Origin: a virus
Taxonomy: Duplodnaviria; Heunggongvirae; Uroviricota; Caudoviricetes
Direction: 5' to 3' (one strand)
Virus record (IMG/VR): IMGVR_UViG_3300042923_000692
Coordinates: 26,709 to 90,708 of that record
Length of the DNA stretch: 64,000 bases
This document shows positions 1 through 64,000 of the stretch, one piece after another. The notes beneath the pieces are model-generated. The model saw only the letters and a program-made list of their open reading frames with translations, searched no databases and had not been told where the DNA came from. The position numbers and the translations under genes were made by a program. The number at the start of each line of letters is the position of its first letter. The stretch's first letter is position 1.

Positions 1-52
1 GTTTGAGGATTTGCTGTTTTACCGCCGGAATATCTAGCTCCATTATCCTACC

Positions 53-138
53 TATCTCGGCAGACTAAGAGCCCAGAAGAAGGCCGCCGTTGCTGGAATG
101 AGGGCCACCAGAACTACGAAGAACCACACCTTGACCAT
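53..138 (-). CDS. 28-aa hydrophobic peptide (MVKVWFFVVLVALIPATAAFFWALSLPR)
   Basis: ATG..TAG ORF below the track cutoff; single transmembrane-like segment; ends 12 nt before the next minus-strand gene. Confidence 0.25.
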
Positions 139-149
139 ATCTACAGTCT

Positions 150-416
150 TTACTTTGCCTGCCATTCTTCCTCCTTAAAGATCTTCATCGCTCGATGCTC
201 TTTAGTCCACAGATATGCATTGCGACTGAATACTGCAAAGTAAAACACCGATGCGACAACGAACCCCCACTGCTCGGTAACGATGGCATACGCGGTCCAG
301 ACGAACTGGTTTGCGATATTCACATACCATGCCCACCAGACCTTCTTACCCGCGAGGAAGAATCCGACAATTCCCACTGCGCTTAGGAACCAAGACCACA
401 GTTGGTTAGGATCCAT
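150..416 (-). CDS. hypothetical membrane protein (Trp-rich, 2-3 TM)
   Basis: 88-aa ORF with hydrophobic helices. Confidence 0.45.
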   Translation of the reverse strand: MDPNQLWSWFLSAVGIVGFFLAGKKVWWAWYVNIANQFVWTAYAIVTEQWGFVVASVFYFAVFSRNAYLWTKEHRAMKIFKEEEWQAK

Positions 417-539
417 TATCGATCGCTTTCACGGTCTCCGGATCAATGATGAGAGTCCCGTCGTTCGCCACGAACATGTGAATTTCCTCACCGACCTTCA
501 TGTTTAAAAACCGTTCGTTAAACTCCGATTCTCCGGCCA

Positions 540-1241
540 TTAGGGAGCGACACGTCCGTTCAACACGAAGGCCTCGTGAGTGAGCGGCATCTCCTCAGCG
601 AAGATATCCTCCACCTTCTCGGCGACCATCTGGATCTCACGCTGCGGGAAGCTCGGCACCAGAGCACCGTCCTGCTGACTGCGGAGAGACAGGTAGTTCA
701 TGAGCGAACGAGCGTTGACCGTCCAGTACATCTGACTCATGATGTTTACTGGAAGCACCATACGAGCCACCTCGTTGGCAACGCCGATACCAAGAAGACG
801 CTGGTACTCGTTCCATGACGCCGACGAGATATACCGAAGCGACTCTTCGGTATCGATCCGAACGTCCTCCGGAGTTGCTCCGAAGTCGGGCTTCATCTTC
901 GTTCCGTTGTTGACCAGACTGCGGTCATCGCCCGGAATATAGAATCGCGGAAGCAGCGTGGTGTACCGACCGGACATCTCGTTGATGCTAGAGATGCGGT
1001 GCTTCACCTGCTCTCGAGAGGCGAAAATGGGAAGCTCGATGAAGAACGTGAACGCGTTGTGCTCGAACGGAACGCCGTGCTTGTTCTTCATGAGGGACTG
1101 GATAAGACGAGGCGGGACCGTGTCGGGACTGTTCTCACCCTTGCCGCTAACCTGGGCTGCCTGAATAACCGTGTCGTCAGACGCCATAGAACGAATGAGC
1201 TTGACCGCTACATCATTAACAAATTCGATATCGTTGATCAT
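540..1241 (-). CDS. thyX: FAD-dependent thymidylate synthase ThyX
   Basis: 233 aa; ThyX signature RHRISSINEMSGRY (RHRxxSxxxxSxR). Confidence 0.85.
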   Translation of the reverse strand: MINDIEFVNDVAVKLIRSMASDDTVIQAAQVSGKGENSPDTVPPRLIQSLMKNKHGVPFEHNAFTFFIELPIFASREQVKHRISSINEMSGRYTTLLPRFYIPGDDRSLVNNGTKMKPDFGATPEDVRIDTEESLRYISSASWNEYQRLLGIGVANEVARMVLPVNIMSQMYWTVNARSLMNYLSLRSQQDGALVPSFPQREIQMVAEKVEDIFAEEMPLTHEAFVLNGRVAP

Positions 1242-1269
1242 CTAAGTTTTCTCCTAATGGGATAAGGGG

Positions 1270-1572
1270 TCAAAGAAGAGACTTGTCGTAAGTCTCGAGT
1301 ACCTTGTTGGCTAGAACAGTCCACGTCTCGTACTGACTGAGCACCTCGGCGATGGGACGGTCCGTCGGTGCTTGTACAATCTGCACGAGAAGGTAATATG
1401 CGGCGATCTCTGTAACACCGAACTTGGGAAGATCTGCGTCGGGAATAACCTCGGCCGAGAAACTCTTACTCTTGAGGTAATCCCCCTCGGCGGCGATGGC
1501 GTGAGTAATACCAAGCTTACGCTTACCGAGAGAGTCGCGAATAAGAGCCAGTTCTGCAATAAGATCAATCAT
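1270..1572 (-). CDS. hypothetical protein
   Basis: 100-aa ORF, protein-like composition, tight spacing to neighbours. Confidence 0.5.
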   Translation of the reverse strand: MIDLIAELALIRDSLGKRKLGITHAIAAEGDYLKSKSFSAEVIPDADLPKFGVTEIAAYYLLVQIVQAPTDRPIAEVLSQYETWTVLANKVLETYDKSLL

Positions 1573-1810
1573 TTGGTTCCTTGTTGTATTCTTGGATTTC
1601 TTCGTGGACTTTTGTCATAGCCGGGTTGGCACCTTTGGCATAGAAACCGATCGCGATTAGGTTCTCCCCAAGACCCTCGGCGAGGATCTTCACCAATTTC
1701 ATGTCGATATTGGCAGTCATCTTACCAGTTTCGTAATCGAACTCTGCTCGACCGATTACTTTGTCCCATCCCATGGTGATAGGAACGGTAACTCCCGTCG
1801 CATTACTCAC
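1565..1810 (-). CDS. hypothetical protein
   Basis: 81-aa ORF overlapping neighbours by 8 nt. Confidence 0.5.
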   Translation of the reverse strand: MSNATGVTVPITMGWDKVIGRAEFDYETGKMTANIDMKLVKILAEGLGENLIAIGFYAKGANPAMTKVHEEIQEYNKEPND

Positions 1811-2039
1811 TGATCAGCCCTTTCGGGGCTTTCTCGGATCGAGCTGCGTCGTCAGTCACCGGAGGAGTGGACATCGCGACCAGAGCGTTTGCGGCACGAG
1901 CCAGAATTTTGTTCTGTTCCGCGATAAGATCGTTCTGTCGACTGATGAGCGTATTCTGCATCGTAAAGGCATTATTGATCATGTTGGTGTTGCGTCGAAC
2001 AGCCCGAACAACTTCGTCAATTCCAAATGCCACGATCAA
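1803..2039 (-). CDS. hypothetical protein
   Basis: 78-aa ORF. Confidence 0.45.
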   Translation of the reverse strand: MIVAFGIDEVVRAVRRNTNMINNAFTMQNTLISRQNDLIAEQNKILARAANALVAMSTPPVTDDAARSEKAPKGLISE

Positions 2040-2422
2040 CTCCTATTCAGTTTGTTCGGCGGGTAATCACCGAGGAGATCTTTAGCCGACTGGGACTTGT
2101 TATACGCCGCCAACACAAGTTCGGCAGTTCGATACACGTCTTCTGCAGTGATCTTCGAATAGAGAATGTATTTCTCTTTATCTTCCCCAGTGATGATCTC
2201 TCCGCCGAGAACGTTCTCTTTAGGAACTTCCTTCTCGGGGTAAGTTCCGAACTGAATTCCAAAGAACGTTCGAGGGGCTCGAGTGATCTCCGTATATGGC
2301 TGGATTATCTGAACCTCTACGGCATTGGTGAGTCCTCCGTAATAGTGCCTTTCCTGCCGAACTCGCCAGAACATTCCTTCTGGAAGAGCCGGAAGACCCG
2401 TCTCTACGTTAACTTCGCTCAT
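2036..2422 (-). CDS. hypothetical protein
   Basis: 128-aa ORF, ATGA overlap with downstream gene. Confidence 0.5.
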   Translation of the reverse strand: MSEVNVETGLPALPEGMFWRVRQERHYYGGLTNAVEVQIIQPYTEITRAPRTFFGIQFGTYPEKEVPKENVLGGEIITGEDKEKYILYSKITAEDVYRTAELVLAAYNKSQSAKDLLGDYPPNKLNRS

Positions 2423-2446
2423 CTATTTATCTCCTAGTAGATATGA

Positions 2447-2665
2447 TTAGAGCTCTTCAGTCTTGCGACGATTCTCTCGAGCCAGAATTTCCTCGTACTC
2501 CTTATTCAGAAGTCGAGCAATCTTGGCAGCAATATTGCGATGACCCGCATCAGGAACCACGATAGTCCAAATGGTTCGCCCATTGCTGCCGAGATTGCTT
2601 TCCATCACCGCGTGCTTGTCCGAGGTACCCGTCCCCAGATTCAATACTTCGTATTTGTCAGCCAT
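2447..2665 (-). CDS. hypothetical protein (72 aa; start MADKYEV)
   Basis: internal ATG at 2665 preceded by GAAGGAGC SD; gives an 8-nt overlap with the upstream gene instead of 68 nt. Confidence 0.45.
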   Translation of the reverse strand: MADKYEVLNLGTGTSDKHAVMESNLGSNGRTIWTIVVPDAGHRNIAAKIARLLNKEYEEILARENRRKTEEL

Positions 2666-2873
2666 CGGCCGCTCCTTCGTTCTCGTAACGGACGATGCGC
2701 GCGGCAGCGTCTCCTGCTTTATCAAATGCTTTCTTACGGTTCATGGTAATGCCACTTCTGTCGAATATGAGCGGAACTCCCTCATACCAAACATCCCATA
2801 TCCAAAACTTGAAGACTCGACGAATACGGACGTGAACCAAAGCCTTCTGGCGAGCTTCTCTGAATAGGCTCAT
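2658..2873 (-). CDS. hypothetical protein
   Basis: 71-aa ORF. Confidence 0.45.
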   Translation of the reverse strand: MSLFREARQKALVHVRIRRVFKFWIWDVWYEGVPLIFDRSGITMNRKKAFDKAGDAAARIVRYENEGAADG

Positions 2874-3034
2874 TGGAAATCCGTTGGGGTCGTGGTCATG
2901 ATGAATACCAATGCAGCGACAAGAAGGCCGATCGCAACTAACCAGGGACCCATGTTTATGTAGTTCTCCCAGTACTTGTCCTCGGCCTTCTTGTCTTCGA
3001 GATATCGCTTAGCTGCTTTCTTCTTGACGCCCAT
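2870..3034 (-). CDS. small membrane protein
   Basis: C-terminal TM helix LVAIGLLVAALVFIM; start uncertain (ATG 3034 or 3112). Confidence 0.4.
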   Translation of the reverse strand: MGVKKKAAKRYLEDKKAEDKYWENYINMGPWLVAIGLLVAALVFIMTTTPTDFQ

Positions 3035-3341
3035 TGTTCGCCAAACTCTCTTGAAGCTCTCGAGTCTTCTCTTCGTCGATGATGAAGTTGTCGTGACCAG
3101 GACGCATACCATCAGGACACTCGTTCGGTACCGTATGAGGGTGCCAAACGTCGTTCTGATAGTGGATCAGCTCCTGACCACACTTCTTGCAAGTTCCGAC
3201 CTCGGCGATATCATCAGGGAGTGTTGAACTTTCCCCATCCTTCTCCGTGCGCAACGCGCGTAGAGCTTCCGTGTACTTAATCCCCTTCTCCGCTGCCAAC
3301 TTCCGCGCTCGATCCTGAAGTTCCTTGTCCCGGTACGCCAT
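3009..3341 (-). CDS. zinc-ribbon protein (CKKCG...C-P pair)
   Basis: 110 aa; GAGGAG SD before ATG at 3341. Confidence 0.5.
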   Translation of the reverse strand: MAYRDKELQDRARKLAAEKGIKYTEALRALRTEKDGESSTLPDDIAEVGTCKKCGQELIHYQNDVWHPHTVPNECPDGMRPGHDNFIIDEEKTRELQESLANNGRQEESS

Positions 3342-3567
3342 ATGCTTTCTCCTCTGGTGTTTTCAGTCTCAATCGAGTCGTTGAAACGATACGATATTCG
3401 TTTTGACTGAGATCTTGTTCGACAGTATCAACCTCTTCGAGAACGTAATCTCGAACGAGATCTTCCATTGTAATCTGGTAATGTTCCCTAAACGATTGAA
3501 TATAACGTTCTAACTGATACTGTTGATCCCTAACGGCGATTTGGATCAACCTATCAAGGTCAGTCAT
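3277..3567 (-). CDS. hypothetical protein
   Basis: 96-aa ORF; its 3' end overlaps the next gene by 65 nt. Confidence 0.4.
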   Translation of the reverse strand: MTDLDRLIQIAVRDQQYQLERYIQSFREHYQITMEDLVRDYVLEEVDTVEQDLSQNEYRIVSTTRLRLKTPEEKAYGVPGQGTSGSSAEVGSGEGD

Positions 3568-3826
3568 ATCGCTGCCCCTCCGGAAGACCTCGATCGCGCC
3601 AAATTCGCTTACGAGTTTCCTTGTCCCCCCACATGAATCGATATATCTCTTTAAGGGTGGGTGATCGATCGAATTGAGCTTGCAACTGTTCGGTTACTTC
3701 AGTTAGAGAGTCCGAATAGAGATCGTGACGGACAAAACGTCGACACTCACACGCAGTGGCCGTACAAGGTCCGGTTGCATCTTCATGCTCGGTATTGTAA
3801 TGTCCACAAATACACAGAAGTCCCAT
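3560..3826 (-). CDS. zinc-ribbon protein
   Basis: 88 aa; CICGH...C..C.C cysteine cluster. Confidence 0.5.
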   Translation of the reverse strand: MGLLCICGHYNTEHEDATGPCTATACECRRFVRHDLYSDSLTEVTEQLQAQFDRSPTLKEIYRFMWGDKETRKRIWRDRGLPEGQRYD

Positions 3827-3983
3827 TTCAGTCTCTTTCTACGCAACTATAGATCGGAACTCCCTTTACGAATACCCCACCGTTAGAGACGCAGTCAACC
3901 ATGCTCCAAACACCACAGACGATAAATACAACTAAGATGCCCAAGACGATGAGTCCTAGGATAATTTCCATAGTGTTGTTCAT
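3813..3983 (-). CDS. 56-aa transmembrane peptide
   Basis: ORF absent from the track (<60 aa); MNNTMEIILGLIVLGILVVFIV...; fills the gap between neighbours exactly. Confidence 0.45.
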
Positions 3984-3992
3984 GGTTCTCTT

Positions 3993-4799
3993 TCAGTTAG
4001 GATATGCGAATAGCCAGACGGCATCAACCTGAGGATCGAGGTAATACCCCTCTTTCGGATAAGCTTCGATCTGTTCAGTATTCTTTAGCGGATATGATCC
4101 TGCGGGAAGAACGGGACCCTCGGACGTCCGATAATCAACACCTTCGCATTCAGGGATGATAATCGATTGCGTCGGCCTATTATAGATCGGCTGATGTAGA
4201 ATAACCTTTTTCAGCTTCTTCGGAGGAAAATCCGCAGCCTTCATGTATCGCTCACGGGCTTCTTCTGCAGTGATGACATTCTTTTCGAATTTCTTGTCGA
4301 TGGTTTCGATAGACCACTCAGCCGTCTCGATAAAATTCGGATCCGCCATCGCCTCCATGATCTGACCCCTATACCGATCATCCAACTCGGGATGCTCAAT
4401 CATGAAGATCATCAGCGTAAATGCGTGCCATGCGACACTGGCCATATGCGGAAGCTGCGTCTCGGGATCATTATCCTCGCCACCCCAGAATGCATTGGCG
4501 TGTCGAATAAGAGAGTCGTACGACTTACTCCAATCGTATCCCTTACGCCAATTATGAGCGTCGTACTTCTTCTCGCCGAATCCGTACAGCTGCGCCATGA
4601 GATCCAGAGCCTCAGTCGGAATAAGACTGTGACGCTGCGGCTTGACACCCTTCATTCCACCAGTGGCAGAAACCGTCCGAGTCTCACCCTTGACGAAATC
4701 TCCACAAGGACACTCTTCTAGGACACAAGGCGCCACGTCGGAGAGAATCGAACCGCGATGTTCGTCAAATGAGTGAAAGCAGGTCTTGCAGTAATCCAT
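3993..4799 (-). CDS. dATP/dGTP diphosphohydrolase-domain protein with N-terminal Cys4 zinc finger
   Basis: 268 aa; motif GMKGVKPQRHSLIP...GEKKYDAHNWRKG resembles the dATP/dGTP pyrophosphohydrolase N-terminal domain. Confidence 0.55.
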   Translation of the reverse strand: MDYCKTCFHSFDEHRGSILSDVAPCVLEECPCGDFVKGETRTVSATGGMKGVKPQRHSLIPTEALDLMAQLYGFGEKKYDAHNWRKGYDWSKSYDSLIRHANAFWGGEDNDPETQLPHMASVAWHAFTLMIFMIEHPELDDRYRGQIMEAMADPNFIETAEWSIETIDKKFEKNVITAEEARERYMKAADFPPKKLKKVILHQPIYNRPTQSIIIPECEGVDYRTSEGPVLPAGSYPLKNTEQIEAYPKEGYYLDPQVDAVWLFAYPN

Positions 4800-4940
4800 C
4801 TAGTTATTCTCCTCTGGCATTTTGAACCACTGACAGTCGCAGCCGAACACCTTGCAGCCGTGCTTATCCTTAGGGCTGTGGGACGCTGCTTGATGGTCAC
4901 ACTTGCCGCACTTTACGGCAAGCTTCGAAACCTCGGACAT
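4800..4940 (-). CDS. 46-aa Cys-rich (rubredoxin-like) peptide
   Basis: ORF absent from the track; CGKC...C..FGCDC; TGATG overlap with MazG stop, abuts the next start. Confidence 0.45.
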   Translation of the reverse strand: MSEVSKLAVKCGKCDHQAASHSPKDKHGCKVFGCDCQWFKMPEENN

Positions 4941-5719
4941 CAGACCTCGATCGTGGCGACAATCAGCTCGGAATCGTCAGACGGATCCGAGAGGAATTCT
5001 TCCCAGGCCTTACCGTTCTCGATCTGACGAAGCACGATAGGCTCGAGGTCTGCCGGCGAGTAAGTGTCGGGCTTGAGACCCTTGCCGAACTCGTCCTTTT
5101 CGATGGTGTATCGCTTCAGATCTTCGTTCCAGACAGTCTTGCTGAGGTTGCTACGGTGAACCTCATCGAAGATCTCCTGAATATCGATACCGTAGGCCAC
5201 GGCCGTACCGATCACGACGTAGAGAACGTCTGCGATACCGTCAGCCACACCCACGAGATCGCCCTTGAGCATGCTTGCGACGAGCTCGTCAGACTTGTTC
5301 TTGACGAGAAGTTCGACATAGTGATTCGCCGAATATGGCGTAGCATTACCATCGATATCAATCATGAACTCGCTGATATCCTTGGCGCCAAGAAGCTCCT
5401 CGACCATGAGTCGAATACGAAGCGTGCGGACCTCGTCCGATGGAAGCTGCGGGTAATCCGCCACCTCCTGATCGCAACGACGCATGAACTCCTCGATATC
5501 CTCCTGCATGGAGTTCTTGGTGTGACGCAGACGATATGCCTTGGCTGCCATGATAAGCGCGCCAGCCTTTACCGTCTGTCCGCGCGAAATATAGTCGAAC
5601 GCCTGGTCCAGCAGATGGTCAAGACCGTGATCGTCGTCGTGCTTCTCGTCGTAGCCCTTACGGCGGTGACGGTCAAGCTCGGCAACAACGGCGCGGTGGA
5701 ATCCAGAAAGGTCAGTCAT
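4940..5719 (-). CDS. MazG-like nucleotide pyrophosphohydrolase
   Basis: 259 aa; MazG-type helix GDLVGVADGIADVLYVVIGTAVAYGID...EV. Confidence 0.7.
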   Translation of the reverse strand: MTDLSGFHRAVVAELDRHRRKGYDEKHDDDHGLDHLLDQAFDYISRGQTVKAGALIMAAKAYRLRHTKNSMQEDIEEFMRRCDQEVADYPQLPSDEVRTLRIRLMVEELLGAKDISEFMIDIDGNATPYSANHYVELLVKNKSDELVASMLKGDLVGVADGIADVLYVVIGTAVAYGIDIQEIFDEVHRSNLSKTVWNEDLKRYTIEKDEFGKGLKPDTYSPADLEPIVLRQIENGKAWEEFLSDPSDDSELIVATIEV

Positions 5720-6035
5720 CGTTTTCTCCTTGGTTAGCTATACGAAGAAGGATATCTCCGTGGCATGCTTTTGGTGCACAGAAGCACACCAGATCTTTTC
5801 CCGCTAGTGTTTCTCTGATACGAATTCGAAGCGACGGATGCTGCGAGACATACGCCTCATACGCAGCAATCACATCCTCTCTAGTCAATCCATCTCGAAT
5901 AGCCCAAGGGTTACCCCAAGGACTACCTCGACCGATATAGACGGCATCCGGGGGGATCTCGTCCTTATACTTATTGAGTACTCGAGGCATCGTCATCCTT
6001 GATAGTAAATATCGTAGGCGTTCCGAGGCTTCCAT
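5712..6035 (-). CDS. DUF4326-family protein
   Basis: 107 aa; motif YIGRGSPWGNPW...FCAPKACHGD. Confidence 0.65.
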   Translation of the reverse strand: MEASERLRYLLSRMTMPRVLNKYKDEIPPDAVYIGRGSPWGNPWAIRDGLTREDVIAAYEAYVSQHPSLRIRIRETLAGKDLVCFCAPKACHGDILLRIANQGENDD

Positions 6036-6128
6036 TCGTCGGACTTCAGAGCTGGCCCTAGACCACTAAACTCATTCGACTTTGGAAAATAGAAGACGAA
6101 CATGCCTCGTTCGTGATGGAGGTAATCG

Positions 6129-6560
6129 TCAATCTGTTCCACTGGTTACCTCATATCGTACGGTCGGGATCCCAGCCTTCTCAGCGAGGTCTGCACACAT
6201 GGTTGCTCCTCGGCTAGCATCCCTGATGAATGCAAGACAAATATCCGCACCAAGCTTGACCATCTTGGCATTACGAACATATCCCGCACGCCGACATGTT
6301 CGCCAACCTCGACACGTTTCGGAGCAGTCTGGCTGGTGATTTCTCCACTGAGCCGGATGAATCTCCACCTTGCATCCGAAAGCATGACCCAGATTACCAG
6401 CCAGAGTGTCAGCCCCACTGGCCCCACCATGCACAATAGTCACATCGTAATCACCCGGAAATACCGTCACTCCAGTCTCGCGAACAATTACATCGGCGAT
6501 AGCCTGCGCGACAGAACCATCATCAATCCAATTACGACTACCCGTGACGAGAATACGCAT
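6129..6560 (-). CDS. SLOG/DUF2493-family (DprA/Smf-like Rossmann) protein
   Basis: start moved to MRILVTGSRNW; motif HGGASGADTLA. Confidence 0.6.
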   Translation of the reverse strand: MRILVTGSRNWIDDGSVAQAIADVIVRETGVTVFPGDYDVTIVHGGASGADTLAGNLGHAFGCKVEIHPAQWRNHQPDCSETCRGWRTCRRAGYVRNAKMVKLGADICLAFIRDASRGATMCADLAEKAGIPTVRYEVTSGTD

Positions 6561-6957
6561 GACGCTCCTTATCATACTTCTCGATGTAGTAGTTGTCAGT
6601 CTGATACTGAGCGTTGAACTCGTCAGCCAGAGCCTGAGCATTCTCTTTGGAAGCGACTTCGAGGATGGAATATCCGCCATCATGTCGCTTGACCTTCGTG
6701 ACCCAAAGGTCTTCGTCGGTTGTCTCCGAGATCTCCGACACGGTGAAGATATACATGTCGTCGACGTTGGGGGCCTTTACAACTTCTGACGCACGAAGCT
6801 TCATGGATCCGTTCTCGCTACGAACCAGTACGATATCGCCATTCTTAAGACCGGACGCCACCCAGCACGTAGCCTTACCCTTTCGAGCAGTCTTGTCCCA
6901 GTTAAGAATGTTGAGGTTGTGTCCCCAGCGTCCGTGTGTGAAGTCGTGCTCAGTCAT
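6538..6957 (-). CDS. hypothetical protein (139 aa; start MTEHDF)
   Basis: the track's 214-aa version has a low-complexity S/T/R N-terminal extension; the internal ATG at 6957 gives an 8-nt overlap with the upstream gene. Confidence 0.5.
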   Translation of the reverse strand: MTEHDFTHGRWGHNLNILNWDKTARKGKATCWVASGLKNGDIVLVRSENGSMKLRASEVVKAPNVDDMYIFTVSEISETTDEDLWVTKVKRHDGGYSILEVASKENAQALADEFNAQYQTDNYYIEKYDKERHAYSRHG

Positions 6958-7186
6958 CAGCTTCCAGCTTCTCGTACTCTTCGATACAGGTGGGACAGAC
7001 GGTTCGCCCAAGAGGGTCGACCTGCTGACGGATGATCTTCCCACAGAGTGCCTGCATGGGCGTTCCGTAGAAAAGGTTGTCGCTAATAGCTTTCTTGCTG
7101 CAGTAATGCTGAAACTTGTCGTGATCGCCATTCTCGGTGTCGATCGTGACTGTATCCTGCTTGACATCCTCGAGCAGATCAACCAT
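6950..7186 (-). CDS. small CxxC zinc-ribbon protein
   Basis: 78 aa; C..C...CPTC. Confidence 0.5.
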   Translation of the reverse strand: MVDLLEDVKQDTVTIDTENGDHDKFQHYCSKKAISDNLFYGTPMQALCGKIIRQQVDPLGRTVCPTCIEEYEKLEADD

Positions 7187-7204
7187 TGAATATCCCCTAT
7201 CTAA

Positions 7205-7567
7205 TTAGTTTGAATTTGTGGAGGCGTGGCCAAATGCTGCATCACGGAGATCCTGCGCAGCACGTGTGTACTTCTTACTGTTTTTGATGACATTGATCAT
7301 TGCGCCACCCTGCTTGCTTACTCGCACCAGCATGCAGAGTCGACTCGTGGCGATATGACGAACCGTCGCCTGGTTGTTCACCATGTAGTCCGGGAATTCA
7401 GGAATAACCCTATAACCACGAATAATTCGAGGATCCTGCACGATCTTGTCGCACTTATGCAGAGGCTCACCGCACATCGCACAGACTGCCTGGAACTTGC
7501 CACAGTCCATACAGATGATGTTGGTTACGACCTCATATTCTGAATGATCGTGAGCAGTTTCACTCAT
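7205..7567 (-). CDS. Cys-rich hypothetical protein
   Basis: 120 aa; CMDCG...CAMCG. Confidence 0.5.
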   Translation of the reverse strand: MSETAHDHSEYEVVTNIICMDCGKFQAVCAMCGEPLHKCDKIVQDPRIIRGYRVIPEFPDYMVNNQATVRHIATSRLCMLVRVSKQGGAMINVIKNSKKYTRAAQDLRDAAFGHASTNSN

Positions 7568-8880
7568 GCAGCAACACTCTCATTACCTGTGAATCGTCGA
7601 ATCGGGATGACGTTGTCATTCTTGGGTTCTTCCTTTCTAAACGGAGATTTGTCACCGAACATTTCCTTCTCGTAAGTACGCTCGTTGAAGGTTTTCTTGG
7701 TCATCAGGGTTTTCCAGATGGCCTTATCGATGGGGGCGGTTGAACGAAGAATATAGTAGAACAAATCTACATACTTCGTGTTTAGACGATCGATTCGTCC
7801 TTTCGACTGGTGGAATGCTTTCCAAGAATATGGGAGGCTATAAAACGCAATAGCATCAGTACTAATACAGTTCCAGCCTTCAGATCCTGCAGTGTACTGG
7901 ACAAGGTAGATCCACTTGTCCCCGTCCGGGATTTTCTCATGTTTCTGTCCATTCCATTCAGCCAATGGATAATTGAGCGTCGTCCGAAGGGTCCTCAACG
8001 TATCCAACTCGTAGTTGAAGTTGTAGAAGATGATCAGACGAGGGTGCTTCTCTAGAATGCGTAGGATTTCTCCCAGACGGCTAGGGTCGCTGTTCGTAAG
8101 CTTTCGGCAGTAAGCCAAGAGGTCCGTGATACCTTGGAAGGGTTCTTCGGTATCAGGATTGAAACGTGACGCCACGACTTGCTTATACTTAGCATCATCA
8201 TAGTCGCTAAGAACATAGATTTCATGTCGTTTTGTATGCCGCTCGTATGGCATGTCAACCAGGATTTGGTCTCGAAGACGGTCGAGATGACCTGTTGCCA
8301 CGAATCGTTCCACTTTAGGGAATTTGCTAAAGCGGCTGAATACAGCATGTTCCCGAAGGAACTCCGACCTGTTCTTAAAGAAGCCATTAGCAACGAATAC
8401 TGGAATATAGTCCATCCAAGTATCCCCGGGCGTGGCCGACAGAAGGATCCATCGGTTGTTCGCGGCGATCTTGTAGAACGACTTAACCCAAGCACCCGAT
8501 CCGACCAACCGCTGCTCATCGAATATGAAGAAAGCATCAGTGATGTGTTCGTATTGACTGATGTTGTTCCAGGAGTCGACGTGCATTTGGACTCCATTTG
8601 GGTCGGATTCTCTAAAGAGTCCAAGTTTTCCTCCATCCAGTTCCCATTCCATATCATTGCGCTTCTTAGCCGTGGTGATGATATACAGATCCATGGGATT
8701 CTCCATGGGCTTTACTGTATCAACCACCCCCGGGATAATAGGCATACCCTTACATTCCTTCATGTAGTAATATGCCAACGCAGTGATTGTCTTACCGGTA
8801 CCGACTTCTCCGCGAAGAATCGACCCGTTGTGCATTTCGAGAATCGCCTGCATCTGATGAGGCATTAGACTGACGCCCAT
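7564..8880 (-). CDS. SF2 (SNF2/DEAD-like) DNA helicase
   Basis: 438 aa; Walker A GEVGTGKT, motif II FIFDEQR, C-terminal helicase motifs. Confidence 0.75.
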   Translation of the reverse strand: MGVSLMPHQMQAILEMHNGSILRGEVGTGKTITALAYYYMKECKGMPIIPGVVDTVKPMENPMDLYIITTAKKRNDMEWELDGGKLGLFRESDPNGVQMHVDSWNNISQYEHITDAFFIFDEQRLVGSGAWVKSFYKIAANNRWILLSATPGDTWMDYIPVFVANGFFKNRSEFLREHAVFSRFSKFPKVERFVATGHLDRLRDQILVDMPYERHTKRHEIYVLSDYDDAKYKQVVASRFNPDTEEPFQGITDLLAYCRKLTNSDPSRLGEILRILEKHPRLIIFYNFNYELDTLRTLRTTLNYPLAEWNGQKHEKIPDGDKWIYLVQYTAGSEGWNCISTDAIAFYSLPYSWKAFHQSKGRIDRLNTKYVDLFYYILRSTAPIDKAIWKTLMTKKTFNERTYEKEMFGDKSPFRKEEPKNDNVIPIRRFTGNESVAA

Positions 8881-9225
8881 TAAGCCTCCCAGCTCGAGGT
8901 GTAATAAATAAGCCGACCCGACTTATCTTTCGGACGGTGGTAGAAGTATTCGATCGCATCGACCAAAAACATCTGACCCTCTCCGATATCATCAGGGATG
9001 GTCGTTCGGTATCCATCGTGGGGACCCCCCAGGATTACTACTTTCATATCCTCCGAGTCCTAGTACGGGATGAAAACGTTCTTTTTGGGATGTGGGGTGA
9101 ATCAAGGTCATGACCTTAGCCACCGCATCGCTCAATCCGTCGGCGAATGAATCGTCATTGTACACCGCGGGTTTTTCTACACTTATTTGACCGTAGCCCT
9201 CAATGTGAATGGTTACGTCTGCCAC
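8880..9225 (-). CDS. hypothetical protein encoded in two frames (8992..9225 and 8880..9047) joined by a -1 shift at a G6 run
   Basis: both partial ORFs look protein-like; the frame change sits exactly at C6 (plus strand 9025-9030); TAATG overlap with the helicase start. Confidence 0.45.
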
Positions 9226-9442
9226 CGCCGGCGCCCTTCAGTAGTAGTTGCAGCGAAAGTCGATCCTGTTCTACTTCGTATCCGCACTTCTTACATTCGA
9301 AGTAATAAACGCCGAGGAGGAAGTTGTCAGTATACCCAGTTAGTTCGAAGGAGTGCTTCTCGCACGCCTTTTCGTTTCGCTCGATCTTCCGCCTCCTTGA
9401 GCTCCTTCTTGAAGTCCTCGTGACCCCAGGTCCAATCGCCAT
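9200..9442 (-). CDS. small CEKH...ECxxCG zinc-finger protein (paralog 1)
   Basis: 80 aa; paralog of 9327..9614; AAGGAGG upstream of the CEKH region; start uncertain. Confidence 0.4.
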   Translation of the reverse strand: MAIGPGVTRTSRRSSRRRKIERNEKACEKHSFELTGYTDNFLLGVYYFECKKCGYEVEQDRLSLQLLLKGAGGGRRNHSH

Positions 9443-9614
9443 TACCGAGAATGTATGGTGTTGGGGCTTGACCAGTAATGCACATCTTGAAGGTCCAGCG
9501 AATCTGCCAGAAATGATTCCCGCAGTTACGACATTCCCATTCGTAAATCGCGAGTGCGCTATCTGGGTCTACACCCTTGTAATCGTATTGATGCTTCTCA
9601 CACAGTCCGGGCAT
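9327..9614 (-). CDS. small CEKH...ECxxCG zinc-finger protein (paralog 2)
   Basis: start set at MPGLCEKH after a GGAGAGG SD. Confidence 0.5.
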   Translation of the reverse strand: MPGLCEKHQYDYKGVDPDSALAIYEWECRNCGNHFWQIRWTFKMCITGQAPTPYILGNGDWTWGHEDFKKELKEAEDRAKRKGVREALLRTNWVY

Positions 9615-9969
9615 TTTCCTCTCCATATTTGGGGTCAAACGACAGGTTGAGAACCGTACAGTCGCTCTTGTTGCCGTTCTTGTAGAATATCGGGATGCCA
9701 TGGCGATAGTTGACGAAGAAGGCCTCAGTGACCAACTCGTCTACGTAATGATCCCCATATGCGCCAAAATACCTAAGTCGAACTTCCATGCGACCGGTGA
9801 ATTTATTAGGTCTCTGGTTTAGTTCGTATTCTCCAACCAGATCGATAACCCGACCGTAATTGCTTACGGCGTAAGGCTCCCAATGCGGAATCGGGACGAA
9901 TAGTTCTTCAAGCTCCACGCTCAAGACCTCTCGAAAATATCGACATGGATGGTGACGTATCCTGGGCAT
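9598..9969 (-). CDS. truncated NUMOD4/HNH_3-like homing-endonuclease paralog
   Basis: 123 aa; WEPYAVSNYGRV (NUMOD4) but lacks the C-terminal HTH found in 10073..10612. Confidence 0.55.
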   Translation of the reverse strand: MPRIRHHPCRYFREVLSVELEELFVPIPHWEPYAVSNYGRVIDLVGEYELNQRPNKFTGRMEVRLRYFGAYGDHYVDELVTEAFFVNYRHGIPIFYKNGNKSDCTVLNLSFDPKYGEENARTV

Positions 9970-10072
9970 CGATGAACTACGGCCTCGGCCTCGTCCGAAT
10001 ACTTCCAGAAATGCTGCTCGTGGTTATCCGTATTCGGGCATAGACTACGATCGGCGGAATCAATAACAGGCA

Positions 10073-10612
10073 CTAGCGCTCCTCGACGTATCGAAATGTG
10101 TAACCTAGGTGATGTGGGCGCTCCCCCCGGAGGACCCTGTAGATGGAACTCGGATGCCCACCAATATGTTCTGCACAGTCATGTACGTTATTGAAGATCT
10201 CTCCAGACTCAATAACCATGACTCTTCTGACTGCTATTTTCGGAGGATTCTTAATCAACTGACCCATTCGTTGTCCTTGGCGGAAACGAAGATTGTACAC
10301 GTTGAGATTGGAATGATCCCCGTCTCTAGGCTTAACGCTCAACTCCGACGAATATCCATTGATGAAGGCCGCGGCCACCAGTCTATGAATTGCGACGTCA
10401 TAGGGCTCTTTGTCTTTGTACAGAACAACTCGGTAGTGTCCGTAGCCGTTGATGCGAGGTTTGAGAAGTTTATCAAATCTCAAACTCTTGACTCGACCGA
10501 GATTACTAACGGCGTAGTCAGGAAATCCCTCGATCGCGGCCCACTGCTCTTCGATCATTAAGACATATGTTCTTCGTTTCTCCTTGACTACGTCAGTTAG
10601 AATCGTCCACAA
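10073..10612 (-). CDS. HNH homing endonuclease (NUMOD4 + HNH_3 + C-terminal HTH)
   Basis: 179 aa; FPDYAVSNLGRV, INGYGHYRV...AIHRLVAAAF...DGDHSNLNVYNLR. Confidence 0.75.
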   Translation of the reverse strand: MWTILTDVVKEKRRTYVLMIEEQWAAIEGFPDYAVSNLGRVKSLRFDKLLKPRINGYGHYRVVLYKDKEPYDVAIHRLVAAAFINGYSSELSVKPRDGDHSNLNVYNLRFRQGQRMGQLIKNPPKIAVRRVMVIESGEIFNNVHDCAEHIGGHPSSIYRVLRGERPHHLGYTFRYVEER

Positions 10613-10635
10613 TCTTGCCCGAAGGCTAGTGGATG

Positions 10636-10806
10636 TTAGTTAGCTTCCTCGTCCGTGAAGCTCTCTGCGAGATGCTTGGTCTTGTGATCGCCCTCATGAG
10701 GCGAATATAGCGAACACTTAGCGTTGTCGATCTTACGCTTCTTAGGACAGAAATGTCCGTATCGATGGGTCGTGTTGATCACGAGATCTTCAGTGTTGTC
10801 TGTCAT
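10636..10806 (-). CDS. 56-aa Cys/His-rich peptide
   Basis: ORF absent from the track; MTDNTEDLVINTTHRYGHFCPKKRK...; TAATG overlap with the upstream gene. Confidence 0.4.
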   Translation of the reverse strand: MTDNTEDLVINTTHRYGHFCPKKRKIDNAKCSLYSPHEGDHKTKHLAESFTDEEAN

Positions 10807-11009
10807 TATTCCTTATCCCTATCAGCAACGTGGGCCTTATTCAAAGCGTCAGCAATACGTACGGCCGCCTCTCGAGATCCCGCATCCGGAACCTCGATGT
10901 ACCAAACCGAATCCTTATCCTCGGCGATAACCATCCAGGTACCTTCATCCATATCCAGAACGTATGGATTCCTAGGTACAGCCCCCAGGAAGAACGGTGC
11001 GTACTTCAT
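10806..11009 (-). CDS. hypothetical protein (67 aa; start MKYAPFF)
   Basis: internal ATG preceded by AAAGGGGGACAA SD; the longer track version lacks an SD. Confidence 0.5.
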   Translation of the reverse strand: MKYAPFFLGAVPRNPYVLDMDEGTWMVIAEDKDSVWYIEVPDAGSREAAVRIADALNKAHVADRDKE

Positions 11010-11430
11010 TTGTCCCCTTTCAAGAGATACCCATAATTGTGACCACAAAAAGATAGGGTATGGGGGCCGCGCCGATAGCCGACGAGACCCCCATATAATC
11101 AGGCGCCCGAGAATGATCCCGGGAACAGTTCCAGCTGTCTGTGACTTCGCCACCTCTGGAAAGGCGCTTATTGGTAACATAGTTACCTGCATATATACCT
11201 GATAGCGCGGTTTTAACTAACTCATCCACAGGGGGGCCTAACCCCCATAAACTTTCGGTGCGGCGCCACACCGCTCACGTACCGGCTGCTGCATGATACA
11301 ACCTGCCATTACCCCAAGTATCACAGGGGCACCGATACCGCACTGGACCTAAGAGCTATTTAAACTCGTCCAGTCGAGTTCCCACATACCGAAGATCTGG
11401 GAGTAGGTCAAACCTTCGGGCTGAAGGATA

Positions 11431-11727
11431 CTACGCCGCGATCTCCGCGTCAGCTTCCGCAGCGGGTGCTGCAATCTTAAGGTGCTTCTCAAGCAGGATA
11501 GGATTGTATCCCGTCCAAGTGATCGTCTCACCAGTGGACTCATCCACAACCTTGATGACCGGAGCCTGAGCCACCTCGAGAACGGTCTTGAGAGCATCCA
11601 CGATATCCACGGCGCTTGCGTGGGTGAAGTCCTCATATCCGTTCGCCTTGAGCCAACGCTCGGTAGCTGTACACTGCACGCAAGCGGGCTTGCTATACAG
11701 AGTGACCTTCTTCTTCGCCATGTTCAT
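11431..11727 (-). CDS. nrdH: NrdH-like glutaredoxin
   Basis: 98 aa; VTLYSKPACVQCTATERWL redox motif. Confidence 0.75.
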   Translation of the reverse strand: MNMAKKKVTLYSKPACVQCTATERWLKANGYEDFTHASAVDIVDALKTVLEVAQAPVIKVVDESTGETITWTGYNPILLEKHLKIAAPAAEADAEIAA

Positions 11728-11769
11728 CTTTCAGAGATATCGCGCGTACTTCTTGACAACTGCGCGAAA

Positions 11770-11961
11770 CTACTGATTGAGGTCTACCTCGGGAGGTAGT
11801 GGATCATCAGACCGCTCCATCAGTTCTAGTTGCCAGTCCTTGGGGTAGTACCCCATTTTCTCCTGGAACTTGGCAGCCGCTTGGTCGTGCGTATCTGCCT
11901 CAATGATGAATTTGCGATGATTAGTCATGGCAATCCATACACGACCAAGCGACTCAGCCAT
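11770..11961 (-). CDS. hypothetical protein
   Basis: 63-aa ORF. Confidence 0.45.
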   Translation of the reverse strand: MAESLGRVWIAMTNHRKFIIEADTHDQAAAKFQEKMGYYPKDWQLELMERSDDPLPPEVDLNQ

Positions 11962-11966
11962 GATAC

Positions 11967-12242
11967 CTACCCCTTGATCGCGAAGAGCAGATCGAAACGG
12001 TCTGGCGAAAGCACCAGCACCGAACGATCTGTGTCGATAACAACGTAGTCGCCCTTGAGAGCTCGACCACCCGCGTTGGGAATCGTGATGGTGACGTAAC
12101 TGCCACCATTTCGTGCGGTGTCCTCGCCGGCGTTCTCCTTCACGAAATCGACAACCTCAGCACCGTTCTTACCGGTGAACTGAACGGCCTTCGCCTTCGC
12201 GGGGCGTCGACGAACCTCGAGGACGTTATTCTCGTCAGTCAT
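11967..12242 (-). CDS. hypothetical protein (start MTDENNV)
   Basis: Arg-rich leader in the track ORF trimmed; ATGA-type overlap with the upstream gene. Confidence 0.5.
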   Translation of the reverse strand: MTDENNVLEVRRRPAKAKAVQFTGKNGAEVVDFVKENAGEDTARNGGSYVTITIPNAGGRALKGDYVVIDTDRSVLVLSPDRFDLLFAIKG

Positions 12243-12687
12243 TATCCGACTCCTGATTCTTCTTGTTCTTCTTCGAGGCAGCCTTCTCCTCGGCAAGCTC
12301 GCGCTCGAAAGCGGCTTCCTCGTCCTCGTCCTCAGTCACATCGACGATATCACCACCGCTATTGAGTTCGACGACCTCTCCGACGTTGTCGACCGGATCG
12401 GCGGCCTTGGACTCATCGGGAGCCGCATCCACTCGAGGCGCCTCAAGATCGAGATCTTCTCGTGCCTCCGAAGCCGTAGTAGCGCCGGTTCCACCCGAGA
12501 CAACTGATTCAGCAGCAAGAGCCGCCTCTTCCTCGTCCGAGAAAGTCACGTCACGAACGCGAACGTTCTCATATCCCGGAGAGAACTCGAAAGTGCGAAC
12601 ACCGTCCTTTGCGGGGCTAGCCCACCCGACCTGGGTGCGATTTCCGCCCACGTCGGCGAACATCGCCACACTATGCTTTTCAGCCAT
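12235..12687 (-). CDS. acidic (D/E-rich) hypothetical protein
   Basis: start MAEKHSV after an AAGGAGC SD; 8-nt overlap with the upstream gene. Confidence 0.55.
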   Translation of the reverse strand: MAEKHSVAMFADVGGNRTQVGWASPAKDGVRTFEFSPGYENVRVRDVTFSDEEEAALAAESVVSGGTGATTASEAREDLDLEAPRVDAAPDESKAADPVDNVGEVVELNSGGDIVDVTEDEDEEAAFERELAEEKAASKKNKKNQESDND

Positions 12688-13147
12688 TGTTTTGCTCCTT
12701 GCTTGTAGGGGTGTAGATATCCGAAGTCGGAATGCTACGCATAATACCCGGGCAAAGACGCGCCGCATAAACGTGCCAAACCTGGCCCATAAAATACATA
12801 ACATCTTGACCGCAGGCGTTACACTTACCCGCTTCAGATTCAAGAGATACCGCGCTAGTCACGCGAGTATACTCTTTGGAGAATTCGTTTCGGTCATAGA
12901 CGCGAACGTCCTGCTCACCGTGGTGAACCAGGTAATCTCCTACTCGGATCGAGAACGAATCTCGATATTTGATATGCCAATCGATGACGATTTCGTTACC
13001 CTTCATGTAGGTAACGGATTCATTGGCGGGGGATCCGTAGATATCTGAAAGCCACGTCCGAACGGCTTCCACGTTCTCTACGGACGTCTTAACGGCGGTG
13101 ATCACTCGAGGATCAGGCTGCCACTTCTCAAAGACTTCGTTATTCAT
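12680..13147 (-). CDS. hypothetical protein
   Basis: 155-aa ORF. Confidence 0.5.
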   Translation of the reverse strand: MNNEVFEKWQPDPRVITAVKTSVENVEAVRTWLSDIYGSPANESVTYMKGNEIVIDWHIKYRDSFSIRVGDYLVHHGEQDVRVYDRNEFSKEYTRVTSAVSLESEAGKCNACGQDVMYFMGQVWHVYAARLCPGIMRSIPTSDIYTPTSKEQNNG

Positions 13148-13155
13148 TGAGATCC

Positions 13156-13542
13156 TTAGCGATCGTATGGTGGCGAGACGACGGTAACGAGATTGACGTT
13201 AACCTTATTTCGCGGCTCATACTTATGGATATCCGTCCGATCGACTGGGAAGTAGACGGTTTCGACCTTCTCCGACCATTCGTTGTAATGGTCTTGCTTC
13301 TGCATGACATATTGCCCAACATCCACACGGGCAGTAAGCGCCCAACGATCGCTCGCTCGGGTGTTCTCAGCTTCACGCTCAGCGTAGAATTTAATCGTCT
13401 TCGGCTTACCGATAACCTCGGAGATCTCAACCTTGCCACAACCCATCCAACGAGCGACGTCGTAGATGTTGTCATCGGTGAGAAAGACCGAAACCAGAGG
13501 GATCGGAGCAGTCTGCCAGTTCTGAAACTGGAGAGCAACCAT
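13156..13542 (-). CDS. hypothetical protein
   Basis: 128-aa ORF; preferred over the overlapping 13140..13538 frame, which is Arg/Ser low-complexity. Confidence 0.5.
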   Translation of the reverse strand: MVALQFQNWQTAPIPLVSVFLTDDNIYDVARWMGCGKVEISEVIGKPKTIKFYAEREAENTRASDRWALTARVDVGQYVMQKQDHYNEWSEKVETVYFPVDRTDIHKYEPRNKVNVNLVTVVSPPYDR

Positions 13543-14105
13543 TAGCCCTCGAGCTCCAGCATCTTCTCGAACTCGACCTGCTCAGGAGTGGACTCCTGCC
13601 AGACCAGCACGTTCTGTGCCGACTCGAGCTCGGGGACGTCTGCGTAACGAAGCTCCAGCTCGTCCTCACGAACGGTACCGAAGAAGGTCTGCAGGTATGC
13701 GGTGACCGTGGTACGACCGTCCGGCCAGTCCCGCTTGTACTTGCTGAAGATGAGGTCGATCTTGGCGAAGTCTGCCCAATCGAGCATGGCGAGCATGTCC
13801 TCGGTGAACTGACGACGACCCTTCGACGTGATCACGAAGATCTTCGGCGGGATATTGCTGTCCATGTTGACGTTGATCTTAAGGTGGGCCTGAGGGATCT
13901 CACCCTCCTCGCGAGGCTTGAGATACTTCACGTTGAAGCCCTCTGCCTCAAGAGCCGCTGCCACGTCCGGCGGAAGCAGAAGATGGAAGTTGCGCTTGCC
14001 GGCGGCGTTGAAGTTACCTGCGGCTCCCGCAAAGTTTCGGAATGTAATACGGGCCTCGTCGACGAGGAACTTTCCGTCGTCCTGGCGTGCGAGCTGATTT
14101 GCCAT
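13542..14105 (-). CDS. gp2.5-like (DUF2815-type) single-stranded DNA-binding protein
   Basis: 187 aa; N-terminal pattern ARITFRNFAG..GNF..GKRNFHLLLPPD resembles T7 gp2.5/DUF2815; acidic C-terminus. Confidence 0.45.
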   Translation of the reverse strand: MANQLARQDDGKFLVDEARITFRNFAGAAGNFNAAGKRNFHLLLPPDVAAALEAEGFNVKYLKPREEGEIPQAHLKINVNMDSNIPPKIFVITSKGRRQFTEDMLAMLDWADFAKIDLIFSKYKRDWPDGRTTVTAYLQTFFGTVREDELELRYADVPELESAQNVLVWQESTPEQVEFEKMLELEG

Positions 14106-14566
14106 CAGTTGTTCTCCTCAGTAGTTTCGATAGTTGCGGATCGGTACTCGGCGATGATCTCATCAACCGTCTTGTCTTCGACGAGGCTTTCGAATCCAAC
14201 GATTCGCACCTCATCATTTTCGTCTTCGGTAATCGCGACGATTTTGCCGTCCGCGAGAGCCTGGTTCTGCGCCTCACGCACAGCAGCCTCGTCAACGATG
14301 ATTTCCTGGTACATCTCGTTCACGACATCAGCTTCGAGCATGATCGTGCCAAGCCCGAGAAGAGCGCCTCGTTCGATCGCGTTCTGAATGGCAACCGCAG
14401 CGGCTGTATCCTTGAACTCGACGACGAGAGTGCCATATCGCAGACGGGCCTTGCCGATTTCGATATTGGTCTCACCCTTGTCATTGGGAACGAAGACCGG
14501 GAAGTCTACGTTTGTTGCAGTGGGTCGAGCGTCTGAAACCAGACGGGCACCCTTACGCTTTGCCAT
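14105..14566 (-). CDS. hypothetical protein
   Basis: 153-aa ORF. Confidence 0.5.
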   Translation of the reverse strand: MAKRKGARLVSDARPTATNVDFPVFVPNDKGETNIEIGKARLRYGTLVVEFKDTAAAVAIQNAIERGALLGLGTIMLEADVVNEMYQEIIVDEAAVREAQNQALADGKIVAITEDENDEVRIVGFESLVEDKTVDEIIAEYRSATIETTEENN

Positions 14567-14762
14567 CAGTTTTGTTCTCCTTACGAGACTTGATCTCGGC
14601 TACGACCTGTTGAATTCGACGTTCGTACACCGTCCAGTAATGAAATTCCTTGAGAAGTTGACTCTCGCTAAGATCCTTTAGATCTTTAACGTAAGATTCA
14701 TCGTGAACATCTTCTTCGGTCTCAACTCCGTGAGCGGAATATGTGACCTTATCGTCAGCCAT
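14553..14762 (-). CDS. hypothetical protein
   Basis: 69-aa ORF. Confidence 0.45.
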   Translation of the reverse strand: MADDKVTYSAHGVETEEDVHDESYVKDLKDLSESQLLKEFHYWTVYERRIQQVVAEIKSRKENKTDGKA

Positions 14763-15198
14763 CAGTTTGTCTCCTTGTTACTGGCCACACATACGGAACA
14801 TCTGTTGTAATTCCTGGGAAATGCCGCCGGTAGTATTCTTCGTTTTTACGAAGTAGATTGGATTGGTGTGAAATATGGAGCTCGATGTTACCCATCCACG
14901 GTGGTGGAATCAACGGAGTGGCCATCGGTTCGACAATGACGTCCAGAAATATAAGACGTGTCTTTTCCCAACACGTATCCTGGAAGCCGCGAACCGATGA
15001 CCACTCGTGACACACCGCCTGCTGATAAGCAAGCAGCGCTCGTTCATACCCTTCCCACATCAGCACCGCCGGGTGATTATCCCAGCCACTCCCACCGTAA
15101 GCGAGAGCCTGCATGATCTGAAGAGTTTCCACTCTTTGCTTACCGAGTCGCTTATCGTCAAGAACTCGAGCGCTCCATGTGAAATCATCCCAAGGCAT
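14755..15198 (-). CDS. hypothetical protein (weak resemblance to pyrimidine-dimer DNA glycosylase N-terminus)
   Basis: 147 aa; VLDDKRLGKQRVETLQIM resembles the EndoV LxDxHLxAExRE helix, not conclusive. Confidence 0.45.
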   Translation of the reverse strand: MPWDDFTWSARVLDDKRLGKQRVETLQIMQALAYGGSGWDNHPAVLMWEGYERALLAYQQAVCHEWSSVRGFQDTCWEKTRLIFLDVIVEPMATPLIPPPWMGNIELHISHQSNLLRKNEEYYRRHFPGITTDVPYVWPVTRRQTDG

Positions 15199-15330
15199 GA
15201 ACGTCTGAATATCAGTCTCCTAACTGAAGAGCTCTTCAGCCCAATAATGATCTCTCAGATAACCGCTACATATAGCACAGCGAGTCTTATCTTCGGCGGA
15301 CGAATCGAAGTCCCCTTCACACTCGTCCAA

Positions 15331-18300
15331 TTATGCCGCCTGTACCAGTTCGTACTGCGAGTCGACAAACCACTCGAACGTCAGCAGATCCGTAGTGAAT
15401 TTATTGATCGTATCGATCGCCTCGTCCACCAGTCGTTCGAAGTACTTGATATCGATCTGGTCCTGTAGACCCAGAGTCTCCACCATCTCAGCTTCGAGCC
15501 AGAACCATCCCTTAGCGCCAGTTGCGGAAGCGAACTTACCATCCTTCTCACGAAGGAGATATCCACCACCAGCATTCGGCTCCATAGGACAGAACGAACC
15601 AGCCTTACCGACGAATCGCATATTGTTCTCGTCGAGATCCTTAGCCAGAGCCATCGGAGTGTCCTCGATACCCGTGTAGTCGATGTAAAGAGCGGTCGTA
15701 ACCGTCTTCGTCTCGCACAGATCCTTGAACTCGATATCTTCGTGACTGAACAGACGCTTGAACACGTACGGATGAGCAAACTGAGCCCCCGTAGCGTCCC
15801 ACTTACCATCAGCCTTCTGTGCAATATAGACTGCGTCGTTAACCAGGGCCATCTTGCGATAGGTTTCCTCGTGCTCGAAGTCATATCCATACTTCGCACC
15901 AAAGTCCATGACGAACTGGATGATCTCAGGCGTAGCATTCGGGATCTTGATGGAGTCCGTCTTGATATGGACAACCTGGAACCCCTGCTCCTGAACCGCA
16001 TGTTTCAGATCGATCATAAACAAAGCGCCACGCTTTGCCACGATGTTGTCGATATTCCGCGGGTCCTTGAACGGGTTGTCGAATCGCGCGCTCGTCAGCC
16101 CATAGACCGAGTTGATCGCGATCTTCAGAGCGTCCGAAAGGGCCTTCGCCATCATCGGGTCACTCAAATATCGAGAGATCTTCTCGCCGAGAAGCTCCTT
16201 GACCTTATCGACATCCTTGCGCTTGATCGCCACACGAGCGGTCTTGATGGTGGAGAACTTCTCCGTGAACTCGCCGAACATATCCAACTGCTCGATCGAG
16301 GTCGGATGCATCGATGCGACGTCCAACACGGCGACGTTCTCGTAGACACCCGGCTCAGCATAGACATATCCACCCTCGCCAGTGATCTCGTCACGGTAGG
16401 TCGACTTGCCCATCTCGTACTTGTATCCCGGGAACATTTCCCCGAGGTCCGTGTACTTGAACTTGCTCTGAGGCTTACGCTCTTCCCCGAAAATGATCTT
16501 CGTGGTGTGAGCGTTCGTAGTCGCGTTCATCGGAAGACCCGAAAGCTCCGACAGAATCTGGCGAGCAATAACGTCAGGCTCGAGGTGGTTGCGCACCACG
16601 TTCGTTGCCCAGACGTCGTTGCAGCAGTACTCTGCGACCTTATCCCAGAGTTCCTTCGGAACCGGCTGATCCCACGGAATACCAAGCTCGAGGTGGTGAA
16701 TACCGAGGGTAATCTCCCACTTCTTCAGCCCCATCTTGACCGTGGCAACGTCGTAAAGGTCCATGTACGAGAGGTTGTAGGCCTCACCGAACAGGGCGTT
16801 CGGAACGTTACCGATGATCTTCTGCGAGAGGTTGTACAACTGCTGGTTGTTGAATCCCAGATATGCACCGTACAGGATATGGTTGTCGTAGCGACGGTTG
16901 TTGAAGCCAACGAGCTTCATACCGAGAAGCTGCTCGACCTCTCGCTGCGACGGATTGATCATCGTAACGATCGATTCCTTCGGAGCATCCTTGTACATCC
17001 AGCAGATAACGAACAGGTTCGGGAAGACCTCAACGTCGAAGAGGACTTCCTTATCCGCGTTAAGAGTACGCTCACTCTTGAAGGTGTCGGGCACCTCGGC
17101 AGCCGCTTCGAGACGACCCTCTGACGCGAACTTCATGTCCTGGACCAGCTTCATAGCTGGCATCGCCTGATTTGTGCTGAGCGACGCAAACGAGAAGATC
17201 TTGTTACGCTGGTCCGTGACATCATAAACCAGCCCATCCTTATAGGCCTGCTCCAGAATATGATGGATGAAGTCGACGTTAGTCTTGGTACCTCCGGGAC
17301 TCGCCTCCTTACGGAGGGCTTTATTGATGAGCGCGCGGATATGACGTTCATCCGCGAGCTTATTGACATCCATCGATTTCTTCTCCTTCAGCGGAAGTCC
17401 GCTGTTAATTGTGGCGATTGGGACGTTGTTACACAGCGACAGTCGTCTACGCAGTGCGCTATTTCCCTTGTAGACCTTAACTTCGATTCCATCATCATAG
17501 CTGTAGCTAAGCTCTTCAACGGCTCCGTCATAATAGTAATGGAGATGGATCCCATCACCGCTCTTACTAAACTCGGCGTAGGTGGCGGGCCATGTTGAGG
17601 CCGCCTCGAGGTTTCGTTCGGCAGACTTTTTACCGTCCTTGTCCTTAAGATCGAAGTCGATCACGATTAGGTTCTCAGGAACCTTAACGTAGTGCTCTTG
17701 TGTCGTGTCGAGATCTTTTAGAACCGTCGAAACAATAGCGTCTGGCTCGGGTACGAACTCAACAGTCTTACCGAGTTTATCATCGAACTTGGATCGAACC
17801 GAATTATCCCAATATAGACGCGGGTTACCCTGCGAATTGGTGTACTGAGCCGGAAACTTAGCGAGTTCTTTGTCGAGAAGAGACTCAGTTTCCTCCATGA
17901 CGAGTGAGAACATATGCTGGGGTTCTGACTTTCCGGTAGGCGACTTGAATTTATCTGCCTTAAAGCCAGAATAATAGGATCTGACTCGCTCCCCATTAAT
18001 ATCCACTGCGCGATCTTCGAAAGACTCAAAGTAGTTGCGGAATTCTTCGCGGAACCGATGCTGGGGCATCTTCCATTCCGTTTGAGTATCCACTACCCAA
18101 AGCTTCCATAGGTCCCATGCCTGCCGAAGCGTGGCGCCGTCCTGGGCCTTGAAGATATCGTAGTGTGTTTCAATGAAGTTGAAGAACACATCCGTTTGCA
18201 GCATCATCTCAATCGGCTTGTATTCTGCGTAGTAGTGCTTCCCCATGCTCTGGTAAACCTCGTGACAGTGCGCAGCAATGGCGCCCAGTTCGAATTTCAC

Positions 18301-19281
18301 CTGAGTCATAAGACTCTGATACTTGCGCGCAGGCAACAGCCGCTCGGAGGGATGAATATCGATCGTCCTACGAATAAGACCCGACTTGGAGTCGGTGAAC
18401 TTAACCGCAGAGTTCGAGCCAATGATGAAGAACGTGTCAAACCGACTCGTGTAAAGCGGCTTATTCTTCTCATTGATTTGGATGGGCTCGTGAGAAACCA
18501 TCGAGTTGAACTTGGTGTTGTCCTGAATCTTACTCAGGTCACCATCGTGATCGATCGCGAGAAGCGGATTCATTTTGAAGGCTTCCAGCGCAAACGCATT
18601 GCTCGCGCTGGTAAGCTCCTTCGCGTTGAACGCCTCCCAATATCCCTCAAACAGCATCTGGATGATGTTGATGATGGTACCCTTACCCGTACCCGGAGCA
18701 CCGTAGAAAATGACGAACTTCTGAATCGTCTTCGAGTCACCAGCGACAATTGAGCCGATGGTCCACTCGATTTTCCTACGCTCCTCCGGGTCGTACAGGG
18801 TGCTAACGATCTCTTCCCATGCCGGAGCTTCCCCGGGAGAGAGATCGTAGGGCAGTCGCTTTGTTACATAGTCCTCTTTCTTCACCTCACTGTTCTTGAA
18901 CGTGAGATGATCATCCAACTGGTGAAAGTTGTTCTCCAGATGACCAACATAGTTTCGGTAAGTCAGCCACGAATTCGTGTTGAAGTTTCCGAGCGTCTTG
19001 CGATAAATATCGAAAAGACCGGGTGTTTGGACCTCATAATTACGAATATCGGCATCGATCAGACGCTGAACATCGAATTCGTCTGTCGACCAAAGCTGTC
19101 TCTCTTCGTCCCAAATGGCGTAGAACTGCTTCCCCCGCACCATCAGGTCCTTCGATCGCTTAACTCGGAAGGACGGGTAAACCTCGAGAATTGCCTTCTT
19201 CTGGTTACCCGCCTCCTTCTCGAGAATCTCGTAGAAATCGAGAGTCTGCTTGCTCTTAAACGTATCGTTTACTTCGGTCAT
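15331..19281 (-). CDS. replication megaprotein: SF3/D5-like P-loop helicase + AEP primase + family-B DNA polymerase (3'-5' exo + pol)
   Basis: 1316 aa; Walker A GAPGTGKGT (~aa 200); AEP motifs VIDFDLKD and SGDGIHLHYYY (~aa 550); PolB ExoI FDVEVF, ExoII FNNRRYDNHILYG, ExoIII YCCND, motif A DVASMHPTS, motif B KIAINSVYG, motif C HIKTDS. Confidence 0.8.
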   Translation of the reverse strand: MTEVNDTFKSKQTLDFYEILEKEAGNQKKAILEVYPSFRVKRSKDLMVRGKQFYAIWDEERQLWSTDEFDVQRLIDADIRNYEVQTPGLFDIYRKTLGNFNTNSWLTYRNYVGHLENNFHQLDDHLTFKNSEVKKEDYVTKRLPYDLSPGEAPAWEEIVSTLYDPEERRKIEWTIGSIVAGDSKTIQKFVIFYGAPGTGKGTIINIIQMLFEGYWEAFNAKELTSASNAFALEAFKMNPLLAIDHDGDLSKIQDNTKFNSMVSHEPIQINEKNKPLYTSRFDTFFIIGSNSAVKFTDSKSGLIRRTIDIHPSERLLPARKYQSLMTQVKFELGAIAAHCHEVYQSMGKHYYAEYKPIEMMLQTDVFFNFIETHYDIFKAQDGATLRQAWDLWKLWVVDTQTEWKMPQHRFREEFRNYFESFEDRAVDINGERVRSYYSGFKADKFKSPTGKSEPQHMFSLVMEETESLLDKELAKFPAQYTNSQGNPRLYWDNSVRSKFDDKLGKTVEFVPEPDAIVSTVLKDLDTTQEHYVKVPENLIVIDFDLKDKDGKKSAERNLEAASTWPATYAEFSKSGDGIHLHYYYDGAVEELSYSYDDGIEVKVYKGNSALRRRLSLCNNVPIATINSGLPLKEKKSMDVNKLADERHIRALINKALRKEASPGGTKTNVDFIHHILEQAYKDGLVYDVTDQRNKIFSFASLSTNQAMPAMKLVQDMKFASEGRLEAAAEVPDTFKSERTLNADKEVLFDVEVFPNLFVICWMYKDAPKESIVTMINPSQREVEQLLGMKLVGFNNRRYDNHILYGAYLGFNNQQLYNLSQKIIGNVPNALFGEAYNLSYMDLYDVATVKMGLKKWEITLGIHHLELGIPWDQPVPKELWDKVAEYCCNDVWATNVVRNHLEPDVIARQILSELSGLPMNATTNAHTTKIIFGEERKPQSKFKYTDLGEMFPGYKYEMGKSTYRDEITGEGGYVYAEPGVYENVAVLDVASMHPTSIEQLDMFGEFTEKFSTIKTARVAIKRKDVDKVKELLGEKISRYLSDPMMAKALSDALKIAINSVYGLTSARFDNPFKDPRNIDNIVAKRGALFMIDLKHAVQEQGFQVVHIKTDSIKIPNATPEIIQFVMDFGAKYGYDFEHEETYRKMALVNDAVYIAQKADGKWDATGAQFAHPYVFKRLFSHEDIEFKDLCETKTVTTALYIDYTGIEDTPMALAKDLDENNMRFVGKAGSFCPMEPNAGGGYLLREKDGKFASATGAKGWFWLEAEMVETLGLQDQIDIKYFERLVDEAIDTINKFTTDLLTFEWFVDSQYELVQAA

Positions 19282-19299
19282 TACACCCCCTTTTCGAAA

Positions 19300-19887
19300 C
19301 TACCACGATGGACGACTGCTGGTATACGTACCCTCTAATAGATACGTAGACATTTGAGTCCACAGTTCGACTGTCCTTTGATCTTCCATCGCACGACGAA
19401 GTGGGAAGAGACCTCCCGTTCCGTCATAGTGATATGTCCTACGGTTCAACCGCTCAAGCACCTCTTCCACCTCCTCCTGGATGGAGATTTCAAAGATGTC
19501 GTCGGTGTATCGATCTAGCTCTAGATTGTGCACAAGACGCCAGAACCATTCAACGGGTGTCCCCTGAGACTCATCCTCAAAGGACACCCGTTCGGCAAGG
19601 GCGATAATCATCTCGAGCATACTGCACCCGAGATCAAACCAAAGCCCATAAGGATCGTTCAACTGATAACCGGTCGACTGAAGGAATCGGATCCGAAGAT
19701 CTTTTCCATCAGCCGCCCGGTTATCGTCGTTTGGCACGTATCCCTCAAACTGCTTAGTATACATCTGGCCAAGTAGCTGCCAGTGATTGAGAGCAGGGTT
19801 GCGGTTCTGAACGCTACTGACTAGGCCGTACAGCCACGTCAGATATGCCTCATCTAGAGATGGCGAACCATTAGTCATCGTCTCCAT
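19300..19887 (-). CDS. hypothetical protein
   Basis: 195-aa ORF. Confidence 0.5.
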   Translation of the reverse strand: METMTNGSPSLDEAYLTWLYGLVSSVQNRNPALNHWQLLGQMYTKQFEGYVPNDDNRAADGKDLRIRFLQSTGYQLNDPYGLWFDLGCSMLEMIIALAERVSFEDESQGTPVEWFWRLVHNLELDRYTDDIFEISIQEEVEEVLERLNRRTYHYDGTGGLFPLRRAMEDQRTVELWTQMSTYLLEGTYTSSRPSW

Positions 19888-20644
19888 CTCGCGAGTTCCG
19901 GCGAGTGCCGACGCGATCCGAGCCCTTAGGGATATTCAGCACGATCTCGGTGTACGAGCCCGAGTTTCGATGGACCTTGTAGTCCGTGCTGATCTGAGGG
20001 GCTCGAACGTAGACCACGTTGGGGTCGCCACTTCGAATACCGAAGAAGTCCAGGTGTACTTCTCCGATAAGATACTCGATATCGTCGACGGGGCGCTCAT
20101 CCTCGTCGGTCAGGGTGTCGTCATCCTCGTAGTAGACGATGTCCGACTTGTCCCACTCGGTCTCGGTAGTACGAAACTCCTCTTCCGAGATGAGGTAGGG
20201 CTTGTGCATGAGTCGAAGCTTGTCTCCGTCGTAGTCACGAAGAAGCAGACTCTCCTTCTCCTTGACACCCTTCGGCGGCTTCTCGTTTCGGTCGTAGATG
20301 GAGAGATTTCGCTCTCGCAGCTCTTCCTCCGCGTCGATCGTCCCATCCGGAGCAGGAGTCACCGTACGATATCCGAGCTGTCGAACGAAGTCCTCGGCTT
20401 CTGCGCGCTGCTCCTCTGAGAGGCCTGCACCGGGAACCGGAGTCGACTCGACATCCGCCGGGCTGTAAACGTTGACGATCTTCTTGCCATCGAACTTGGC
20501 GGCATAGGACGCCTTAACGTCGTCGATATCGCGCTGAGCACGCTCTGCGAAGGTCTTCTTGACCGTCACGTACGTGATTGCGCCACCGATGAGTGCTCCT
20601 CCAACAGAGGAGACCAGGGTGTTAATAAGCAATCGCTTGTCCAT
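19871..20644 (-). CDS. membrane-anchored acidic protein
   Basis: 257 aa; N-terminal TM helix. Confidence 0.5.
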   Translation of the reverse strand: MDKRLLINTLVSSVGGALIGGAITYVTVKKTFAERAQRDIDDVKASYAAKFDGKKIVNVYSPADVESTPVPGAGLSEEQRAEAEDFVRQLGYRTVTPAPDGTIDAEEELRERNLSIYDRNEKPPKGVKEKESLLLRDYDGDKLRLMHKPYLISEEEFRTTETEWDKSDIVYYEDDDTLTDEDERPVDDIEYLIGEVHLDFFGIRSGDPNVVYVRAPQISTDYKVHRNSGSYTEIVLNIPKGSDRVGTRRNSRDGDDD

Positions 20645-21078
20645 CAGTTGCTCTCCTTCTTGATGTTCGAGGCCTTACCAGACTGGCGTGCCGTTGATCG
20701 ATACTGTCGCTTGAACTGTCCCCGAGCCGGCTTTTCCAGCTCTTTCTTCAGACTCTGAAGACCCTCGTTGTCACGAAGCGGACGCTGCGTCAGGTGATCC
20801 TGGCGTACGAACGGCTTGTGCGTTCCGTCGCTGGGCGACGACTTCGTCGTAGAAGGCTTTTTCCCCGTCGTTGAGGTAGATGACCCCGACTCCGAAACTG
20901 TCTTCTTCGAGGACGACTTCGTGGAGCGAGATGATCCCGAGGGCTTCACACTCTTCGTCGAAGGCAGCTTCCCATTCGTTCGTGAGGAAGTAGTCAGCTC
21001 GGCGGCCAGTTCGACCTTCCGTGCTTCCTTCTTCTCGTCGATCTGCTTCTTCACGGCGGCGGGGGTGGGGATGTTCAT
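20644..21078 (-). CDS. S/T/K-rich low-complexity protein
   Basis: 144 aa. Confidence 0.45.
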   Translation of the reverse strand: MNIPTPAAVKKQIDEKKEARKVELAAELTTSSRTNGKLPSTKSVKPSGSSRSTKSSSKKTVSESGSSTSTTGKKPSTTKSSPSDGTHKPFVRQDHLTQRPLRDNEGLQSLKKELEKPARGQFKRQYRSTARQSGKASNIKKESN

Positions 21079-21147
21079 CTGACTTTCTCCTCTTATTGAT
21101 CTTGCGGCGACGGCTCTTAGCAGTCATTTAGTAAGGCCCTTCACATA

Positions 21148-21975
21148 TTAGATGAGGTCGAGGATGACTCCATCGACGTTGAAATCGAGCAGAATATAAC
21201 CGTTGCTTGCCTGCTGGTCCTTGATACCGAAGTCGATGTAGTCGTCGCCAGTACCCTTCTCGTAGACCCACCCAGTGACTGCGCCCGCCTTCGTGTCCGG
21301 AAGACCGAGCGCTCGAAGAACGTCATTCAGGAAGACGTGGCCCTTGACCTGAAGGCGATCATTGAAAATGCGCTCGAATCGAGTGACGAAGAACAGGTTG
21401 TCGTTATGACGACCCGACCAGTTGTCATTTTCCGGACCGAAGGAGTGAACGTAGTTACCCTGCGTGTCGTCGCGGGTTACGGACTTGACCTTCTTTCCGT
21501 CCTCTCCGACGATCGTCTCCTCGCGGAGTCCATATCGATACTTCGCGTCTGCCTCCTCGCCGTGCTCCTCCACAACACGCTTACGGTACTCGGCAAAGGC
21601 CTGCTCGAGACCCTTGTACGCACCAATAAGCGCGATATTGCGCTTGTGGAGAATGTTGTGTCCAACGAGAATGGTGACGATCGACGCTGCACCGAGCGTA
21701 ACCGGGATGCTGTAGAGCTTGGCCAGGTTGAAGATATTCTTCGCGACGGCCTTGTTAAGATCCGCCTGAGTGGCGTTCTCGTCACTCTTCACGACGTCAA
21801 GTCGATCGCGTGCCTCATCGAGAGTGCTCTCGAGCTTGAGCGTGTTTCGAGCCGCCAGAACGCCTGCGGTGACGAGACCGGCGATACCCACTGCAGTAAG
21901 AATCTGCGGCGAGTACTTCTGAAGCTGCAGCACGCTCCGGCTGAACGTACGCTGCAGAGCGGGGCTGATATTCAT
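21148..21975 (-). CDS. membrane protein, paralog family A (N-terminal TM, C-terminal FLNDVLRALG...GWV domain)
   Basis: 275 aa; paralogous to 34077..34862 and 33603..34001. Confidence 0.55.
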   Translation of the reverse strand: MNISPALQRTFSRSVLQLQKYSPQILTAVGIAGLVTAGVLAARNTLKLESTLDEARDRLDVVKSDENATQADLNKAVAKNIFNLAKLYSIPVTLGAASIVTILVGHNILHKRNIALIGAYKGLEQAFAEYRKRVVEEHGEEADAKYRYGLREETIVGEDGKKVKSVTRDDTQGNYVHSFGPENDNWSGRHNDNLFFVTRFERIFNDRLQVKGHVFLNDVLRALGLPDTKAGAVTGWVYEKGTGDDYIDFGIKDQQASNGYILLDFNVDGVILDLI

Positions 21976-22163
21976 CAGATTTCTCCTGTTACTTTTTTGT
22001 CTATGAATTGGGCGTCAGGACTAATCCAGGCCGCCGGTTCGTTGATCGTCTCGGAATATGTCCAGCCGTGCCAGAGCATATCTCTAACTATCGATCGAGG
22101 GAGGTTCGTGCGCTGTGAGATATGATCTACAGCTTCACGGGTTACCGTCGTGTGCTTGCCCAT
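21975..22163 (-). CDS. hypothetical protein
   Basis: 62 aa. Confidence 0.4.
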   Translation of the reverse strand: MGKHTTVTREAVDHISQRTNLPRSIVRDMLWHGWTYSETINEPAAWISPDAQFIDKKVTGEI

Positions 22164-22822
22164 TACGGCAAGACTTCGGGCTTCGGGAGGTCGAGAAGAT
22201 AACCCTCACGAATCTGAATAACGCTAGCGCGGGTGAGATTCGTCCAACCATACTTCTGGTCGGTGAATTCGCTCGAGATGTTGGCCGCGGTGTAGAGATC
22301 CACAACCTTAGCGTTCCCGTAGTTCTCGATGAGATCACGAAGCGAGTCGATCACCATTTCGGCGTCCGAACGCGTCTGGAAAATGATCTCGTTGAACGAG
22401 TGAGTTGCTCGTGCCTGCTGACTCAGCGGGGTCTGCGACTGCTGCTGACCGCCACCATTGAAGAACTTTCCATATCCAGAGGTAACTCGACTACCCACCA
22501 CACTACCGATAGCACCACCCGGACGAGCAGAACTGCCGTAGAGGATGCGGTTAATGCCCTGAGTAACCAGATCGGCGATGATGTTCTTAGTTCCAGGAAC
22601 CACAACCTCCAGAAGGAGATACTGACCCACTGACTGAGCGCTATCGCCGGCGTACGCAGTCAGGAATTTCTTACGAAGAGGCTCTTTTCGCTCGACTGCC
22701 GTGCCGGAAATGACCGGACCCGCGATTCGAGACGCTGGAGCGGCCTCCGGCTGCTTAGACTTGTTGCTGTTTGCGGCGTAGTTCATTGAACTGGAGTTCG
22801 CGGCGCCGTTTTCATCTGTCAT
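22163..22822 (-). CDS. hypothetical protein
   Basis: 219 aa. Confidence 0.5.
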   Translation of the reverse strand: MTDENGAANSSSMNYAANSNKSKQPEAAPASRIAGPVISGTAVERKEPLRKKFLTAYAGDSAQSVGQYLLLEVVVPGTKNIIADLVTQGINRILYGSSARPGGAIGSVVGSRVTSGYGKFFNGGGQQQSQTPLSQQARATHSFNEIIFQTRSDAEMVIDSLRDLIENYGNAKVVDLYTAANISSEFTDQKYGWTNLTRASVIQIREGYLLDLPKPEVLP

Positions 22823-22885
22823 GATGCTTCTTTCCTAAAAATCGAGCGAAAATAGAAGGCCCTGTGAGGGGTCTCCTATTTTGAG

Positions 22886-23161
22886 TCAGATCTCTTCCTT
22901 TGCGGAAGGGACTTCCTCCTCATCCGGAACGGGGTCTGCGGTCACGGTCGTGATCACGGATTCGACGTTGTCCATGACGATCTGCGAGAGCTTCGCTGCG
23001 AGGAGGCCGCCGACGATAGCCACACCGACCTTGATTCCGAATGCCGGGATGGCTTTCAGATCAGTCGGTACGAGCTGCTTGGCGACCCCATCGAACGCGA
23101 TACTCGCGGACGTCGTGACGACGATTCCGAGTACGGTCGGGATATGATCCTTTACGGACAT
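22886..23161 (-). CDS. small membrane protein
   Basis: 91 aa, 2 TM helices; preceded by a copy of the conserved promoter-like motif. Confidence 0.5.
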   Translation of the reverse strand: MSVKDHIPTVLGIVVTTSASIAFDGVAKQLVPTDLKAIPAFGIKVGVAIVGGLLAAKLSQIVMDNVESVITTVTADPVPDEEEVPSAKEEI

Positions 23162-23196
23162 GGGGTGGGGTTCCTTTCAAGAGATGAAATGGGTCT

Positions 23197-23225
23197 CATT
23201 ATAGGCCTTGTTTTTCCTGCGAGGA
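23197..23225 (-). promoter_or_regulatory. conserved promoter-like motif (copy a)
   Basis: minus strand CCTCGCAGGAAAAACAAGGCCTATAATGAGAC followed by TCTTGAAAGGAAC...ATG. Confidence 0.45.
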
Positions 23226-23293
23226 CCCAAAGAGGAAAGCGAGGCCGGGCGGGCCCTTTATACATACCCGCCCGACCTCAGTCTCTGAGAACT

Positions 23294-23974
23294 TTACCCG
23301 TAATTCGGATCCGACTCACGAACGCGGAACTCGGGCTCCGTCCGATCGACCTCCGCGGGCTGGGATGCCGACTCCTGGGAAGCCTTCCAGGCGAGGTATG
23401 CCTCCAGGTCGTACTGCTGGGGCGTATTCGCCTTCGTTGCTTCCTGGTTGATGATGGCCTTGGTAACCACGGGGTCCTGAACCATACCCTCGCTCAGACT
23501 CTGTCGCTGTGCCTGAGCCGCCGCAAACTGTGCACGAGCATCGGGCTGATACTGCTGCGCCGCCTGAGCCGATGCCTGGTTGGTGGCAAGCTGACGCTCG
23601 GCTGCGTCGAGAAGCTGAGCCGGAATAATCCCCTTGATGAAGGCGAGACCCTTGGCTGCGTCGTTATCCACCAGATCGAAGAGGAAATCGTCGTAGAATG
23701 CCGAGCGGATGAATCGGTTGGTGATCTCCGGCGACTTGTCGAAGTACTTACCGTCGTCCGACTTGAGACCGTATGAAGCGTGCGTGAGCTTCTTGAGGAG
23801 ATCCAGAATGCCACCGAGAGTAGGGTTGTCCTCGACCCGACGCATCATATTCGCCAGACCACCCTCGATGCTGTTCTCGAGGTCGATGATCTCGTTCTTG
23901 GTCAGGTTGAAGTACTCAACGGTCGTCTGGGCGTCGCCGTTGAAGTCGGTGAAGTGAATTGTTTCCTTGAGCAT
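23294..23974 (-). CDS. hypothetical protein (Q/A-rich C-terminus)
   Basis: 226 aa. Confidence 0.5.
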   Translation of the reverse strand: MLKETIHFTDFNGDAQTTVEYFNLTKNEIIDLENSIEGGLANMMRRVEDNPTLGGILDLLKKLTHASYGLKSDDGKYFDKSPEITNRFIRSAFYDDFLFDLVDNDAAKGLAFIKGIIPAQLLDAAERQLATNQASAQAAQQYQPDARAQFAAAQAQRQSLSEGMVQDPVVTKAIINQEATKANTPQQYDLEAYLAWKASQESASQPAEVDRTEPEFRVRESDPNYG

Positions 23975-23989
23975 TAGCTCTCCTTCTTA

Positions 23990-24250
23990 TTAGTTCGCGG
24001 ATGCCGCGATTGAGTTCTTGGTCTGGCGATAGATCTCTGCCGCAGACAGTGCGCCGACAGGATTATTCACCACGGGAAGTTCGTAGGTCGAGGACTTCTT
24101 GATCTTTCGCTTCTCGCGAGTCTTCGCCGAGTTGTGCGCATGCTTCACCATCTTGAAGACCGGTGTGCCTTCTCCGCCATGAATATAACCCCTGGCGTCC
24201 ACCGACCATCCTTCTCGGTCCGGTGCGGTATCGGTAGCGGCGTCGTTCAT
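23990..24250 (-). CDS. hypothetical basic protein
   Basis: 86 aa; AAGGAG SD. Confidence 0.5.
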   Translation of the reverse strand: MNDAATDTAPDREGWSVDARGYIHGGEGTPVFKMVKHAHNSAKTREKRKIKKSSTYELPVVNNPVGALSAAEIYRQTKNSIAASAN

Positions 24251-24404
24251 CGTGTTTCTCCTTGATAATCAGGGCTTCGATATCAAACGGGGTATCCAGG
24301 CCGTCATTCCAGAATGAGTTCCACTCAGCAAGTGGTGCGATCGCATTGAGCGCCAGATTCCACGCCTCGTGGGGTGACATCTCTGAAAGGTTCTCTGGAA
24401 TGAC

Positions 24405-24566
24405 GGCCTGGGGCTTACTTGATGAGTCGAGTATCATCAGGCTTGGCGATGGTACGGAGAGCACCCTTCTTGGTCCTCACCTTTTCCGTACCCTTCTTCC
24501 GATGGAAGTCCTTCGGAAGGCCAGACGGAGACCCATGCGGCATGGGAATCGGGTGCTGGCGCTCCA
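24405..24566 (-). CDS. 53-aa basic peptide (MERQHPIPMPHG...)
   Basis: ORF absent from the track; TAATG overlap with the upstream gene. Confidence 0.35.
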
Positions 24567-24785
24567 TTAGGAGTTCTCGACGGGGGTTGCGGGAGTGAAT
24601 CGCTCGAGGAATCGCTGGACCTTCTTCGCCGAGCGAGGCTGAGCGGTCCCCGAGAACTTGGTACCGGGAGGGCCCGGAACCGGCTGAGCGACGTACGAAC
24701 GCTGCTCGGGAGGGGTGGGAACCTTGGGCTTCTTCACGAGGGGAATGCCGGCGCGCTTGCGGGCCTTACGTGCTGCAGTGCTCAT
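24567..24785 (-). CDS. basic hypothetical protein
   Basis: 72 aa. Confidence 0.45.
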   Translation of the reverse strand: MSTAARKARKRAGIPLVKKPKVPTPPEQRSYVAQPVPGPPGTKFSGTAQPRSAKKVQRFLERFTPATPVENS

Positions 24786-24834
24786 CTATTTTCTCCTTGT
24801 TGTGAGGGTGATTGGAAAAGGGGTCTTAGATATG

Positions 24835-25203
24835 TTAGCTCTGGAGAGAAATCTCGAGATTCCGCTCAAGAGCGTTCGCGATGATCGGTGCGAAGTTGTA
24901 ATCGTGTTCCTTGAGCCAAGCCTTCACGACCGTCTGAATGGCGTCTTCGACCTGAGCCTTGATCTTGTCGGCGCCGATGATCTGACGGACCACATCTTCG
25001 GCGACTTTGGTGACTTCTCTCTGGAAAGCCGTAGCGAGAGGCGACGGCAACTTCTTTCGATTGTACGGATCTTCCTGCGCGGTCATCAAGAATGAAAGCG
25101 CATCCTGGACGAGTCGATCGCGGGTCTCCGGACCGATAGAATCCAGGATATGCTGCGCCAGAATTCCCTGCAATTGCTCATCGTTGATACTGAAATCAGC
25201 CAT
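24835..25203 (-). CDS. hypothetical protein (start MADFSIND)
   Basis: AGGAGAGAAACCG SD inside the TTCAATCAAAATAGGAG motif. Confidence 0.55.
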   Translation of the reverse strand: MADFSINDEQLQGILAQHILDSIGPETRDRLVQDALSFLMTAQEDPYNRKKLPSPLATAFQREVTKVAEDVVRQIIGADKIKAQVEDAIQTVVKAWLKEHDYNFAPIIANALERNLEISLQS

Positions 25204-25565
25204 CGGTTTCTCTCCTATTTTGATTGAAAACTCCCCGTATCGTGGGGCCGACGCCGGACTATATGACCCCCGTCGGGGTCTACCGGATAGCGTCATCGCC
25301 CTCTATTAGATCCGTCGGGGGCCTATTCCGAACAAAACGATAGAGTACGATGGATACGTTGTTTAGAGAATGAGACGGGTTCGCCGCACTAGGTTGCCAT
25401 TCATCACGCTATGATACGTGCTTTCAGCCACGGACGCATTACCAAGAGGCAATTCGACCCATCTCATTGGCAGTTTTTGAGGCAGAGTTACCGCTCTCCC
25501 CGAAGTATTAACCTGGTTCCAAACCGTGGGCTAGGCATCATCAGGTAGGGCTTCGGACCCTAATT

Positions 25566-27170
25566 CTATCGAACGAAGTTGGCGATCAGAGCCGGTGCGT
25601 TCGAGTCGAACCCTGCGATATCCAGGGCATTGAGATCGGACGGATCCGCCATCGAGAACTTGTTCGCAGTCACCGCGTTAACGATGATCTTCGCGTTCAC
25701 TCCCGAGACATGACGGTATCGCTCGAGCGCCTGGAACGGGTGGTGGTAACCCAGACCGTTCTCGTTGTCCGTGAAGAGAACGAAGGCGTCGACCTTCATG
25801 TCCTTCTGCAGAGCATCCATCATCGGGAGGGAGAGGTTTGTGCCCCGGAAGGGGAACGCGCCAGTCTCAGTCATCACAGTCTCGAGGGAATCCCGAGCGG
25901 TGATGTTGAGGAACTCCATCCGATCCTGGAAAGCACCGAAGTAGTGCTCACGCTCCGTTCGAGCCACCACCATCGCCATAACCGCGGCGATCTCACGAGG
26001 TGACAGCGGAACCTTGTCGGAAATCCGAGAAGGACCATCCATCGACTGTGAAACATCGATGCCGAGGTAGTGCGCCTTGCCGGTGGGCTCGACCGCAGCG
26101 AAGGAACCGTAGAACGATCCCTCGAGCGCTGCAACGATCCGACCAACGGGAGACCACTGGCTACGCTCGCCATATCCCTGACCGTAAGTACGCATCGCGA
26201 TGAGCGCATTGACGGGGTGGATACGAGCCTTACGAAGCTCGTCCGAGTCGGTGAGTCGATCCTCGATTCGTCCGGTCCAACCACCGAGTTGCGTGATCAG
26301 CCCCAGGTTGGTAAGACGAGGAAGCTGGCGGATGAGCGCCCCAAGAGGCACGTTTCCCTCGAGAAGGGCCTCCCACACGGGGACATCGTTCAACACTTCG
26401 GTCGGAAGCATCTCCCACGAGAGACCATACTCGCGGATGATACGAGGAATATCCCGAGCGTCAGCGGTCTTGGCGATCTCGAAGCCCTGAACGACACGAG
26501 GAAGTTCCTCGATCGCGACAGACTTACCAAGCGCCCAGTCCAGAAGCGGACCAGAGGAGGGACGGTCGCTCGACTTGACGTACTTCGACAGACGAAGCGT
26601 ACGAGAGTGATCGAACCCACCGCGCTGACGGTACTTGACCATCTGGTAGGCAAGCTTGTCGACCGGCTTCTCGTTGTACCAGCGTCCGATCGCCTTCTTG
26701 AGACCCGTTCCGCCCAGGTTCTTGAACTGGGACAGATATCCGAGGAACTCGAAAAGGGTCGAAGCCGTCCGAGCGACTGCCTGGATCGCCTGGAATCCGA
26801 GGTTCTTCACCTTCGGGTCTTCCGTCGAGGCGATCACCAGAGCCAGAGCGAACAGACCAGGAGACTGGCTCGGCGCCCGGCCAGAAACTGAAACCTCTGT
26901 GATGAGGTCGATCAGCTCGATAGCCCGGTCGGACTCGGCGAGCTTCTTGATCGTCTCGGCGTTCTTCATGGCGAGCTTGCCGCCGGCCTGGTAGAACGAG
27001 GACTCCGATCCGAGGATCAGGAATCGCTCGGCACGCTTCATGTCATCGATCTTGAAGACGTATCCGCCCTGGTGGCTCTTGACCTGGTCGGGGGTGGCGC
27101 GGACTGTCGCGGGGGTCGTGTTTCGGTGTGCTGCGTGTCCAAATGACACACCGCGGAGTGAGTTGGGCAT
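25566..27170 (-). CDS. rsr: Ro60 orthologue (Rsr): TROVE domain + C-terminal vWA
   Basis: 534 aa; TROVE-like N-terminal region; MIDAS-type GIDVSQSMDG in the C-terminal vWA; GAAGGAG SD. Confidence 0.75.
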   Translation of the reverse strand: MPNSLRGVSFGHAAHRNTTPATVRATPDQVKSHQGGYVFKIDDMKRAERFLILGSESSFYQAGGKLAMKNAETIKKLAESDRAIELIDLITEVSVSGRAPSQSPGLFALALVIASTEDPKVKNLGFQAIQAVARTASTLFEFLGYLSQFKNLGGTGLKKAIGRWYNEKPVDKLAYQMVKYRQRGGFDHSRTLRLSKYVKSSDRPSSGPLLDWALGKSVAIEELPRVVQGFEIAKTADARDIPRIIREYGLSWEMLPTEVLNDVPVWEALLEGNVPLGALIRQLPRLTNLGLITQLGGWTGRIEDRLTDSDELRKARIHPVNALIAMRTYGQGYGERSQWSPVGRIVAALEGSFYGSFAAVEPTGKAHYLGIDVSQSMDGPSRISDKVPLSPREIAAVMAMVVARTEREHYFGAFQDRMEFLNITARDSLETVMTETGAFPFRGTNLSLPMMDALQKDMKVDAFVLFTDNENGLGYHHPFQALERYRHVSGVNAKIIVNAVTANKFSMADPSDLNALDIAGFDSNAPALIANFVR

Positions 27171-27223
27171 CGGTTTTCTCCTTCGGATCTCTGGGTAGAG
27201 ACGGGTAGCGAGTAGACAGGGGT

Positions 27224-27291
27224 ACGACGGTGCGGGTTTATCCCCAAGCGGGGATATCTTAAGATGGAAGATGACGCATTGTCTTGGATCT
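27224..27291 (-). ncRNA. Y-RNA-like module 8 (hairpin type), directly upstream of rsr
   Basis: bounded by AGATCCAAG and CTGTCT; contains ATCCCC-GCTT-GGGGAT tetraloop hairpin. Confidence 0.4.
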
Positions 27292-27336
27292 ACTCGGGTT
27301 TGGACATCTAGACAGGTTTGTGATATTCGACTTTTT

Positions 27337-27426
27337 AGACAGTTGCTCTGCCGATTGAGCTACACGTCATAGAGACGCGACGGGACTTGAACCCGTAACA
27401 CACGGATAACCGAATATCTTGGATCT
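27337..27426 (-). ncRNA. Y-RNA-like module 7 with permuted tRNA-like domain (YrlA-like)
   Basis: order T-arm ACGGG-TTCAAGT-CCCGT, acceptor 3' strand CGCGTC, loop TCTAT, acceptor 5' strand GACGTG, D-arm GCTC-AATCGGCA-GAGC. Confidence 0.5.
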
Positions 27427-27443
27427 AGATGGACTTGGGATTC

Positions 27444-27561
27444 AGACAGGGAATTGATGATCGATAAGCGTGTTGCCGATTACACTACGAAGCTAATGCT
27501 TCGGTGGGATTCGAACCCACAATACTCTTTCCGCATAAGATAACCGATCAAACTTGGATCT
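27444..27561 (-). ncRNA. Y-RNA-like module 6 with permuted tRNA-like domain
   Basis: T-arm GTGGG-TTCGAAT-CCCAC, then CGAAGC-ATTA-GCTTCG acceptor hairpin, then D-arm GTGT-AATCGGCA-ACAC. Confidence 0.5.
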
Positions 27562-27590
27562 GAATCGTGCTGGAACTACAGTTAAACCCC

Positions 27591-27643
27591 AGACAGGTTT
27601 GCGCGAAAGCGTTATTTTACAGATGACGCTAACGCTTGGATCT
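27591..27643 (-). ncRNA. Y-RNA-like module 5 (hairpin type)
   Basis: AGATCCAAG...CTGTCT boundaries; loop with TCATCT. Confidence 0.35.
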
Positions 27644-27669
27644 GGGATGGTTAAATGGATTAAAGGTTT

Positions 27670-27829
27670 AGACAGGAGTATGAGCATCGAATTTGTTGAG
27701 GTGTGACTACCGGGCACAAGGCAACCGGTCGCTTTAGGCCGCTCAGCCACGAGGGAATCTTAATAAGATACCTCGACGGGATTTGAACCCGCGGTCGCAT
27801 GATTCTAGATAACGATGACTCTTGGATCT
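27670..27829 (-). ncRNA. Y-RNA-like module 4 with permuted type-II-like tRNA domain
   Basis: T-arm CGGG-TTCAAAT-CCCG, acceptor strands CGAGGTA / TCCCTCG closed by a TTATTAA loop, Ser/Leu-like D region GCT-GAGCGGCCTAAA-AGC plus ACCGG...CCGGT arm. Confidence 0.45.
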
Positions 27830-27847
27830 AAACCAAGATTAAAACTC

Positions 27848-27907
27848 AGACAGGGGAATGCAAATGAGGTAATTTTCTCCCTAAGATAACCCTCGTAGCT
27901 TGGATCT
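27848..27907 (-). ncRNA. Y-RNA-like module 3 (hairpin type)
   Basis: boundary motifs; GAGG...CCTC stem with GTTATCT loop. Confidence 0.35.
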
Positions 27908-27926
27908 GAGTTGGATAAGCGGGTTC

Positions 27927-27985
27927 AGACAGGGATTCATGTTAGAGGATTGTCTGCAAGATAGATAACTCTAACACTTGGATCT
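27927..27985 (-). ncRNA. Y-RNA-like module 2 (hairpin type)
   Basis: boundary motifs; TGTTAGAG/CTCTAACA 8-bp stem, loop begins TTATCT. Confidence 0.35.
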
Positions 27986-28004
27986 GAACCGTAAAATAGG
28001 ACGA

Positions 28005-28130
28005 TAGACAGGGTGGTTGACGATTGGGTATAAGCGCTCTGCCGACTGAGCTACACGATGCACGCACCATGACGGGACTCGAACCCGCGACCTCTCCATT
28101 AACAGTGGGTAACCAATCATCTTTGGATCT
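28005..28130 (-). ncRNA. Y-RNA-like module 1 with permuted tRNA-like domain
   Basis: AGATCCAAAG start; T-arm GCGGG-TTCGAGT-CCCGT; acceptor strands ATGGTGC / GCATCGT; D-arm AGCTC-AGTCGGC-AGAGC; 9-bp terminal helix CCAATCGTC/GATGATTGG. Confidence 0.45.
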
Positions 28131-28139
28131 ATCGTTTCG

Positions 28140-28212
28140 CTCCTACACCAGGACTCGAACCTGGAACCAACGCATTAACAGTGCGACGCTCTGCCAATTG
28201 AGCTATGTAGGA
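28140..28212 (-). tRNA. tRNA-Asn (anticodon GTT), canonical order
   Basis: cloverleaf: acceptor TCCTACA/TGTAGGA, D-arm GCTC-AATTGGCA-GAGC, anticodon loop CTGTTAA, T-arm CCAGG-TTCGAGT-CCTGG. Confidence 0.7.
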
Positions 28213-28385
28213 ACGTGGAATGAGCGTCGGGAGCCGACCCCGATATGCGTGCTGCCTTCCATCCCCCGAGGTCCCAAGCTCGGGGGATGGCTGCACAAAA
28301 CTACTCTCACGCGAGGAATGACGTGGAGTTTCCGCCGGTACTCATTCAACGGAGGCTAAAGCCTCGTCCCCCCGAGAGGGAGCTT

Positions 28386-28979
28386 TCAGAACGGGATGTT
28401 CGTGAAGATCGCGCTGTCGTAGTCGAACGACGTGGGCGAGATCTCCAAGGTGATGCTGGACGGATCCGCAACACTGAACGCCGTGTACCACTCGAGCGTC
28501 TGTCCCGGAAGCACCGAAGTGACCGGGAAGAGACCGAGATCGCCATATTCGGCGTTGCCAACATCCGCGATGTACTCAGCCGGCTTGCCACCAGACGTCG
28601 CCGAAGGGACGGCCGTGGGCTCGAGCGGCTCAGTGGAGTTGTTCGTAAGGACGACCTTGAAGACGGTCGGCTGGTAGCCTTCCACGATTCCCTGAGCGTA
28701 CTCCCCGGGGGTGAAAGGGCCGATGAGGGCTACCGAAATGCTGACGCCGTCCTCGTAAGTAACGACATCGCCGAACTGCTTGATGAGGGGGTTGACGGGC
28801 GGGGGCGTCTGCTCCGGCTCCTCAACCTCCTCCGCTGCGGAAGACGCGAAGGGGTCCGGAGACTCCGCGACGGCCTTGGACGCGCATCCCGTGAAGAAGA
28901 GGGCAATCGCAATTGCCATCAGGAATGCGACGATGACCCAGATCACTCGAGAGGTCTGGATACGCTGCGAATTGGTCAT
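28386..28979 (-). CDS. secreted lipoprotein
   Basis: 197 aa; signal peptide with lipobox LFFTGC. Confidence 0.6.
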   Translation of the reverse strand: MTNSQRIQTSRVIWVIVAFLMAIAIALFFTGCASKAVAESPDPFASSAAEEVEEPEQTPPPVNPLIKQFGDVVTYEDGVSISVALIGPFTPGEYAQGIVEGYQPTVFKVVLTNNSTEPLEPTAVPSATSGGKPAEYIADVGNAEYGDLGLFPVTSVLPGQTLEWYTAFSVADPSSITLEISPTSFDYDSAIFTNIPF

Positions 28980-29067
28980 TTTCTTGTCCTTTCAAAGACA
29001 GTCGATCTTTGGTGAATGGGATGGTGGGAGCCAAAGCATTTCGCGTATGACTCCCACCGGGGATTTT

Positions 29068-30018
29068 TTACTTCTGCTTGTATCGACGCTTGACGTCGAA
29101 GGTGTCATCTTCGCGCACGACGAGCTTGAGGATCCGCAGAGCCGAGCCGTTTGTGCGCTTCAGGATGATGGTGATGTCGCCGTCGATGTTCTTGATCATC
29201 TCGGTGATGGTGTGGAACGTTCCTCCGACGGGCAGGAAATCTCCCAACCAGAGATCGTTTGCCGGGACTTCCTTGAGCCACTCCTGCTTCTTGGGAGGCT
29301 TGATGGCTTCGTAGAGACGCTGGGTCATCTCGGCATCCTTCGCGCAGTACCCGAAGACCTCATCGTGGGCGGCCTGCTCCTCGTCCGAAATGAACTGAAC
29401 TTCTCCTCGAGAAAGCTCCTGGGAGCGTTCGGCCAACCAGCGATCGTAGTCTGGCTCGCAGGGCGCCTGCTGGTCATCCGAACGGATCTCCGTGGAGCCG
29501 ACCGAATATCCCAGATGAGCCTCGTATCCGAGGTCGTCCAGGATTTGCCCGTAGAAGTCGCCGAAGAACTTCTTAAAGCTCTCATCGATGAAGAACTGAA
29601 CGTCCATCTCCTTGAGAACCGCCCACTTGATGGTCTCGTTGTATATGCGCGGGATTGCAGTACCGTCGGCGTAGATGCCGTCGAAGGTGATGAGATTGGT
29701 CCGAGGCCGGCTCTTGAGGTTCGTCACGATCGCCCAACGAGAAGTTTCGGCAACTCGATTGCGCTCTTGAGGCGAAACGTTATTTGAGCCGACAACCGCC
29801 GGCACGATGCGATCGGGGTTCTCTCGATAATTCGAATCCGCGAGGAGAACGATAAACCCATTTCTGAGCTGGTCGCCGGTCACGACCTGATGTTCCTCGA
29901 TCAGAGGGTTGAAAGTGAGCGGGACGTATCCAGAAGGCACGCGCATGGCGGCAACTCGCTGTCCACAGATGTTGAGCTCGATCTCGTTTGCGGCCAGTTC
30001 GACGACGCGGGTATCCAT
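29068..30018 (-). CDS. hypothetical protein (316 aa; start MDTRVVEL)
   Basis: large conserved-looking ORF between the two tRNA/Y-RNA clusters; no recognisable catalytic motif. Confidence 0.5.
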   Translation of the reverse strand: MDTRVVELAANEIELNICGQRVAAMRVPSGYVPLTFNPLIEEHQVVTGDQLRNGFIVLLADSNYRENPDRIVPAVVGSNNVSPQERNRVAETSRWAIVTNLKSRPRTNLITFDGIYADGTAIPRIYNETIKWAVLKEMDVQFFIDESFKKFFGDFYGQILDDLGYEAHLGYSVGSTEIRSDDQQAPCEPDYDRWLAERSQELSRGEVQFISDEEQAAHDEVFGYCAKDAEMTQRLYEAIKPPKKQEWLKEVPANDLWLGDFLPVGGTFHTITEMIKNIDGDITIILKRTNGSALRILKLVVREDDTFDVKRRYKQK

Positions 30019-30112
30019 CAGTTTTTCGTGTCCTTTCAAGACAGATGATCTTGCGAAAATGAGAAAGCAGAAGCACTCACTTTGGGGGTGTGAGTGCTTC
30101 TGCTGTCCGTGA

Positions 30113-30301
30113 CTACTGAGCGGCGTCAGTGACGGCTTCGGCGACGGTTTCGCTGGTGATGAGGACGACGGGCACGGCTGCGTTCTTCTTCGTGAGGTAG
30201 ATGCCGGCCGCGACTGCGGCGACGGTGATACCTGCAGCGATGAGAGTCTTGGTGCGGGCGCCGTTCTCGTTCGTGCGAATTGCTGCGACGAATTCCTTCA
30301 T
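30113..30301 (-). CDS. small membrane protein
   Basis: 62 aa, one TM; promoter-like motif upstream. Confidence 0.5.
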   Translation of the reverse strand: MKEFVAAIRTNENGARTKTLIAAGITVAAVAAGIYLTKKNAAVPVVLITSETVAEAVTDAAQ

Positions 30302-30331
30302 TGAGTATTCCTTTCAAGAATGTGTTACGGT

Positions 30332-30361
30332 GTCATTATAGGGCTTGTGATTCTTGCGAGG
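30332..30361 (-). promoter_or_regulatory. conserved promoter-like motif (copy b)
   Basis: CCTCGCAAGAATCACAAGCCCTATAATGACAC + CATTCTTGAAAGGAATACTCAATG. Confidence 0.45.
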
Positions 30362-30421
30362 GCTATCGCGTGTGAGGCGCGTCACCCATGTGGATGAGCA
30401 TGACCTTACCGTTCTTGCGAA

Positions 30422-30613
30422 CTACTCGGCAGGCTGCGCAAAGGGGCTTGACGGTTGAGATGGTGTGCATTTCTCTCCGTAGATCTTGTCGATGGCTTTC
30501 TGCTCGAGGTCGAATACCACAACTACCGCCAAGGCGATACCCATACCTGCGAGCACCATATACGGCAGATCGACCTTCGAGACAATGTACTTGAGAAGCG
30601 CTGAACCTACCAT
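30422..30613 (-). CDS. small membrane protein (start MVGSALLKY)
   Basis: 63 aa with TM helix; the track's N-terminal extension is low complexity. Confidence 0.4.
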   Translation of the reverse strand: MVGSALLKYIVSKVDLPYMVLAGMGIALAVVVVFDLEQKAIDKIYGEKCTPSQPSSPFAQPAE

Positions 30614-30855
30614 GTCTCTAGGTGAGCGTCGGTGACTTCTCGATAGTGGTTCTCGAGATGGAATTCCTCGCGCTGACACTTGGCGCCGGTTCGAGGGTTG
30701 TCGAACTGACAGGTGCCATCCCAACGCCTTTCGGCGGCCAGACGCTCCTCTCGAGCGATGTCCTTGTCTCGCTGAAGCCTCCATAGGAAGAGAGCAAGGA
30801 TCAGAAGTGCTACGATCCCCAGGATGATGAAGGGGATCATTCGTGTGAACATCAT
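30607..30855 (-). CDS. membrane protein with Cys pair
   Basis: 82 aa; TM helix; GGGAG SD within the TCAATCAAAATGGGAG motif. Confidence 0.5.
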   Translation of the reverse strand: MMFTRMIPFIILGIVALLILALFLWRLQRDKDIAREERLAAERRWDGTCQFDNPRTGAKCQREEFHLENHYREVTDAHLETW

Positions 30856-30887
30856 CGGTTACTCCCATTTTGATTGAATTGACGCAG

Positions 30888-30956
30888 TACTTACGACGGG
30901 ATTCGAACCCGCATCCTAAGCCAGAGGCTCAGCTCTACCAGTTAAGTTACGTAAGT
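30888..30956 (-). tRNA. tRNA (canonical order; anticodon uncertain, possibly TCT/Arg)
   Basis: acceptor ACTTACG/CGTAAGT, T-arm GCGGG-TTCGAAT-CCCGT; D and anticodon arms irregular. Confidence 0.45.
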
Positions 30957-31262
30957 TACCCCGGAGGGATTGTGTGATTGTACTCCGGATACCCGCTCAG
31001 ACCCATTCGAGGCTCATCTAGAATCGCCGATACGAGGATCAACATGACGTCTACGACTCCCAGGAGTGACCACTGAGCTATTAGCTCGGGTATTTCCCAT
31101 GGTATCGACCAAATCATCATCGTTGTCTTGCGGGTTTTGTTTCTTCTTGGATTGACACCCCATGAAGAGTGCGCACCCAGGGACTTGAACCCTGGATCTC
31201 AGAGGTTAGCTTCACGCTACAATCAGGGATTGTTTGAATGCGTGGAACATGAGACGCCGCCG
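30957..31262 (-). ncRNA. tRNA-like / structured RNA region (second cluster)
   Basis: T-arm CCAGGG-TTCAAGT-CCCTGG at 31177-31195 with palindromic GGTGCGCAC; CCGGAG...CTCCGG hairpin; GAGCTA-A-TAGCTCAGTGG junction; GATCC-type motifs related to the Y-RNA array. Confidence 0.3.
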
Positions 31263-31280
31263 CCCCGTGCGCCGGTTCAC

Positions 31281-31496
31281 TTAGGAACCGTTGGTTCGAA
31301 GGCGAAGGCCCTCGGTGATGCCACGTCCGGCGCCGATGGCGCTGTTGGCGGCGATGACGGTGACCTGAACGGCGAGTGCCACGACGGTCACGCCGGCGCC
31401 GACCACGAGCGAGTTCGTGCCGGCCTTCTTGAGCTCATCGATGAGTGCCTTGCGGGCATTCGTTGCGGCGGCTCGTGCAGCTGCTGTTTCAGCCAT
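31281..31496 (-). CDS. small membrane protein
   Basis: 71 aa; Ala-rich TM. Confidence 0.45.
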   Translation of the reverse strand: MAETAAARAAATNARKALIDELKKAGTNSLVVGAGVTVVALAVQVTVIAANSAIGAGRGITEGLRLRTNGS

Positions 31497-31519
31497 CTTT
31501 TCTTCTCCTTTGTTGGGTA

Positions 31520-32479
31520 TTACTGAGGCGCAGCAGGAAGCTGGCCCAGCGAGTTGAAGTTCTGCGGAACGACGATGGTGTTCGCGTTCGCAAGAGCTTC
31601 GATCTGACGCATTGCGATGATCTCCGGAGTCAGCGAAGCGGCGAGAAGGCGGTTAGCCTCGGCCTCACCGGTCGCTCGCGAGATTGCTGCCTGAGCCTCG
31701 CCATCAGCCTTTGTCTTGGCCGTCTTCGCATCCGTCTCGGCCTTCAGCAGGTCGGTCTCGGCGTTCTGAGCGTCCTTGAAGCGCTGCTGGACATCCTCGG
31801 GGTAACGGATTCCGTGAATGTTGACGTTCTCAACGATGACACCCTTCTTGGCCCAGGCCTTGGTGAGTGCTTCGGTGATCTCGGCACGAAGGCGAGGACG
31901 TTCGGAGAACATCTCGACAGTGGTGAACGAGCCGGCGATATCACGAGGGATCGACTTGACATCGTTCTCGACGACCTTGATCTCGAAGTCGTTCTGATCG
32001 GTGAACCCCTTGGTCAGTGGAACGACCGCGTCGGCCTTGATCGAGAACAGCACCTGGATATCCATAGGAGCCGAGATGCCGTCCTTGTCGATGAAGACGA
32101 TCTCTGCACCAGCGACCTGCTGACCATCGTGCGTGGTGGATCCGTCACCAGTGAACGTCACATCCTGGTTCTTGATATCCCAGGCGATGGTGTCCTGCCA
32201 CGGAGCCTTGGTGTGGAAACCGGTAGTGGTGACAGCATCCTCCTGCACAACACCAGACCAGTCCTTCAGAACCACCGACGAACCCGTCTCCACCGAGAAA
32301 TTCGTCGAGAAGACCGTGAACAGAACGGCGAGCAGACCAAACAGCACGGTCCAGATCCAGGCTCCGATTCGGGCGAATCGACGACCCGCTTCGTACTCGT
32401 CATCCTGCTTTCGCCAAGCCACGATGAGAAGCACACCCACGATTGCGAGAATCGCGAAGATAATTGCCCAAACGAACAT
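31520..32479 (-). CDS. SPFH/Band-7 (stomatin/prohibitin-like) membrane protein
   Basis: 319 aa; two N-terminal TM helices plus Band-7 core. Confidence 0.7.
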   Translation of the reverse strand: MFVWAIIFAILAIVGVLLIVAWRKQDDEYEAGRRFARIGAWIWTVLFGLLAVLFTVFSTNFSVETGSSVVLKDWSGVVQEDAVTTTGFHTKAPWQDTIAWDIKNQDVTFTGDGSTTHDGQQVAGAEIVFIDKDGISAPMDIQVLFSIKADAVVPLTKGFTDQNDFEIKVVENDVKSIPRDIAGSFTTVEMFSERPRLRAEITEALTKAWAKKGVIVENVNIHGIRYPEDVQQRFKDAQNAETDLLKAETDAKTAKTKADGEAQAAISRATGEAEANRLLAASLTPEIIAMRQIEALANANTIVVPQNFNSLGQLPAAPQ

Positions 32480-32491
32480 CTAGTTTTTCTC

Positions 32492-32707
32492 CTATTTCTG
32501 CCACCAGGGAATTTCCTGGCGACCATCGATACAAGTCATGGGGGATCCATGATATGTTCCGTGCTCCGTTGTTACGGCCGTCCGCCTATCAGTAATCATC
32601 TCCAGGCAGGTAATGCAAGTCAGCGGAGGCTGACTGTTCTTCAAGAGGATCTCGTCGACCCTCAGCTTTTTCTCTTCCTGAGTTTCATCCCAGTGGAGTT
32701 CCATCAC
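32492..32707 (-). CDS. small Cys-containing protein
   Basis: 71 aa; CITC...C. Confidence 0.4.
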   Translation of the reverse strand: MMELHWDETQEEKKLRVDEILLKNSQPPLTCITCLEMITDRRTAVTTEHGTYHGSPMTCIDGRQEIPWWQK

Positions 32708-33033
32708 TGATCTTCGGGATTACGATAGAAGACCAACGTCTGAGAGATGGTCACCTCGTATCGATCCCTGTCCCGAAGTCCTTCGGCCGAATGGAACTCG
32801 ACGTCACCAAATTCGAGGAGGAAATCCTCCCCGAGAGTGGCGACGGCTCCGGGATTGCTCAGGAAATGATTGGACAGAATCTCACGAGCGATGAGCTGCT
32901 CGTCGAGAATTCGGTCCATGATCTTCTGGTAGTGAGACTTCTCCTCGACCGGCTTCTCGATATCCTCGACGAGAGCTAACGGCGCACCCTGGGACTCATC
33001 CGGAAGGAATCCGTTGTAGTCGGTGTTCATCAC
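32704..33033 (-). CDS. hypothetical protein
   Basis: 109 aa. Confidence 0.5.
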   Translation of the reverse strand: MMNTDYNGFLPDESQGAPLALVEDIEKPVEEKSHYQKIMDRILDEQLIAREILSNHFLSNPGAVATLGEDFLLEFGDVEFHSAEGLRDRDRYEVTISQTLVFYRNPEDQ

Positions 33034-33230
33034 TTGCCCTCACTGACATCTTGGAATGTGCGCATGACCAGTCGGACCGGCTCCGTGCGGAAGGGGTTGT
33101 TGATTCGAGCCGCGATTGCAGCTTGAAGGAAACCTGCGATATTGCGAGCTTCATCCTCAGTAACCTCGAAGGTGACTACGCGCTTCGGCTTTGGTGCGAT
33201 GTTGGCTTCCATTATCCACCCTCGTTCCAA
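33030..33230 (-). CDS. hypothetical protein
   Basis: 66 aa. Confidence 0.45.
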   Translation of the reverse strand: MERGWIMEANIAPKPKRVVTFEVTEDEARNIAGFLQAAIAARINNPFRTEPVRLVMRTFQDVSEGK

Positions 33231-33601
33231 AGTCGGATCTGATCGGCGGAAACACCAATCACTCGGTCATCGAACTTGACACGGTAGTCCCAGCTGGCGA
33301 GATTATTCAACTGGTCCTCGTCGGAGATCTCCATGAGAATTCCGATGCGGTCGTTGTAGAGAAGGGTGTTCTGGATGAGGACTTTATCACCCGACTTCGG
33401 CGCGTCCCCCCAGGGGGTATCGTCATGGTTGAACTCGCTACCACGATAGAAGTAGTAGCTCAAGCCCTCCTTGGCGCCATCCTTACCGACGAGCTCTACT
33501 CGGTCACCCCAGGGTGCCGAAATAACCCCGGTGATGTTGGATCCATCACGAACCCACTGGTTGACCTCGGCGTAGAACCGATCGCGATTCAGATACTTCA
33601 T
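33212..33601 (-). CDS. hypothetical protein
   Basis: 129 aa. Confidence 0.5.
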   Translation of the reverse strand: MKYLNRDRFYAEVNQWVRDGSNITGVISAPWGDRVELVGKDGAKEGLSYYFYRGSEFNHDDTPWGDAPKSGDKVLIQNTLLYNDRIGILMEISDEDQLNNLASWDYRVKFDDRVIGVSADQIRLWNEGG

Positions 33602-33602
33602 G

Positions 33603-34001
33603 TCAGTCTCCTAGAACGTTGAAGAGGATGAGACCCTCGTGATTGATTCGAAGGAAATACTCGCGAACTTCAGTACCCGCGTACCTCGTCTGGGTTTCCT
33701 CGATCCGGATATTCCCGGAGAGAACCGGCCTCTCGAACTTGACCTGCTTCATGCGAGGAGTCCAACCCACGAGCTGGCCGGCCATGGTCTCTCGGATACC
33801 CAGGTGACGAAGGACTTCGTTGAGGAAGACGTATCCTTTTGCCACGAGAAGTTCGTTGAAGTAGTTCTGGGTTCCCTGAAGGAAGAAACGATTGTGATCG
33901 TCGCTCTTGTCGAAATTCGGGTTGGTGAAGTCGAAGATGAATTCGCGCTGCTCCATACGACGACGGAATCCTTCAGTCTGAAGGCGTTCTAGGACGTTCA
34001 T
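33603..34001 (-). CDS. paralog family A, C-terminal domain only (VFLNEVLRHLG...GWT)
   Basis: 132 aa; shares the conserved C-terminal block with 21148..21975 and 34077..34862. Confidence 0.5.
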   Translation of the reverse strand: MNVLERLQTEGFRRRMEQREFIFDFTNPNFDKSDDHNRFFLQGTQNYFNELLVAKGYVFLNEVLRHLGIRETMAGQLVGWTPRMKQVKFERPVLSGNIRIEETQTRYAGTEVREYFLRINHEGLILFNVLGD

Positions 34002-34076
34002 TTCGTGCCTTTCTGGCAGAGTGGAGTCTGGGACCCCTGCCTTCTACAGACAAGGGTCCCAGAGGTCATTTTCTCT

Positions 34077-34862
34077 TCACCACGGATCGTTGGCGAAGGT
34101 GACGCTTGGTGGGGTTCGATATCCGATGGTGAGCACCGGCTTCTCGTCATGCGCTGCGCCGCCGATAACAACCTCGAGCGGCTTCTTGTTGTTCCATCCA
34201 ACAACCTCGCCGGCGTCGGAGTGCGGCAGGCCAAGCTTATCGAGGAAGACGTTCAGAGAGATGAATCCGTCATCAAGACAGACTCGATTGGCGTCGTTCT
34301 CGGCTCGATGGATCTTCTCGGCATTACTAACGAAGACCTGCTGAGTGTGGGTCTCGATGACCATCACGTCACCGTCCTTGGCGATGACCAGACGATCGAG
34401 TTCGTCCCGCTTCTCGTTCACCTTATCCTGGGCGATATCGTCCTGGATACGACGCTCCTTGGGCTTGCTGGTGGTCTCAACCATCTTGGACTGGTACTCG
34501 GAGAGAGCACGTTCGGAAATGGCCGCGGCAGAGATGAGTGCGACGTTTCGGTTGGCGCTAATCCGATGGCTGCCGACGACCGCCACACCCGTGACGACAC
34601 CGACCACAACGACGGGAATATAGAACTTCCACGTTTCCTTGAGGACTTCCTTCGGCGTCATGAAGACAGTCTCTTCGCCATCGGGAGTTTCGTCGATGCG
34701 TGCTGCCGCGTCTGCCATCACGACAAGACCGGACTTGAATCCCGCACGAGATGCGAGATATGTTGTAGCGGCGAGGCCGGCCACGCTGACGGATGTGAGG
34801 ATTTCTGGTGCATACTTCTTAAGCCCGATACCGAGCTTATGCATGTTCTCCTGGAGAGTCAT
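34077..34862 (-). CDS. membrane protein, paralog family A
   Basis: 261 aa; same architecture as 21148..21975. Confidence 0.55.
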   Translation of the reverse strand: MTLQENMHKLGIGLKKYAPEILTSVSVAGLAATTYLASRAGFKSGLVVMADAAARIDETPDGEETVFMTPKEVLKETWKFYIPVVVVGVVTGVAVVGSHRISANRNVALISAAAISERALSEYQSKMVETTSKPKERRIQDDIAQDKVNEKRDELDRLVIAKDGDVMVIETHTQQVFVSNAEKIHRAENDANRVCLDDGFISLNVFLDKLGLPHSDAGEVVGWNNKKPLEVVIGGAAHDEKPVLTIGYRTPPSVTFANDPW

Positions 34863-35161
34863 GACTTATCTGCTTCCTGGTCGTAAATTGGCTGTGCGGT
34901 TCGAGACCGGCGTGTGGGAACTGGCTTCAGTGGCTCGGTCGGAGGGCTGTACCGAACAATCGGATATTTCGTGTCACGAGCATTATCGCGTACGACAAGA
35001 AGAATCCAGATGATCAGCAGGACGAAACCGATGATCGCACTGAGAAGGGCGAAGAGTCCGAAGTCTGCCTCGGCGAGATATTCGAGAGTGCCGACGCCGA
35101 GAACGAAACCTCCAACGCCGAGAATCATGAGGATAAACTGAATAACATTCCTCAGAGTCAT
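34859..35161 (-). CDS. small membrane protein
   Basis: 100 aa, 2 TM. Confidence 0.5.
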   Translation of the reverse strand: MTLRNVIQFILMILGVGGFVLGVGTLEYLAEADFGLFALLSAIIGFVLLIIWILLVVRDNARDTKYPIVRYSPPTEPLKPVPTRRSRTAQPIYDQEADKS

Positions 35162-35163
35162 TT

Positions 35164-35499
35164 CTATTCTCCTTCCAAGAGAGGTTCTCGAGTCATTATC
35201 CTGGGACGACTCAAATCGGACGTTAGCTCAAATCCAAAACGCTCATAGAATCGAATAAGCGCGTTGTTGTCGAGACCTTCGCGAGGATTTCCATAACGCT
35301 GAACTTCCAGCCAAACGGGGATTCGGTTGGCGTCAGCGAAAGCCATAACCTCGATCATGAGCGCAGTCGCGTGACCTTGACCTTGCTGCTGCGATATGAG
35401 ATTGGTAAGCTTTGCCGTGCCATCATCTTCGAAGTGGAGTGTAAGAGACGCCGACTCCAACTTGAATATCGAACTGGTTATACGATCATGTTTGATCAT
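35164..35499 (-). CDS. GNAT-family N-acetyltransferase
   Basis: start MIKHDRI after AAAGGAGG; motif QGQGHATALM...RFYERFGF. Confidence 0.6.
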   Translation of the reverse strand: MIKHDRITSSIFKLESASLTLHFEDDGTAKLTNLISQQQGQGHATALMIEVMAFADANRIPVWLEVQRYGNPREGLDNNALIRFYERFGFELTSDLSRPRIMTREPLLEGE

Positions 35500-35576
35500 G
35501 GGATCCTCCTTTCGGTCAAACAAAAGTGAAAGGCGCAACTGGCGGGTTGCGATGTAGTCCTTTCGGTCTACCCTTT

Positions 35577-35604
35577 CACTATAGGGCTTGCAATTCTTGC
35601 GAGG
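35577..35604 (-). promoter_or_regulatory. conserved promoter-like motif (copy c)
   Basis: CCTCGCAAGAATTGCAAGCCCTATAGTG upstream of the GNAT gene. Confidence 0.4.
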
Positions 35605-35910
35605 TTAAGCCGCTTTCTCAGCGTTTTTCAGTTCTAGATATAGAGCATATCGCTCTTTAGGATTTAGTCCGGCAAACATACCGTGACGGTTATGTGAATC
35701 GCTATCTTCCTCGACCTCCATGATCCAAGCTAGGCAATCTTCTCGAACATCACAGCTACCACATATCTTTCGAGCTTCTGTGTATTGGACGCCGGCATCC
35801 GGGAAGAACGGCTGAAATCCAACTTGAGTACACAGTGCTCCATCTTGCCACGGGAGCTTTTGAGGTGCTGCGATATGGATCTGCACCTCGTAAATTGTTC
35901 CGTTTTTCAT
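35605..35910 (-). CDS. whiB: WhiB-family Fe-S transcription factor
   Basis: 101 aa; four-Cys pattern C-x..-CGSC-x5-C plus basic C-terminus. Confidence 0.75.
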   Translation of the reverse strand: MKNGTIYEVQIHIAAPQKLPWQDGALCTQVGFQPFFPDAGVQYTEARKICGSCDVREDCLAWIMEVEEDSDSHNRHGMFAGLNPKERYALYLELKNAEKAA

Positions 35911-35926
35911 CGTGTCTTTCTTGGGG

Positions 35927-35962
35927 AGGGAGAAAGAAAGAAAGCCTCGATGATGAGGCCTC
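35927..35962 (-). terminator. intrinsic terminator
   Basis: minus strand GAGGCCTC-ATCATC-GAGGC then TTTCTTTCTTTCT. Confidence 0.5.
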
Positions 35963-35970
35963 CTTTCGTA

Positions 35971-36207
35971 CTACTTGGTGAGGGCGTGGTCTACGGCTGT
36001 GATGGCGATGGAGCCAAGGGTGGCTGCTGCGATGGAGGCGACGGAGACGACGATGGCTCCGATGACGAGCTGCTTGCCGAGTCGGCCGGCGGCTGCTTCT
36101 GCAGCTGCGACGTAGTCGACAGTGGGCTCTTCGATCGGGATCTCGTCGGTCTTCTTCGTCTTCTTCGGGAAGAGCGTGACCTTGACTTCAGGCTTAAAAA
36201 TGGCCAT
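35971..36207 (-). CDS. small membrane protein
   Basis: 78 aa; C-terminal TM. Confidence 0.5.
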   Translation of the reverse strand: MAIFKPEVKVTLFPKKTKKTDEIPIEEPTVDYVAAAEAAAGRLGKQLVIGAIVVSVASIAAATLGSIAITAVDHALTK

Positions 36208-36228
36208 GAGAGTTTCCTTTCAGGGGGT

Positions 36229-36258
36229 GTCATTATAGGCCCTGTAATTCTTGCGAGC
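36229..36258 (-). promoter_or_regulatory. conserved promoter-like motif (copy d)
   Basis: GCTCGCAAGAATTACAGGGCCTATAATGACAC + CCCCTGAAAGGAAAC..ATG. Confidence 0.45.
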
Positions 36259-36299
36259 ACGCCAAAAAGAGAAGGCCCGGTTAGGGGCGATCTCCTTTA

Positions 36300-36464
36300 C
36301 TACTTCGAGGTCTGGATGATGTAGAGCTTCTCGATCTTGGTCGTTCCGGGGAGGGGCTTGCACGTGCGGTGCTTCCGAATCTGGTGGGTGATACCAGCGG
36401 CGGTTGCGGCGACGGCGACTCCTGCAGCGGCGACGATCAGTTTGATCTTGGTGTCTTCGTTCAT
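36300..36464 (-). CDS. 54-aa membrane peptide
   Basis: ORF absent from the track; MNEDTKIKLIVAAAGVAVAATAAGI... Confidence 0.45.
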   Translation of the reverse strand: MNEDTKIKLIVAAAGVAVAATAAGITHQIRKHRTCKPLPGTTKIEKLYIIQTSK

Positions 36465-36484
36465 GGTTAGTCCTTTCGAGGGGT

Positions 36485-36514
36485 GTCATTATATGCCCTG
36501 TGAAATCTGCGAGC
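36485..36514 (-). promoter_or_regulatory. conserved promoter-like motif (copy e)
   Basis: GGCTCGCAGATTTCACAGGGCATATAATGACAC + CCCTCGAAAGGAC. Confidence 0.45.
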
Positions 36515-36520
36515 CAAAAA

Positions 36521-36633
36521 CCATAAGAGCTGTATCTTGCCTGGTATCAAGGCGTTTAAGCTACTCCATTGCTGATCCGCTTGCCTGGTAAATCAAGGCG
36601 TTTAAGCTACTCCTTTGCCGCGGACTCTTATGG
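36521..36633 (-). ncRNA. candidate small structured RNA or iteron element with its own promoter and U-run
   Basis: 9-bp closing inverted repeat CCATAAGAG/CTCTTATGG; two tandem 33-34-nt direct repeats (cttgcctggta[a]atcaaggcgtttaagctactcc); T5 immediately downstream on the minus strand; no ORF. Confidence 0.4.
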
Positions 36634-36662
36634 TCATTATAGTGCTTGTGATTCATGCGACG
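36632..36662 (-). promoter_or_regulatory. conserved promoter-like motif (copy f) driving the ORF-less element
   Basis: GTCGCATGAATCACAAGCACTATAATGACC. Confidence 0.45.
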
Positions 36663-36667
36663 ACCTC

Positions 36668-36700
36668 GCGAAAAAAGGAAAGGGCTCCGTAGAGCCCCGT
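36668..36700 (-). terminator. intrinsic terminator
   Basis: GGGGCTC-TACG-GAGCCC + TTTCCTTTTTT. Confidence 0.55.
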
Positions 36701-36703
36701 CCG

Positions 36704-36835
36704 TTAGTCGAACTCGGGATGGTTGAGATTGTCGAAGAGACGCTCAGCATGGCTCCTACCCAGAAGCTCGATGACGACATCGTAGATGTCTTCTTCGGGC
36801 TGGTAGATGGTAGGGGCGGACTGCATTGTCTTCAT
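36704..36835 (-). CDS. 43-aa acidic peptide
   Basis: ORF absent from the track; MKTMQSAPTIYQPEEDIYDVVIELLGRSHAERLFDNLNHPEFD; own promoter and terminator. Confidence 0.4.
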   Translation of the reverse strand: MKTMQSAPTIYQPEEDIYDVVIELLGRSHAERLFDNLNHPEFD

Positions 36836-36855
36836 TTGGTCTCCCTTTCAGAGGT

Positions 36856-36886
36856 GTCATTATAGTGCTTGCAATTTGTGCGAGGG
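36856..36886 (-). promoter_or_regulatory. conserved promoter-like motif (copy g)
   Basis: CCCTCGCACAAATTGCAAGCACTATAATGACACC + TCTGAAAGGGAGACCAAATG. Confidence 0.45.
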
Positions 36887-36888
36887 AG

Positions 36889-36915
36889 CAAAAAAGAAAG
36901 GCTCCGAAGAGCCTC
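36889..36915 (-). terminator. intrinsic terminator
   Basis: GGCTC-TTCG-GAGCC + TTTCTTTTTT. Confidence 0.55.
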
Positions 36916-36919
36916 TCCT

Positions 36920-37093
36920 TTAACGGAATCGATTACGAATCGAATCCTGGGTGGCAAGGTAGATCAGCGCTTCCTTGGAAGTCGCAGCTCCGAGTTCTCG
37001 GACAACGCGGCTGGTGCCGCGGATGTATCCGAATGAGAACGCGATTGCTGCGGTTCCAACGACTGCGATGGCGATCTTGGCCTTTTCGTCCAT
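36920..37093 (-). CDS. 57-aa membrane peptide (start MDEKAKIAIAVVG)
   Basis: TM helix; SD GAAAGGAACCATC; the track's 110-aa version would read through the promoter and terminator. Confidence 0.45.
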   Translation of the reverse strand: MDEKAKIAIAVVGTAAIAFSFGYIRGTSRVVRELGAATSKEALIYLATQDSIRNRFR

Positions 37094-37113
37094 GATGGTT
37101 CCTTTCGATCTGG

Positions 37114-37144
37114 TGTCGTTATAGGACCTGTGATTAGTGCGAAA
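37114..37144 (-). promoter_or_regulatory. conserved promoter-like motif (copy h)
   Basis: GTTTCGCACTAATCACAGGTCCTATAACGACACC + AGATCGAAAGGAACC. Confidence 0.4.
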
Positions 37145-37200
37145 CATTTCATGGAAAACCCCACCCGGGGAAATTTTTGAAAGGGGTTGTGGCTTTCGCG

Positions 37201-37246
37201 CAAAACGGAAGGAGGTCCCGGCAGCGGTTAAGCTACTAGGACCTCC
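37201..37246 (-). terminator. terminator-like hairpin
   Basis: GGAGGTCC...GGACCTCC 8-bp stem then TTCCGTTTTG; loop contains GGTTAAGCTACT, the motif also found in the 36521..36633 repeats. Confidence 0.4.
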
Positions 37247-37289
37247 TCCCATTTTGATTGAATCTGCCGAATAGTGGCCGATGCCGGCT

Positions 37290-37580
37290 TCAGGCCTTGC
37301 GGATGAAGCTGACTGCTTTCGAGGTCAGAGAATGACCGGCCTGCTCATAGGCGATGATCACGAGGATTCCTCCGATGGACGCGATGACGGGGATCCAGTC
37401 CTTCAGGGTTGTACGTTCGCGGACGTTGGGGTCCTTGATCTTGTACAGCTCCTGAAGTGCTGTCACCATCTTCGCGTACTCGGGGGAGTCCGCCGTGACC
37501 GAAGCCATCTGGTCAGTGATGTCTTTGATCTGCTTCTCGATGAGAGTCTGCTTGTCCTGCTTGGTCTTCTTGCTAAGCAT
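37290..37580 (-). CDS. small membrane protein (holin-like?)
   Basis: start MLSKKTKQ after CTCTTGAAAGGAGACCCC; C-terminal TM. Confidence 0.5.
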   Translation of the reverse strand: MLSKKTKQDKQTLIEKQIKDITDQMASVTADSPEYAKMVTALQELYKIKDPNVRERTTLKDWIPVIASIGGILVIIAYEQAGHSLTSKAVSFIRKA

Positions 37581-37603
37581 GGGGTCTCCTTTCAAGAGAT
37601 GGG

Positions 37604-37632
37604 TGTCACTATAGGGCTTGTGATTCTCGCGT
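37604..37632 (-). promoter_or_regulatory. conserved promoter-like motif (copy i)
   Basis: CACGCGAGAATCACAAGCCCTATAGTGACACCC. Confidence 0.45.
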
Positions 37633-37633
37633 G

Positions 37634-38074
37634 TTACTCAGTAACTCGCAGGCGCACAACCTCGGCCTTAACCGCCTCAAGCTCCTGCTGCTTACCAACA
37701 AAGATAGCAAGCAGAGCAGAGAAAGACGAAAGAGCCAGCGACAGTCCGGCCAGAAGAGCGGCGTTAGTTTCCGCATCATACAGGCCGAAGAACACCAGAG
37801 CCGGTGAGACGGTGGCTGCGAGACCGTAGACGGCCGCGCGAATCACAGTCCAACCCGTGCTCCAGTCACCCTTACGCACATTGACCAGAGCCAGAAGTGC
37901 AGCGAGGAACTGAAGAACGGCACCAGCGATGATGAGTGCATTCTCAGTCTGAGCCTGTGTGGCGAAACCACCAAGAATCAGAAGAGGTGCGAGCGAACCG
38001 AGCCACAGCTGAATAAGCTGTCGTCGTTCGGGGTTAAAGAAATCAGCGAACTTCTGCATTGTATTCTCTTTCAT
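37634..38074 (-). CDS. multi-pass membrane protein (holin-like)
   Basis: 146 aa, ~4 TM helices, charged C-terminus; start may be ATG at 38059. Confidence 0.5.
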   Translation of the reverse strand: MKENTMQKFADFFNPERRQLIQLWLGSLAPLLILGGFATQAQTENALIIAGAVLQFLAALLALVNVRKGDWSTGWTVIRAAVYGLAATVSPALVFFGLYDAETNAALLAGLSLALSSFSALLAIFVGKQQELEAVKAEVVRLRVTE

Positions 38075-38784
38075 TAGTCGTTAGTGCCCTTCCATGTGCC
38101 AGAAACTCTGACATATGGAACGGCCGGTTTCCAGACGCCAGCGACTCTGACGTATGGAATTGCGTCCTTCCAGACGCCGGCGACTCGAACTTTAGCTCCA
38201 GCCAACGTATCTCCCTGAAAGCGGGAAGACCACGATCCGGTACCAACTGCGTTGACGCCTCTAGCCCAGAAGTAATATGTAGTACTGAGATCGAGACCGC
38301 TTACGGTTTGTGTTCCACTGGCCGTTATGATGGTTGACGGACTACTGCTCGAGGTTCCGTAACCAAGTTCCCATCGGATAATAGAGGATCCACCATCACC
38401 GGCACTGCTGAATCTAGCTCGCAGAGTTGTGTGGGTTTCTTCATCCACCCCAATAACGTTTGGCGGTGGAGGGACCGTATCTCGAGAGAAATTAAACGAT
38501 ACCGAAGTCGGTCCACCAAGACCCTGCGTGCCGGTGGCATTCAGGGTGAAGTTAACCGTACCGCCTTGACCGGCACCGAATGGACCCAGCGATACGATTA
38601 GTTTCTTACCGGATCCCGCAGGATACGAATAAGTACTAGATCCGCTACCGATGGGGTCGGACCAAGAGAATCCGCCCGTACCGATGTTGGTGGTCGACTG
38701 ACCGGCCTCGATATAGATGTGAATCCATGAGCCAGTATCTTCGATATGGATGGTACCGGTAGTTCCGGTAGGATAAGTAGCCAT
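38074..38784 (-). CDS. minor tail protein with fibronectin-III-like domain
   Basis: 236 aa; Gly/Ser/Thr-rich beta composition. Confidence 0.5.
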   Translation of the reverse strand: MATYPTGTTGTIHIEDTGSWIHIYIEAGQSTTNIGTGGFSWSDPIGSGSSTYSYPAGSGKKLIVSLGPFGAGQGGTVNFTLNATGTQGLGGPTSVSFNFSRDTVPPPPNVIGVDEETHTTLRARFSSAGDGGSSIIRWELGYGTSSSSPSTIITASGTQTVSGLDLSTTYYFWARGVNAVGTGSWSSRFQGDTLAGAKVRVAGVWKDAIPYVRVAGVWKPAVPYVRVSGTWKGTND

Positions 38785-38791
38785 ATCTTAC

Positions 38792-39244
38792 CTACACGGT
38801 CTTAAAGTAGATGTCCCCATCGGAACCACCGGAAGGACTTGCCGTACCAGAAGTGATACCAATGCCCGATCTGGCGGTAGCTTTGGTTGTACCGCCAGTT
38901 CCGCCTCTAGTCACCGGTACGGTACTATCCGTAGCCACAGTACCGAGACCGAGAGCGGTTCGAGCAGCCGAAGCCGTAGTAGAGCCAGTTCCACCCTTAG
39001 CTACCGGCACCGTATTTTCTGTAGCCACAGACCCAAGACCGAGGTTGGCTCGGGCTCCTGTAGCGGTGCTCGAGCCAGTACCTCCGCGAGAAACCGGCCA
39101 AATCGATAGGATTAGTGCCTTAACCTGAGCGACATAGTCTCGAGTACGATTGATCTCGCGAGCACCGTACTTTACTTTGCCTTCCTCGCCAGTTCCTGGA
39201 ACGATGGCATATCCGGCGGCAACCGCCTCATCTCCAACAGCCAT
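38792..39244 (-). CDS. glycine-rich repeat minor tail/fibre protein
   Basis: 150 aa; repeated GGTG(S/T)TTA...LGLG.VAT..TVPV units. Confidence 0.5.
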   Translation of the reverse strand: MAVGDEAVAAGYAIVPGTGEEGKVKYGAREINRTRDYVAQVKALILSIWPVSRGGTGSSTATGARANLGLGSVATENTVPVAKGGTGSTTASAARTALGLGTVATDSTVPVTRGGTGGTTKATARSGIGITSGTASPSGGSDGDIYFKTV

Positions 39245-39257
39245 TATTTCTCCTTAA

Positions 39258-39599
39258 TTATACGTCAATCCATTTACCGTCACGAATGAATCCGTGCATA
39301 CCACAACAGGATGGCCAGAATACAGACGCTTCGATATGAAGAGGATCGACACTAATTAGATCATGAAGACCAACACCTGCGGGTTTCCATCCGACATACA
39401 GAAGAGTCCAATGATCAGCATTGGGATCTCTCTGGTCGATCGGGCGAACGTTTAGATCGCAGTCGTGCCATACCCACAAACAGTGGATGTTGTGTTCGTG
39501 TTCGTCTTCGTAATTGCAAGTCCAGGAATATGCGACTTTCTCTCCGAGAAGCGTAACTTCCGCCTCTCGTTCCATGAATGCCCAACGAATTAACGTCAT
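39258..39599 (-). CDS. hypothetical protein (tail module)
   Basis: 113 aa. Confidence 0.45.
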   Translation of the reverse strand: MTLIRWAFMEREAEVTLLGEKVAYSWTCNYEDEHEHNIHCLWVWHDCDLNVRPIDQRDPNADHWTLLYVGWKPAGVGLHDLISVDPLHIEASVFWPSCCGMHGFIRDGKWIDV

Positions 39600-40768
39600 A
39601 CCGTATCCCAGAAGTCAGTGTCAGGAACCATATCCCACTCCTCGCTAAAGTCCCAAGCCATCCACGAACCAGGCGTGATGAACTCGTCAATGGCGAGAGT
39701 CGGGTAAGATCGCTCACCCTGCTCATCATCTACGAATATCTGTTCCGTAACGCGCATGCGGTTTGTAATACCGTCATCATTACGCATCTCTACCAGATCG
39801 CCCAACTCGTAGTCAATCCCATACCGGTAATTGCTATTTTGCGGGAGCTCACCATCCAGAGCAGTCAACGCTCGTGCTGCAGAAAGCGCATCCTTACCAC
39901 GCTTTTCCAACATATCTTGCAGCGTGGTTCCGGCGCCCATGGCGATGTCCGTGGCATCGACGAATAGAACTTTACGATCGAATCCGGACGTTGTGGCGTC
40001 ATAACCAATGGCGTAAACTACTCGAGTGCCGTTCTGTGCTATAACATATGCGACATTCTTGTGGTTTTCGACAGAGCTAAACTCGGCGACGTTAGTCAGG
40101 TTCTCCAAATCGGGGCTGAAAATAACAGCCGGGAGTGTCGATTGTGAAGAGGTTCGATCGTTACCGGAATAAACATCGAAGTACGTCATAGAGGTATCCG
40201 GACCCCTATAGAGTCGGAACCCCAAGCCGTAAATATCACATACGTACTTAATCGACTGGTATACAGTTTCATAAGGGAAGTCGATTGTGATGTTTTCTTC
40301 CGATTCCGAAATCGTACTTGTGGGGTATAGACTACCAGCGGTAATAAACGGAATATTATCGGCCGGAATCGCGGTGTTGTTTCGACAGTAACTGTCGAAC
40401 ATAGATCTTGCGATGAAGCCCGGAGTACCTGTCTTGCTGACGGCTACGGGGGCTCCACCGGTAAGAATGTTGGTCTTTCGATTCAGTCGATTTTCCATGA
40501 CAGACTCCAACGATCGACCCGTCACTGTTAGGATGGATCGACCGTCGGAGTCATCTTTGTTTTCAATATTCTCGATCGTCATAACTCGAGTAGAGTTATT
40601 ATTCGCCAGACGCTTACCCATTGTTAGGAGAGATCTAGATTCCGGTGTCGAGTGAATGGTCAACTGAAATTCACCAGCAGAGGAGTATCTTTCGGTCCAA
40701 ATTAGAGATTCAAAACGATCGATGACCGTTTGGCGGCGAAGCAGATCGTCAAGAATATACACCTCCAT
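39596..40768 (-). CDS. minor tail protein
   Basis: 390 aa; position immediately downstream of the tape measure cluster. Confidence 0.55.
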   Translation of the reverse strand: MEVYILDDLLRRQTVIDRFESLIWTERYSSAGEFQLTIHSTPESRSLLTMGKRLANNNSTRVMTIENIENKDDSDGRSILTVTGRSLESVMENRLNRKTNILTGGAPVAVSKTGTPGFIARSMFDSYCRNNTAIPADNIPFITAGSLYPTSTISESEENITIDFPYETVYQSIKYVCDIYGLGFRLYRGPDTSMTYFDVYSGNDRTSSQSTLPAVIFSPDLENLTNVAEFSSVENHKNVAYVIAQNGTRVVYAIGYDATTSGFDRKVLFVDATDIAMGAGTTLQDMLEKRGKDALSAARALTALDGELPQNSNYRYGIDYELGDLVEMRNDDGITNRMRVTEQIFVDDEQGERSYPTLAIDEFITPGSWMAWDFSEEWDMVPDTDFWDTV

Positions 40769-41590
40769 TTAAAGACCTCCGTATTTTTCAGTGTACCCCA
40801 CGGTGTAAGGTACAGCTGCTCCCGTCATTTGAACTCGGAATCCGTTGTTACCGGGCTGAAGTCTAATCCAGTCCGAATATGGCGAAACTCCGTATAGGAA
40901 TGAGCTACTCACACCCGCACGATTTAGCGTCGCGTACTTTTTTCCGGGAACCGTACTGATTTCCAGAACATCGCCGGCCAGAAGAGATCCGGCAAACGTC
41001 ATGGTACGAGCCTGTTCCCCTTCTGGGGTGTGATAAATGGTGAAACCGGTTAGTGTACGATTCACATTGAGTGTGAACACGATACCGCTATCGACACTAC
41101 CGTCATAAACGATGTTGATGTCGGTCTCGGTGGATACCGAAGACTCAGATATCGTGTTAACCTCGGGATCGTAGAAATCGGGATCGAAACAGATGATCGA
41201 AATAGTTGCCTCGGGATCCGCCGTGAATAGTGGGCAGACGAAAGATTCGACTCGACCCTCAGTATTCAAGGTGGGGAAATCCTCGGAAAGAAACTTCAAA
41301 TAAGAAACTTTCTTAGGCATGAAGAATTTGTAGAGATTATCTCTCAAGGACCGAACCGACGTTGTAGAATAGTCGGGTTCAAGTCCGAGTTTGAGGATGA
41401 TGTTCCTCTTCTCTCGTCTACTGGACTGGTACTGTTCCCCATCCAGGCGCGCAAAGCTCGAAGAGACAATGTTCGCCTGGACGGGGTCCAGTCCCTCGAT
41501 ATCTTTAACTAGATATCCACCAGAAATGTCCTGTAGCGGAAGAGGAAGGATCAAACCCTGCTCAGTTTGTGCCTCCACTTGGTAGAGCAT
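40769..41590 (-). CDS. minor tail protein (distal-tail-like position)
   Basis: 273 aa; immediately follows the tape measure gene. Confidence 0.55.
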   Translation of the reverse strand: MLYQVEAQTEQGLILPLPLQDISGGYLVKDIEGLDPVQANIVSSSFARLDGEQYQSSRREKRNIILKLGLEPDYSTTSVRSLRDNLYKFFMPKKVSYLKFLSEDFPTLNTEGRVESFVCPLFTADPEATISIICFDPDFYDPEVNTISESSVSTETDINIVYDGSVDSGIVFTLNVNRTLTGFTIYHTPEGEQARTMTFAGSLLAGDVLEISTVPGKKYATLNRAGVSSSFLYGVSPYSDWIRLQPGNNGFRVQMTGAAVPYTVGYTEKYGGL

Positions 41591-44500
41591 TGTTTGTAGT
41601 CACCTTTCCCTTAGCTACAGACAGCTGGTTTCGTGTGTTTCGGTAGATCTCCGCCTGGGACAAAGCCTTAGGCGAATAGTTGTTCTGAGTATAGTAGGTG
41701 TCGCCACCACTCGACTCAGCTGCGAACTCCAACTTCATTTGCTCAACCTGTTCGGTTGCGCTAGCGATATTGGTAGCATACGCATAACCCTTATCCACCT
41801 TTAGTGCTGCCGGGTTGAGAATACCGTCAAGCTGGCCCGAATCCTTCCTAATCGCTGAAAGATCCAATACCGGCCTAATGGTGGGTTCGACATTCACATC
41901 AGTCATTACAGCGCTCGAGATAGCCTCGATAGACTTTCTAACCGCGTGAATTGCGCCGTCGCCGACGAATTCGCCGGCCTTGTTAACCAGGTTGGCATTC
42001 TTTCGAATACCAAGAGCCAACCCTTCGGAGGTAAACTTTCCGAGCTTCATGAACTCACGAGAAGGAGATTTGATGCCGAGCTTCTTCTTGATGGTTTCGA
42101 CCATAGCCGTAGCGATCTTATCCATCTGAGAACTGATGGCCTTCTCCTGCTTCTTAAGACCCTCAACCAGTCCTGCCGCCGAATCTACCGCGGCCTGGTA
42201 AAGCGACTTAGAAGCTGTCGATCCAAGAGTGGACGACGCCTTGGTGAGTTGCTTACTCATGCTGTTTAGCTCGGCAACGCCGCCCTTACCCTGTGCCAGG
42301 ATATCATCCATGAACGGCAGGGCTGCCGTACCGCTACTGAGAAGCTGCTCATAAAGAGCATCGTTAAGACCCATCGACCGAAGTTCCTGGAGCTTTTCAG
42401 TAAATTCAAGAGTCTCTTTAACCTGAGTCTTGAGATCCGTGTAGTACGACCGCTGGGTGGTGTTCCCATCGATAGACGGTAGATTATCGAACTGGTCCTT
42501 GAGACTCTTGGCGTAATCGTCGCGAGTCTTCTTGGCATCTTCGAGCTTCTTGCGAGCTTCTTCGAGTTTGGTCGTAACCTTATCGTAGTCCTTCGACAGT
42601 GCACGGAGATGATCCCGTTCGTCATCCATATCTTCGTTGAGAGTTTTCAGAGCCGCGCTAGCGCGCTTCTTCTCTGCAGTTGCCTCCGCGATTATAGCTC
42701 GCTGCTTGCGGATTTCCTCATAGTCGAGCTTACGAGCTTTAGTCAACGTTTTGAGTCTGTCAGTGGCTTTCTCGATGGTCTTATCGGAACCCTCTATGGC
42801 TGAGGTTAGAGCCTCGCGCATAGTTTTAGTTGCCGCATTGATCTCGTCGTTACTACCAGTCAGACCCTTCACGAAGCCCTCGGTCGCAAACTTACCAACC
42901 TTGATGAATTCCTTAGACGGTGAAGCAATTCCGAGGAAGTTCTTCGCCGCGTTAAGTGCATTCTCGGCCACTCGACGTGCAGCATCCATAACTTGGCCGA
43001 TACCATCCGAAAGACCGAATGTCAAACCACTAATGATCTCAGAAGCGAGCTCCTTAGCTGCGGTCTGCATTCTAGCCTTGTTATTTCGAATGCCCTGAGC
43101 CAGACCCTCCACGAAGGAGATGATCAGGTTGGCACCCGACTGAATGATTGTCGGAAGGTTTCGAGCGATACCATCGATGAAATTAACGATAACGGCCGTT
43201 GCCGAATCGATGAGTCGACCGACGTTATTAGCGATACCGTCAAGGATTCCGATTAGGAGCCTCATACCTGCATCGACGAAGAACGGTACACCCTCCACGA
43301 CCTTATTAACCAGCATCACGACGAGGTTCCAAATGGTGTCGATAACCAAGGGAGCCGTCGTGTTGATGGCGTTAAGAAGTGATGTGATGAGTGTCGTCAT
43401 GGCCGCGGTGAACTCAGTCGCGCCTCCGGCGATCACCAACGCGAAGTCGATGATGCCTTGAGCGAAGGCCGCCATAGCGGTCGGAATGAGTCCGATGATA
43501 ACTTCCACGGCAGCTTTGAGCGCCTCGGTTCCCAAAGTTCCGGCTGCTGCTAGAGCAACCAGTCCTGCCGACATCATAAGCAATCCAGCACCGGCCAAAT
43601 AAGCGCCGGTGCCAATCAACATGATTGCCGTGCCGAGAAGCAAGAAACCTACCGAAGCAGGAATCAGAAGCAACCCGCCGACTGCGAGGATAGCGATAGA
43701 AGCGCCCAACACTGTCAGACCTCGACCGATGGCATCCCAAGACATAGTCCCGAGAAGCGCCAAAGCCGGTGCCAACATCATCAGACCCGCCGAAACCACG
43801 AATAGCGCCAGACCACCGAGTGCAACGATCGGAATACCCATGAGAGCCATGGCCCCCGCAAGAATCGCCAGCGAACCGGCGAGCATGACAAGAGATCTTC
43901 CGATTTCATCCCAACTGAACGTTGCGAATATCTTCATTGCGCCCGTGAGAATGGTAATCGCGATAGCCATGGCGATCATTGTCGCCGCGCCAACCGGAGC
44001 CATTTTCAATGTGGATAGAATCGCCACTGCTCCGACAAGGATACCAACCGTGGCACCCATGACGGTAATGGCTCTTCCGATATCATCCCAGCCCATGGTG
44101 GAGAACACCTTAAGCGCGCCAGCCATAATGGCCATGGTGACACCCAAGCCAAGCAAGGCTGCGGTACCACCAACGCCCTTCTGCGCCAACTTACCGGCGC
44201 CCACCATGATAGCCACTGAACCGGCCAACATAGCACTTGCTCGAAGGATATCGTCCCAACTCATGGTGGCCATGATCTTGAGCGCACCCGCCATGATAAC
44301 GATGGCCGTAGCAAGAACCACCATGGCACCGGCACTGACCATGAGCTTAACGCCCAGACCCTTGCCATCGAGAAGCTTCATAGCCGCAACCATGAGAGCC
44401 AACCCGATCGCCATAGCAGACAGACCGCGAGCAAGCTCGACCCAATCCATGCTCGCCATGATCTTGACTGCCGCAGCAAATATGACCATAGCGGTGGCGA

Positions 44501-46667
44501 GACCGATAAGAGCACCGCCGAGGATCCACAGCTTACCGGCGCCGGTGACCAAACGGTCCATAAGAACCATCATGCCAGCCAACTGACCAAACATGATCGT
44601 CATCGCTCCGAGAACGATAAACAGCTTGGCGGTATCGACGAACGAAAGAGCCACGACCGCGGCCGTGAGCAAACCGATCGCGATGGCGATACCCATAAGG
44701 GACGCAGCCTTGAGTGTGTTCTGCATCTCGTCGAAAGTGTCGGTCATGGCGGTAAAGACACCCTTAATGGTGTCGACCATGCCGCCGCCCTCCTTCTTAT
44801 CGAAGATTCCCTTGATGAAATCAAAGGCCTTCTTAAGAATGATGCCGATACCAGTAAGAGCTCCGACGTTCAACAGACCCACAAGGACGTTGAAGTCCAT
44901 GGTTTCGAAGAAATCGCCCAAGACCTTCTTGGCGTCACGGAAGAAGTTTCCGAGTTCGACCCACACCGGAGCGAGGAACTCACCGATCTTCTTGAATGCG
45001 TTTGCTACTGCTTCCCAAGCAGCTGCGAGATCCCACGTAGATACCGCATTAACGGTCCAGGCGCCAAGTTCACGCAGCTTATCGATCGGATACTGGAGAA
45101 CATTGCCCAAGAACTCGAAGATCTTGTTCAATGCATCGCCGTTCTTGATGGCGTCTCGAACCTTAACCAGCCAGTCACCAATACCCGCAGTAACGGCAAG
45201 AACTCCACCGGCGCCCTCGGTAGCCGCTCCGAAGAGTCGACCGAAGAGACCGATGACCTGCTTGATGATCATCCAACCAATGTCGAGAACCGCGAAGACG
45301 CCCATAAAGGTACTCTTCAGGTTCTTCATCGTCTCGGCAGACGGCTTCATGCTCTCCGCGAAGAGCTTGAAGTTGTTTGCCATGACCAGAAGGTTGTGGA
45401 TGGTGATCGGCGGGAATATCTCCTTGAACGCGCTCTGGATGGGCATGATGTACATCTTCACGGCTTGCCAGATACTGGCGATGCCGGAAAGAATGTTATC
45501 GCGCCCTCCCATTTTGACGAATCCACGAATGAGATCGTTGCGGGTCTCGGCCATGTGACCGATGACGCCACCGAGCTCGTCATTGACGGCCGTCCAGAGA
45601 TCTGTAGCCTGGTTGAAGTCACCGATCAGGAGATCGAAAGTTTCAGACCAACCCGATCCGACAGACTCCTGCATGGTACCAAGAAGCTGCGTAAAGGTAC
45701 GAACCTTCGTAGCCGCATTCTCAGACATCTCTTGCTGGGCCTTGAATGTGGCGATCTGAGCATCAGACAGACCCAGAGATGCCTGAGTAGCTGCGTCCAT
45801 ATCGCCGGCCATGATCTTGAGATAGTTCGACATGACATCTGCCGACAGCCAGTTATGCTCAAGCGAACCGTTGAAGTTCTTAGAGGCTTCTTCCGCAGAA
45901 GTAGTCTCGTCATTGAACATACCCATAGACTCGGCGATCTCGATGAGACCGTTCTGCATGTTCTTGTTACCCATACCCACATTCTGGAGCGAACGCCAGT
46001 CCATGAGTCGAATAGTACCTGCAGAAAGAGCCTGAGAAAGCTGATAGGCAGCACCGGCGGCGCCCTGGGCGTTAGTGCCAGAGGCCGCGGCTTCGTTGGA
46101 GAAACCCTTGATGAGGGACGTTGCTTCGCCGATCTGAAGACCGGCATTGGTGAACAGACCAATGTTCTTGGTCATGTCTCCGAAGTTATAGATGGTCTTA
46201 TCGGCGTACGTGTTGAGCGCGTCAAGATTGGCTGTAACTTCGGGAAGCTGAGTCCCGTATCGAGCGGTGTTGGAGAGGATGGTTTGAATCGAGCCCATCT
46301 TGAGCTCGTACTCAGCGAATCCCGCCTTGACTGGATCGATGGTGAGCGACTTAGCGATGGTTATACCGGCATCCACCGCACGATTGGCGATGTTGGCGAG
46401 CGCGGTAATCGCGACTACAGACATCGCGCCGAACTTAGACGCGATTTCCGAAACGCCATCGGCGAGGCTAGTCAGAGAGAAGTTTTTCCCGGCTCGATCC
46501 AGATCATTAAGACCCTTAGCCGCGTCCCCCAGATTCAAGCCTTGCTTCAGTTTTTCGAGAGCCTTGCTTGTGTCGGCAACGCCCTTTTGGAACTGATCGC
46601 CGTTAAATTTCATTCCGACGACGCGTTCGTCGATCTTGCTACTCATGCAGTGGTCACCTCCGTCCAA
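41562..46667 (-). CDS. tape measure protein
   Basis: 1701 aa; coiled-coil ends and long hydrophobic Ala/Gly/Ile-rich repeats typical of tape measure proteins. Confidence 0.85.
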   Translation of the reverse strand: MDGGDHCMSSKIDERVVGMKFNGDQFQKGVADTSKALEKLKQGLNLGDAAKGLNDLDRAGKNFSLTSLADGVSEIASKFGAMSVVAITALANIANRAVDAGITIAKSLTIDPVKAGFAEYELKMGSIQTILSNTARYGTQLPEVTANLDALNTYADKTIYNFGDMTKNIGLFTNAGLQIGEATSLIKGFSNEAAASGTNAQGAAGAAYQLSQALSAGTIRLMDWRSLQNVGMGNKNMQNGLIEIAESMGMFNDETTSAEEASKNFNGSLEHNWLSADVMSNYLKIMAGDMDAATQASLGLSDAQIATFKAQQEMSENAATKVRTFTQLLGTMQESVGSGWSETFDLLIGDFNQATDLWTAVNDELGGVIGHMAETRNDLIRGFVKMGGRDNILSGIASIWQAVKMYIMPIQSAFKEIFPPITIHNLLVMANNFKLFAESMKPSAETMKNLKSTFMGVFAVLDIGWMIIKQVIGLFGRLFGAATEGAGGVLAVTAGIGDWLVKVRDAIKNGDALNKIFEFLGNVLQYPIDKLRELGAWTVNAVSTWDLAAAWEAVANAFKKIGEFLAPVWVELGNFFRDAKKVLGDFFETMDFNVLVGLLNVGALTGIGIILKKAFDFIKGIFDKKEGGGMVDTIKGVFTAMTDTFDEMQNTLKAASLMGIAIAIGLLTAAVVALSFVDTAKLFIVLGAMTIMFGQLAGMMVLMDRLVTGAGKLWILGGALIGLATAMVIFAAAVKIMASMDWVELARGLSAMAIGLALMVAAMKLLDGKGLGVKLMVSAGAMVVLATAIVIMAGALKIMATMSWDDILRASAMLAGSVAIMVGAGKLAQKGVGGTAALLGLGVTMAIMAGALKVFSTMGWDDIGRAITVMGATVGILVGAVAILSTLKMAPVGAATMIAMAIAITILTGAMKIFATFSWDEIGRSLVMLAGSLAILAGAMALMGIPIVALGGLALFVVSAGLMMLAPALALLGTMSWDAIGRGLTVLGASIAILAVGGLLLIPASVGFLLLGTAIMLIGTGAYLAGAGLLMMSAGLVALAAAGTLGTEALKAAVEVIIGLIPTAMAAFAQGIIDFALVIAGGATEFTAAMTTLITSLLNAINTTAPLVIDTIWNLVVMLVNKVVEGVPFFVDAGMRLLIGILDGIANNVGRLIDSATAVIVNFIDGIARNLPTIIQSGANLIISFVEGLAQGIRNNKARMQTAAKELASEIISGLTFGLSDGIGQVMDAARRVAENALNAAKNFLGIASPSKEFIKVGKFATEGFVKGLTGSNDEINAATKTMREALTSAIEGSDKTIEKATDRLKTLTKARKLDYEEIRKQRAIIAEATAEKKRASAALKTLNEDMDDERDHLRALSKDYDKVTTKLEEARKKLEDAKKTRDDYAKSLKDQFDNLPSIDGNTTQRSYYTDLKTQVKETLEFTEKLQELRSMGLNDALYEQLLSSGTAALPFMDDILAQGKGGVAELNSMSKQLTKASSTLGSTASKSLYQAAVDSAAGLVEGLKKQEKAISSQMDKIATAMVETIKKKLGIKSPSREFMKLGKFTSEGLALGIRKNANLVNKAGEFVGDGAIHAVRKSIEAISSAVMTDVNVEPTIRPVLDLSAIRKDSGQLDGILNPAALKVDKGYAYATNIASATEQVEQMKLEFAAESSGGDTYYTQNNYSPKALSQAEIYRNTRNQLSVAKGKVTTNNALPSGGTN

Positions 46668-47020
46668 AGGTCAGCTAAAATCTGTTCAAAAATCGGTCGC
46701 ATAGCGGGGTTGATAAAATCTCTACCCTGAACGTATCCGCCGGTTCCGGTTCCGTGACCGTATTGGATTCCGATAACCACCGGAAAACCATTCTCAATAT
46801 CCGAGTTAGTCCAGTTGATCTCGAAAGACCCCCGAGATCTACGGGTTTCGTATCCCCAAGAATTGGCAGCCAAACTGGAATCTATAGGCGTGGCCGCAGC
46901 CAAAGCAGACACGCCTCTTTTACCAACCCGCTGAAGAATACTGGCGAAATCCGCCTTGGTCATACGCCTAAGGAAGCGATCAGTGTTCTTAAAGTCACCT
47001 TTATGTTCGAACACAATCAT
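46643..47020 (-). CDS. hypothetical protein (tail assembly region)
   Basis: start taken at the second ATG (MIVFEHKG) after a GGGAG SD. Confidence 0.5.
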   Translation of the reverse strand: MIVFEHKGDFKNTDRFLRRMTKADFASILQRVGKRGVSALAAATPIDSSLAANSWGYETRRSRGSFEINWTNSDIENGFPVVIGIQYGHGTGTGGYVQGRDFINPAMRPIFEQILADLWTEVTTA

Positions 47021-47044
47021 GTTTACTCCCATTTTGACGAAAAC

Positions 47045-48127
47045 CTATACGGATTCGATACTCAACCAAGTTCGGGTGGTGCTGTTACCCATGGCCACGG
47101 TACCCGTAGAACCTCGAGCCCCCTCGATGGTAAAGGATTCCCCGACAGAGAACTCTCTATAGATGTTGGTGAAATTCACAGTCGAGATTCCGAGTGTATC
47201 GGCGCGGCCGTGTACCGCATAGAGATTAGAACCCTCGTAGTCAAACAAGAATTGAACAAGGACCGGTGCCGAAGCAGTCCCAACACTTATGCTTCCCGAG
47301 ATAGCGTAAATCCCGTCTCGAGTACAAGTCCAAGTACCGCCCGTGGTGTATGTAAAGTCGGGGTGCGCGTAGGTGATTGTGTCGAAAGGGATGATCTGAG
47401 CCGTGGTTGTCAACGCCATAACCGACGAAGACCGATAGAATCCATAAGTGAATTCCTGAACCCACGGCTCCCAAGTAGCACCACCATCGTATGAGTCTCG
47501 AACCCAACGACGACGATCCAGAATTCCGGTGGCGTCGGTGAACACCCTTCGGAATTCCTGACGAATGAAGCTTTCGGTACTATCGACCGCTCGATAAACT
47601 ACGAGCAATCCGAGATTAGTAACGGTCGCGGTGTTCAATGCCGTGTTTAGAACTCGGTACTGCCCCGGAAGTACGCAGTCGTTACAATCCACAACGTCAT
47701 CGCCGATGACCAAAGAGGTCGGTTCGTAAGGAGTGAATGTCGCCGGCGCAGTCATAGTGCGTCGGTACGTGACCCCAGACATCGCATCGGCATCCGAATT
47801 GGAGAGGTCTTGAATGAGCTTCCCCGAAGGTCCGACTCGAACAAGTCCACTCCAACTCTTCGACGGATCGGGAGAGTTAGTGGCGCCAACAGCACTGGTG
47901 TAGAAACCCGGCTCGACGGCTAGGTTCCAATCCGAAGTGGTCTGGCCGCCATTGTTAAGTCGATTCGGAAGATCCGCAGGATCACCCTTTACGTAACCGG
48001 CATCGATAGTTCCGCCATCTTGCCTCGTTAGAATAAGATGGTTGGACAGATCTACAGCGCCTGAAACAATACAAGACGCCTCAATAGCTAGCATTCGTTC
48101 TTTAGTTAGACCACTCACGGTAGCCAT
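47045..48127 (-). CDS. structural (tail) protein
   Basis: 360 aa; beta-rich, T/S/G-rich. Confidence 0.5.
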   Translation of the reverse strand: MATVSGLTKERMLAIEASCIVSGAVDLSNHLILTRQDGGTIDAGYVKGDPADLPNRLNNGGQTTSDWNLAVEPGFYTSAVGATNSPDPSKSWSGLVRVGPSGKLIQDLSNSDADAMSGVTYRRTMTAPATFTPYEPTSLVIGDDVVDCNDCVLPGQYRVLNTALNTATVTNLGLLVVYRAVDSTESFIRQEFRRVFTDATGILDRRRWVRDSYDGGATWEPWVQEFTYGFYRSSSVMALTTTAQIIPFDTITYAHPDFTYTTGGTWTCTRDGIYAISGSISVGTASAPVLVQFLFDYEGSNLYAVHGRADTLGISTVNFTNIYREFSVGESFTIEGARGSTGTVAMGNSTTRTWLSIESV

Positions 48128-48139
48128 GAGACCCCCTTC

Positions 48140-48916
48140 TTAAAGAGAACTGATCGTGTATGAATTCGAATCGATAAATATAGCGCTCGGCCAGGTGATT
48201 TCGAAACTGGTAGCGTCGAGCATTACAATGGCGTCATCCGGACCTTCTGCAGTCCAAGACCCATCGCCGTGATCTGTGATGCGGAGAATCGAAGCCTCTT
48301 CGAACAACTCTATAACTTCGTCCATCGACGGAAATCTAGGATCGTTGAGATCGTCGCCGTAGAGAATATTCTCCAAAGCTTCAATGGCCCACGAGTAAGC
48401 CCTGGTCGAGTCGACAATCAAGTGTGCCGTGCGCTCACCAGTCGACAAAATAATAGGGGTCGTGGTTAGTTCCCAACCGAAATTAATCGGTTCTAGGCCA
48501 GAGTTTATAGACGTGTTGTCTACACCGGCGGGGGTAACCATAGCATTATAAACGAGGTGAATCTTGTATCCAGACTCGATCTCTGAATCTATACCGACAC
48601 CAGTTCGATATGAAAAATTAAAGGGCAATTTCGGTTGTCCCGAAACTCTGTCTACAAGTCCCGAAAATGGTTCGAAAGCTTCGGGATATGTGATCGCCTG
48701 GATCTCCGCAGCAAAGCTTTCATTCTTCGTTTGGATTCGAAACTTTCGACCATCCACGAAGTTTTCGGAAATATCCGAACCGGAAGGAGCCTCTGTAACC
48801 GAGACCAGACCATTCCACGGAATTCCTACGCCGTCCAAAACGGGGTAGAAAACGCCTCGGTCAACGCCGATGTCGTAGGAACGTTTGCTGGGATCATCCC
48901 AAACAAGTCTAGTCAT
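48140..48916 (-). CDS. major-tail-like protein, paralog 4
   Basis: 258 aa; N-terminal LVWDDPSKRSYDIGVDRGVFYP...WNGL block shared with 51572..52414, 52414..53043 and 53634..54515. Confidence 0.55.
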   Translation of the reverse strand: MTRLVWDDPSKRSYDIGVDRGVFYPVLDGVGIPWNGLVSVTEAPSGSDISENFVDGRKFRIQTKNESFAAEIQAITYPEAFEPFSGLVDRVSGQPKLPFNFSYRTGVGIDSEIESGYKIHLVYNAMVTPAGVDNTSINSGLEPINFGWELTTTPIILSTGERTAHLIVDSTRAYSWAIEALENILYGDDLNDPRFPSMDEVIELFEEASILRITDHGDGSWTAEGPDDAIVMLDATSFEITWPSAIFIDSNSYTISSL

Positions 48917-48945
48917 TCGGGAGGCTCCTTCCGGGCAGATATGTA

Positions 48946-49584
48946 TTAGTCGATGATGTTATCCGAGACAATTCGAGCAAGCCACAGAATGGCGTTGTCT
49001 GTTGTCACGGCGTTCTGATCGACCGCTTTTCGATACTGATACATGGATCCCATAGCATCAGTGATGGATTTTTGTCGCTGCGTGATTGCAACAATCGCGT
49101 CGCGAATGGCATTCATCTGTGCCTGACTGTACGTAGCTCCTGGCGCGAAAGCCTGAATCTGCGTAATATGTGTAGCGATCTGATTAGACAGCGCGTCGGC
49201 CTGACCCTTAAGGATGTCAGCCTGAGCAATGTCATCTTGAGCAGCAGTTCGAGCCGCAGTAATATCGGCGATTCCCGAAGCCAACTGAGTGAGCAGGATA
49301 TTCCTTTCGGAATTAACCAACTCATTCTCGATCTCTTCTACAGTCTTTTCTCGCTGGGTCCACACTTGAGTGATGGTGTTCTCCGAATACACATACGAGG
49401 AAACCCAAGTAATAGTCTCGGTATCTGCCGGTCGGGCAGCTTCTGTGATAAGATACCATCCGGCCAAAGCCAGAGTTGAAGGATTCCTATCTCGAAGATC
49501 CCACCATCGAACGCCGTCGAAAATCGTATGAGGCGGTTGACCGATAGAATCAACCGTAGTTCCCGTTACGTGTCCATAAACCAT
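48946..49584 (-). CDS. hypothetical structural protein
   Basis: 212 aa. Confidence 0.5.
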   Translation of the reverse strand: MVYGHVTGTTVDSIGQPPHTIFDGVRWWDLRDRNPSTLALAGWYLITEAARPADTETITWVSSYVYSENTITQVWTQREKTVEEIENELVNSERNILLTQLASGIADITAARTAAQDDIAQADILKGQADALSNQIATHITQIQAFAPGATYSQAQMNAIRDAIVAITQRQKSITDAMGSMYQYRKAVDQNAVTTDNAILWLARIVSDNIID

Positions 49585-49627
49585 TAAGCAACTCCTGCCG
49601 CTTTAGCGTGTACTAAAATATATACGG

Positions 49628-51571
49628 TCAAGCCAGATCCCCAATAAGAATCCACGAGTTTGCCGCATACTTAACGGCGGTCATCGAAGACCACTGAGCG
49701 CGAGCAACCAACGAAGGAGTACCGTTGACAGTAGCCCCGGATCCAGCAACGAAAGTCGCAAGACCCGTGTTGATGATTGAGAAATCAATCTGAGTACCGA
49801 TCGGGAAAGCTACCGTCGCATCCGAAGGAAGCGTTACCGTGATCGCAGCAGTATTAGACAGAGTAACCAGTTTGCCCTGATCCGTAAGGACTGGTGCATA
49901 CGTGGTACCAGTCTGCGGATTTACTCCGACATACAAACCTCTAGTCGCAGTAACGCCCGCCGAAGTGGCAGCCTTTGTTGTATCGGTTCCGGTTACAACG
50001 TCCGAACTAGAAGCTAGCTGGAGGATGCCGGCTGAGGCAACTGAGCCCGTTACGAGACCCATTGTCGTTCCGGAAATAGAAAAAACGGTAGACACCGACA
50101 AAGGAGCGAATGCCCCCGCCGAATCATCCCAGAACATGATACGATCACCATTAGGATCGGCAAATGCCGTAACCTTAGCATTCAGCGCCGTTTGAAGATC
50201 CGTCTGAGAAGACAGAGTTCCGGTAATCGTACCCCAAGAGGCACCACCGCCACCGCCGCCCGCGGCTACAGGACTCACAACCCAAGTATTGGCCGCGGTC
50301 TTAATCACTCGAGTTACGGTCCACTGCGAAGCTGTCAAAGCCACACCAGTTACCGTAGCGCTAGCGCCAGCTGCAAATGTCGCAGTTCCTGCGCCGAGAG
50401 TAACGAAAATGATTTCCGTACCAATCGGGAATGCCGTGGTGGCATCCGAAGGAAGCGTGACCGTGATCGCCGCAGCGTTAGACAGAGTGACAACCTTACC
50501 CTGATCCGCAAGGACAGGAGCGTAAGTTGTACCCGTTTGCGCATTTACCGCAACATACAACCCTCTTGTCGCGGTAACGCCTGCCGAAGTGACAGCCTTT
50601 GTTGAGTCCGTTCCAGTTACAACTTCCGAATTAGTGGCTAGCTGTAGAATACCAGCAGAACCCGTGGATCCAGTAATTAGACCCATCGTTGTTCCGGAAA
50701 TAGAAAAGGCTGAAGACACCGACAAAGGAGCAAACGCTCCAGCGGAATCGTCCCAGAACATGATACGATCGGCATTCGGATCGGCAAATGCCGTAACCTT
50801 AGCATTCAGCGCCGTTTGAAGATCCGTCTGAGAAGACAGAGTTCCGGTAATCGTACCCCAGGACGCAGCGCCTCCACCGCCGCCGGCAGCCACGGGGCTG
50901 ACAACCCAGGTATTAGCTGCAGTCTTAATCACTGTAGTCACGGTCCACTGCGAGGCAGTCAGGGCTACTCCAGTTACAGCGGCGCTAGCGCCAGCTGCAA
51001 ATGTCGCAGTGCCGGCCCCGGTAGTAACGAAGACGATTTCCGTACCAATCGGGAACGCTGTAGTAGCATCCGAAGGAAGCGTAACCGTGATCGCAGCGGC
51101 GTTAGACAGAGTAACGACTTTACCCTGATCCGCAAGAACTGGGGCATAGGTCGTACCGGTCTGTGCATTCACCGCAACGTACAAACCGCGAACTGCCGTC
51201 AGACCCGCCGGAGTAACCACTCGAGCGGCATCGGTACCGGTGATCGTTTCTGCGTTGGTTGCCAGTTCCGAAATACCAGTCAGCGAAGTAGTCGCCGACC
51301 GAACCGTGGGGGCCGCGGCAGTACCACCGAGATGGTTGGTGAGTTGCACGACACCTTTTGTCGAGGTGGTAGCATCCGCAACAGTAATCGAAATGCTATC
51401 GAGGGCGTCATCCGACACAACACTCAAGTTGACATGAGAACCCGCGGAAAGCGACGCGTTGATCACATCTCGAATAGCTTCGGCGATGGTTTCGCTGGTC
51501 GCCAATGCCAGGATAACCTCAGCTGGGAGATTATAACCTTCATCTACCGCAACCACAAGATTATAAGGCAT
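49628..51571 (-). CDS. tail fibre-like protein with three ~208-aa near-identical tandem repeats
   Basis: 647 aa; G/T/A-rich; DNA repeat period ~623 bp. Confidence 0.6.
   Translation of the reverse strand: MPYNLVVAVDEGYNLPAEVILALATSETIAEAIRDVINASLSAGSHVNLSVVSDDALDSISITVADATTSTKGVVQLTNHLGGTAAAPTVRSATTSLTGISELATNAETITGTDAARVVTPAGLTAVRGLYVAVNAQTGTTYAPVLADQGKVVTLSNAAAITVTLPSDATTAFPIGTEIVFVTTGAGTATFAAGASAAVTGVALTASQWTVTTVIKTAANTWVVSPVAAGGGGGAASWGTITGTLSSQTDLQTALNAKVTAFADPNADRIMFWDDSAGAFAPLSVSSAFSISGTTMGLITGSTGSAGILQLATNSEVVTGTDSTKAVTSAGVTATRGLYVAVNAQTGTTYAPVLADQGKVVTLSNAAAITVTLPSDATTAFPIGTEIIFVTLGAGTATFAAGASATVTGVALTASQWTVTRVIKTAANTWVVSPVAAGGGGGGASWGTITGTLSSQTDLQTALNAKVTAFADPNGDRIMFWDDSAGAFAPLSVSTVFSISGTTMGLVTGSVASAGILQLASSSDVVTGTDTTKAATSAGVTATRGLYVGVNPQTGTTYAPVLTDQGKLVTLSNTAAITVTLPSDATVAFPIGTQIDFSIINTGLATFVAGSGATVNGTPSLVARAQWSSMTAVKYAANSWILIGDLA
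49900..51300. repeat. tandem direct repeat (~623 bp x ~2.3) inside the fibre gene
   Basis: e.g. caaatgccgtaaccttagcattcagcgccgtttgaagatccgtctgagaagacagagttccggtaatcgtacccca at 50161 and again at 50784. Confidence 0.7.
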
Positions 51572-52414
51572 TTATGTCCCCAAAATGTAAAGCCCGGGCG
51601 TAGAAGTGGCGCCCAGTCTGGATCCAACAGGAATAAGGTAGAAACCTTCGACGTTCGAAATTTCGAGATCGGTATCGATACTGATTGTCGTGGATATGGG
51701 ATACAAACCAGTGAAAGTATCCGGGAATATCGTGAACGACAATGTCGGAATGAAGTTAGCAAAGAGTTCCATAACTTCAACCACGGAGGGCAGATATGGG
51801 TCGTTACTATCGGATCCGTAAAGCAAGTCCTCGAGTTGTATCATCAACGCCGAAGGCGTCTTTCGAGAATCCACAACAAAATGAGCACTAGGCCGATATC
51901 CAACGATGTCCGGAGGAAGAGTGGAAATTTCCCAACTAAGAGTTAGCAGATCGATCGAATCACTTCTAGATTTGTTCTCTCTTGTCGACACCGAAGCCAA
52001 TGCGTTGTATACAAGATGAATCTTGTACGCATGATCGATACCGTCATCGTCGTTTCCGATTCTTGTCCGATACGCCATACCGAAAGGTTTGCGAGTTTGC
52101 TGCGTAACAAACAGTCCGGGAAGGAATTCCTTAGACCCGTCACATTCGAGCAATTCGAATGGTGCAGAAACCGCTTCGATGGTTGCTGAAAATTCCTCAT
52201 CGGAAGAAACGTTCAGGTATTTATAACCATCGAGATAATATGGTTGAGGATCCCCACCGGAAGGAGCTTCCGATACTCCAGTAAGACCATTCCAAGGAAC
52301 TCCAGGCCCAACCTGAGGATAGAGAACTCCTCGATCTACGCCTACTTCGAAGTATCGTTTTCCGATGGTTCCCCAAGTAAGTCGAGCCACAATTCCTCCT
52401 TCCGGAATGATCAT
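51572..52414 (-). CDS. major-tail-like protein, paralog 3
   Basis: 280 aa; conserved N-terminal block. Confidence 0.55.
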   Translation of the reverse strand: MIIPEGGIVARLTWGTIGKRYFEVGVDRGVLYPQVGPGVPWNGLTGVSEAPSGGDPQPYYLDGYKYLNVSSDEEFSATIEAVSAPFELLECDGSKEFLPGLFVTQQTRKPFGMAYRTRIGNDDDGIDHAYKIHLVYNALASVSTRENKSRSDSIDLLTLSWEISTLPPDIVGYRPSAHFVVDSRKTPSALMIQLEDLLYGSDSNDPYLPSVVEVMELFANFIPTLSFTIFPDTFTGLYPISTTISIDTDLEISNVEGFYLIPVGSRLGATSTPGLYILGT

Positions 52415-53043
52415 TAAGAGAATAGAGTTACCAATTCGGTCGCCGGCGGAAGTCTCGGATCGTTAAGATCGTCACCGTAGAGAATGGTTTCGAGTGTTTC
52501 GACGACTAGTGGATTCGCTCTGGTGGAGTCGACTACAAAATGCGCGGTCGGTTTAATCCCGATGACTCGTTCCGGAGACGTTGTAATGTTCCAAGATAGC
52601 GAAGTTGGAGAAATAGAATCCCCCAAAGTCGCGTTGTCTCGAGATGTTGGTGAAATCAAAGCCCGATAAACCAGATGTAGCTTATACCCATAGTCCAGGT
52701 CCGAGTCGCTACCGATCATAGTTCGATAGCAAAATCCAAAACTAAAGCGGCGCTGATGGCCGATGAATAGGCCATTTGTAATCCCCATCAAACCATCGAA
52801 GTCCGGAAAACCATCCGGTGGAGAATATGCCTCGATCTCAGCTTCAAACTCTTCGGATGAAGCGACATTTAGATACTTCTTACCGTCTATAAAATACGGT
52901 CGAGGTTCTCCATCAGACGGCGATTCGCTAACCGAGATGATACCATCCCAGACAATTCCGGGGGAGTTGTTGGGGTAGACTACCCCTCGGTCAACGCCGC
53001 TCTCGAAGAATCGTTCTCCGGTCGATGCCCAATTAAGTCTCAC
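52414..53043 (-). CDS. major-tail-like protein, paralog 2
   Basis: 209 aa; conserved N-terminal block. Confidence 0.55.
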   Translation of the reverse strand: MRLNWASTGERFFESGVDRGVVYPNNSPGIVWDGIISVSESPSDGEPRPYFIDGKKYLNVASSEEFEAEIEAYSPPDGFPDFDGLMGITNGLFIGHQRRFSFGFCYRTMIGSDSDLDYGYKLHLVYRALISPTSRDNATLGDSISPTSLSWNITTSPERVIGIKPTAHFVVDSTRANPLVVETLETILYGDDLNDPRLPPATELVTLFS

Positions 53044-53055
53044 CCCAACCCCCGT

Positions 53056-53598
53056 CTATCCGGTAGTGCCTAGTTGTTTCTGACGCTGCTCATTAAGAGA
53101 ACGATTGCGAGCCGCGAGTTCAGCTCTAGACATCTTCTTCTGAGGCTTGTTCTTCTCATTCATAACTCGAATTAGCGTGAACAACTGATTCAGATGTCGA
53201 GTTTCATACTCTAGCGGTATGTTGAATGAGATCATCCAGTATCGAATAATCTCATTAGTAATTATCTCCCGAGATGGTCTTCCCGGAAGTGAAGAAAAAG
53301 TGGTAGCGGTCATGTTAGATTCGATATAGTCGTTAATCTTGTTAACGTTGTCTTTACCGAGTCTAAACATAACGCTACCATCAACATTTTCATCCAAGCA
53401 CATTGCATGAATGTATGCATACGTCTCTTCGGTAGTCTTCTCGCCGTTCCCTAGGAATGGCTTTTCAAAGATTGACTCCCATTTTGAAAGGGAGACCAGG
53501 GAATGCTCAAGCACCAGAACAGTCTCTGGAGTAGTGACGAATTGCTCCGTCGACTCGTCCCAAGACTCAACGCCCGGCACTGTTATTGTAACTGGCAT
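53056..53598 (-). CDS. tail-assembly-chaperone-like protein
   Basis: 180 aa; basic C-terminus; placed right after the major tail gene, but the tape measure gene is not adjacent. Confidence 0.4.
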   Translation of the reverse strand: MPVTITVPGVESWDESTEQFVTTPETVLVLEHSLVSLSKWESIFEKPFLGNGEKTTEETYAYIHAMCLDENVDGSVMFRLGKDNVNKINDYIESNMTATTFSSLPGRPSREIITNEIIRYWMISFNIPLEYETRHLNQLFTLIRVMNEKNKPQKKMSRAELAARNRSLNEQRQKQLGTTG

Positions 53599-53633
53599 TC
53601 CCCGGTCTCCTTTCAGACGTGGATCACCCCTTG

Positions 53634-54515
53634 TTAGGCAGTCTTCTTGAACGACCAGTCGTCGTCCGAACCAGCCGCGAACTTGTATGCACCAGTCGAC
53701 GGCGTGGCACGAATGACCAGCGTGTCGTTGAGCACCGCGATCGTGACCGTGCCGGTGACGACTGCGTTGGTGTCTGCACGACGGTACGTGACACCAGTGA
53801 CGGTCGGAATGGTGATGACACCAGCCGCGGTGGCCGTCGGAGCGGTCGGCGTAACAGTGGTCTGACCACCAGCGAACATCGTCACTACTTCGTCAGGCAG
53901 CGGGAGGCGAGCGTTGGTACCGGCGGTACCGTAGAGCGCCTCCTCGAGTGCGGTGAGGTTGGCCGCGTTGACCTTGGTCGAGTCGATCGTGATGATCGCC
54001 GTCGGCTTGAAACCCGTAACGGGCACGGGAGTCGTGGTGACTTCCCAGCTGAACGTGATCGCCTCGGGCGAATCGTTGACCGTGTTGTAGGCCTTCTCCG
54101 ACGGAGCCGCGAGGGCGCCATACACGAGGTGCAGCTTGTAACCGTAGTCAGCTCCGACCGAGTCGTTACCGAGCTTGGTGCGGTACGAGAAGCCAAAGGT
54201 CTTTCGAGCCTGCTGACCAATCGACACACCCGCGGAGGGGTTGGCCGTACCATCGCACTGGGCGAAGGCCGTCGGATACGTGTAAGCCTCGATGGTCGCG
54301 CCGAACTCCTCGGCGGAAACCAGGTTGAGGTACTTGATGTTGTCGGCGTACAGTGCCGTGGCCTCAGCGCCCGTGGGCGACTCGGTAACCGCGGTCAGAC
54401 CGTTCCAAGCGTAACCAGTGTCATAGACACCGCCAGTCGGAATGTACAGCACGCCTCGGTCAACACCGGTCTCGTAAAGACGCTCACCGGTGCCATCCCA
54501 GGTAAGGATTGCCAT
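53634..54515 (-). CDS. major tail protein (paralog 1, with C-terminal Ig-like T-rich extension)
   Basis: 293 aa; conserved N-terminal block plus TVTPTAPTATAAG... extension. Confidence 0.6.
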   Translation of the reverse strand: MAILTWDGTGERLYETGVDRGVLYIPTGGVYDTGYAWNGLTAVTESPTGAEATALYADNIKYLNLVSAEEFGATIEAYTYPTAFAQCDGTANPSAGVSIGQQARKTFGFSYRTKLGNDSVGADYGYKLHLVYGALAAPSEKAYNTVNDSPEAITFSWEVTTTPVPVTGFKPTAIITIDSTKVNAANLTALEEALYGTAGTNARLPLPDEVVTMFAGGQTTVTPTAPTATAAGVITIPTVTGVTYRRADTNAVVTGTVTIAVLNDTLVIRATPSTGAYKFAAGSDDDWSFKKTA

Positions 54516-54529
54516 GATCTACTTCCTTT

Positions 54530-54865
54530 CTAGAAGTATAAGAAATAAACTCGATGGTACAGGCCGTCCTGAGAATAGGCTCTTTCAAACCTAGCTCGAA
54601 GCGTCTCCACCTTGTTTCGAACCGGAACCGAAGGATCGCGATCGATACAAGTGACCTGCCACGCATCGACCCGTCGATAGGGATCGTTGTTCGCGTAGAT
54701 AGCATCCTGATCATCGTAGTGATACTCGATGGCTGGATACTCCATGCTGGTGTTTTCATCCGCACCGAAATAGACGTTTCGAGTTTGAAGGAAATCAACG
54801 AAGATTTCGTTCAATACCTCTTGTCTATTGGTTGGAGGACTAGGGGGTGGAGGCCCGGGGACCAT
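54530..54865 (-). CDS. head-tail connector/completion protein (by position)
   Basis: 111 aa. Confidence 0.4.
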   Translation of the reverse strand: MVPGPPPPSPPTNRQEVLNEIFVDFLQTRNVYFGADENTSMEYPAIEYHYDDQDAIYANNDPYRRVDAWQVTCIDRDPSVPVRNKVETLRARFERAYSQDGLYHRVYFLYF

Positions 54866-55178
54866 TGTACACCTCCCCGAGACTGAGAATCAGGCGTGGT
54901 TCCTTCTTCTCGATCCGGGAGATGTACCAAGTAACGCCCTCCCACTCGACGAATCTAATGGCAGGGACGTTCTTGAAAGCGTATTCGGTAGCCAGAATAC
55001 TGATTCGATTACTCACCCTGTTATTACGACTGGTCGTATTCTCACCGTCATCGACGGAACGACCGGGCTGGAGGACGTCACCAAAGAACTCAAGTTCGGT
55101 GATGACGTCCTCCCGTACGCCAGGACGAGTCTCTTCAGTCTTGCCGAAACCGACTTTACCGAAGAACTTGTCTGCCAT
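54840..55178 (-). CDS. head-tail adaptor-like protein (by position)
   Basis: 112 aa. Confidence 0.4.
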   Translation of the reverse strand: MADKFFGKVGFGKTEETRPGVREDVITELEFFGDVLQPGRSVDDGENTTSRNNRVSNRISILATEYAFKNVPAIRFVEWEGVTWYISRIEKKEPRLILSLGEVYNGPRASTP

Positions 55179-55199
55179 TTTGAAGGATTACTCCTCGAC

Positions 55200-57425
55200 T
55201 CAGTACGCGTAGAACCAGTCGGTGTCGATGCCGTGCGGGAACGAGTAACCCGTAGCCGGACGTGCCTCGACCTCGGTCGACTCGGTGATCGCGGGCAGGG
55301 CGCCAGCGGTCTGCTCGACGTTGTCGATGTAGTACTTCACACCGGTCTGAGCGGGGATGGTGATGACGTGAGTCGCCGGCACGTAGGTCGGCTGCGTCGG
55401 GGTAACCACCGTACCGAGGTTCTTCTTGATGACGAGAGCCGACTTGGGCTTCGTCAGCGCACCCGAGATGCGGGACTCGATGAGGTACTTGTACTGGTTG
55501 TAGTCGATGTCGAAGTCATCGAACATGCCAATACGGCCACCAGCGTCAGCACCAACCGTGTAGTCCTGCAGGTTGACGATGATACCGAGGATCTCAGGAG
55601 TGTCCTCCATGACCTCGACGGTCACGATGCGAGACACGCGAAGCGCGGCCGCAAGCGACTCCTGCGTCTCGTAGAGACGACGGCCAACCTTGTCCTTCTG
55701 CAGGATGAGGTCGGTGAGGATCTCGTCCGTGGTGAAGAGGACGGGGTTGCCCGAGCCCTTGTAGTTACGACGAGCGTAGAGGATGCCCTCGACGATGTCA
55801 TTCGCGGACGACTCAGCCGCCAGCGTGACAATGTGCGAGTACATGTCGTGATCGAACGCGATGGGCCGAATGTGGTCCTCGTCGATCTTGTCCTCGTCGT
55901 CAACCTCGCGGCCGTCACCGATGAGGATCGCACGCGCGATTTCCTCATCGAGCATGAGACGCATCTCAGCCTTGAGCCAGGCAACGACGTCCAGGTCGAC
56001 GATGTCGATGATGTCGTCACGGTCCAGCTTCTGCTTCTTGTAGACCGTGGTGGGCGTGGTCACTCGCTTCAGGAGCTTGATAACCTCGTCCTTCTTCATG
56101 TTGCCCTTGACGTAACCCTTGGCACGCGCCTCTTCGGCGGTGATGTCGGCCACGAGCGTCTTGATGCGCGAGAAGGGCGAGTGACGGGTGCCCTCGAGCA
56201 CCGTCGCGACCCACTCGGTACGACGCTTGAGGAGCTCAGGCGTGTTCTGGAGCGCCTTGGCGTCCGGGAACAGGAGGTCGATATCGATGATACCATACTC
56301 CTGAGCGTGCGCAAGGATGGCCTCCTTGAGCGAGCCGTCACGCTTGGCGTCGGACATGATGGTGTCAAGCTGCGAGTGGCTCAGAGTAGCCTGGCCCGAG
56401 CCGGTCGAAGCGTCGCCGGTGAGGCCGGCCTGCTCGAAGAGGTTGTGTCGCATTGCGTCGAATCCTTCCTGGATCTTAGAGTCGAAGTGAGCAAGGAAGG
56501 ATTCCTTGTCATCCTCGGAAATGCCGGTCTGAGCAAGCTCGCCGGAATCGGTCTCAGCGAGAGCTTCTCCGATAAGATAAGCAACGACCGCCTTCTGCTC
56601 CTCCGTGAAGGAGTCATAGACGTCCTGGACCGTCTTGTCTTCGGCGTGCTCCAGGGTGTTGTCGGTGGGCATGTTGTCTCCTTCAGTAGACGTTTCATAG
56701 GAGTGAGCGAGAGCTTCTCCAATGAGGTGATGAACCACAATCTTCTGAGCACCAGTCAGCGAGTCAAAGACCTGCTGCATGTTGTCGTCGGCGTGCTGAA
56801 GGGATTCGGTAGAGTCGCCCTCAGCGTGCACAAGTGCCGCCTCGAGAAGGTGGTGAACAACGACCTTCTGGTCATCATTCAGGGATCCGAGGACCTCCTG
56901 AACCGATGTGTCGGTGTCGTCTTCGATGATCGATTCGGCGCCATTTTCAGAATGAACAAGCTCAGCAAGAGGCTGCTCGTTGAAGATGTACGCCTCGTGC
57001 TCATCCTCGATGAACGAATCCCCGTGAACGAGGTTAACGTTCTCGATAACGGCGCCAGGATTGGCTCCGGCAAGCACCAGACTGACCTCGCGAATATCGC
57101 CGTGGTAAACCTCTCGACCGCCGTCTACACGACGCTCATTGAGATTGTTGGCGAAGATCGAGAGAGCTTCGATGTCCTTGTGCTGGACCATGAACTTGGC
57201 CTGCTGGCCAGCTTCACTCGCGTTGAAGTATCCATGACAGAATACTCCGAATGCGCGGTCTTCGAGAATGGCATGACCGAGGACGGCGCCCGGGTCATTG
57301 TGCTGATGCTGCCAGACGAGAGGAACCTTCTTCTTGTCCATGTGCGCAAAGGCACCAGACTTGATGGTTCGACCGTCGGAGCACTTCTGGTCGTTGACGC
57401 TAGCCCAGCCGCTAAAGTCGGGCAT
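55200..57425 (-). CDS. prohead serine protease - scaffold-like repeats - HK97-fold major capsid fusion protein
   Basis: start likely second ATG (MPDFSGW) after a GGGAGA SD; HK97 gp4-like protease region (GDIREVSLVLAGANPGA); three QK(I/V)VVHHL(I/L)(G/E)EALAH repeats; C-terminal capsid-like region. Confidence 0.65.
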   Translation of the reverse strand: MPDFSGWASVNDQKCSDGRTIKSGAFAHMDKKKVPLVWQHQHNDPGAVLGHAILEDRAFGVFCHGYFNASEAGQQAKFMVQHKDIEALSIFANNLNERRVDGGREVYHGDIREVSLVLAGANPGAVIENVNLVHGDSFIEDEHEAYIFNEQPLAELVHSENGAESIIEDDTDTSVQEVLGSLNDDQKVVVHHLLEAALVHAEGDSTESLQHADDNMQQVFDSLTGAQKIVVHHLIGEALAHSYETSTEGDNMPTDNTLEHAEDKTVQDVYDSFTEEQKAVVAYLIGEALAETDSGELAQTGISEDDKESFLAHFDSKIQEGFDAMRHNLFEQAGLTGDASTGSGQATLSHSQLDTIMSDAKRDGSLKEAILAHAQEYGIIDIDLLFPDAKALQNTPELLKRRTEWVATVLEGTRHSPFSRIKTLVADITAEEARAKGYVKGNMKKDEVIKLLKRVTTPTTVYKKQKLDRDDIIDIVDLDVVAWLKAEMRLMLDEEIARAILIGDGREVDDEDKIDEDHIRPIAFDHDMYSHIVTLAAESSANDIVEGILYARRNYKGSGNPVLFTTDEILTDLILQKDKVGRRLYETQESLAAALRVSRIVTVEVMEDTPEILGIIVNLQDYTVGADAGGRIGMFDDFDIDYNQYKYLIESRISGALTKPKSALVIKKNLGTVVTPTQPTYVPATHVITIPAQTGVKYYIDNVEQTAGALPAITESTEVEARPATGYSFPHGIDTDWFYAY

Positions 57426-57453
57426 ATGGTCTCCCATTTTGAAGATCTCCTTT

Positions 57454-58713
57454 CTACGGTTCGATCTGCTTCAGTTCGAGCATAGGTTCGACTTCAGCGG
57501 GAGTTATGGGTTGTCCGGTTTGTTCCCGAGTCAGGTTGGAGTTTCGAAGCTCGTCTGCCTTGGGGTCTTCCGATGGCGAGAACCCGATGATGCCACGGAA
57601 CTCATTCGACGAGAGAATCTCGTTACGAGTGAACTTGTCCGCGATCTCAGCGAGCTGACTGATCGGAACCAACTTGAACGGGTCGCGAGCAAAGTCGACA
57701 GCCTGTCCCTGGGTTCGTGCCGTCTTGGTCACGAACGTTCGGTTCAGGGCTTCACAGATTGCTCGAAGAACTGGCTCAATAGTTCGGTTGTAGTAGTTCA
57801 GCATGGTAGCCTCATCCGCAGTACCGTCGAAGACGGACTTAGTGAGACCGAGCTGGTTGTACAACTGTTCGGTGAGGAACTCGACCTGCTTGAGCATGTT
57901 GTTCTCGGCAGGACGGTTAAGCTGAGTAATCTTCTCAGCACCATCGGTGTAAGCGATGCCGTACTTACCTCGAGCAAGCTGATCTTCGATGTCTAGACGT
58001 CGATTGTTGGCCTGCTTACGACGTTCCTCAGTCTTGATGACATAAGGAAGCTGCACGATAAGGTCGAGTTTGCCGGACGCCGAAACTTCGTCCACCTGAT
58101 CCAAAAGCTGGAGCTTTCGAATTAGACGCTGAAGAATCGAGTTTGGCTCATTCATGACCGCATAGAGAGGATTCTCCACAATGGCCACGATTCGCTTCGG
58201 TAGAATGAGTTCGTCGTGACGACCCATCTCCTGATTCCAAATCTTAACTCGAACATGCTTCGGGAACCACCCAACGACTTCGCCGACCCTAAGACTCTTA
58301 ATGTCGTAACCGCCGGTATACTTGGGGTTGATCGTCGTGTCGACCGGAACCACAGCAATAACACCCTTATCAAAGAGTGTCATGGCCATGTCCTGACGGA
58401 AGGCAGTAGCTGCCTGATCCAAGTTCGCTTCAACGGTGAGACACTCGTTCAGGCCAGAATTGACCTGTTCGAGATACCGACCATTTGCGTCGCGACGAAT
58501 GTGGCGAATGAACACCGAAGCGACATCAACCCCAAGACGAGTGTAGATTGCGGAAATGATCGAACCTTCGCCGGAAATGCGAACTCGAGGACGATCTGGA
58601 CGAAGACCGTAACTGGCACCGTATGTATTAGCATACGGCATCGAGTACTCGGTCTGGTTCTCAGTGTCTACGAAAGCATTCCATGCGTGAGAAATACGAT
58701 CACGAATTCCCAC
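57454..58713 (-). CDS. portal protein
   Basis: 419 aa; position between terminase and capsid protease; portal-like size and composition. Confidence 0.65.
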   Translation of the reverse strand: MGIRDRISHAWNAFVDTENQTEYSMPYANTYGASYGLRPDRPRVRISGEGSIISAIYTRLGVDVASVFIRHIRRDANGRYLEQVNSGLNECLTVEANLDQAATAFRQDMAMTLFDKGVIAVVPVDTTINPKYTGGYDIKSLRVGEVVGWFPKHVRVKIWNQEMGRHDELILPKRIVAIVENPLYAVMNEPNSILQRLIRKLQLLDQVDEVSASGKLDLIVQLPYVIKTEERRKQANNRRLDIEDQLARGKYGIAYTDGAEKITQLNRPAENNMLKQVEFLTEQLYNQLGLTKSVFDGTADEATMLNYYNRTIEPVLRAICEALNRTFVTKTARTQGQAVDFARDPFKLVPISQLAEIADKFTRNEILSSNEFRGIIGFSPSEDPKADELRNSNLTREQTGQPITPAEVEPMLELKQIEP

Positions 58714-58745
58714 AAGCCACCTCCTTTCTTAGATAGATATCGCTA

Positions 58746-59252
58746 TTACTTCCAGGCGCCAGAAGCCTTATCGAAGGCCAGCGCGACTGTGCTGTAGGAG
58801 GTAAGTCCCTTATTGTCGGCAAAAGCCTTTGCGGCAGCGGCGGCACCACGCTTACCCTGAATAGAAGCGGCGAGATTACCCGCACCCTTATCCAGAACGG
58901 CTAGCGCGATTGGTCCAGCCAGAATTGCAGCGCCAACGGCAAGACCCTTGGCAGTGCTAGATGCGTACTCCTTGGATCGAGCTTTAACAATGGATTCGCC
59001 GTTGGCGATTCGTTTCTCGATCTTACGAGTTCCGCCTCGACCAACATTCTGAAGATCGTTAACGCGCTGCATCTTCGTGTATCCGGCATCTCGAGCAGCT
59101 TCAGAGTTAGCCTGACGCTCAGCTTTCTTTGCCGCAGATTTCTCTTTGCCTCGCTTAACTGCGGATTTAACTCCGTCGGTGGCACGACTAACGCCCCACT
59201 TCATCCCCTTAACGCCATAATGGGCAAGGAAATCATCTACGTTGTCAGACAT
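58746..59252 (-). CDS. DDFLAHYGVKGMKWG-family protein 1 (possible capsid-targeted internal protein)
   Basis: start MSDNVDDFLAHYGVKGMKWGV; basic, Ala-rich. Confidence 0.5.
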   Translation of the reverse strand: MSDNVDDFLAHYGVKGMKWGVSRATDGVKSAVKRGKEKSAAKKAERQANSEAARDAGYTKMQRVNDLQNVGRGGTRKIEKRIANGESIVKARSKEYASSTAKGLAVGAAILAGPIALAVLDKGAGNLAASIQGKRGAAAAAKAFADNKGLTSYSTVALAFDKASGAWK

Positions 59253-59253
59253 G

Positions 59254-59784
59254 TCACCTCCCAAAGTTCTTCAAGAACTGTGCGCCAGATTCAACCAACC
59301 CGGAGTTCTTGATGCTAGAATATGTAGCCTTGCCGGCTTTTGTAACGACGCCTCGAATCGCGGGATTCTTATACGCCGCATAGACTGCGACAGCGGATAG
59401 TGCTACTGGGGCACCGGTACCGAGTGCAAGGTTCTTGACGCCGCGGGCGGTCTTAGCCGTACCCTTAACAACATCCTTACGCTTGCGCTCACCACGAGCC
59501 TGAGAAGCGCGCTTACCGAGGTCCTGACTATTAAGATGCTGATCGAAAGCTTTAGCGTAAGCCGGGTCCTTCTTGGACTTAGCTTCCACCGTGGCCTTAA
59601 TCAACTTCCGTCGAGTACCAGCACCTTCCCCAAAGAACATCTTAGCCTTGGCGAATTCATCGGCATCTTTCCTAGCTTCTCGACTTGTTCTAGCCGAGAC
59701 TCCGGGAATGGCAGCACTACGCTTACCCCAACGCATACCCTTCACGCCATAATGGGCGAGAAAATCGTCTACGTTGTCGGTCAT
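59254..59784 (-). CDS. DDFLAHYGVKGMRWG-family protein 2
   Basis: start MTDNVDDFLAHYGVKGMRWGK. Confidence 0.5.
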   Translation of the reverse strand: MTDNVDDFLAHYGVKGMRWGKRSAAIPGVSARTSREARKDADEFAKAKMFFGEGAGTRRKLIKATVEAKSKKDPAYAKAFDQHLNSQDLGKRASQARGERKRKDVVKGTAKTARGVKNLALGTGAPVALSAVAVYAAYKNPAIRGVVTKAGKATYSSIKNSGLVESGAQFLKNFGR

Positions 59785-59785
59785 T

Positions 59786-60163
59786 TTAAGATCCTTCTCG
59801 AGCCCGAGACGCCTCGTTAACGGCGCGAATCTCATTGATCGTCTTACCGATCGCAACACCCTGAATGATGGTGTTAACTGCGGCGACGCCAATCCTAACC
59901 GACGGGTTGTTACCAGCGAGCGAGGTAATTGCCGATCCTCCGACGTTAGTGACCAAATTGACCATTAGCGACTTACCGACCGACTTAGAAATCGCCTTGC
60001 CGCGGGAACCACCGGAAGTATCCAGTCGCTCCTCACCAGCCTTGCGAAGAGTTTCGCGATTGGCCTTGCGTCGATCAGCCTTGGATTCACCAGCCTGACG
60101 CTTACCCCATCGCATTCCTTTAACACCGTAGTGCGCGAGGAAATCGTCCACTTCAGTGGTCAT
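59786..60163 (-). CDS. DDFLAHYGVKGMRWG-family protein 3
   Basis: MTTEVDDFLAHYGVKGMRWGKR. Confidence 0.5.
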   Translation of the reverse strand: MTTEVDDFLAHYGVKGMRWGKRQAGESKADRRKANRETLRKAGEERLDTSGGSRGKAISKSVGKSLMVNLVTNVGGSAITSLAGNNPSVRIGVAAVNTIIQGVAIGKTINEIRAVNEASRAREGS

Positions 60164-60171
60164 AATTTCTC

Positions 60172-61917
60172 CTATTCGAAAGCATCCTTGTTGAGCTTAT
60201 AGGCAACCCAGGCGTCAAGAAGAGCCGACACATTATCGATCTTTTGATCCTGTCGCTTCTTGAGAAGCTTTCGGTTACCGTTTGTGTCCTCCATGGTGAT
60301 GGCGTTACCCATAGCGAACTGCATAAGAGCTTCATCAAAGATGAGTGCCTTTTCGCCAGAGAGATGCTTTAGCTCACCCAAAGGTACGGATTCGGTGCGA
60401 GCACCCTGAATAACCTTCTCGATACCGAAAGGACCATTCTCAGATTCCCAACGGGTAACGAATTCCTTAGCGTTGTAAGGGTCGTAGCCAAAGCAACGAA
60501 CATCATACTCCTGCGAGAGAATGAACTTGTCCAGGTCGTCATACACATCCATCATGTCAAGAACATTGCCTGGAAGAACCATCAAGGTTCCCTCAGCCAT
60601 GAATTCCTGATACTTGAAGACGAGAGCCGCCTGGAGCTTTCTCATTGTCAGTTCGGAGATATAAGCTCGAGTCTTTACGCCAAAGGATCCATCACGAAGC
60701 GGGAATAGGAAAGTGAACGCACAGAAGTCATCGCCCTGAGAGAGGTCGGCACCCATGGCACACGGCATTCTCTCAAAGTTCTTCGGATTGTGCGGAACCG
60801 TCTCTTCATACGTGAAGAAGTAGGTGTAACCCTCCATCGGAATGCCGAAACGCTTGGCCAAAATGTCATTGCGCGCAGCAGGGACACTTTCCATTCGTTC
60901 GACGTCTTCCTGATACGTCTCGTATGTAACCGTGTAGTTGATGTTGGGCTGGGCCTTGGGCCACATCGCCGGGTTCGAAACCTCGTCGATGGAGTCGAGG
61001 TGATACCACCAGATCGAGACCTGAGGAGCCCAGTAGTCACCCTTAAGGATGTCCTGTAGTTCCATTTTGATGGTATCGCCGGAACCGTTACGAACCGTAC
61101 CCTCCGAGGAGATGGCGACGATCCAATAGCCCTCTTCCTTAGCGGCTCCCTGCTCCAAAGCACCGATAACGTCCTCTCGAACGTCACCAGAGAGCCACTC
61201 ATCCACGGTATTGTACTTAGTACGAAGACCCTGGAGCTTGTCGATGCGCATGGGGCGAATCTCAAGCAGTGAGTTAGTAAGGAAGTTCTCAATACCTTTT
61301 TTGGTACTGACTAGCTTCTGGCGGAGAGCTCGGTTACCAGTGGTGTTCTGGAGCGACCCCTCGGTGAGAAACTTAAAGTAAGGACCACGTGCGCGAGTAA
61401 TAGCAGTGCGCAAAGGCGAAAGTACTTCATCGGCCTGCTTCATTGTGGGCGCAGTAGCGATCTGATGCGTGGTGGCTGTGTCAACGGTCAGACCGTAAGC
61501 ATGCAGCGCTTCGGCATACATGGACTTAGCGCCACCTCGAGCAACAATCAGATACTGCTTCTTCGTAAGTCGTTGCTTAACCATCTTACGAACGTAATGA
61601 CCGCCGTGGTTGTCCGGCGAAGGTTCGTAGACGGTCTTCTCCCTGAAGGTGAACCAAGACAGAAGGTCTTCGGCCCAGAGCTTAAAGGTGTCGAGAAGTT
61701 TGAGAGGCTCACCATCGGTGAGGGTCAGTTCGTTCTCGCAGAAATCGACGAAGCCGTTAATGGCCAGATCGTCGTAATAGTAACGAGAGTCTTTGATGCG
61801 CGCATCGATTCGCAGCATCTGAAGAGAGACCTTTTCATTAACAGGAATCTCTCCGTTGATAACCGCTTGACGGAACATGCCGTAATACAACGGCACAGCC
61901 GTATTCGATAGGGCCAT
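60172..61917 (-). CDS. terminase large subunit
   Basis: 581 aa; ATPase and nuclease arrangement typical of TerL. Confidence 0.8.
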   Translation of the reverse strand: MALSNTAVPLYYGMFRQAVINGEIPVNEKVSLQMLRIDARIKDSRYYYDDLAINGFVDFCENELTLTDGEPLKLLDTFKLWAEDLLSWFTFREKTVYEPSPDNHGGHYVRKMVKQRLTKKQYLIVARGGAKSMYAEALHAYGLTVDTATTHQIATAPTMKQADEVLSPLRTAITRARGPYFKFLTEGSLQNTTGNRALRQKLVSTKKGIENFLTNSLLEIRPMRIDKLQGLRTKYNTVDEWLSGDVREDVIGALEQGAAKEEGYWIVAISSEGTVRNGSGDTIKMELQDILKGDYWAPQVSIWWYHLDSIDEVSNPAMWPKAQPNINYTVTYETYQEDVERMESVPAARNDILAKRFGIPMEGYTYFFTYEETVPHNPKNFERMPCAMGADLSQGDDFCAFTFLFPLRDGSFGVKTRAYISELTMRKLQAALVFKYQEFMAEGTLMVLPGNVLDMMDVYDDLDKFILSQEYDVRCFGYDPYNAKEFVTRWESENGPFGIEKVIQGARTESVPLGELKHLSGEKALIFDEALMQFAMGNAITMEDTNGNRKLLKKRQDQKIDNVSALLDAWVAYKLNKDAFE

Positions 61918-62102
61918 CGCCGACCCTCCTTTCTAGGTGTTACGTGGGGGACCTAAGCCGTCCCGGGAAAAGATCCCCCACGAGTTCACTCGTAACCCAG
62001 GAAAGCAGCGAAACTATCGTCCTCTACCGGCTTAGTGCTGGTGGGGGAGCATCCGTCACACGGACGTACCGTGCAGCTACAGTTTTTAGCCATGATTGGT
62101 TC

Positions 62103-62501
62103 CTACTTCTTGGGCTTCGGAATAACGTAAGATGCAGCTTCGGCAATATCGAACTTGCGCTGAAGAGCTGCCTTGATGCCGTACTTCATACCACCAGCAA
62201 GAGCCACTCCAGCAACCACACCTGTGGAGCTTAGAACGATCTTTTTGACGGCGGTTCGGCCAGGACTGAGGTCTGAATCCAGAAGATCCTTAACCTTTTT
62301 CTCCTGCTGAAGACGATTGACCAGCTTGTCCAGATCCTTATCGCTCAGCGTCTGGCGCCGGCGACGAGCATCCTTTCGCTGAGTGCGAATCTTTTCTTCC
62401 TTTTTGGTTCGCTGTACTCCGGGACTAACCAGTCCCTTTGAAACGCCCCATTTCATACCCTTTACACCATAGTGCGCGAGGAAGTCGTTTACGTCAGTCA
62501 T
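62103..62501 (-). CDS. DFLAHYGVKGMKWG-family protein 4
   Basis: MTDVNDFLAHYGVKGMKWGVSK; C-terminal TM. Confidence 0.5.
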   Translation of the reverse strand: MTDVNDFLAHYGVKGMKWGVSKGLVSPGVQRTKKEEKIRTQRKDARRRRQTLSDKDLDKLVNRLQQEKKVKDLLDSDLSPGRTAVKKIVLSSTGVVAGVALAGGMKYGIKAALQRKFDIAEAASYVIPKPKK

Positions 62502-62510
62502 GTCACCTCC

Positions 62511-62885
62511 TCATCTTAAAGGAATGGGGGATATGGTAATCCCGTCGAAACTTCTGTTAAGTTTGTACGCCATAAAGGCAATACCTGCGGCAACCGAAGC
62601 GCCAGTCAAAAGACCAGAAACGATAGCGTCTTTGTTGTCTTTTACGAGGCTGGTTGTAAAGTTTTTAGCAGCGGTTCTTTTGGGACTGAGATCCTCATCC
62701 AAAAGTTCCTTTAGCGTTTTCTCTTTACGATTTCGATCAACTAGTTCATCAAGAGTTTTGTCTTTCAACAGTTCTCGTCTAGCTCGTTGATCCGCTTCTT
62801 TGGCGGCCAATTTAGAAGCTCTACGAACGCCCCACTTCATACCTTTAATTCCGTAATGCGCAAGGAAGTCGTCGACATCCATCAT
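62511..62885 (-). CDS. DDFLAHYGIKGMKWG-family protein 5
   Basis: MMDVDDFLAHYGIKGMKWGVRR; C-terminal TM. Confidence 0.5.
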   Translation of the reverse strand: MMDVDDFLAHYGIKGMKWGVRRASKLAAKEADQRARRELLKDKTLDELVDRNRKEKTLKELLDEDLSPKRTAAKNFTTSLVKDNKDAIVSGLLTGASVAAGIAFMAYKLNRSFDGITISPIPLR

Positions 62886-63574
62886 GCAACCCCCGCAGCT
62901 TGAGCATGGGCGAGAATTTGAGAGTCAGAGAGTGCCGAGTTGTACCAAGCGACACCGCCAAATCGACCACTCATGCTGCGGTTCGTAGCGTCAGGGCTTC
63001 CGCCGAGAACCATATTCGTTCCCGGGATACCCATGGCGCGAACTCCCGATCGAACTTCTACCCCATTGTCGAACAACTTTGCCGTGGTACCATCCCACGT
63101 GACTGCCCAATGGTGAATTCCAGTTAGATCCGGTGCGGTATAATATGATCCGACAACGTATCCGGACGTAAGTCCTCCGAAGTAGAGAGTTACTCCATCA
63201 CTACCGTGACGTAGCGATATGACGTTTGACCACCGGAATATTTCATCCGCCGATACCCAAACGTTCATCACGGCGAGCATTTCGATAGTTAGGGCGGTGG
63301 GTGTCCCAATAGTGGCTGCCGCGGGTAGAGTAATCCCAGCGCTAGCTGCGCCGTTAATCCCAAGAGCCGTCGATCTATCCCCCACGCCATCGGCACCATA
63401 AGTAATACCAATATGGGAAGACGGTGTGATGTTACCCATCTGATCTACGGCCGGTTCTGCGGTATCATTGCCGGGAAAATAGAAGAAAGGGTTGTCAGCC
63501 AGAATCGCAGTTTCATACGATCCACCGCCCGAAACAGGAATGGATACCGCGGATCCAAAAATTCCCGATCTCAT
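62882..63574 (-). CDS. LamG/concanavalin-like jelly-roll domain protein
   Basis: 230 aa; motif MSGRFGGVAWYNSALSDSQI. Confidence 0.5.
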   Translation of the reverse strand: MRSGIFGSAVSIPVSGGGSYETAILADNPFFYFPGNDTAEPAVDQMGNITPSSHIGITYGADGVGDRSTALGINGAASAGITLPAAATIGTPTALTIEMLAVMNVWVSADEIFRWSNVISLRHGSDGVTLYFGGLTSGYVVGSYYTAPDLTGIHHWAVTWDGTTAKLFDNGVEVRSGVRAMGIPGTNMVLGGSPDATNRSMSGRFGGVAWYNSALSDSQILAHAQAAGVA

Positions 63575-63575
63575 G

Positions 63576-63980
63576 TCAAACCACTTCTTCGACGACGATT
63601 GGGTATAGCGAGGGAAGAGGTGTCAACTCACCATTCTCGACCGCAATGCTAATGCGCCATTCCATCTCAGACGCCTGCTTTTCAAGAGCGGCAATAACGA
63701 ACGAGGTTGTCGCGTTGATGTCGAACAGAAGTCGAACCTTGACGAACATGTAAGACTTAATGAGATTGAGATGCATAGAGTTGGGACCAAGATAGGTCGA
63801 CCAAAGCACCGAGCTGTCCTCAATCATGAATCCCTCAGCGGGACCAGCACCGATCTGCTGAAGAGTGGAGAACACGGAGTTGATATGCATGAGCACGTCG
63901 ACGTCAAACGCATCGTAGTCAGCGCTGATGCCAAGGACCTTCTTGGTTGTGTCCAGAATACTGTCCGGAATAGCAGGCAT
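63576..63980 (-). CDS. hypothetical protein
   Basis: 134 aa. Confidence 0.45.
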   Translation of the reverse strand: MPAIPDSILDTTKKVLGISADYDAFDVDVLMHINSVFSTLQQIGAGPAEGFMIEDSSVLWSTYLGPNSMHLNLIKSYMFVKVRLLFDINATTSFVIAALEKQASEMEWRISIAVENGELTPLPSLYPIVVEEVV

Positions 63981-64000
63981 GGTCTCTCCTTCCGTGTTTA

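Follow-up and report, generated by a model that had tools for sequence, protein, structure and literature searches.

Introduction

A fusion of an SF3 helicase, an AEP primase and a DNA polymerase of family B (PolB) in one protein was described by Kazlauskas et al. in 2016, who illustrated it with gp55 of Lactococcus phage 1706 (PMC4889955). In 2020, the group was named HelPrimPolB, its divergent motif C and KxY motif were recorded, and it was assigned, among the RNA/DNA-primed PolBs, to the EpsilonN-like clade within the main PolB group (Kazlauskas et al. 2020, PMC7544198). Purified GP55, a single protein of 1317 aa, combines the activities of a helicase, an RNA primase, a polymerase and a 3'-5' exonuclease (Zhang et al., NAR 2025, PMC12205980). 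Its SF3 module uses UTP or dTTP, not ATP, confers strand displacement and mediates dimerization, and its priming favors GTP initiation at 5'-CCAAC-3'-like sites (PMC12205980). A further helicase-first single chain with helicase, primase and polymerase is Pas55 of the Actinoplanes phage phiAsp2, which is composed of an SF3 helicase, a DnaG primase and PolA (Kazlauskas et al. 2016, PMC4889955).

Here, a stretch of 64,000 nucleotides of a virus of the Caudoviricetes (positions 26,709 to 90,708 of the IMG/VR record IMGVR_UViG_3300042923_000692; "the window") was analyzed, which contains a gene of the GP55 type. The source phage is related to Microbacterium phages and has a GC content of about 52%.

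Results

The Replicase Gene and Its Homologs

The ORF listing contained a single reading frame with an ATG start and no internal stop codon that encodes the whole protein of 1316 aa (Table 1). A purine-rich sequence, AAAGGGGG, is located immediately 5' of the ATG. The family search revealed a match to PHROG 4210 over residues 14-1308 with E=0; the ORF is far above chance level. A protein with 100% identity is also encoded on a 95.6-kb JGI metagenome contig. BLASTP aligned residues 14-1292 with residues 1-1293 of GP55 (YP_001828703) at 38% identity and E=0, and the two proteins agree in length and in the order SF3 helicase, AEP, alpha-helical domain (aHD) and PolB.

Full-length homologs were found in 252 GenBank phage records, where they are annotated as "DNA primase/polymerase". 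The top GenBank homolog was gp75 of Microbacterium phage Count with 85% identity; this gene and those of Arthrobacter, Gordonia and Streptomyces phages (50-64%) are full-length orthologs with shared flanking genes. The annotations of the actinophage orthologs name the primase and the polymerase and leave out the helicase. In most of the best 150 of 399 cluster representatives (E<=1e-3), AEP plus aHD was located at about residues 480-700 of a protein of 1250-1450 aa.

The preliminary description, made from the sequence, had proposed one chain with a P-loop helicase, an AEP primase and a PolB in that order. All motifs that it quoted were found at the positions given there, and the order was confirmed by family searches, by the end-to-end homology to GP55 and by the 252 colinear full-length ORFs. 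Independent fold evidence was obtained for all three enzymatic modules, and the domain check that had been suggested identified the N-terminal P-loop region as an SF3 helicase and the C-terminus as a PolB fold (Foldseek probability 1.0). The protein thus shows the features of HelPrimPolB, i.e., colinearity with GP55, an SF3 helicase, an AEP, an aHD and a PolB with a divergent motif C. The gene product is very probably the enzyme that replicates the DNA of a siphovirus-type actinobacteriophage akin to Microbacterium phage Count, and a GP55 ortholog of the HelPrimPolB group.

Table 1. Features of the replicase gene and of its neighborhood in the window (residues refer to the 1316-aa protein).
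Feature	Position	Strand	Basis or remark
Replicase ORF	15331..19281	minus	1316 aa plus stop; very probable HelPrimPolB / GP55-type four-in-one replicase (ORF list; PHROG 4210; GP55 and Count alignments)
N-terminal domain, residues 1-130, beta-rich	18892..19281	minus	predicted strands 17-65, helices 69-114; family-conserved
D5-type SF3 helicase domain, residues ~131-450	17932..18891	minus	Walker A, Walker B, sensor-1, Arg finger assigned
Walker A / P-loop GAPGTGKGT, residues 194-202 (K200)	18676..18702	minus	K200 corresponds to GP55 K189
AEP (PriS-like / PrimPol) catalytic domain, residues ~521-640	17362..17721	minus	motifs I, II and likely III
aHD, residues ~641-720	17122..17361	minus	four predicted helices; Y686, F698
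PolB 3'-5' exonuclease subdomain, residues ~721-940	16462..17121	minus	phrog_1252 match; Exo I-III
PolB polymerase subdomain (palm, fingers, thumb), residues ~941-1316	15334..16461	minus	AlphaFold, Foldseek, Pol II match, motifs A-C
195-aa conserved protein	19300..19887	minus	phrog_4678; 18 nt upstream of replicase
Phage ssDNA-binding protein, 1706 GP66 homolog	13542..14105	minus	Pfam PF24083 E=6e-53; BLASTP vs. GP66 E=3e-20
SF2 helicase, 1706 GP67 homolog	7564..8880	minus	phrog_62 DNA helicase E=6e-54; GP67 39% identity, E=1e-111

The N-Terminal Domain and the Helicase

The N-terminal and helicase parts have 26-33% identity to GP55, with 26% for the N-terminal domain (residues 1-130). The positions of this domain that are conserved in the family include F53, Y54, W57 and W64. 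The N-terminal structure model was of modest confidence (pLDDT 77, pTM 0.45). In GP55, the N-terminal region was included in the "helicase domain" (1-439; PMC12205980). Walker B was assigned to D246/D248, sensor-1 to N290 and the Arg finger to R304/R305. These motifs and Walker A are invariant throughout the family, and the Walker A Lys was present in 14 of the 14 sequences of the family alignment. The equivalent GP55 mutation, K189A, abolished the helicase activity (PMC12205980).

The Primase Module

With 60% identity to GP55, the AEP is the most conserved part of the protein. Motif I is IVIDFD (D542, D544; VIDFDLKD at 540-547) and motif II is SKSGDGIHLH (H579, H581; SGDGIHLHYYY at 574-584), while GIEVK (E600) is likely to be motif III. 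In the alignment, D544 corresponds to D509 of GP55. By sequence alone, the Pfam Prim-Pol match to this region remained below the threshold (E=0.014-0.1), and the region matched nothing in the PDB when searched as a profile; the assignment as an AEP is supported by the fold match, the register of the motifs and the GP55 mutant data.

Helices were predicted downstream of the AEP at residues 645-656, 668-681, 689-700 and 706-714. The four-helix aHD of GP55 is needed for primase activity, and mutations of Y655 and F667 abolish priming (PMC12205980). The equivalent positions are Y686, whose alignment column has 13 Y and 1 F, and the invariant F698. Since the helices between 645 and 714 fit the description of the aHD, they were counted as support for a GP55-type protein.

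The Family-B Polymerase Module

The match to the DNA polymerase family phrog_1252 covered residues 726-942 (E=2e-47). ExoI is FDVEVF at 748-753 (D749, E751), ExoII is FNNRRYDNHILYG at 793-805 with the core YDNHIL (D799), and ExoIII is YCCND at 885-889 (D889). All four acidic residues are invariant in the family, and D749/E751 align with D712/E714, which are essential for the exonuclease activity of GP55 (PMC12205980).

Motif A is DVASMHPTS at 987-995, motif B is KIAINSVYG at 1053-1061 and motif C is HIKTDS at 1105-1110 (K1107, D1109). The family shows no variation at H1105, K1107, T1108, D1109 and S1110, and GP55 shares the form H-[IV]-KTDS. The canonical KxY motif is absent from the PolB module. 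The Lys in motif C is compatible with full polymerase activity, because metal binding needs just the second Asp. The AlphaFold model of the module (pLDDT 86, pTM 0.80) matched archaeal PolB, E. coli Pol II, Pol alpha and the ASFV polymerase with a Foldseek probability of 1.0, and a sequence match to Pol II spanned residues 969-1111. All of the best 50 Foldseek neighbors were RNA/DNA-primed PolBs (phi29-like, 0/50). Protein-primed replication was also considered; it was set aside based on the lack of phi29-like PolBs among these neighbors and on the working primase of the homolog. The scan of 30 ORFs of the window revealed no second DNA polymerase.

Neighboring Genes

The 195-aa protein encoded upstream of the replicase had zero Pfam or PDB matches. 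Homologs were present in 236 phage records that cover many host genera, with genera and counts nearly equal to those of the replicase, and the gene was directly upstream of the replicase in each example checked. In Lactococcus phages, it was not detected by tblastn. This protein may be a partner or accessory factor of the replicase, e.g., in loading, origin recognition or processivity. The gene for the SF2 helicase co-occurs with the replicase in the window and in the phages Count, Scap1 and 1706.

Discussion

Comparison with Known Systems

The helicase-primase-PolB architecture is already known as a published, named and experimentally assayed family, and the window gene is an ordinary member of it. 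The fusion had been called unusual in the preliminary description; this holds in comparison with the classical primase-helicases, but not in the sense of novelty. In vaccinia D5 / MPXV E5, ASFV C962R, the SaPI5 primase-helicase and NrS-1, the AEP precedes the helicase, whereas the order is reversed in the window protein (helicase ~131-450, AEP ~521-640, PolB 721-1316), which thus does not have the classical D5-type arrangement of an AEP or DnaG primase followed by the SF3 helicase. The D5-type primase-helicases are also devoid of a PolB module, they have a PriL-type or helix-bundle accessory domain in place of the aHD, and in NrS-1 priming and polymerization occur at one active site. Pas55 is analogous and not homologous, because its DnaG-type primase and family A polymerase are unrelated to the modules of the window protein.

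Phage 1706 and the window have the same companion genes for an ssDNA-binding protein and an SF2 helicase. Differences were also found: relative to GP55, 23 residues are inserted ahead of the AEP (494-516) and 19 residues at 1201-1219 in the window protein, and the loops of its thumb region are rearranged; phage 1706 has a Lactococcus host and 33.7% GC, in contrast to the higher value of the window; and the 195-aa gene directly upstream of the replicase is present in the window and its actinophage relatives, but was not detected in Lactococcus phages by tblastn.

Proposed Mechanism

All residues found to be essential in GP55 are retained in the window protein (K189, D509, Y655/F667, D712/E714 and D949 as K200, D544, Y686/F698, D749/E751 and D987, respectively), and from these conserved residues all four activities of GP55 can be predicted for it. 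By homology to GP55, for which the mechanism has been shown, the N-terminal D5-type SF3 NTPase would unwind duplex DNA, the central AEP together with the four-helix aHD would synthesize short RNA primers on ssDNA de novo, and the C-terminal PolB would extend primers of at least 4 nt with dNTPs, in cis or in trans. Proofreading would be performed by the polymerase's own 3'-5' exonuclease, and the nearby GP66-like ssDNA-binding protein and GP67-like SF2 helicase would round off the replication module. Because only 38% of the residues are identical to GP55 over the whole length, and 26-33% in the N-terminal part and the helicase, the nucleotide preference, the primer recognition site and the oligomeric state may differ. 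As a tentative and rather doubtful joint suggestion, the His-x-Lys of motif C and the loss of KxY would be an adaptation to very short RNA primers made by the AEP, and the 195-aa upstream protein would be an accessory subunit of the replicase.

Alternative Explanations

The Lys in motif C had initially been taken as a hint to primer independence. The PolB module would then resemble piPolB, the change in motif C would be a mark of self-priming, and the AEP would be redundant or otherwise employed. The piPolB of pipolins (Redrejo-Rodriguez et al. 2017, PMC5695915) is indeed a PolB with an active exonuclease, and piPolBs resemble the window protein in that motif C is without its first Asp and KxY is absent (PMC5695915; PMC7544198). 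However, piPolB carries a Thr at this position (SxTTDG), as well as KH-X8-KTRG and the subdomains TPR1/TPR2, which protein-primed PolBs also have (PMC5695915), whereas TTDG was not found in residues 720-1316 and neither KTRG nor the KH-X8-K pattern was found in the window protein. The closest folds and sequences belong to primer-dependent enzymes (archaeal PolB, Pol II, Pol alpha), and the clade to which HelPrimPolB was assigned lies within the main PolB group (PMC7544198). The Lys is a general character of the family, and the AEP is better conserved than any other part of the protein. In addition, GP55-D509A, in which the PolB is intact, had no de novo synthesis (PMC12205980). The stand-alone piPolB primes with its polymerase site, whereas a dedicated AEP primes in proteins of the window/GP55 type. 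A primer-independent PolB is therefore highly improbable, and the hint was not borne out.

It is unlikely, though less so, that the SF3 module does not act as the fork helicase, but serves mainly for dimerization, DNA binding and as an aid in strand displacement, while the SF2 helicase performs the bulk of unwinding in vivo. In accordance with this, GP55 is chiefly a dimer and not a hexamer, its helicase activity requires millimolar UTP or dTTP and collapses upon deletion of the PolB domain (PMC12205980), and the SF2 helicase is conserved alongside the replicase in the window and in the three phages named above. On the other hand, unwinding of DNA by GP55 was observed and was lost with K189A; the four helicase motifs are invariant, and the presence of the Arg finger points to inter-subunit NTP hydrolysis. 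Furthermore, GP67 was regarded by the authors of the GP55 study as a homolog of RNA helicases (PMC12205980). An assembly or sequencing artefact that joined separate helicase, primase and polymerase genes, raised at the outset as a frameshift that could refute the fusion, can practically be discounted. Evidence in its favor was not found. The uninterrupted architecture recurs in the 252 phage genomes, which were sequenced independently, and in the majority of the best 150 of the 399 cluster representatives, and the GP55 protein could be expressed and purified as one chain (PMC12205980). The GP55-type replicase with a functional helicase, primase and primer-dependent polymerase is thus the preferred explanation.

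Significance

The combination of helicase, primase, polymerase and proofreading in one chain is a striking minimal design of a replisome. In practice, it is attractive for primer-free DNA amplification; with GP55, this has already been pointed out and tested. The contribution of the window is small, i.e., another ortholog, from a phage related to Microbacterium phages. It adds that the functionally tested residues of GP55 are all retained at 38% identity, and that actinophages show a tight linkage of the replicase to an uncharacterized gene for a 195-aa protein.

Domain organization of the replicase

The replicase is encoded by one unbroken ORF of 1316 aa with an ATG start (ORF listing), and the purine-rich sequence AAAGGGGG is located upstream of the ATG. 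The motifs quoted in the preliminary description were placed by script on the translation; the claimed ORF and all motifs were found in full (table).

Pfam assigned the D5-family P-loop domain DUF5906 to residues 192-305 (E=6e-14); the only other assignment was a sub-threshold Prim-Pol match at residues 535-583. In PHROGs, phrog_4210 'DNA polymerase' spans residues 14-1308 (E=0), and primase-helicase and PolB families match partially over residues 128-447 and 726-942, respectively. Among PDB sequences, the helicase part resembled the SaPI5 primase-helicase 7ola and the NrS-1 C-terminal region, and residues 969-1111 resembled E. coli Pol II; this second alignment stopped where HIKTDS faces YGDTDS. 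The structure was predicted as two overlapping pieces from an alignment of 27 homologues. For the PolB piece (residues 720-1316, pLDDT 86, pTM 0.80), Foldseek returned archaeal family-B polymerases, E. coli Pol II, Pol alpha and the ASFV polymerase, all with probability 1.0. Between AEP and PolB, four helices were predicted in residues 645-714, the alpha-helical domain aHD. Together with the GP55 homology, this mapping bears out the proposed order of helicase, AEP primase and PolB in one chain.

Features of the window (nucleotide positions) and motifs of the replicase (residues)
Feature	Position	Strand	Details
phrog_16939-like ORF	6129-6683	-	profile positions 1-123
SF2 helicase	7564-8880	-	39% identity to GP67
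Pistol self-cleaving ribozyme (RF02679) match	11312-11379	-	42.7 bits, gathering score 34.5; model positions 1-68, full length
ssDNA-binding protein (PF24083)	13542-14105	-	GP66 homologue, E=3e-20; phrog_16939 profile positions 128-292
Pyrimidine-dimer DNA glycosylase	14755-15198	-	Pfam Pyr_excise, E=8e-22
Replicase	15331-19281	-	
195-aa protein	19300-19887	-	phrog_4678; 18 nt upstream of replicase
Ro60 orthologue	25566-27170	-	TROVE and vWA, Pfam E=3.5e-50 and 3.6e-30
YrlA (Y RNA-like) matches	27321-27416, 27470-27522, 28033-28095	-	sub-threshold
tRNA-Asn(GTT)	28139-28212	-	
tRNA-Arg(TCT)	30887-30956	-	
745-aa ORF	55200-57437	-	
Walker A	residues 194-202		GAPGTGKGT
AEP motif I	residues 540-547		VIDFDLKD
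AEP motif II	residues 574-584		SGDGIHLHYYY
ExoI	residues 748-753		FDVEVF
ExoII	residues 793-805		FNNRRYDNHILYG
ExoIII	residues 885-889		YCCND
PolB motif A	residues 987-995		DVASMHPTS
PolB motif B	residues 1053-1061		KIAINSVYG
PolB motif C	residues 1105-1110		HIKTDS

Relationship to GP55 and the HelPrimPolB family

The family is already known: it was described in 2016, named in 2020, assayed in 2025, and hundreds of phage genomes in GenBank carry an annotation for it. The name HelPrimPolB was given by Kazlauskas et al. (NAR 2020, PMC7544198), who assigned the group to the EpsilonN-like clade within the main PolB group and regarded it as divergent, with profoundly different motif C and KxY. Its exemplar GP55, of Lactococcus phage 1706, was purified and characterised by Zhang, Lu, Zhu and Huang (NAR 2025, PMC12205980). 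GP55 is mainly a dimer with DNA polymerase and 3'-5' exonuclease activity, a UTP/dTTP-dependent helicase activity that is the source of strand displacement, and an RNA primase activity for which initiation with GTP at 5'-CCAAC-3' is preferred and the new four-helix aHD is needed; it replicates ssM13 efficiently de novo (PMC12205980).

The phage 1706 genome was fetched and GP55 was compared directly with the window protein, residues 14-1292 of which are 38% identical to it (E=0). Of the individual domains, the AEP resembles GP55 most closely (60% identity), and the N-terminal domain (26%) and the thumb region (29%) are the most divergent. In an alignment of 14 family sequences, all GP55 residues whose mutation abolished an activity were kept in the window protein. 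K189 (K200 in the window protein), D509 (D544), F667 (F698), D712/E714 (D749/E751) and D949 (D987) were invariant, and Y655 (Y686) was Y in 13 sequences and F in one. The candidate Walker B (D246/D248), sensor 1 (N290) and Arg finger (R304/R305) were also invariant.

Distribution of the replicase

Tblastn of the replicase against 50,697 phage records gave 475 matching records, 252 of which contained a single match spanning at least 80% of the protein. The best match was gp75 of Microbacterium phage Count (84.9% identity), followed by homologues in other Microbacterium, Arthrobacter, Gordonia and Streptomyces phages (50-64%), human-oral siphovirus contigs (47-50%) and Lactococcus phages (35-39%). 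Nearly all phage homologues are annotated as 'DNA primase/polymerase' or 'DNA polymerase'. In a large protein collection, homologues at E<=1e-10 numbered at least 7,997, among them a 100% identical JGI protein encoded on a 95.6-kb metagenome contig. The AEP and aHD segment alone, searched against 1.84 billion cluster representatives, matched 399 at E<=1e-3, including 208 at E<=1e-30. Among the best 150 of the 399, most carry it at about residues 480-700 of a 1250-1450-aa protein, i.e., in the same architecture. Because this architecture recurs across phage records, in full-length homologues, and across protein clusters, an artificial fusion of separate genes by a frameshift is ruled out. The replicase is a real and common gene. 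This orthologue is, strictly, undescribed (JGI 'hypothetical protein'), yet it falls squarely within the known family.

Genomic context

The window represents a phage genome of siphovirus type. Its structural genes code for a large terminase, a portal, a protease/capsid protein, a major tail protein, a tape measure of 1701 aa and minor tail proteins, and nucleotide metabolism is represented by thymidylate synthase and MazG-like pyrophosphohydrolases. The 745-aa ORF matches head maturation protease and major head protein families, which suggests a protease-capsid fusion.

A homologue of the phage 1706 protein GP66 (ssDNA-binding) and one of GP67 (SF2 helicase) are encoded on the replicase strand, and thus the phage 1706 replication module is conserved as a set. 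The 30 window ORFs scanned included no second DNA polymerase. Since two window ORFs match different halves of phrog_16939, the ssDNA-binding protein may in some phages form one chain with a domain that has its own ORF here. The glycosylase gene lies directly downstream of the replicase, an arrangement identical on the JGI contig.

Only the 195-aa gene directly upstream of the replicase adds something mildly new. Its product had no match in Pfam or the PDB. Tblastn detected it in 236 phage records covering many host genera, with genera and counts nearly those of the full-length replicase, but gave no match in Lactococcus phages. In every example checked the gene ends 14-44 nt before the replicase start. 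The protein may be an accessory factor or accessory subunit of the replicase.

The Pistol ribozyme match sits within the early/replication gene block. The Ro60 orthologue is followed by the three YrlA matches (best: 45.4 bits, E=9e-8, versus a gathering score of 69), an arrangement that resembles a Ro60/Y-RNA module carried by a phage; RtcB is also encoded by the related phage Count. The two tRNA genes adjoin this region.

Priming and the proposed mechanism

The lysine in motif C had been called reminiscent of primer-independent PolBs (piPolBs), in which the PolB module would prime itself. In piPolBs, too, the first Asp of motif C is missing; they carry Thr at that position (SxTTDG), a KH-X8-KTRG motif and TPR1/TPR2 subdomains (PMC5695915). 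However, neither SxTTDG nor KH-X8-KTRG was found in the replicase, the closest sequence and fold neighbours of its PolB are primer-dependent, and GP55 D509A, with an inactivated AEP, lost de novo DNA synthesis (PMC12205980). All 14 aligned sequences have H-[IV]-K-T-D-S as motif C. The lysine substitution is shared by the whole lineage, affects a position dispensable for catalysis, and does not mark self-priming.

By homology with GP55, for which these steps were shown, the SF3 module would unwind the duplex and displace the non-template strand, and AEP and aHD would lay down short RNA primers. PolB would proofread and would extend primers no shorter than 4 nt, whether they come in cis or from a partner subunit. 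At 26-38% identity, the helicase nucleotide preference, the primer-site specificity and the oligomeric state are the most likely points of difference from GP55.

Follow-up and report, generated by a model that had tools for sequence, protein, structure and literature searches.

A Ro60 Gene of an Actinobacterial Siphophage Preceded by tRNA-Asn and an Array of Eight Y-RNA-Like Units

Introduction

What are the tandem modules that stand between a tRNA gene and a gene for a Ro60 (Rsr) protein in a 64,000-nt stretch of a Caudoviricetes genome (here called the window; IMG/VR record IMGVR_UViG_3300042923_000692, positions 26,709 to 90,708), and do they represent a system of a new kind? The carrier is an actinobacterial (Microbacterium-type) siphophage, to which the cassette is accessory. 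Read 5' to 3' on the minus strand, the cassette consists of tRNA-Asn(GTT), eight tandem Y units (M1 to M8, 27209..28135) and rsr. We regard it as quite probable that it encodes a Ro60 ribonucleoprotein system whose set of RNAs is unusually large, and for which we propose effector functions and autoregulation. The array stands at the upper end of the size range of the known Ro60/Y-RNA module and is no new kind of system; it is set apart by the number of units (eight, and 8-9 in the closest relatives), by its derived Ro box and by the fact that most units are conserved as distinct species.

The rsr Gene Product and the Limits of the Cassette

The open reading frame at 25566..27170 (-) encodes a 534-aa product composed of a TROVE/HEAT ring and a C-terminal vWA domain. 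It matches the Pfam families TROVE (PF05731, E 3.6e-30, 106 bits against a cutoff of 23) and vWA_Ro60 (PF25045, E 3.5e-50), the two domains for which an HMMER search had been suggested as a check. Its MIDAS motif DVSQS is aligned to DVSAS of human RO60, and the protein is collinear over its full length with the solved structures of human RO60 (9nen, 5.5e-89, residues 28-533), Xenopus Ro60 (1yvp, 1.1e-88) and Deinococcus radiodurans Rsr (2nvo, 5.1e-77). The domain matches and the end-to-end structure alignments confirm the original prediction that the protein is an ortholog of Ro60/Rsr. JGI holds a shorter call of this gene (491 aa); the N-terminus MPNxxLxGV, common to the relatives, supports the start at the ATG at 27170.

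At the other end of the cassette, the canonical tRNA-Asn(GTT) gene (28139..28212, (-)), expected ahead of the modules, was recovered by ARAGORN and by the Rfam tRNA model (67.8 bits); it has no encoded CCA, and its 3' end lies 3 nt from unit M1. Between it and the upstream ORF, which ends at 28386, the sequence reads as a GC-rich hairpin of 12 bp, CCAUCCCCCGAG-CUUGGGAC-CUCGGGGGAUGG (28259..28290, (-)). It lacks a U tract, and the terminator scan did not detect it; it may serve termination or processing and mark the 5' limit of the cassette. The 3' flank of rsr (25470..25562, (-)), aligned with that of the related locus L034, contains a hairpin UAGGG-UCCGAAG-CCCUA (25546..25562) with covariation between the two loci, followed by a non-coding element of about 75 nt (25470..25544) that is conserved in L034. 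A comparison of this flank with Rfam gave nothing at E<=1, and it may lie outside the Ro60/Y-RNA system.

Eight Units With a Common RNA Fold

The array is an AT-rich island (45-47% GC against about 60% in the flanks). In the 64 kb, AGATCCAAG occurs exactly seven times, always on the minus strand (27283..27985), and its copy with one mismatch, AGATCCAAA, is found at 28122..28130, while eight of the ten CCTGTCT sites of the whole window fall at 27214..28012 (-). These motif searches bear out the predicted count of eight modules and their location on the rsr strand directly 5' of the gene, no unit being more than 1 kb away from it. A second box (GTTATCT, GTCATCT, GTTACCC or GTTATCC) does follow the first one, at a distance of 6-8 nt and not within about 5 nt as described originally. 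The 5 nt outward of the motifs on each side are complementary in 8/8 units, with eight different sequences; the units therefore run from 27209 to 28135, each being 5 nt longer per side than described originally, and the spacers measure 7-19 nt instead of 17-45 nt. A 'fused' CTGTCT-AGATG junction in the supposed spacer 27292..27336, which had suggested that the boundary motifs were formerly contiguous, was rejected as a boundary misparse: it is the 3' box of M7 plus AGAUG, and this AGAUG is the 3' strand of the closing stem of M7 itself, CAUCU at 27431..27427 being the 5' strand. The 3' box of M7 is the CCTGTCT at 27316..27310 and not the CTGTCT near 27336, and the true 3' end of the unit is at 27305.

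All eight units follow a common plan: a 9-bp closing stem made up of 5 covarying bp and AGAU/GUCU, an internal loop that contains CCAAG, a second stem, likewise with covariation (stem 2), and a GUYAUC box. Among 47 units from seven phages, pairing in the closing stem amounts to 4.8/5 for cognate strands versus 2.2/5 for non-cognate ones. Over 22 short units, pairing reaches 86.4% of cells and falls to 32-42% with a slid partner; 107 double-sided changes occur, at 14 of the 18 pairs, and none of 500 shuffles equals the observed score. RNAalifold, run independently, recovered 17 of these 18 pairs. The covariance model R1, for which short units alone served as training set, recovers all eight units in the 64 kb (E 1e-14 to 1e-4), including the four long ones outside its training set, and no further unit elsewhere in the window, the next best match having E=0.46; since exactly eight sites are found in the whole window, the array is not a product of chance. 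The modules are thus Y-RNA-like, as proposed: their ends pair into a long stem with a conserved internal loop, and the covariation is strong.

Four units are of the short type: M2 (69 nt, 27922..27990, (-); closing stem GGUUC.../...GAACC, stem 2 of 9 bp, apical hairpin UCU-AUCUUGC-AGA; R1 62.5 bits), M3 (70 nt, 27843..27912, (-); closing stem AACUC.../...GAGUU; 54.9 bits), M5 (63 nt, 27586..27648, (-); AUCCC.../...GGGGU; 54.5 bits) and M8, which has two apical hairpins (88 nt, 27209..27296, (-); CGAGU.../...ACUCG; 55.2 bits).

By analogy with known Y RNAs, AGAUCCAAG and CCUGUCU are the candidate Ro60-binding boxes of the units. The 5' box reads (A)GAUCCAAG in seven units and GAUCCAAA in one; the closest relatives have GGCCCAAG, and L027 and L039 retain GGCCGAAG. 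The strand GAUCC-AAG of the window resembles what we take to be the metazoan GGUCCGAAG strand, as in hY1. In their Ro box, AUCCAAG, the window units differ from the published motif GNCGAAN0-1G (Chen et al., 2014, PMC4201824), and GAUCCAA was found in 0/150 units of more distant phages. The protein is also peculiar at the position equivalent to H187, where the exchange H187S was reported to cause loss of Y-RNA binding (PMC11277228): the phage Ro60 has K (LRLSK), as do L034, L036, L037 and L038. H is present in 28/28 loci with CG[AG]A boxes, K goes with CGAA in L120, and Magritte has R. The residue does not define the family but bears on the mode of binding. Given K at this position and a box that departs from the published motif, the known mode of Ro60 binding cannot be assumed.

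Units in Related Phages and the rsr Leader

Model R2, applied to 686 kb of viral Ro60 loci, gave 269 hits, 269/269 on the Ro60 strand and clustered beside the gene, and zero units in phage Count, which has no Ro60 at the syntenic site; across about 150 loci the Y units are linked to Ro60. About 70 viral loci have 0-6 units each and cellular loci 1-5, and only the clade of this phage reaches 8-9. As the model is biased to this clade, the counts in distant loci are lower bounds, so that eight can be called an extreme number only provisionally. Beside Ro60, arrays of 2-6 units were the usual case in the surveyed loci, and the opinion that nothing like the array had been described was overstated. 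Chen et al. (2014, PMC4201824) reported YrlA RNAs adjoining Ro60 in 22 phages and showed that, in Mycobacterium smegmatis, a single precursor upstream of rsr gives rise to both YrlA and YrlB. Conservation of the boundary motifs in related phages, chosen beforehand as a point on which the prediction could fail, was observed, with lineage-specific drift.

Units M1, M4, M6, M7 and M8 have counterparts in other phages that are closer to them, by a clear margin, than their siblings in the window: M4, for example, has a similarity of 0.74 to a unit of L034 (2081-2234) and of at most 0.52 to its siblings, and the best counterpart of M6 is L034:1943-2072. For M2, M3 and M5 the margin of the cross-phage counterpart over the siblings is small. 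The order of the units is shuffled from phage to phage, yet most of them have been conserved as separate species.

From M8 to the ATG of rsr there are just 38 nt. Hairpin prediction and comparison with relatives place in this interval the element CCC-GUCUCU-ACCC-AGAGAU-CCGAAGGAG (27178..27205, (-)), a circularly permuted version of the Ro-box helix of the units (3' box, short loop, 5' box), which runs into the Shine-Dalgarno sequence GAAGGAG, with the ATG 7 nt further. The hairpin is short, and its fold is not thermodynamically significant (z = -1.1). It is predicted in the window and five relatives, each with the boxes of its own lineage, and L030 and L032 have the same layout with the boxes AUGUUCG and CGAGCCGGAA; altogether the element, the support for which is comparative, is conserved in eight lineages with lineage-specific boxes. 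In phage FuzzBuster, the Shine-Dalgarno sequence lies within the closing stem of the last unit. We consider the rsr leader a candidate Ro60 operator: a permuted Ro box at the Shine-Dalgarno sequence, conserved in a lineage-specific manner, suggests autoregulation of rsr.

The Ro-box copy, the FuzzBuster arrangement, the short distance from M8 to the ATG and the result of the promoter and terminator scan of the locus, which identified none, internal ones included, would also suit an array that is not released as separate RNAs and acts as one long structured 5' leader of the rsr mRNA, stabilizing it, for example, or titrating Ro60 in cis. We find such a purely cis-acting role improbable, since in some phages (L053, L062, L068, L083, L104, L109) the units are located downstream of Ro60, most units persist as distinct species irrespective of their order, the tRNA at the 5' end needs to be excised anyway, and in M. 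smegmatis YrlA and YrlB are stable RNAs released from a precursor of this kind (PMC4201824).

tRNA-Like Units

The four long units, M1, M4, M6 and M7, contain a circularly permuted tRNA-like body in the order T arm, capped acceptor stem, D arm, which, judging by its predicted fold, is the YrlA design; M2, M3, M5 and M8 have no such module and are YrlB-like at most. M1 (135 nt, 28001..28135, (-); closing stem ACGAU-AGAU/GUCU-AUCGU, box AGAUCCAAA; R1 25.5 bits, E 1e-4, outside the training set; R2 35.4 bits) has a hairpin CCA-CUGUUAA-UGG, whose loop is the same as the anticodon loop of the neighboring tRNA-Asn; the unit further comprises T and D arms, U8-A9, a variable loop AGGUC and an acceptor-like stem of 7 bp with a CGUG cap. 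M4 (170 nt, 27665..27834, (-); R1 32.3 bits, R2 36 bits) has a T arm, an extended acceptor-like stem (5+5 bp), a D arm of class-II type (GUGGCUGAGCGGCCUAAAGCG) and an additional hairpin. M6 (128 nt, 27439..27566, (-); R1 47 bits) and M7 (127 nt, 27305..27431, (-); R1 43.3 bits) share T and D arms together with an acceptor-like stem of 6 bp, and M6 has in addition the hairpin UCUU-AUGCGGA-AAGA; M4, M6 and M7 were likewise outside the R1 training set.

The Rfam search proposed with the original prediction gave a divided result. The YrlA model (RF02553) matched M7 best, over its full length (45.4 bits, E 1.3e-8), followed by M1 (34.5 bits, E 1.7e-5) and M6 (31.7 bits, E 1.2e-4), E-values of 1e-8 to 1e-4 that remain significant given a search space of 1.2 kb; M4 gave no match, and the gathering threshold of 69 bits was reached by none of the window units, nor by relatives (<=47.7 bits).

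Bodies with a T arm, a D arm, a 7-bp acceptor stem, an AGGUC variable loop and 7-nt anticodon-like loops (GUU, GCG and CUU in the window; CUU, GCA, GGG, UUC, CAU and UCU in relatives) raise the suspicion that in the long units we see tRNA genes, permuted or split, or else tRNA pseudogenes in decay, which mature into functional tRNAs or are junk, with Ro60 beside them by accident. One Magritte unit is indeed called tRNA-Arg(tct) by ARAGORN and in GenBank, and in L038 and L039 the Y array directly continues a run of 14-19 tRNA genes on the same strand. Such an origin is nevertheless highly unlikely: the anticodon-like stems have merely 3-4 bp and are absent from M4 and M7, the acceptor stem is closed by a loop, and conserved Y stem, some 50 nt of it, interrupts the body. 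Half of the units have neither T nor D arm and yet agree with the others in closing stem, boxes and stem 2, the units occur solely beside Ro60 and on its strand, and both covariation and cross-phage conservation speak against decay. Finally, an action of the repeats as DNA (iterons, an operator array or a replication/partition site recognized via AGATCCAAG and CCTGTCT), to which the strict motifs of 7-9 nt, spaced regularly within an AT-rich island, might point, can practically be dismissed, because the variable positions covary as RNA helices including G-U pairs, meaningless in duplex DNA, every copy is on one strand, and the change of the 5' box from AGAU to AGGC preserves pairing with the unchanged 3' box.

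Proposed Function of the Ro60 Cassette

For the Ro60 ribonucleoprotein system that we favor, the following course of events can be suggested. The tRNA-Asn, the eight Y RNAs and rsr are most likely transcribed head to tail as a single RNA, which is probably cut by host enzymes, namely by RNase P and RNase Z at the tRNA and by endo- and exonucleases in the AU-rich spacers of 7-19 nt. The closing stem of each released unit would present a helix with an asymmetric internal loop (5' AGAU-CCAAG / 3' CC(U)-GUCU), the presumed counterpart of the known Ro60 site of Y RNAs, where the phage Ro60 would dock. The variable apical part could then serve as an effector module: a near-complete permuted tRNA body, sometimes with an anticodon-like hairpin, in M1, M4, M6 and M7, and one or two small hairpins in M2, M3, M5 and M8. 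By analogy with D. radiodurans, Salmonella and a Thermus phage, these modules might tether Ro60 to host partners, of which PNPase and tRNA-recognizing enzymes are candidates, and so redirect RNA decay, repair or surveillance during infection. Free Ro60 may repress its own translation via the permuted Ro box at the rsr ribosome-binding site, which would match the output of the protein to the pool of Y RNAs.

More tentatively, and with considerable doubt on our part, the array could be regarded as a repertoire of Ro60-docked tRNA surrogates for different tRNA-directed enzymes of the host, put under feedback control by Ro60. Each conserved unit would then offer a different tRNA-like body or anticodon-like loop, and Ro60 synthesis would be controlled by the mimic of the Y stem in its own ribosome-binding site. 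Against defence nucleases that cleave tRNA, the surrogates might act as decoys or sensors; alternatively, they might be adaptors through which Ro60/PNPase reaches tRNAs that are damaged. If so, such cassettes would be a hub of counter-defence or RNA surveillance that evolves unit by unit, like tRNA sets.

Comparison With Known Systems

Like the tRNA arrays of actinobacteriophages, the Y array is a head-to-tail series of small RNA genes on one strand with short spacers, and the same enzymes probably process both; the Y units, in contrast, are no decoders, their acceptor stem is capped and their permuted body is inserted in a Y stem, and half of them lack tRNA features. With the Rsr-Yrn1-PNPase complex of D. 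radiodurans (RYPER) and metazoan Ro60-Y particles, the cassette shares a ring-shaped Ro60 with vWA/MIDAS and a modular RNA design that joins a conserved Ro60 stem to a variable partner module. The respective genomes have 2-4 Y genes, dispersed or loosely clustered, whereas the array in the window is tight, and its protein has K at the H187-equivalent position.

Among phages, the Ro60 of the Thermus phage phiLo binds two Y-like RNAs encoded upstream, Yrl1 and Yrl2, as well as the PNPase of the host (PMC12135203, 2025). Both phages encode Ro60 with Y-like RNAs immediately upstream of it, but phiLo, whose host belongs to an unrelated phylum, has two RNAs with a CGAA motif for which no tRNA-like domain was described, whereas the window has eight units, four of them tRNA-like. 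A Ro60-like protein of Bas63, gp130, counters the Ppl defence system and is encoded beside a run of 'tRNA' genes, some of which were suspected by the authors to be Y RNAs (PhageMaP preprint, PMC11482910); it is the sole functional phenotype of a phage Ro60 that we found in the literature. Bas63 is a coliphage, the similarity of gp130 is one of structure and not of sequence, and the Y RNAs are undefined there.

The closest resemblance in plan is to YrlA and YrlB of Salmonella Typhimurium and M. smegmatis, which adjoin rsr on the same strand, have paired 5' and 3' ends that form the Ro60-binding stem (putative in the window) and, in the case of YrlA, possess a tRNA-mimic module of T arm, acceptor-like stem-loop and D arm, as four window units do. 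YrlA is cut by RNase P, and in M. smegmatis a 7-bp acceptor-like stem correlates with cleavage (PMC4201824); the 7-bp stem of M1 is of this type and might by analogy be a substrate as well. In contrast to the two RNAs of those bacteria, the window has eight units, with AUCCAAG in place of GNCGAAN0-1G and with scores below the Rfam gathering value throughout. The GGUUAYC box after stem 2 is a feature of the window of which the consulted part of PMC4201824 makes no mention, and the stem-loop 5' of the T arm, 'V' in that paper, often has a 7-nt anticodon-like loop here. A further distinction from YrlA/YrlB is the permuted Ro box carried by the rsr leader of the phage.

Ro60 gene and organization of the cassette

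Judging by Pfam and structure-ortholog alignments, the 534-aa ORF at 27170..25566 (minus strand, as is the whole cassette; hereafter rsr) encodes a bona fide Ro60/Rsr: its product matches TROVE (3.6e-30) and vWA_Ro60 (3.5e-50), aligns over its full length to the Ro60 proteins of human and Xenopus (~1e-88) and to Rsr of D. radiodurans (5e-77), and its DVSQS sequence coincides with the MIDAS motif. The JGI gene call P0001 is 43 codons shorter at the N-terminus (491 aa). Before the 534-aa start lies a good Shine-Dalgarno sequence (GAAGGAG, spaced by 7 nt), and the N-terminus is kept in relatives. The surrounding genome is that of an uncultured tailed phage: it has genes for portal, protease/capsid, tape measure, DNA polymerase/primase and helicase, and for a terminase sharing 86.6% identity with the one of Microbacterium phage Count. 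The window belongs to a 95.6-kb contig from JGI metagenome 3300042934.

In the 5' to 3' direction, the cassette comprises a GC-rich hairpin (28290..28259), tRNA-Asn(GTT) (28212..28139), eight tandem Y units, M1-M8 (28135..27209), a 38-nt rsr leader, which lies between the last unit and the ORF and carries a copy of the Ro box, and rsr itself. The array (27200..28200) forms an AT-rich island of 45-47% GC versus ~58-61% for the genome. Its spacers are rich in pyrimidine and AU, fitting single-stranded endonuclease sites. Scanning of 25.2-28.7 kb for sigma-70 promoters and intrinsic terminators revealed nothing usable. Since phage Count has homologs of both cassette-flanking genes but carries a glycosyltransferase and small ORFs at the syntenic spot, with no match to the unit model there, the cassette is an accessory, mosaic module. 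A megablast search with the locus across 50,697 phage records returned a tRNA-sized match only, i.e., no close sequenced relative in that set.

Several features were observed around the cassette. A hairpin right 3' of the rsr stop codon covaries between the window (AGGG/CCCU) and its close phage relative L034 (ACCC/GGGU) and is followed by a ~75-nt conserved non-coding element, UGAUGAUGCCnAGCCCAyGGUUyGGAACCA...AACUCUGnCUCAAAAACUGC, without an Rfam match; together they occupy 25470..25562 (minus strand) in the window and 4118..4215 in L034. DUF6353 paralogs (21148..21975 and 34077..34862, both on the minus strand, E ~1e-69 each), 12 kb apart, flank the Ro60-cassette region, and an SPFH/Band-7 protein gene is located at 31520..32479 (minus strand). 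A full-length match to the Pistol self-cleaving ribozyme model was found at 11312..11379 (minus strand; 42.7 bits versus a gathering score of 34.5, E 1.8e-4).

Boundaries and structure of the units

The motifs from which the array was originally predicted are real and tightly localised: all seven exact AGATCCAAG sites of the 64 kb are confined to one strand of the array, the one remaining unit has AGATCCAAA on the same strand, and eight of the ten CCTGTCT sites of the window fall within the array, on its strand. As RNA, these conserved box strands read AGAUCCAAG (5') and CCUGUCU (3'). The 5 nt flanking each motif pair are complementary in 8/8 units, with eight different sequences; therefore the true units are 63-170 nt long, and the spacers just 7-19 nt. 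Thus the eight modules of the original prediction stand, while their ends and the 17-45-nt spacers had to be redrawn. The supposed fused CTGTCT|AGATG junction, taken as a sign that the motifs were once contiguous, was a misparse of the 3' box of unit 7 (true 3' end 27305) and the closing-stem 3' strand of the same unit.

Each unit is closed by an outermost stem of 9 bp (5 variable bp plus AGAU/GUCU), inside which lies an internal loop of asymmetric shape (CCAAG on the 5' side, 6-9 nt with CC(U) at the end on the 3' side), then a second stem of 7-9 bp, a G(U/C)UAUC box and, innermost, a variable apical part. The conserved stem with the internal loop, which includes the Ro box, would correspond to the Ro60-binding site of known Y RNAs. 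For comparison, units were taken from metagenomic and cultured phages with Ro60 44-73% identical. Among 47 units, the flanks paired at 4.8 of 5 positions with their cognate partners versus 2.2 of 5 with non-cognate ones. When 22 short units were aligned, 86.4% of cells were paired under the hand-drawn structure (32-42% with slid partners), with 107 double-sided changes, and 0 of 500 shuffles reached the observed score; RNAalifold, run independently, returned 17 of the 18 hand-drawn pairs. A covariance model trained on short units (M2, M3, M5 and M8 in the window) detected exactly eight units over the whole window, the next best match having E=0.46, and recovered the four long units, outside its training set, at 25-47 bits. 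Beside this covariation, the view that the units are repeats acting at the DNA level has little likelihood. Pairing of the GGUUAYC box with a GAUUAC-like 3' partner was unsupported in the consensus, and RNAalifold leaves the box unpaired.

Long units as tRNA mimics

The long units M1, M4, M6 and M7 are permuted tRNA mimics, possessing a T arm, a 6-7-bp acceptor-like stem with a small loop cap, U8-A9 and a D arm (in M4 the acceptor-like stem is of 5+5 bp, and the D arm is of class-II type). They share the design that Chen et al. (2014, PMC4201824) describe for YrlA. With the Rfam YrlA model, M7 scored 45.4 bits, M1 34.5 bits and M6 31.7 bits (E 1e-8 to 1e-4); no unit of the window or of its relatives reached the model's gathering score of 69. 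At the gathering threshold Rfam finds no Y-RNA family in the window, and the permissive scan alone detects the likeness. About half of the clade's long units have, 5' of the T arm, a stem-loop that resembles an anticodon arm, since its 7-nt loop has U as the second and a purine as the sixth base and an AGGUC-type variable loop comes after it. The loop of M1, CUGUUAA, matches the anticodon loop of the adjacent tRNA-Asn exactly; in the counterparts from other phages, the "anticodon" positions hold CUU, GCA, GGG, UUC, CAU or UCU. That the units are instead permuted or decaying tRNA genes is improbable; the same Ro box and closing stem enclose long and short units alike.

In Microbacterium phage Magritte (OR553905.1), the GenBank tRNA-Arg(tct) (gene 117, 2437..2513), also called by ARAGORN, lies within a YrlA-like Y unit (2441..2572), from which it takes the 5' stem strand, the anticodon-like hairpin and the T arm; it is probably a misannotated Y unit. 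Current tools miss Y arrays, with Rfam YrlA staying below threshold and one unit deposited as a tRNA; Y units may inflate the "tRNA" counts of actinophages that encode Ro60, and what look like intergenic "gaps" upstream of Ro-like genes are RNA genes.

The window has a tRNA-Arg(tct) of its own (30887..30956, minus strand; ARAGORN and Rfam, 46.7 bits), with a truncated anticodon arm (5 bp and a 3-nt loop, or 3 bp and a CCUCUGG loop without U33). A T-arm-containing tRNA-like fragment ~250 nt upstream (31170..31240, minus strand) was called by no tool. Both are preceded by ACAAUCCCU, which, as AACAATCCCTCCGGGGTAACT, precedes a tRNA in L034.

Derived Ro box and the rsr leader

The bacterial Ro-box motif is given as GNCGAAN0-1G in PMC4201824. 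G[GA]GCCG[AG]A prevails among 150 units taken from 65 distant viral loci, and GAUCCAA occurs in 0/150. By lineage, the boxes are AGGCCCAAG in the nearest relatives, AGGCCGAAG in loci L027 and L039, and AGGCUGAAG in Magritte. The AGGC to AGAU change still pairs with the unchanged 3' GUCU (G·U to A-U, C-G to U·G). The H187S substitution in Ro60 is said to abolish Y-RNA binding (PMC11277228). The equivalent residue, in motif KYRQRGGFDHSRTLRLSK of the rsr product, is K in the window and in all four relatives with the CCAAG box, and H in 28/28 loci with CG[AG]A boxes; tested against the fourth box base, H accompanies G in 28/28 loci and K accompanies C in 5/5. This co-variation of residue and box is suggestive only, as the five K/C loci represent one clade and K also occurs with a CGAA box (L120) and a UGAA box (L046). 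The derived box and the altered residue may permit a study of RNA-protein co-evolution.

On the immediate 5' side of its Shine-Dalgarno sequence, the leader has CCC-GUCUCU-ACCC-AGAGAU-CCGAAGGAG. With this order (3' box, short loop, 5' box) it rebuilds the Ro-box helix in a permuted form. An equivalent layout with the lineage's own boxes is found in the close relatives L034, L036, L037 and L038 (GAGGCCCAA...) and in Magritte (GGGGAGGCUGAAC...), and also in loci L030 and L032 (AUGUUCG...CGAGCCGGAA); in phage FuzzBuster the Shine-Dalgarno sequence lies within the closing stem of the last unit. We hypothesize that Ro60 could exert translational feedback on rsr via the leader as a candidate operator. 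This idea comes from comparison alone, since the leader fold is not thermodynamically distinctive (z = -1.1), and as a hypothesis of rsr autoregulation it is simple and testable.

Distribution and conservation of the units

Ro60 relatives were present in 451 IMG/VR contigs, and GenBank contains 355 phage Ro60 loci. Over 686 kb of viral Ro60 loci the second-generation covariance model gave 269 matches, all on the Ro60 strand and adjoining the gene. Viral units are mostly upstream of Ro60, and in some phages downstream (L053, L062/L064, L068, L083, L104 and L109, up to 6 units in L062), so the array position relative to rsr is not fixed. The proposal that the array is a purely cis-acting leader, to be set beside this variable position, has a low probability. 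Among 428 matches, opposite-strand ones were seen only in L163, L167 and L175 (Promicromonospora and an Actinomycetota MAG), paired, 1.5-3 kb upstream of rsr, and these loci also have same-strand matches.

The window carries 8 units, its relatives L034, L036 and L038 carry 9, 8 and 5, and L037 at least 8, a contig end interrupting its array; the phages Magritte, FuzzBuster and Forza have 6, 3 and 4. About 70 distinct distant viral loci contain 0-6 units (median near 3), these counts being minimum values owing to the model's bias towards the window's clade, and 80 cellular loci, mostly actinobacterial, contain 1-5. A run of 14-19 tRNA genes passes straight into the array in L038 and L039. When IMG/VR was scanned for the exact pattern AGATCCAAGN7GTYATCT, 23 loci had a single match, approximately the chance number, and none had an array.

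The window array is of an ordinary kind: arrays of several units are the rule beside viral and actinobacterial Ro60. The original prediction regarded the array as undescribed, which overstates the case. In the literature searched (the supplement of Chen et al. 2014 and the 2019/2020 Wolin-lab reviews aside) arrays larger than 2-4 Y RNAs, the 8-9-unit scale and unit-by-unit conservation were not found described. Neither were the anticodon-like hairpins, the widespread GGUUAYC box and the candidate leader operator found described in the literature searched.

M1, M4, M6, M7 and M8 are closer to a counterpart in another phage than to any sibling in the window (M4, 0.74 to an L034 unit versus <=0.52; M8, 0.68 versus 0.42; M6 and M7, 0.77 and 0.75 to their counterparts); for M2, M3 and M5 the margin is small. 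The order of units varies among phages. Individual conservation under a differing order argues for distinct roles of the units rather than simple dosage. Phages can bear 8-9 distinct Y RNAs, most of them kept as separate species, in a compact, probably polycistronic cassette.

Proposed function and relation to known systems

To our knowledge, the roles of bacterial and phage Ro60/Y-RNA particles are largely open, and the Y RNAs studied so far are a handful, one or two per organism. The best-supported reading of the locus is a polycistronic tRNA-Y-RNA-rsr cassette, from whose transcript tRNA/RNA processing enzymes would release the units; the phage Ro60 would bind them at the conserved stem, and the units would display tRNA-like or small-hairpin modules to host partners. 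The locus and its relatives offer a natural, compact system to ask what the variable modules bind.

There are precedents for such steps. According to PMC4201824, YrlA and YrlB of M. smegmatis arise from one precursor, with cutting by RNase P and attachment of CCA. Ro60 of Thermus phage phiLo binds host PNPase and two upstream Y-like RNAs (PMC12135203), and the Ro60-like gp130 of Bas63 acts against the Ppl defence system (PMC11482910). The observation itself is real, and the core Ro60 and Y-RNA interpretation originally proposed was right, given the TROVE/vWA_Ro60 protein, the covarying unit structure and the YrlA-like bodies. The cassette represents an enlarged version of the known Ro60/Y-RNA (YrlA) module that carries a derived Ro box, rather than a categorically new system.

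Follow-up and report, generated by a model that had tools for sequence, protein, structure and literature searches.

The minus strand of the window, as we term the whole stretch of 64,000 nucleotides analysed here, very probably encodes eight Y RNAs, arrayed like an operon together with the gene for their partner protein Rsr/Ro60, in an actinobacterial phage. The array is a further, well-supported example of the YrlA-type Y RNAs, a class described in 2014, and is no new kind of RNA. Eight modules (M1 to M8) lie head to tail between 28135 and 27209, directly upstream of the phage Ro60/Rsr gene (Table 1), and the phage structural genes are closest to those of Microbacterium phage Count.

Organization of the array

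Eight CCTGTCTR sites, which are all of those in the 64-kb window, alternate with eight GATCCAAR sites within 27213..28129. The initial annotation had described four modules with tRNA-like heads; the four heads are present, but this alternation gives eight modules in the array. The ranges given for the four were correct in location and not in extent, as the true limits of M1, M4, M6 and M7 are those of Table 1 and the range for M7 was too short at its 3' end.

All modules are built on a shared plan, in which a 5-bp outer stem is followed by a conserved bulged helix, an inner helix and a YUAYC motif, with a head that varies among the units. The outer stem has a sequence unique to each of the eight units and is always complementary, for which the chance is about (6/16)^5 per unit by our own arithmetic. 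The strands of the bulged helix are AGAUCCAAG and CCUGUCU, and the pairing of AGA(U)CC... with ...CUGUCU is of the type recognised by Ro60. The YUAY element after the 5' strand of the stem reads UUAUC or UUACC in M1-M4, M6 and M7, and UCAUC in M8 and also in M5, where it replaces UUAUC. The heads of M1, M4, M6 and M7 run from a T-arm through a loop-closed acceptor hairpin to a D-arm, and those of M2, M3, M5 and M8 are short hairpins comparable to YrlB. Spacers of 7-19 nt separate the terminal stems of the modules. Paired 5' and 3' ends, a conserved bulged helix and a variable internal domain, by which Y RNAs are generally recognised, are found in all eight modules.

The 5' motif of the modules is GAUCCAAG (GAUCCAAAG in M1), and the published bacterial consensus GNCGAAN0-1G (PMC4201824), a presumed contact with Rsr, is absent in its literal form. 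The motif is closer to the vertebrate GGUCCGA than to this consensus, and it pairs with the conserved 3' strand. At the same position, relatives carry AGGCCCAAG (metagenomic contig Ga0157372_10029648, here L132), AGGCUGAAG (Microbacterium phage Magritte) and AGGCCGAAG, which equals GNCGAAG (locus L001). Readings of the repeats as a CRISPR-like array, as integron attC sites or as the flanks of self-cleaving ribozymes were dropped on repeat structure alone, because the repeats are the two strands of the helix that encloses each unit.

Table 1. Positions, strand and supporting evidence for the RNA units and adjoining features
Feature	Position	Strand	Evidence
tRNA-Asn(GUU), canonical	28139..28212	-	ARAGORN; Rfam tRNA 67.8 bits
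M1, YrlA-type Y RNA	28001..28135	-	R1 113.7 bits; Rfam YrlA 34.5 bits
M2, short Y RNA without tRNA-like head	27922..27990	-	motifs and outer stem; MFE z = -3.74
M3, short Y RNA	27843..27912	-	motifs and outer stem AACUC/GAGUU; MFE z = -0.59
M4, long class-II-style tRNA-like Y RNA	27665..27834	-	R1 37.8 bits
M5, short Y RNA	27586..27648	-	motifs and outer stem AUCCC/GGGGU; MFE z = -4.12
M6, YrlA-type Y RNA	27439..27566	-	R1 99.0 bits; Rfam YrlA 31.7 bits
M7, YrlA-type Y RNA without V hairpin	27305..27431	-	Rfam YrlA 45.4 bits over the full-length model; R1 85.8 bits
M8, short Y RNA with two internal hairpins	27209..27296	-	motifs and outer stem CGAGU/ACUCG; MFE z = -4.07
rsr leader hairpin, CCCGUCUCU-ACCC-AGAGAUCCGAAGGAG	27178..27205	-	sequence; recurrence in other loci
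rsr (Ro60 orthologue, 534 aa)	25566..27170	-	Pfam vWA_Ro60 3.5e-50, TROVE 3.6e-30

Structure of the individual modules

In M1, M4, M6 and M7 every T-arm is followed without a spacer by a self-complementary hairpin, then by two nucleotides and then by the D-arm, which is the order claimed in the initial annotation for all four. The terminal Y stem occupies the place of the anticodon stem, again as had been proposed. The motif GGGTTCRARTCCC has seven occurrences in the window, one of them mismatched, where 0.32 would be expected, and four of the seven lie in the array.

M1 is closed by the outer stem ACGAU/AUCGU, and its inner helix pairs 28121..28113 with 28027..28019. A V hairpin (28108..28096, loop CUGUUAA) precedes the T-arm GCGGG-UUCGAGU-CCCGU (28088..28072), the closed acceptor hairpin CAUGGUG-CGUG-CAUCGUG (28071..28054) and the D-arm (28051..28036). 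The acceptor strands had been drawn with a 2-nt loop; the hairpin is indeed closed, with 7 bp and a 4-nt loop. All of these helices are contained in the unconstrained minimum free energy (MFE) structure, yet with z = -1.05 the module is thermodynamically indistinguishable from shuffles. M6 (MFE z = -3.06, all helices present) has a V hairpin at 27540..27526 with loop AUGCGGA, the T-arm GUGGG-UUCGAAU-CCCAC (27520..27504), a closed 6-bp acceptor hairpin (27503..27488) and a D-arm (27485..27470). In M7 (MFE z = -4.82) the T-arm ACGGG-UUCAAGU-CCCGU (27396..27380) leads to a closed 6-bp acceptor hairpin at 27379..27363 and a D-arm at 27360..27345.

The initial annotation had called one of the four units type-II (Ser/Leu-like) in design, and M4 does carry a Ser/Leu-type D-arm (27747..27731) after the T-arm GCGGG-UUCAAAU-CCCGU (27792..27776). 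Its acceptor is closed, as had been stated, but is bipartite (CGAGG-U-AUCUU-AUU-AAGAU-UC-CCUCG, 27775..27750). An extra arm of 5 bp with an 11-nt loop stands at the anticodon position (27729..27709). With the T-arm forced, the fold reaches -48.7 kcal/mol against an MFE of -49.3 kcal/mol. M4 and its counterpart in L132 (2791-2959) have the T-arm, which covaries, and the D-arm in common, and both carry an arm at this place, each with its own sequence. This L132 module (L132_f) was the sole further M4-type module, with a class-II D-arm, found among the fetched loci, and the extra arm thus rests on two sequences.

Among the short units, M2 has the outer stem GGUUC/GAACC and the inner helix UGUUAGAG/CUCUAACA, and in its orthologue in L132 (2372-2439) the loop (UUAUCUAUCUUGCAGA) is conserved and the helix covaries. 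M3 is thermodynamically indistinguishable from shuffles and may be a degenerate unit, as its inner helix is weak.

Covariation and relation to the YrlA model

Without constraints, RNAalifold on 14 modules from nine loci returned the YrlA fold of inner helix, T-arm, acceptor stem and D-arm. Compensatory changes occur in 20 of the 24 pairs of this alignment, including all seven pairs of the acceptor stem; 94.6% of cells are paired, against 35-46% when the strands are slid, and none of 500 shuffles reached the observed values. For the terminal stem we used 14 units defined by motif, drawn from the window and from L132, in which 98.4% of cells are paired (15-38% in slid controls). All five outer pairs covary, and five of the nine terminal-stem pairs overall.

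Our own covariance model for the tRNA-like modules (R1) recovers all four window modules at full length together with 21 full-length matches outside its seed, in which pairing amounts to 93.8% for the acceptor stem, 100% for the T-arm and 97.6% for the D-arm. The initial annotation had named loss of acceptor complementarity in homologous phages as grounds against its claim. Complementarity is kept in these phages while its sequence is free, and this test therefore favours the claim. In addition, the Levitt pair 15:48 is G:C or A:U in 32 of 39 modules, across all loci, a value reached in none of 10000 permutations; in the window it is G:C in M1 and M4 and A:U in M6 and M7.

The Rfam YrlA family (RF02553), a comparison that had been recommended at the outset, is the sole non-tRNA Rfam family matching the modules, and its scores for M7, M1 and M6 (Table 1) are all below the gathering score of 69. 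The same model gives 36.1-39.3 bits on Bixzunavirus Phox (a type of phage whose RNA Chen et al. named YrlA), Magritte, the Mycobacterium abscessus prophage prophiGD43A-5 and L132. As RF02553 is also subthreshold on accepted phage YrlAs, the threshold reflects the model and not the class of RNA. The Rfam Y_RNA family had no match in the modules at E<=10. Together, the RF02553 matches, the adjoining Ro60/Rsr gene, the RNAalifold fold and the covarying 15:48 pair uphold the assignment to the YrlA topology with a loop-closed acceptor.

Relation to tRNA genes

The array lies in a tRNA-rich neighbourhood, and a succession of T-arm, acceptor and D-arm might also arise at the junction of tandem or decayed canonical tRNA genes. 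Chen et al. warned that such dimeric tRNAs may score with YrlA models (PMC4201824); R1 gives partial matches, covering about model positions 42-107, at real tRNA-tRNA junctions in L001, and related modules have been labelled as tRNAs by annotation pipelines. All R1 matches in the window, however, are full-length. The acceptor strands pair within their own module over a 3-5-nt loop in 6-7 of 7 positions, whereas pairing in canonical order with the downstream module gives only 3-5 of 7, in agreement with the earlier observation that canonical-order pairing fails. This self-pairing covaries across 35 modules, and each unit has a terminal stem to itself, which covaries and bears Ro-type motifs. 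Neither ARAGORN nor the Rfam tRNA model (RF00005) called a tRNA in 27209..28135. We regard a junction artefact as almost certainly the wrong explanation. Canonical tRNA identity of the modules was likewise rejected on the T-arm, acceptor, D-arm order, the loop that closes the acceptor and the missing ARAGORN and RF00005 calls.

We also considered whether the modules are permuted tRNA genes that yield chargeable tRNAs through RNase P cleavage, 3' trimming and CCA addition, with the V hairpin as anticodon arm. The YrlA of M. smegmatis is cut by RNase P and gains CCA in vivo, and M1 has the required 7-bp stem; M6 and M7, with stems of 6 bp, would be poor substrates, and M7 has no V hairpin. A 7-nt loop whose second nucleotide is U and whose sixth is a purine is present in the V hairpins of 16 of 36 modules (5.8 +/- 2.2 in shuffles), and the V loop of M1, CUGUUAA, equals the anticodon loop of the adjoining tRNA-Asn. 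RNAfold was too noisy on isolated V segments. When the modules were de-permuted, ARAGORN called a tRNA in 26 of 37 constructs, but it did so for 17-23 of 37 as well once the V segment had been shuffled, which makes this test too permissive. Moreover, the cleaved halves would be held together only by the 20-bp Y stem inserted at position 26/27, a design incompatible with decoding on the ribosome, and general aminoacylation was judged unlikely by Chen et al. (PMC4201824). Chargeable tRNAs would also leave the conserved Ro-type stem and the adjoining rsr gene unexplained, and we consider this origin highly improbable.

The rsr gene, its leader and transcription of the array

The gene directly downstream of the array, which was absent from the initial annotation, starts 39 nt past the last module on the same strand. 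In addition to the Pfam domains, its product matches phrog_850 (1.5e-63), Ro60 structures in the PDB (9nen, 5.5e-89; 1yvp, 1.1e-88) and Rsr of D. radiodurans (2nvo, 5.1e-77). Rsr is the presumed protein partner of all eight RNAs. The location of the array agrees with the genomic association used by Chen et al. 2014, that is, within about 4 kb of Ro60/Rsr and on the same strand.

The leader of rsr contains a hairpin that is a putative Ro-binding helix closed at its basal end, an inverted mimic of the Y stem and its ninth copy. The motif of its 5' strand reads GAUCCGAAGG and extends into the rsr Shine-Dalgarno sequence, and the mimic covers the ribosome-binding site of the gene. An equal layout, 18-27 nt from the start codon, is seen in L132, L001, L002, L004, L006, Magritte, L011, L138 and L149.

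Upstream, the canonical tRNA-Asn(GUU) ends 3-4 nt ahead of M1, and the same tRNA-Asn also stands upstream of the array in L132. On the minus strand from this tRNA to rsr, no terminator-like or promoter-like site was found with a crude sigma-70 consensus scan, which may not fit the host. The tRNA-Asn probably shares one precursor transcript with the array.

The lack of a terminator or promoter signal between array and rsr is also what would be seen if the array stayed unprocessed and acted in cis, as part of an rsr mRNA with a long and structured 5' leader, for example as a multi-site sponge for Rsr by which the level of Rsr translation is set. Such a role would suit the inverted ninth copy on the rsr Shine-Dalgarno sequence, which recurs in about ten divergent loci, and the M. 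smegmatis precedent, in which YrlA and YrlB derive from one precursor with Rsr downstream. In every studied system, however, Y RNAs accumulate as discrete Rsr-bound RNAs, and a closed terminal stem per unit with spacers of 7-19 nt is the layout of a processed polycistron, as in a tRNA array. Cis regulation and processing can coexist, and an exclusively unprocessed leader appears quite unlikely. The reading as an operon of individual Y RNAs is preferred.

Comparison with known systems

In 254 bacteria and 22 phages, Chen et al. 2014 described the T-arm, acceptor stem and D-arm topology in the vicinity of Ro60, with RNase P cleavage when the acceptor stem has 7 bp and with locations at most 4 kb from Ro60 on the same strand (PMC4201824). 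Their definition of the class also comprises binding by Rsr in vivo and modification by TruB/DusA. The crystal structure of YrlA is available (Wang et al. 2018; PDB 6CU1). The window modules resemble YrlA of Salmonella Typhimurium and M. smegmatis in the succession of Ro-binding stem, YUAY, V hairpin (where present), T-arm, closed acceptor-like stem of 6-7 bp, D-arm and return strand, in the covarying Levitt pair and in their position next to rsr on the same strand. They differ in carrying GAUCCAAG in place of GNCGAAN0-1G, in the conservation of both strands of the Ro-type helix, of which Chen et al. identify the 5' strand alone for Salmonella and M. smegmatis, and in number (eight units against two). 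Our scan of neighbouring ORFs revealed no rtcBA genes.

The YrlA-like RNAs of mycobacteriophages (ET08 and other Bixzunavirus) are likewise phage-encoded, lie upstream of a Ro-like gene and have the same fold. In Phox our own scan gave one tRNA-like unit, at 104 bits with R1, and two short units; the window thus differs in having eight units rather than three, with four tRNA-like heads, and the mycobacteriophage Rsr is only about 39% identical to that of the window. The host lineage differs too, given the nearness of the window's structural genes to those of phage Count. Closer in Rsr identity (44-59%) are Magritte (OR553905), which has an unannotated array of six units, prophiGD43A-5 (MW584167), with an unannotated array including four tRNA-like units, and L132, with six unannotated units after a tRNA-Asn and counterparts of M2 and M4. 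These three share the modular plan and the leader hairpin with the window and differ from it in motif (AGGCUGAAG and AGGCCCAAG among the variants), and their records hold no description of Y RNAs, with two units deposited as tRNA-Arg(tct) and tRNA-Thr(tgt). Our strict stem-and-motif scanner undercounts arrays with mismatched stems (L001, L007), and a relaxed regular expression for the 5' half, with 1-7 matches on the reverse strand, has too high a background for counting units; the counts for L001, L007 and Magritte were therefore taken by direct reading.

A phage Ro60 has been found to bind two upstream Y-like RNAs and the PNPase of its host (PMC12135203). Like YrlB/Yrn2 and the phiLo RNAs Yrl1 and Yrl2, M2, M3, M5 and M8 are stem-bulge-stem RNAs with a Ro-type motif, no tRNA-like domain and a position upstream of Ro60, but they show no sequence similarity to these, and the CGAA core by which the phiLo RNAs were located is CCAA here. 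The vertebrate Ro60 site, as quoted in a paper citing Stein et al. 2005, is GGUCCGA with a bulged helix. The vertebrate RNAs are alike in that the ends form a terminal stem with a conserved bulged helix, and GAUCC(A)A resembles their motif. A GUUAUC element follows the helix, as in human Y1 (hY1). Vertebrate Y RNAs differ in having pyrimidine-rich loops instead of tRNA-like heads, and the organization here is polycistronic. In the permuted tRNA genes of Cyanidioschyzon merolae and in two-piece (permuted) tmRNA, the 3' half of the tRNA-like part also precedes the 5' half. Those RNAs mature, in the Cyanidioschyzon type through a circular intermediate, with open, chargeable acceptor ends; here a loop closes the acceptor, and the open ends pair as a stem predicted to bind protein.

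Our full-text literature searches returned no description of phage arrays with more than two Y RNAs. A search of IMG/VR with the exact motif AGATCCAAG-N7-10-TTATC gave only single matches at chance level, and the full pattern of the short modules had no match, which leaves the array without a close copy in that collection. Against deposited phages, megablast with the region returned no match but the M1-like element in two prophages of M. abscessus.

Proposed mechanism

By analogy with studied homologues, we propose that tRNA-Asn, the array and rsr would be transcribed as one precursor, with cleavage at the base of each outer stem. Each RNA would then dock on the outside of the Rsr ring by way of the conserved helix, and its head may gate the ring or tether a partner, either host PNPase, as in the RYPER complexes, or enzymes that recognise tRNA. 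RYPER complexes with PNPase are documented for D. radiodurans, Salmonella and the Thermus phage phiLo. With its 7-bp acceptor stem, M1 is a candidate substrate of RNase P, as is the case for M. smegmatis YrlA, and the variety of heads could provide several specificities for one protein.

A bolder proposal, which we put forward as speculative and rather doubtful, is that Rsr-encoding actinobacterial phages maintain expandable Y RNA libraries of up to eight members with heads serving as tRNA decoys or sensors, together with autoregulation of rsr and a second permutation in M4. The V hairpins would imitate the anticodon stem-loops of real tRNAs (Asn GUU, Arg GCG, Ala UGC, Ile GAU and others), and a single Ro60 scaffold would display the heads, so that host defence nucleases targeting tRNAs might be soaked up or redirected; alternatively, the heads may bring repair or degradation machinery to damaged tRNAs. 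Rsr would control its own translation through the inverted Y-stem mimic at its ribosome-binding site, and M4-type units would represent a second permutation that arose independently, from a class-II tRNA and with the opening at the variable arm and not at the anticodon stem. The Y-stem mimic, the anticodon-like V hairpins and the class-II-style M4 are side leads of this analysis.

Implications

The array does not overturn current understanding. Phage members of the class have been on record since 2014, and loci with four tRNA-like units are found elsewhere too. What the window provides is an eight-unit Y RNA operon beside Ro60 in a phage lineage that was without such annotation, and a reading made from sequence alone had recovered a genuine family of structured RNAs. 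Related units are missing from phage annotations or have been deposited as tRNAs (Magritte gene 117, prophiGD43A-5 gene 51), which makes the number of tRNAs counted in these phages slightly incorrect, along with arguments about their codon usage. At its threshold the Rfam YrlA model leaves phage members undetected, and it could be re-seeded with them. Finally, the arrays constitute a natural head-swap series on one conserved stem that is predicted to bind Ro, and offer material for defining the role of the tRNA-like domain of bacterial Y RNAs.

Architecture and family assignment of the array

Eight units (M1 to M8) follow one another on the minus strand, and all share one layout, starting with (N5)AGAUCCAAG, continuing 8-9 nt on with a YUAYC element (UUAUC, UUACC or UCAUC) and ending in CCUGUCU(N5'). 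The pentamer outside AGAUCC is in every unit a perfect complement of the one that follows CCUGUCU, a match expected by chance, on simple arithmetic, at ~(6/16)^5 per unit; the resulting outer stem has a different sequence every time (ACGAU, GGUUC, AACUC, GGUUU, AUCCC, GAUUC, CAUCU and CGAGU). All eight CCTGTCTR sites of the 64-kb window lie inside the array, alternating with eight GATCCAAR sites, and the array also contains six of the seven occurrences of the combined 5' pattern in the window, where 0.16 would be expected.

The initial annotation had described four modules with tRNA-like heads, and these are present as M1, M4, M6 and M7, each reading T-arm, abutting self-complementary hairpin, 2 nt and D-arm. 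The T-loop motif is strongly enriched, with seven matches in the window, four of them in these modules, against 0.32 expected. The initial annotation overlooked the short units M2, M3, M5 and M8 and the adjoining rsr gene; the fourth module was drawn too short, the M1 acceptor hairpin has 7 bp and a 4-nt loop rather than a 2-nt loop, and that of M4 is bipartite (5 + 5 bp). A canonical cloverleaf is not obtained, with 3-5 of 7 positions pairing between modules in canonical order versus 6-7 of 7 within modules, and ARAGORN and the Rfam tRNA model called no tRNA in the array.

The same strand carries, from 39 nt past the last unit onward, a 534-aa ORF which matches vWA_Ro60 (3.5e-50), TROVE (3.6e-30), phrog_850 and PDB Ro60/Rsr structures (1e-77 to 1e-89) and is, by sequence comparison, a Ro60/Rsr orthologue. 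Rfam YrlA is the sole non-tRNA family matching the units (M7 45.4 bits with the full model, M1 34.5, M6 31.7), at scores under its gathering score of 69 bits. Because a Bixzunavirus mycobacteriophage, the phage Magritte, a mycobacterial prophage and the metagenomic contig Ga0157372_10029648 (L132) likewise score no more than 36-39 bits with this model, we regard this shortfall as model bias and not as counter-evidence to membership. Chen et al. (2014, PMC4201824) described YrlA RNAs from 254 bacteria and 22 phages, encoded on the Ro60 strand no more than 4 kb from that gene and built of a T stem-loop, a D stem-loop and, between them, AS, a closed 'acceptor' stem whose sequence is free; M1, M4, M6 and M7 show exactly these defining features. 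The YrlA-type topology first proposed is upheld by the Rfam matches, the rsr linkage and the covarying T/AS/D fold, which support an array of YrlA-type and short Y RNAs beside a phage Ro60, an RNA class already known.

Coordinates of the features (window unless another record is named)
Feature	Position	Strand
Array M1-M8	28135..27209	-
M8	27209..27296	-
Last L132 unit	L132 2791-2959	
rsr ORF (ATG at 27170)	27170..25566	-
rsr leader hairpin	27178..27205	-
V hairpin, M1	28096..28108	
V hairpin, M6	27526..27540	
GC-rich hairpin	28255..28286	-
tRNA-Arg(UCU)	30887..30956	-
Orphan T-arm	31150..31285 (T-loop 31180..31192)	-
Pistol match	11312..11379	-
Pistol match	L132 1377-1440	+
Magritte gene 117	L008 3437-3513	
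prophiGD43A-5 gene 51	L155 3035-3113	

Conservation of the fold

Unconstrained single-sequence folds of M1, M6 and M7 returned the terminal stem, inner helix, T, AS and D. Comparison loci were Rsr loci drawn from IMG/VR, metagenomes and deposited phages, among which there is no close relative (Rsr identity at most 59%). RNAalifold, given 14 tRNA-like modules from nine loci and no structure, recovered the same four helices with compensatory changes in 20 of 24 pairs, and all seven AS pairs covary; 94.6% of cells were paired versus 35-46% with partners slid by 1-3 columns, and none of 500 shuffles reached the observed values. A covariance model built from this alignment (R1) scored the four window modules at 113.7, 99.0, 85.8 and 37.8 bits and also recovered many non-seed modules. 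In 21 such non-seed matches, from 13 loci, the AS helices, whose sequences are unrelated, are 93.8% paired, T 100% and D 97.6%, so that the acceptor complementarity noted initially is conserved. The tertiary Levitt pair, which lies outside R1, is kept as G15:C48 or A15:U48 by 32 of 39 modules, a count that none of 10000 permutations reached; M1 and M4 have G:C, M6 and M7 A:U. Pairing in the terminal stems amounts to 98.4% over 14 motif-defined units from the window and L132, and all five outer pairs covary.

In M4 and its L132 counterpart the D-arm is of class-II (Ser/Leu) type and the acceptor hairpin is long, and past the D-arm comes an extra arm whose stem differs wholly between the two (ACCGG/CCGGU vs AGUUUCC/GGGGACU). 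In this pair of sequences, conserved UGCGAC...GUCACA could close a five-way junction, and the Y stem of this type would therefore exit at the variable-arm position instead of replacing the anticodon stem.

Arrays in other phages

Y RNA arrays are the rule in Rsr phages of this kind. L132 (Rsr identity 59%) has tRNA-Asn, ~400 nt of other sequence and six units, with M2 and M4 counterparts recognisable; the deposited Microbacterium phage Magritte has six units, locus L007 about seven (counted by eye), L006 four, Bixzunavirus Phox three, and the prophage prophiGD43A-5 four tRNA-like units. With its eight units, four of them with tRNA-like heads, the window array stands at the top of the range among the loci examined and is not an outlier. 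None of these comparison records carries a Y RNA annotation, and the literature searchable here describes no phage or bacterial locus with more than two Y RNAs. The deposited 'tRNA-Arg(tct)' of Magritte (gene 117) and 'tRNA-Thr(tgt)' of prophiGD43A-5 (gene 51) overlap YrlA-type modules (R1 94.5 and 95.6 bits) and match Rfam YrlA but not RF00005, and are probably mis-annotated tRNAs. An identical outer stem (CGAGU/ACUCG) encloses unrelated heads in M8 (short hairpins) and in the last L132 unit (a class-II tRNA-like head), which hints that heads were swapped within a fixed stem or that rsr-proximal units were lost and gained.

The rsr leader and V hairpins

The rsr leader hairpin, CCCGUCUCU-ACCC-AGAGAUCCGAAGGAG, lies just 5' of the start codon. 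In it the two strand motifs of the Y RNA stem, the 3' one first, are joined by a loop at their basal end, so that the Ro-type helix is present a ninth time in inverted form; the Shine-Dalgarno sequence sits within or immediately past the 5' motif of this hairpin. The arrangement is found again 18-27 nt from the start codon in L132, Magritte and the Rsr loci L001, L002, L004, L006, L011, L138 and L149, giving about ten divergent loci, each with its own motif variant. This recurring arrangement suggests that Rsr may autoregulate its own translation.

YUAYC and the T-arm are separated by the V hairpin, which is often anticodon-like (3-5-bp stem, 7-nt loop, U at position 2, purine at position 6) and precedes a 4-5-nt 'variable loop'. 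This form occurs in 16 of 36 modules versus 5.8 +/- 2.2 in shuffles, and beyond the window V hairpins were located in L002, L004, L006-L010, L132, L137, L145, L152 and L155. The M1 loop, CUGUUAA, is identical to that of the adjoining tRNA-Asn, and GUU recurs in V loops of at least five loci. When modules were de-permuted into tRNA order, ARAGORN called 26 of 37 constructs as tRNAs, and still 17-23 of 37 with the V segment shuffled, a difference that discriminates poorly.

Other elements were observed in the window. A strong GC-rich hairpin without a U-tract, CCAUCCCCCGAG-CUUGGGAC-CUCGGGGGAUGG, lies ~45 nt upstream of tRNA-Asn. The tRNA-Arg(UCU) has only 70 nt and, in the Rfam alignment, an anticodon arm of unusual form: a 5-bp stem would leave just UCU as the loop (3 nt), and a 3-bp stem would leave CCUCUGG, in which position 33 is C and not U. 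An orphan T-arm (CCAGGGUUCAAGUCCCUGG) right after a 71-aa ORF has a possible enclosing stem, GGCGCAC/GUGCGC; it gave no tRNA, tmRNA or YrlA call and has no Y-stem motifs, and its fold is no better than shuffles (z = -1.34). Pistol self-cleaving ribozyme matches in the window (42.7 bits) and in L132 (39.5 bits), the closest metagenomic relative, both exceed the Rfam gathering score of 34.5.

Proposed mechanism

The modular fold is conserved and linked to rsr, and its possible action is modelled on D. radiodurans, Salmonella, M. smegmatis and the Thermus phage phiLo. The tRNA-Asn, array and rsr would be co-transcribed, and no terminator-like signal was found between them, which is weak evidence. 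The precursor would be cut into unit RNAs, the conserved bulged helix of each would bind the Rsr ring, and the head may gate the ring or tether it to PNPase, tRNA-recognising enzymes or another partner. The interest of the array lies mainly in its being an unusually large and clean example, together with the three leads offered by the M4 arm, the V hairpins and the rsr leader.
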